The notes under the pieces: model-generated
What the model was told of the DNA's origin: nothing
Seen by the model: the letters and a program-made list of their open reading frames with translations, nothing else
Database searches by the model: none
In this document: positions 1 to 6,334 of the stretch, in pieces
Position numbering within the stretch: position 1 is the first letter of the stretch
Layout: each line of letters starts with the position of its first letter
Source: a virus
Lineage: Duplodnaviria; Heunggongvirae; Uroviricota; Caudoviricetes
Virus record (IMG/VR): IMGVR_UViG_2711768006_000001
DNA length: 6,334 nucleotides
Direction: 5' to 3' (one strand)
Program-made: the position numbers and the translations under genes

Positions 1-25
1 CAAAACTCAGCTCACCGTCGAACAC
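1..25 (-). CDS. T: Start of the gpT portion of the G-T tail assembly chaperone fusion, reached by -1 frameshift; partial, continues beyond the window start
   Basis: The -1 frame after the slippery heptamer at 25-31 stays open to position 1 (reads G-K-V-F-D-G-E-L-S-F). Lambda annotates G-T as a join that re-reads the last base of the heptamer, which corresponds to position 25 here. Confidence 0.6.
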
Positions 26-429
26 TTTCCCGCAGAAACAGGCTCTGCAGGCCCGGCGTCCTCTGCCTGTTCAGGAGCATCATTCACCACAAACTCATAC
101 ATACCGGACAGCCGGTACACCACGTTTTCAGCATGAGAAATTGCCTCTGTGGGCCAGGTGGTAAGCACTTCCTGCTCAATCTGTTTAACGGCTTCATTCA
201 TGGACGGCATCTGCGTCTTCTTCGGATGGTTATGCCACAGGGACATCGCAACCACAAAAGCGCCGGTTCTGATGGCGTCTTCCACAGTAAACTTCCGGTT
301 GCTGTCTGACTCCGCCTGTTCTGCCTGCCGTTTCATCAGGTCGAGATGCTCAATACGCTGCAGGGCTGACAGTTCAGAAAGCGTGACGGTCACACCGTTA
401 TGTTCAAATGATTCGGTTTTCAGGAACAT
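7..429 (-). CDS. G: Tail assembly chaperone gpG (140 aa)
   Basis: ORF translation MFLKTESFEHNGVTVTLSELSALQRIEHL...PVSAGKCSTVS matches my recollection of lambda gpG. Length 423 nt including stop equals lambda G. ATG at 427-429, with GGAGAG about 9 nt upstream; TGA stop at 7-9. Confidence 0.92.
   Translation of the reverse strand: MFLKTESFEHNGVTVTLSELSALQRIEHLDLMKRQAEQAESDSNRKFTVEDAIRTGAFVVAMSLWHNHPKKTQMPSMNEAVKQIEQEVLTTWPTEAISHAENVVYRLSGMYEFVVNDAPEQAEDAGPAEPVSAGKCSTVS
25..31 (-). other. Programmed -1 ribosomal frameshift slippery heptamer G GGA AAG (G-T recoding site)
   Basis: Plus strand 25-31 is ctttccc, so the minus strand reads GGGAAAG, in G frame as G|GGA|AAG. It sits 6 codons before the G stop, as in lambda. 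Confidence 0.85.
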
Positions 430-444
430 CGCTGACTCTCCGGA

Positions 445-1185
445 TTAACTGGCGGTGACGTTGATTTCTGCAACCGCAGCAAACTCACCATTACCAGATA
501 CGACCGGAATGTTGACCTTGCCTGCAGCAACACCTTTCACGGTGATGGTCATACCACTGACCGACACGGTGGCTTTTGTTTTATCCGCAGACACCGCACG
601 GAAGCTCTTGTCGGTTGCGCCATCCGGCTGGAATGCCACGGTCAGCGTGGTGCTCTGCCCTTTCACTACGGAAGCACTGGCGGGTGTCACCGTCATGCCG
701 GTCGTCGCCGTCACCGTGCTGCGATCTTCTGCCATCGACGGACGTCCCACATTGGTGACCTTCACCGTGCGGGTAATCACCTCCTTCGCCGTCACCGCCT
801 TACCGATACTGCTGACCCAGCCACGGAACACATCGACCGTGCCGTTCGGGAAGCGGATTTTATAGGCACGGGTATCACCTTCATTAAACCACGCCAGCAG
901 CGCCTGCTGCCCCTGCTCTCCGGGCATCCACGCCAGCGTGAAGCTGGTATCTCCGGCAGATTTCTGCCCCTGCCCGGTCGCAGTCCAGTCCGCATCTTCA
1001 TCATCGAGATAGCTGTCGTCATAGGACTCAGCGGTCAGTTCGCCGGGCGTCAGGTCTTTAACTTTTGCCAGACGCGACCAGTCAACGTCTGAAAGCGGGT
1101 TCGCATAAGGGTCACCGCTCCCCTTATAAACCCACAGGGTGGTCCCGGCACCTTTCACCGGCATTGTAGGATTTGGTACAGGCAT
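445..1185 (-). CDS. V: Major tail tube protein gpV (246 aa) with C-terminal Ig-like domain
   Basis: Translation from the internal ATG at 1183-1185 begins [31 protein letters not shown], which is the lambda gpV N-terminus. GAGGA lies 7 nt upstream. Length 741 nt equals lambda V. The track's longer ORF (start 1215) would overlap the U stop and is not the real start. Confidence 0.93.
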
Positions 1186-1192
1186 AGCGTCC

Positions 1193-1342
1193 TCACATTT
1201 CATAGGTAATGACATAAGTCAGATCGGCTGAACTCCACAGGCCCGCATCATCGTCGCGCCGGTAGTCATAGCCGCTGGCCACCATACTGGTGATCAAATC
1301 TGACAGTGCCGGGATATCGCTCATCACAGGATAAATCCGGGA
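1193..1342 (-). CDS. U: Tail tube terminator gpU, C-terminal 49 codons only; upstream part disrupted or missing
   Basis: Minus-strand translation gives [49 protein letters not shown] then TGA at 1193-1195, 7 nt before the V start (same spacing as lambda). Upstream of 1342 the frame hits tandem TAA codons at 1346-1351. Confidence 0.7.
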
Positions 1343-1375
1343 CNTTTATTACCATTCTCAGTTGATGCTGCAGCG

Positions 1376-1553
1376 NNNNNNNNNNNNNNNNNNNNNNNNN
1401 NNNNNNNNNNNNNNNNNNNNNNNNNNNNNNNNNNNNNNNNNNNNNNNNNNNNNNNNNNNNNNNNNNNNNNNNNNNNNNNNNNNNNNNNNNNNNNNNNNNN
1501 NNNNNNNNNNNNNNNNNNNNNNNNNNNNNNNNNNNNNNNNNNNNNNNNNNNNN
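1376..1553. other. Assembly gap or masked region (178 N) covering the U 5' part, the Z/U junction and the Z 3' part
   Basis: Run of n; flanked by partial U on the left and the Z N-terminus on the right. Confidence 0.95.
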
Positions 1554-1746
1554 TGGCCCTTTTCAGCCTGGCCCTTTCCTTTACCAGTTTCCGGCGTACC
1601 TTTGTCTCACGGGCAACCTGTGACGCAGACTGCGATATCGCGGATGAAGCAACGCGGTTAATGGCCATTGCGGCGGCACCGGGCACCGCCGTTTTGCTGA
1701 TACGGCTGAGGTTTTCAACGGCCTGCTCAAGACCTTTTATGGCCAT
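1554..1746 (-). CDS. Z: Tail completion protein gpZ, N-terminal 64 codons; remainder in gap
   Basis: Translation MAIKGLEQAVENLSRISKTAVPGAAAMAINRVASSAISQSASQVARETKVRRKLVKERARLKRA matches the lambda gpZ N-terminus. ATG at 1744-1746, with AAGGGGGA 5 nt upstream and 11 nt after the FII stop. Confidence 0.88.
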
Positions 1747-1757
1747 ACATCCCCCTT

Positions 1758-2111
1758 TCAGCGGCGACGGTTAACGGCAGGCGGTACGCCCCGTCCAAGC
1801 CAGAGATGACAACTTCCGCCATCATCCGGCGAAACCCGATCTACCCAGAAATTTTCCTCACCGATGGTCAGCGTGTCTCCACGCCGCAGCTGCCGCACCT
1901 CATCAGTCCGGACAAACAGGGACGGGCTGGAGCCTTCAACGCGCACGCCCTGTCCGGCATAGCTGATATTTTCAGGGTCATCAAAAACACCACGTATCAC
2001 CGCACCTGACTGCTCACCGGATGTCATGGTGGCTGACGTTCCCATGTACCCGCGTATCGTTTCATCGGCGCGGGCAATGGCAGCATCGAACAGGTTATCG
2101 AAATCAGCCAC
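1758..2111 (-). CDS. FII: Head-tail joining protein gpFII (117 aa), GTG start
   Basis: Translation (M)ADFDNLFDAAIARADETIRGYMGTS...WLGRGVPPAVNRRR matches lambda gpFII. Start codon is GTG (reverse complement of cac at 2109-2111), with GGGAGG 5 nt upstream. Length 354 nt equals lambda FII. Confidence 0.92.
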   Translation of the reverse strand: MADFDNLFDAAIARADETIRGYMGTSATMTSGEQSGAVIRGVFDDPENISYAGQGVRVEGSSPSLFVRTDEVRQLRRGDTLTIGEENFWVDRVSPDDGGSCHLWLGRGVPPAVNRRR

Positions 2112-2122
2112 AGCGCCTCCCG

Positions 2123-2521
2123 TTATTGCATTCTGGCCAGGCCGCGCTCTGTCATTTCGGCTGCCACACCGGCAGAGACACGAAACGCCGTTCCCGGCAG
2201 CACAAATGCCACAGGTTTATCCCGCGTGGCGTGAAGTGCATCAGTATGCAGCGTCACCAGTGCCACGACCGTGACCAGTTCAGCCGTATCCTGAATCACG
2301 GTATCCGGCTGCGCTGATACCACCTCATTTTCATGCCCGGTCAGCACATTTTCCCGGCTGAGAGGGGTGTCCTGACCGGCAGTTTCATCCGTGTCATCAA
2401 GCTCTTCTTCCAGCTCTGCCACACGAAGCGCCAGTTCTTCTTTCGTTCCCGTCAAACTGACATCGCGGTTCAATTGCTCACCCAGCTCCTGAAGACGGGC
2501 AATCAGTTCATCTTTCGTCAT
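2123..2521 (-). CDS. FI: DNA packaging / head assembly accessory protein gpFI (132 aa)
   Basis: Translation from the ATG at 2519-2521 is MTKDELIARLQELGEQLNRDVSLTGTKEELALRVAELEEELDDTDETAGQD..., the lambda gpFI N-terminus. GGAGGAG SD upstream. Length 399 nt equals lambda FI; 11 nt gap to FII. Confidence 0.9.
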   Translation of the reverse strand: MTKDELIARLQELGEQLNRDVSLTGTKEELALRVAELEEELDDTDETAGQDTPLSRENVLTGHENEVVSAQPDTVIQDTAELVTVVALVTLHTDALHATRDKPVAFVLPGTAFRVSAGVAAEMTERGLARMQ

Positions 2522-2542
2522 GAACTCCTCCACAGAGAGAAA

Positions 2543-2560
2543 ATGGCCCCGAAGGGCCAT
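2543..2560 (-). other. Perfect 7-bp GC-rich hairpin with UUCG tetraloop in the E-FI intergenic region
   Basis: Minus strand reads AUGGCCC-UUCG-GGGCCAU, starting 2 nt after the E stop (TAA at 2563-2565). It is followed by UUUCUCUCU and then the FI SD GGAGGAG. Confidence 0.6.
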
Positions 2561-2562
2561 GA

Positions 2563-3588
2563 TTACGCCAGTTGAACGGACACGAACTCATCAGGATCAG
2601 CCAGCAGCATCAGCGGTGCTGACTGAATCATGGTGAACTCACGCGCCGGATCGCCGGTGGTCACCCAGTTTTTCGGGTAACGGGCAGAAGCGTTAATGCC
2701 TTCGCGCTGTGCGTCCGCATCCTGAATGCAGCCATAGGTGCGCAGACCGCGAGCCTGAGTGTTCCCCAGCACCATCGTGTTGTCCGGCAGGAAGTTCTTT
2801 TTGACGCCGTTTTCCACGTACTGTCCGGAATACACGACGATGGCCACATCGCCATACATTCCCTTATAGGACACCGCTTTGCCCAGGTCTTTTACCGCTG
2901 TCTCCAGCTCGGAATGAGAGCCGCGACGGGTATCCAGCTTCTCCTTGACGGCTTTGAAGGAACGGAACAGCGCCCAGCCTTTCGGATCGAACACGATGAT
3001 ATTCACCACACCGCTGGCGTTCAGCGCGTAGGCTTCGATATCGTCGGTCGGGTCATACGTGGACTTGTCACGCTTGCTCCACTCCGTACCGCCGGACTGC
3101 GTGATGTTGTTCGCCGCACTGCGGCCCATATCCACCTCAACCGGATCGAAGGCTTCACCGGTCATGGTGTATTTGCCCTTGAGCACGGCAGAAACTGCCT
3201 GCATCTCTTCGACCTGAGCAATGGCCAGCTCTTCGTCACGCATGTTCTGCATGATGATGCGACGGCGGCGGTAAGCCGGGTCCGCCAGATTCTGCGGATC
3301 TTCATCCGGCAGGCGACGCAGGGTCATCTGCGGATTCACCTCATGCTTGGGTTTGACATATCCCGGCGTAAATTCAGAGGTGGAGCCGCCACGGGAACGG
3401 ATAACCTCACCGGAAACAATCGGCGAAACGTACAGCGCCATGTTTACCAGTCCCGGAATTTGTGAGAGATAGACTTTCTCCGTGGTGAAGGGATAGCTCT
3501 CACGGAAAAAGAGACGCAGAAACAGCGGATCAAACTTAAATTTCTGCTCATTTGCCGCCAGCAGCTGGGCGGTTGTGTACATCGACAT
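2563..3588 (-). CDS. E: Major capsid protein gpE (341 aa, HK97 fold)
   Basis: Translation from the ATG at 3586-3588 is MSMYTTAQLLAANEQKFKFDPLFLRLFFRESYPFTTEKVYLSQIPGLVNMALYVSPIVSGE...DPDEFVSVQLA, the lambda gpE sequence. Length 1026 nt equals lambda E. The track's upstream extension (MWLFLRDFF) lies in the D-E intergenic region. Confidence 0.95.
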   Translation of the reverse strand: MSMYTTAQLLAANEQKFKFDPLFLRLFFRESYPFTTEKVYLSQIPGLVNMALYVSPIVSGEVIRSRGGSTSEFTPGYVKPKHEVNPQMTLRRLPDEDPQNLADPAYRRRRIIMQNMRDEELAIAQVEEMQAVSAVLKGKYTMTGEAFDPVEVDMGRSAANNITQSGGTEWSKRDKSTYDPTDDIEAYALNASGVVNIIVFDPKGWALFRSFKAVKEKLDTRRGSHSELETAVKDLGKAVSYKGMYGDVAIVVYSGQYVENGVKKNFLPDNTMVLGNTQARGLRTYGCIQDADAQREGINASARYPKNWVTTGDPAREFTMIQSAPLMLLADPDEFVSVQLA

Positions 3589-3621
3589 AAAAAAATCCCG
3601 TAAAAAAAGCCACACAGGCGG

Positions 3622-4019
3622 NNNNNNNNNNNNNNNNNNNNNNNNNNNNNNNNNNNNNNNNNNNNNNNNNNNNNNNNNNNNNNNNNNNNNNNNNNNNNNN
3701 NNNNNNNNNNNNNNNNNNNNNNNNNNNNNNNNNNNNNNNNNNNNNNNNNNNNNNNNNNNNNNNNNNNNNNNNNNNNNNNNNNNNNNNNNNNNNNNNNNNN
3801 NNNNNNNNNNNNNNNNNNNNNNNNNNNNNNNNNNNNNNNNNNNNNNNNNNNNNNNNNNNNNNNNNNNNNNNNNNNNNNNNNNNNNNNNNNNNNNNNNNNN
3901 NNNNNNNNNNNNNNNNNNNNNNNNNNNNNNNNNNNNNNNNNNNNNNNNNNNNNNNNNNNNNNNNNNNNNNNNNNNNNNNNNNNNNNNNNNNNNNNNNNNN
4001 NNNNNNNNNNNNNNNNNNN
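3622..4019. other. Assembly gap or masked region (398 N) covering most of D and the distal D-E intergenic region
   Basis: Run of n between the D N-terminus (4020-4115) and E-proximal intergenic sequence (3589-3621). Confidence 0.95.
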
Positions 4020-4115
4020 CGCTTTCGCACTCAATCCGCCGGGCGCGGTTGCGGTATGAGCCGGGTCACTGTTGCCCAGCGGCTGGTAATGGGTAAAGGT
4101 TTCTTTGCTCGTCAT
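4020..4115 (-). CDS. D: Head decoration protein gpD, N-terminal 32 codons; remainder in gap
   Basis: Translation from the ATG at 4113-4115 is [32 protein letters not shown], the lambda gpD N-terminus. AAGGGA SD upstream; 9 nt after the C stop (TAA at 4125-4127), the same spacing as lambda. Confidence 0.88.
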
Positions 4116-4124
4116 AAACATCCC

Positions 4125-4609
4125 TTACACTGGTGTGTTCAGCAAATCGTTAACGGCATCAGATGCCGGGTTACCTGCAGCCAGCGGTGCCGGTGCCCCC
4201 TGCATCAGACGATCCAGCGCAGTGTCACTGCGCGTCTGTGCACTCTGTGGTGCTGCGGCCAGAATACGGCGGGCCGTTTCCACGGTCATACCGGGGGTTT
4301 CGGCCAGCACGCGTGCCTGTTCTTCGCGTCCGTGAGCCTCCTCACAGTTGAGGATCCCCATAATGCGACTGTTTTCTGCCGCAACCGCTGCGGTGATCTG
4401 CGCGTTCACGTCCGGCTGCGCCGCGCTGGCGTTCTCGCCCTCCGTCGCTTGCACCACGCCAGTAACGTCAGCCTGCGAAGCAGTGGCTGAAACAGTTGTT
4501 GATTGAGTCTCTTTGGTCATTCGCCCTCCTGAGAGACGGGATTTACGTGCATCCAGTGCATCACGCATGACGGTGATCGCATCGGTACTGTTAACAAGTT
4601 CATCAGCCN
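4125..4609 (-). CDS. C: gpC C-terminal portion, which is also the scaffold protein Nu3 C-terminal portion (nested in-frame gene); 5' part in gap
   Basis: Translation ADELVNSTDAITVMRDALDARKSRLSGGRMTKETQSTTVSATASQADVTG...AGNPASDAVNDLLNTPV matches the shared lambda gpC/Nu3 C-terminus. The Nu3 internal start would lie in the gap. Confidence 0.88.
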
Positions 4610-4924
4610 NNNNNNNNNNNNNNNNNNNNNNNNNNNNNNNNNNNNNNNNNNNNNNNNNNNNNNNNNNNNNNNNNNNNNNNNNNNNNNNNNNNNNNNNNNN
4701 NNNNNNNNNNNNNNNNNNNNNNNNNNNNNNNNNNNNNNNNNNNNNNNNNNNNNNNNNNNNNNNNNNNNNNNNNNNNNNNNNNNNNNNNNNNNNNNNNNNN
4801 NNNNNNNNNNNNNNNNNNNNNNNNNNNNNNNNNNNNNNNNNNNNNNNNNNNNNNNNNNNNNNNNNNNNNNNNNNNNNNNNNNNNNNNNNNNNNNNNNNNN
4901 NNNNNNNNNNNNNNNNNNNNNNNN
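4610..4924. other. Assembly gap or masked region (315 N) inside gene C, including the expected Nu3 start
   Basis: Run of n; both flanks are in-register pieces of lambda gpC. Confidence 0.95.
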
Positions 4925-5335
4925 CACCATTCCGCCCGGTGTGTCCATATCGAGCAGAATGCCGTCCACCATCGGGTCGCTGGCAGCCTGTTGCAGACGG
5001 GCGATAATGCCGTTGTAACCGGTCATCCCCGAGTACGGCTGCAGCGCCCGCGTCCGGCTGACCAGCGTGCCGGACACCGGCAGCACGGCGATGCCGTTCA
5101 TTACCTGATAACTGCGGGCCTGTCGTGGTCCGTCATCATCACCGGATAACGCCAGCGCCGCGGGTGCCTCTCCGGCAGTCAGGCTGTCGCCGGATACTGC
5201 ATCCGTCAGGCAGCTGATCCCAAGCTGGCCTGCAAGCGCACAAAAGAAAACCCGCGCATAGGCGGGTTCAAGCATCAGCGGCTCATTAAAAGCCATGCTG
5301 GCAATATGCGGGAGATTACGCAGCTCTGCTGTCAC
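4925..5335 (-). CDS. C: gpC N-terminal portion (head maturation protease / minor capsid protein C), GTG start, 137 codons before gap
   Basis: Translation from the GTG at 5333-5335 is (M)TAELRNLPHIASMAFNEPLMLEPAYARVFFCALAGQLGIS...DPMVDGILLDMDTPGGMV, the lambda gpC N-terminus. GGAGGAG SD 4-5 nt upstream. Overlaps the B 3' end by 20 nt as in lambda. The track's extension to 5470 is B coding sequence read in the C frame. Confidence 0.88.
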
Positions 5336-6334
5336 TCTTCTCCTCCTCTGTTGATTGTCGCAGCCCGGATTCAAATGCCGCAGCCGCCCAGGCGGGCGGT
5401 TTAAGACCAGCTGCGCGGCGCTCCATCGTTTCACGGACCTGCTGGGCAAAAATTTCCTGATAGTCGTCACCGCGTTTCGCGCACTCTTTCTCGTAGGTGC
5501 TCAGTCCGGCTTCTATCAGCATCACCGCTTCCTGAACTTCTTTCAGACCATCGATGGCCATACGACCGGAGCCTATCCAGTCGCAGTTCCCCCAGGCACT
5601 GCGGGCTTCCTGAAAACTGAAGCGCGCTTTTGAAGGTAACGTCACCACGCGGCGAACGATGGCCTCTTCCAGCCAGCACAGAAACATCTGGCTCGCCTGA
5701 CGGGATGCGACGAATTTTCGCCGCCCCATAAAGTACGCCCACGACTCGTTCGCACTGGCCCGTGCCGTGGAGTAGCTCATCTGGGCGTAATTCCGGGAAA
5801 GTTGCTCATACGAGACACCCAGCCCGGCAGCGATATACCGCAACAGTGACTGCTCAAACACGGAGTAGCCGTTATCCGTGTCCTGAGCCGTCTGCAGGTT
5901 CAGTGAGTCCCCCGGCATCAGGTGCGGCACTTTTGCGCCTCCCAGACGGACCGGTGCTGCGGCGTAATACGCGGCAATTTCACCAATCCAGCCCGTCAGC
6001 CTTTCCCGCTGCTCCTTACTGTTCGCGCCCAGAATAAAATCCATCGCTGACTGCGTATCCAGCTCACTTTCAATGGTGGCGGCATACATCGCCTTCACAA
6101 TGGCGCTCTGCAGCTGCGTGTTCTGCAGCGTGTCGAGCATCTTCATCTGCTCCATTACGCTGTAAAACACATTTGCACCGCGGGTCTGCCCGTCCTCCAC
6201 GGGTTCAAAAACGTGAATGAACGAGGCGCGCCCGCCGGGTAACTCACGGGGTATCCATGTCCATTTCTGCGGCATCCAGCCAGGATAGCCGTCCTCGCTG
6301 ACGTAATATCCCAGCGCCGCACCGCTGTCATTAA
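5316..6334 (-). CDS. B: Portal protein gpB, C-terminal roughly 339 codons; 5' end beyond window
   Basis: Translation ...YYVSEDGYPGWMPQKWTWIPRELPGGRASFIHVFEPVEDGQTRGANVFYSVMEQMKMLDT...STEEEKSDSRAA matches the lambda gpB C-terminal region. The frame is open to the window end; TAA stop at 5316-5318. Confidence 0.92.
   Translation of the reverse strand, partial: NDSGAALGYYVSEDGYPGWMPQKWTWIPRELPGGRASFIHVFEPVEDGQTRGANVFYSVMEQMKMLDTLQNTQLQSAIVKAMYAATIESELDTQSAMDFILGANSKEQRERLTGWIGEIAAYYAAAPVRLGGAKVPHLMPGDSLNLQTAQDTDNGYSVFEQSLLRYIAAGLGVSYEQLSRNYAQMSYSTARASANESWAYFMGRRKFVASRQASQMFLCWLEEAIVRRVVTLPSKARFSFQEARSAWGNCDWIGSGRMAIDGLKEVQEAVMLIEAGLSTYEKECAKRGDDYQEIFAQQVRETMERRAAGLKPPAWAAAAFESGLRQSTEEEKSDSRAA

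Follow-up and report, generated by a model that had tools for sequence, protein, structure and literature searches.

Gene content and N stretches of the window

The window, that is, the whole stretch of 6,334 nt that was analyzed, carries the genes G, V, U, Z, FII, FI, E, D, C/Nu3 and B, in this order, on the minus strand. Over its called bases, its identity is 97.6% with lambda and reaches 98.2% with other lambdoid phages. The called sequence is interrupted by 4 stretches of N, namely a lone n at position 1344, which is the sole ambiguous base that does not belong to a long run, and three long runs. The features of the U-Z region and the N stretches are given below; the true gap lengths were obtained from the block coordinates in comparison with the nearest relatives, with L006, an IMG/VR contig, as the reference.

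1193-1343, minus strand: 3' part of the tail terminator gene U, comprising the final base of codon 82 (position 1343), codons 83-131 and the stop codon
1344: single n; N count 1, true length 248 nt, error -247
1345-1375, minus strand: 3' end of gene Z (2 bases of codon 181, codons 182-190 and 2 bases of codon 191)
1376-1553: N run within gene Z (codons 65 to about 180); 178 N, true length 348 nt, error -170
1554-1746, minus strand: 5' part of gene Z (codons 1-64), collinear with L006 6099-6291
3622-4019: N run over the 3' part of D and the D-E spacer; 398 N, true length 259 nt in the nearest relatives, error +139
4609-4924: N run within C/Nu3; 316 N, true length 425 nt in the nearest relatives, error -109

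For the run at 1376-1553, the distance between the flanks is 348 nt in 15 of the 16 related loci that were collected and 346 nt in the remaining one (L012). The lengths of the N runs are wrong in both directions, and the error at 1344 (-247) is comparable in range to the errors of the long runs (-170, +139 and -109). Because all the long runs are mis-sized, the N counts of this record have to be taken as estimates, and a scaffold join is the best reading of the lone n. The pattern of the N runs is that of estimated scaffold gaps; neither length-preserving masking nor ambiguous base calls behave in this way. Reading frames that an ORF finder carries over the N runs, such as the 140-aa 'ORF' at 1324-1746, are meaningless.

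Sequences on the two sides of the ambiguous base

On the minus strand, the stretch between the stop codon (1193-1195) and position 1342 specifies 49 C-terminal residues of gpU, which match positions 85-130 of the 130 positions of the Pfam family PF06141 (Phage_tail_U; E = 8e-18), in agreement with the earlier note on this DNA. The U block is collinear with L006 5321-5471 and with L001 1544-1694, and the wider segment 1150-1343, which covers the start of V along with the 3' part of U, corresponds to L001 1501-1694. A full-length U frame (about 131 codons, with a start overlapping the Z stop) is lacking in the record as written, where only codons 83-131 are present, compared with 131 aa in the relatives. 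As described previously, the U frame ends at 1343, the minus-strand codon at 1343-1345 is A-N-G (c-n-t on the plus strand), and the next two codons in the U frame, at 1346-1348 and 1349-1351, are both TAA, where the frame stops. The accompanying suggestion, that the codon becomes ATG if n is T, would require an A on the plus strand, whereas the bases next to the missing block in the intact relatives are t and c, which yield AAG or AGG.

The sequence on the other side of the n had been considered divergent junction sequence. However, the 31 called bases at 1345-1375 (tttattaccattctcagttgatgctgcagcg) are the exact 3' end of gene Z of intact phages: they are identical at 31 of 31 positions to the Z 3' end of phage YDC107_1 and of the contigs L003-L006, and at 30 of 31 positions to that of lambda DE3. 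The matching positions are 1943-1973 in L001 and 5720-5750 in L006 (31/31 in each case); in L001, these are the last Z codons, just upstream of the ATGA overlap between the Z stop and the U start. When translated in the Z frame, this island reads LQHQLRMVI(K), to be compared with ...ALQHQLRMVIKR* in intact Z. Thus, the view that only the other five gap flanks read as lambda protein has to be amended, given that the sixth does so too, in the Z frame and up to the N run. The tandem TAA TAA is Z's GGTAATAAAG seen in the U frame (Z's ...GGT AAT AAA G, read out of frame).

The PstI-like CTGCAG pointed out previously is present at 1368-1373; the homologous place in lambda DE3 also has it, and this PstI site is native to lambda. 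The proposal that 1343-1375 is the edge of an IS, a cloning vector or other foreign DNA, at an insertion or rearrangement endpoint, for which the sole argument was the impression of 33 nt unlike U together with CTGCAG, is refuted by the exact Z match (100% of the 31 called bases, in the correct order and orientation) and by the native origin of the PstI site, so that its probability is next to nil.

A BLAST comparison of 1150-1375 with phage records produced two collinear pieces, such that the 226-nt query spans 473 nt of the subject. Beyond the N run, the 5' part of Z matches positions 1-62 of the 190 positions of Pfam family PF06763 (Minor_tail_Z; E = 9e-22). The removal of much of Z had also been placed at the ambiguous base, but the apparent loss is to be ascribed to the adjacent N run, itself 170 nt too short.

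Intact relatives and the missing 248 nucleotides

A rare synonymous SNP at window position 1328 (plus-strand C-to-A; U proline codon CCG to CCT), located 15 nt from the n, served as the bait for the closest relatives. Not one of 5,426 complete E. coli genomes has it (the best match over 74 nt was 73/74), and a 28-mer containing it had no match in genome_contigs or metagenome_contigs. Four IMG/VR contigs (L003-L006) carry the SNP, and all four are intact. These contigs are 99.7-99.9% identical to the window over every non-N block, and L008 (GCA_001258615.1) is identical to L006 over the whole region; all five encode intact U (131 aa) and Z (192 aa). An exact look-up of the FII protein likewise returned intact loci only, this protein being extremely common (22,257 blocks). 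The SNP at 1328 is a useful lineage marker.

Window segments 1-1343 and 1345-1375 align end to end with L003-L006 (99.85% and 100% identity, respectively), with no junk ends, in the same order and orientation as in these contigs and 248 nt apart. The spacing between the flanks of the n is 248 nt in all 16 related loci, lambda DE3 included, and none of the 16 has the direct junction. The relatives' sequence continues past the break as ...gggac|tccatccac... and on into intact U. The missing 248 nt comprise U codons 1-81 and 2 bases of codon 82, the ATGA in which the U start and the Z stop overlap, Z codon 192 and the third base of Z codon 191. The product of about 1.07 kb that had been predicted for PCR across an intact locus is consistent with these coordinates, as the segment corresponding to window 1150 to 1800 spans 1,067 nt in L006.

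The alternative that the spot is a low-quality or chimeric contig end was ruled out by these alignments. Every non-N block aligns with the nearest relatives through its terminal base, which includes both flanks of the n; the 10 SNPs between the window and L006 show no clustering at gap edges; and the SNP closest to the n, at 1328, is real, being shared with the four IMG/VR contigs.

Several observations concern the relatives and the window outside the U-Z region. Half of the differences from L006 (5 of 10) lie in a 115-nt stretch (window 2986-3100) inside gene E, which encodes the major capsid protein, and residue 167 of this protein is Gly in the window and Val in L006; this cluster may be a small recombination patch. 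In L012 (GCA_040188975.1), a near-identical prophage, C, Z, G and H are split or shortened, and the spacing in Z is 346 rather than 348 nt; these anomalies are likely to be indel errors of a long-read assembly, not biology. In L013 (GCA_047685475.1, ABXTNE010000002.1), positions 1-5000 hold another module where the lambda genes A-W-B-C-D-E are expected, directly upstream of a normal FI-FII-Z-U-V segment. This module encodes an SSB, an E-like capsid protein (346 aa), a D-like decoration protein, AlpA, a Nu1-like small terminase and an Abi_C protein, and has the appearance of either a capsid-forming satellite or a mosaic prophage.

Occurrence of the junction in other sequences

In the record, the junction reads GGGAC-x-TTTATTACC, with x = n. 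When searched as the pattern GATAAATCCGGGAC-N-TTTATTACCATT, it was absent from IMG/VR viral contigs, from JGI metagenome contigs and from a set that represents 185,579 species by a single genome each. Window 1270-1375 was not found as a contiguous sequence in any of the 5,426 complete E. coli genomes (0/5,426), and none of the 4,996 matching places in these genomes covered at least 80% of it. No direct repeat or microhomology pairing the two endpoints was detected. Neither a repeat or microhomology at the endpoints nor recurrence in relatives was observed, although neither is obligatory for a deletion.

Interpretation of the ambiguous base

The earlier note correctly placed the break in collinearity with lambda exactly at the n and named the two options, a true endpoint of a deletion or a problem of the assembly. 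We consider the n at 1344 to be a placeholder for a scaffold join, that is, an assembly artefact, with a probability of roughly 90%. This interpretation is favoured because the break falls precisely on the N, all four N lengths are off, the junction is absent from the collections searched and the endpoints show no microhomology. Specifically, the n coincides with the break in collinearity, each flank agrees with intact relatives through its terminal base, with order and orientation unchanged, the two flanks lie 248 nt apart at 16 of 16 loci, the sizes of the remaining N runs bear no relation to the real distances, and the junction is not reproduced in independent sequences. Under this scenario, the n would join two assembled pieces, the distance between which was estimated as about zero when the true distance is 248 nt, and 1345-1375 would be a 31-nt island of the genuine Z 3' end, with a second gap after it. 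We infer that an assembler or scaffolder is the cause, and the meaning of the n is likewise deduced rather than taken from metadata.

Where a gap is estimated to have zero or negative size, several short-read scaffolders and gap closers write a single N. Lone N's in scaffolds are documented as markers of a join or misassembly, and ALLPATHS-LG scaffold regions with a single N could not be amplified by PCR (PMC6907397). Such lone-N gaps resemble the gap in the window in that one N marks a join, gap sizes are estimates that may be far off and the flanks are exact; a difference is that the flanking island in the window is just 31 nt long. Indeed, scaffolded contigs are seldom as short as this 31-nt piece with a gap on either side, which is a counterpoint to the scaffold join; one could speculate that the island is a single k-mer node at k = 31.

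Two other explanations were weighed against the scaffold join. The first is a genuine 247-bp deletion in a decaying prophage, with the equivalent of L006 5472-5718 or 5473-5719 absent and the n a poorly called junction base. The junction is present in the record as written, both flanks are exact sequence of high quality, and cryptic lambdoid prophages commonly carry deletions, all of which would be compatible with such an event. However, a deletion gives no reason for a lone ambiguous base exactly at the break, and the junction is not a contiguous, unambiguous sequence, the junction base itself being n; furthermore, the three neighbouring gaps have unreliable N lengths, the junction was found nowhere else, its endpoints lack microhomology and the nearest relatives are all intact. 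On balance, a deletion appears very unlikely. If real, it would have removed the U start and codons 1-81 and, as computed, fused Z codon 191 to 25 out-of-frame codons, leaving a defective prophage without a tail terminator, a commonplace situation in E. coli.

The second explanation, which we rate as similarly unlikely, is an artefact of consensus building other than scaffolding, whereby the 248 nt are in the genome and were lost from the record, either through a reference-guided consensus that dropped positions of zero coverage and wrote N at low coverage, or through a partly filled gap. Dropped uncovered positions fit the N runs that are too short (1 for 248, 178 for 348 and 316 for 425), and the 31-nt island would fit very short reads or partial gap filling. 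The run of 398 N for 259 nt is, however, too long, an outcome that dropping positions cannot yield unless a different reference was used. In practice, without the history of the record, such an artefact is indistinguishable from a scaffold join, and the biological conclusion is the same.

The Z-U junction of lambda, as represented by lambda DE3 (EU078592) and phage YDC107_1 (CP025712), shares with the window the gene order, the U 3' part, both the 3' and 5' parts of Z and the PstI site, with 96-100% identity block by block, and the relatives have the ATGA-type overlap context. Unlike these loci, the window has one n in place of 248 nt (the 5' two-thirds of U and the Z stop) and 178 N in place of 348 nt of Z. 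Cryptic lambdoid prophages with deletions would show the same tail-defective outcome if the junction were real; unlike those, the junction in the window has no independent occurrence in the collections searched, lacks microhomology and has an N at the break.

Possible cause of the gaps

When window 1-1343 and L006 4845-6098 were searched against complete E. coli genomes (megablast), the lambda-type V-U-Z module was found in about 70% of the genomes; a genome has it at a median of 2 places, with a maximum of 8-9. Breaks in multi-copy modules are common in short-read assemblies, and the usual presence of two or more near-identical copies of the tail module in an E. coli genome is a possible, generic reason for the gaps. 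Repeat collapse as the specific cause is weakly supported because the missing segments do not clearly exceed the retained ones in repetition or conservation and their GC content is unremarkable. The numbers of places per genome are similar for the missing and the kept segments, and in some loci conservation is somewhat higher in the missing U-5'/Z segment than in V or E, which is a mild trend among lambdoid variants. On the left sides of the gaps, the distance from the gap edge to a variable site is 5-22 nt, which is within chance given the density of polymorphism. GC bias was ruled out as the cause of the gaps, the missing segments having 55-60% GC, like the kept ones.

Consequences for the reading of the locus

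Neither the single N nor the N runs in this record measure distance, and frame breaks, stop codons and 'truncated' genes beside N's are not to be taken as biology. The lack of a full-length U frame is probably a property of the record, not of the genome. The window is best explained as a gappy, scaffolded draft assembly of the late region of an ordinary lambda-like prophage, the actual genome of which most likely has both U and Z intact.

Follow-up and report, generated by a model that had tools for sequence, protein, structure and literature searches.

The window, i.e. the entire stretch of 6334 nt that was analysed, harbours head and tail genes on a single (minus) strand in the order G-V-U-Z-FII-FI-E-D-C/nu3-B, which is that of a Lambdavirus-type module and is identical in order and orientation to genes G to B of Escherichia phage lambda (NC_001416 / J02459). 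The features are compiled in Table 1 together with their positions in the lambda reference locus L001, the reverse complement of NC_001416 2919-10639. At the left edge only the start of the T reading frame is included, which in lambda is annotated at L001 91-525. The visible coding sequence appears well preserved throughout. Compared to lambda, G shows 7 synonymous and 5 nonsynonymous changes, V 21 and 6, and E 14 and 3. As for the genes which are visible in part, 2 synonymous changes are present within the 50 visible codons of U, 3 within the open 5' part of Z, and 17 synonymous along with 1 nonsynonymous change within the 338 visible codons of B. No stop occurs in V, in the visible portions of U and B or in the 32 visible codons of D. 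When the nine genes from G to B which are visible in full or in part are taken together, 87 synonymous differences from lambda are opposed to 33 nonsynonymous ones, and the approximately 1,770 visible codons of ten genes contain neither an internal stop nor a frameshift. Likewise, a search for marks of prophage decay (frameshifts, stops, IS elements) in the 5441 visible bases yielded none. The exact E protein of the window is common and occurs in complete prophages, being recorded in 6064 blocks of a public collection. At ten loci carrying this very E protein, Pfam matches precomputed on the called genes of these loci, and hence not on the window's own proteins, include Phage_cap_E, HDPD, Peptidase_S49, Phage_portal_2, Minor_tail_Z and Phage_tail_U among others.

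Table 1. N-free pieces, joins and genes of the window with the corresponding positions in lambda (L001).
Feature	Window	Strand	L001	Remark
Piece	1-1343		501-1843	ungapped alignment
Piece	1345-1375		2092-2122	ungapped alignment, 1 mismatch
Piece	1554-3621		2471-4538	ungapped alignment
Piece	4020-4608		4798-5386	ungapped alignment
Piece	4925-6334		5812-7221	ungapped alignment
Single N, contig join	1344	.	flanks 1843, 2092	248 nt in lambda and all relatives: 5' 245 nt of U (4-nt U/Z overlap included) and 3 nt more of the Z end
31-nt island, 3' end of Z	1345-1375	-		between single N and 178-N run
N-run of 178	1376-1553	.	flanks 2122, 2471	348 nt in relatives, Z interior; 170 too short
N-run of 398	3622-4019	.	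flanks 4538, 4798	259 nt in relatives: 22-nt D-E spacer and 3' 237 nt of D; 139 too long
N-run of 316	4609-4924	.	flanks 5386, 5812	425 nt in relatives, C interior including nu3 start; 109 too short
T reading frame (G-T frameshift product in lambda)	1-25	-	501-525	first 25 nt, rest cut by window edge
G, tail assembly chaperone	7-429	-	507-929	complete, 140 aa, ORF open
V, major tail protein	445-1185	-	945-1685	complete, 246 aa
U, tail terminator	1193-1343	-	1693-1843	3' 151 nt only; first 245 nt missing at single N
Z	1554-1746	-	2471-2663	5' 193 nt
FII, head-tail joining	1758-2111	-	2675-3028	complete, 117 aa
FI, DNA packaging chaperone	2123-2521	-	3040-3438	complete, 132 aa
E, major capsid protein	2563-3588	-	3480-4505	complete, 341 aa
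D, head decoration	4020-4115	-	4798-4893	5' 96 nt
C / nested nu3, protease and scaffold	4125-4608	-	4903-5386	3' 484 nt, open in lambda frame
C	4925-5335	-	5812-6222	5' 411 nt, open in lambda frame
B, portal	5316-6334	-	6203-7221	3' 1019 nt, rest cut by window edge

The window corresponds to lambda 3419-10139, a region of 6721 nt, and thus falls short of it by a net 387 nt. Each of its five N-free pieces (1343, 31, 2068, 589 and 1410 nt) can be aligned to lambda without a single indel, and all of them are collinear in order and orientation. In total, 130 substitutions are observed in the 5441 visible bases, corresponding to an identity of 97.6%. The initial annotation, which had used the flanking genes as exactly matching rulers, was hence correct in taking them as collinear and ungapped but not in taking them as exact. 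The distances it had derived are reproduced with the lambda annotation: 554 nt instead of 971 nt from the Z start to the U stop, 527 nt instead of 388 nt from the D start to the E start, and 1211 nt, which is no multiple of three, instead of 1320 nt for C. The joins, however, number four rather than the three reported since the single N at position 1344 had been overlooked. Consequently, the shortfall of about 417 nt in the Z/U region, the total of which holds, is not that of one gap but is made up of 247 nt at the single N and 170 nt at the 178-N run. Altogether, 1280 nt of lambda sequence are hidden, in place of which the window holds 893 N, and the errors of the four N lengths relative to lambda run in both directions (-247, -170, +139 and -109). 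No deletion or insertion junction which has been sequenced through is present in the window, every length discrepancy falling on an N.

Taken literally, these lengths would describe a defective prophage which has lost about 247 and 170 nt in U and Z and about 109 nt in C and has gained about 139 nt in or next to D. At face value they indeed put U, Z and C out of frame, and length variation of the module does occur in some E. coli genomes in the form of IS insertions and of one variant of 6643 nt. Yet, all four indels would have to coincide with unsequenced bases and none with the visible 81% of the lambda-length region, the probability of which amounts to about 0.19^4, i.e. roughly 0.001, if indels are randomly placed. 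Moreover, what is visible of U, Z, D and C forms open frames with mostly synonymous changes, and relatives of 99.8% identity (see below) are full length. We therefore regard this reading, which the initial annotation had put forward as an alternative and for which no positive support emerged, as highly improbable. There is a similarly slight chance that at least one N-run length is near the truth and reflects a real change, such as some 139 additional nucleotides between D and E (due either to a small insertion or to a decoration gene of altered form) or the deletion of most of U. In that event we would be dealing with a lambda-like prophage which is defective or has been remodelled.

The spacing of the pieces was compared with that in gap-free relatives. 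In all 16 of them (97-99.8% identical) the pieces are separated by 627, 259 and 425 nt, where the 627 nt lie between the first piece and the one carrying Z, FII, FI and E and so span the single N, the 31-nt island and the 178-N run. The spacing of 259 nt is additionally found in two further draft contigs. In ten of the 16 relatives, the called genes comprise 439 aa for C, 110 aa for D, 192 aa for Z and 131 aa for U. The closest relatives, the IMG/VR prophage contigs L004, L005 and L006 (IMGVR_UViG_2667527914_000011, IMGVR_UViG_2663762886_000011 and IMGVR_UViG_2627853732_000001), are identical to each other across the 6721-nt region and differ from the window at 10 positions in 5410 aligned bases (99.8%); residue 167 of E, for instance, is V in these relatives and G in the window. 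They carry the 31-nt island at the collinear position but, unlike the window, are free of gaps and possess lambda length with all three spacings mentioned above. Five of the 10 differences are clustered within 115 nt of gene E. Closure of the gaps by means of relatives is a proxy only as the closest of them is 99.8% and not 100% identical.

The same picture is obtained from complete E. coli genomes. Among the best 25 places, 21 span exactly 6721 nt, and a spread sample contained 44 full-length places, 41 of which measure 6712-6730 nt. Those which deviate are IS insertions and the one place of 6643 nt. None of the deviating places is near 6334 nt, and the 387-nt shortfall of the window was not seen at any of the places examined. 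The module as such is shared with the lambda-like prophage of the complete E. coli genome NZ_CP027366 (98.4% identity) as well as with phage Chlobot (98.2%). Of 5426 complete genomes, 2979 possess a place with a coverage of 80% or more of the window, and E. coli genomes which carry the module contain it in a median of 2 and a maximum of 9 copies.

The single N at position 1344 and the 31-nt island following it were examined more closely. The island differs from what would be expected to follow position 1343. Instead, it is an exact copy of L002, L003 and L006 at the collinear position of Z, and in E. coli genomes it is found some 247 nt further along, inside the gene annotated as 'phage tail protein' (Z). 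Two other assignments of the island, as a diverged U allele and as the end of an IS element, were considered and discarded since it exactly copies collinear Z sequence located 248 nt beyond the position where it stands. Microhomology which could explain a real deletion was sought at the 1344 junction and not found. Furthermore, sequencing through a genuine deletion would have yielded a called base rather than an N. A mini-contig of k-mer size placed in a scaffold fits the one-N join and the island better than a deletion junction does. Some scaffolders write a single N where the gap estimate is zero or negative, and presumably this was the case at position 1344.

The island is difficult to reconcile with masking, be it deliberate or due to low quality, in which case the Ns would cover real sequence at its literal length. 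One sequence collection is described as being masked in a few places, while direct evidence of such a treatment is not provided by the window, but an exact stretch of 196 nt from the window is absent from this collection, which consists of genome contigs. Hiding one base while leaving an island of 31 nt makes little sense, and masking would entail the same four hidden indels as the literal reading of the lengths. It is thus barely conceivable.

Gap sizes would be meaningless if the scaffold were a chimera of pieces from at least two lambdoid prophages of one genome whose paralogous copies had been cross-linked by read pairs. The exact sequence of the window would then not exist at any one locus. 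The copy number of the module in carrying genomes would permit this, conflicting links would give estimates which are wrong in both directions, and the clustering of five differences noted above could be accounted for. In contrast, all five pieces are nearest to one lineage, with 2, 0, 6, 1 and 1 mismatches to L006 (99.7-100% identity), while 136-179 positions separate the window from each of the other ten E-matched loci. As all pieces point to the same lineage we favour one source prophage. Since, in addition, their order and orientation are perfectly collinear, a chimera seems improbable, if somewhat less so than real indels or masking.

In our view, the window is a scaffolded draft of an ordinary lambda-like prophage in which the N lengths have been estimated and the apparent indels in U, Z, D and C are artefacts (probability about 0.88). 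The initial annotation had preferred arbitrary or estimated scaffold gaps as well, and this preference is supported by the spacings in the relatives, the open visible genes and the one-N join with its island. The host is most likely E. coli or a close relative. Being unequal and not round, the four N lengths do not represent fixed placeholders. Unconventional, unequal N-runs separate contigs which are in order, and their lengths disagree with closed genomes of near identity (99.8%). In its variable, non-round N-runs, its ordered contigs and its minimal one-N join the window resembles paired-read drafts with gaps of estimated length. A scaffolder would have placed five contig pieces in the right order and orientation, and the joining lengths of 1, 178, 398 and 316 N would then have been estimated, probably from read pairs, and not measured. 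In reality, the pieces most likely lie at the distances known from lambda, namely 248, 348, 259 and 425 nt, with which U, Z, D and C become full-length and in frame.

Gap-size estimates are reported to be less stable where links involve small contigs (PMC4262078), and scaffolders are reported to return negative estimates where contigs ought to adjoin or overlap each other (PMC3158087, PMC5368935). A point against estimated gaps is that a tight paired-end library would be expected to give smaller errors than 170-247 nt.

N-run lengths in draft scaffolds provide no basis for biological lengths, and the value of the present case is one of caution only. Wherever a gene caller crosses such runs, U, Z, D and C will come out truncated or with a shifted frame although the lambda-like prophage is most likely ordinary and intact, and even one N can conceal about 250 nt and set a piece of one gene beside another.

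As to the origin of the contig breaks, several related lambdoid prophages within one genome may have confused short-read assembly. Two independent NCBI drafts which carry the same lineage contain contigs, about 1 kb in length, that begin at a distance of 38 nt from the edge of gap 3. The multi-copy nature of the module and these contig ends fit breaks driven by repeats. When a sequence cause was sought within the hidden stretches as represented by the closest relative, no notable internal direct or inverted repeats were detected; the G+C content of these stretches is ordinary (0.55-0.60).

Comparison with lambda 3419-10139, to which the window is 97.6% identical (at most 98.2% to other phages and 98.5% to prophages of complete E. 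coli genomes), shows that all N-free pieces align end to end without any indel (see the table). The pieces are separated by four N-runs, namely a single N at 1344 and runs of 178 N (1376-1553), 398 N (3622-4019) and 316 N (4609-4924). Standing in for 259 nt of lambda, the 398-N run is 139 nt too long, and the 316-N run, standing in for 425 nt, is 109 nt too short, while the interval between 1343 and 1554 comprises 210 nt in the window versus 627 nt in lambda (417 too few). The net shortfall is 387 nt (6721 minus 6334).

Pieces and genes of the window relative to L001, the reverse complement of lambda (NC_001416) 2919-10639
Feature	Window (nt)	Strand	L001 (nt)	Basis or remark
Piece	1-1343		501-1843	ungapped alignment
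Piece, Z 3' end	1345-1375		2092-2122	1 mismatch to lambda
Piece	1554-3621		2471-4538	ungapped alignment
Piece	4020-4608		4798-5386	ungapped alignment
Piece	4925-6334		5812-7221	ungapped alignment
T frame (first 25 nt), then G, V, U 3' part		minus		lambda annotation
Z, 31-nt bit of 3' end and separate 5' part		minus		lambda annotation
FII, FI, E		minus		lambda annotation
D, 5' part		minus		lambda annotation
C, 3' and 5' parts, with nu3 nested inside C		minus		lambda annotation
B, 3' two-thirds		minus		lambda annotation

On the lambda alignment we could reproduce all spans by which the initial annotation had measured these discrepancies (554 versus 971 nt, 527 versus 388 nt and 1211 versus 1320 nt). 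Its length mismatches are thus borne out, but the number of joins has to be raised from three to four, the single N at 1344 being a join as well. Rather than continuing U, the 31 nt following this N match the 3' end of Z at a site 248 nt farther on, and the match is exact in phage Chlobot, in E. coli 89-3156 and in the closest relatives. It follows that the single N is a fourth join which hides 248 nt, and that 348 nt rather than 595 are hidden by the 178-N run. The join sets Z sequence directly after U sequence; a search for microhomology between both sides of the junction found none.

The gaps were closed by proxy only, by means of stand-in relatives 99.8% identical to the window. A search for exact matches to 196 nt of the window retrieved three IMG/VR prophage contigs (L004-L006: IMGVR_UViG_2667527914_000011, IMGVR_UViG_2663762886_000011 and IMGVR_UViG_2627853732_000001), which are mutually identical over the full 6721-nt region and contain no N at all. 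Aligned to the window over 5410 positions, they show only 10 differences. In these contigs the window pieces lie 627, 259 and 425 nt apart, as in lambda, and the same spacing is present in Chlobot, in E. coli 89-3156 and in ten loci coding for exactly the E protein of the window, i.e. in 16 of the 16 relatives compared. The genes called in the ten E-matched loci encode proteins of 439 (C), 110 (D), 192 (Z) and 131 (U) amino acids. Two short NCBI draft contigs which extend over D (L017, GCA_017243855.1, and L018, GCA_050853855.1) show the 259 nt, too. Translation of the visible gene parts in the lambda frames revealed no internal stop or frameshift in any of the ten genes (G, V, U, Z, FII, FI, E, D, C and B), whose summed differences from lambda amount to 87 synonymous and 33 nonsynonymous ones. 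The lambda-length spacing in the relatives and the intact visible genes support the reading favoured in the initial annotation, that of arbitrary or estimated scaffold gaps, and hence an assembly artefact in a well-known type of prophage.

If the N lengths were literal and reflected real indels, which we consider very improbable, the reading frame would be lost in U, in Z and in C since none of the numbers 247, 170 and 109 is divisible by 3. Moreover, four independent indels would all have to fall within the unsequenced 19% and none within the visible 81% (probability about 0.001 if randomly placed), and a real deletion would have been read through by the sequencing reads without leaving N. 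Of 5426 complete E. coli genomes, 2979 contain a place that covers 80% or more of the window. Its span is exactly 6721 nt in 21 of the best 25 places, the remaining four bearing IS66-like or IS621 insertions. In a second sample, drawn at regular intervals along the ranking, the span lies between 6712 and 6730 nt in 41 of 44 full-length places, the exceptions being two with an IS66-like element and one of 6643 nt. No sampled place has a span like the 6334 nt of the window. Real length variation in this module does exist, yet as whole IS elements and not as indels of 100-400 nt. The insertions (IS66-like ISCro1 in copies H26, H27, H39 and H109; IS621 in H49 and H50) measure 1.3-2.7 kb and sit in otherwise near-identical module copies.

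The window is most likely a scaffolded short-read draft whose N lengths look like distance estimates from read pairs; being unequal and not round, the four lengths are not fixed placeholders. Some scaffolders write a single N for negative or zero estimates, and the one-N join may have arisen from a gap estimate of zero or less. For Meraculous and ALLPATHS-LG, negative estimates have been described where contigs ought to abut or overlap (PMC3158087, PMC5368935). The 31-nt island would be a k-mer-sized mini-contig put into the scaffold. Gap-size estimates are reported to be steadier when the linked contigs are large (PMC4262078, citing Sahlin et al. 2012); two of the window pieces, of 31 nt and 589 nt, are not large. 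Same-length masking of real sequence is unsupported and very improbable. A single masked base beside a 31-nt island speaks against it, as does the absence of the window, searched for by an exact 196-nt stretch, from the collection described as partly masked.

In the scaffold-gap reading, the contigs would presumably have broken at the boundaries of sequence shared between prophages. This fits the number of related module copies per carrying genome (median 2, up to 9) and the starts of L017 and L018. These contigs of about 1 kb, from two independent drafts of the same prophage lineage as the window, both begin at the same base in gene C (window 4570), at a distance of 38 nt from the 316-N run, which suggests a recurrent repeat boundary breaking short-read assemblies. 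The hidden stretches were unremarkable when inspected for unusual G+C or repeats. A genome with several prophages could also yield a chimeric scaffold with pieces from different copies, but this is unlikely, all five pieces being nearest to one lineage (2, 0, 6, 1 and 1 mismatches to L006).

Of the ten positions at which the window departs from L004-L006, five (2986, 2989, 3088, 3089 and 3100) lie close together in a 115-nt part of gene E (window 2986-3100), one of them changing E residue 167 (G in the window, V in the contigs). The window equals lambda at four of the five positions, the exception being 3088. The cluster has the look of a small patch of ordinary recombination, or else of changes specific to the lineage of the three contigs. 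The plus-strand CTTTCCC at window 25-31, GGGAAAG in the direction of the genes, lies 16-24 nt upstream of the stop codon of G (7-9), a position which, going by sequence, we take to be that of the slippery heptamer of the lambda G-T -1 frameshift.
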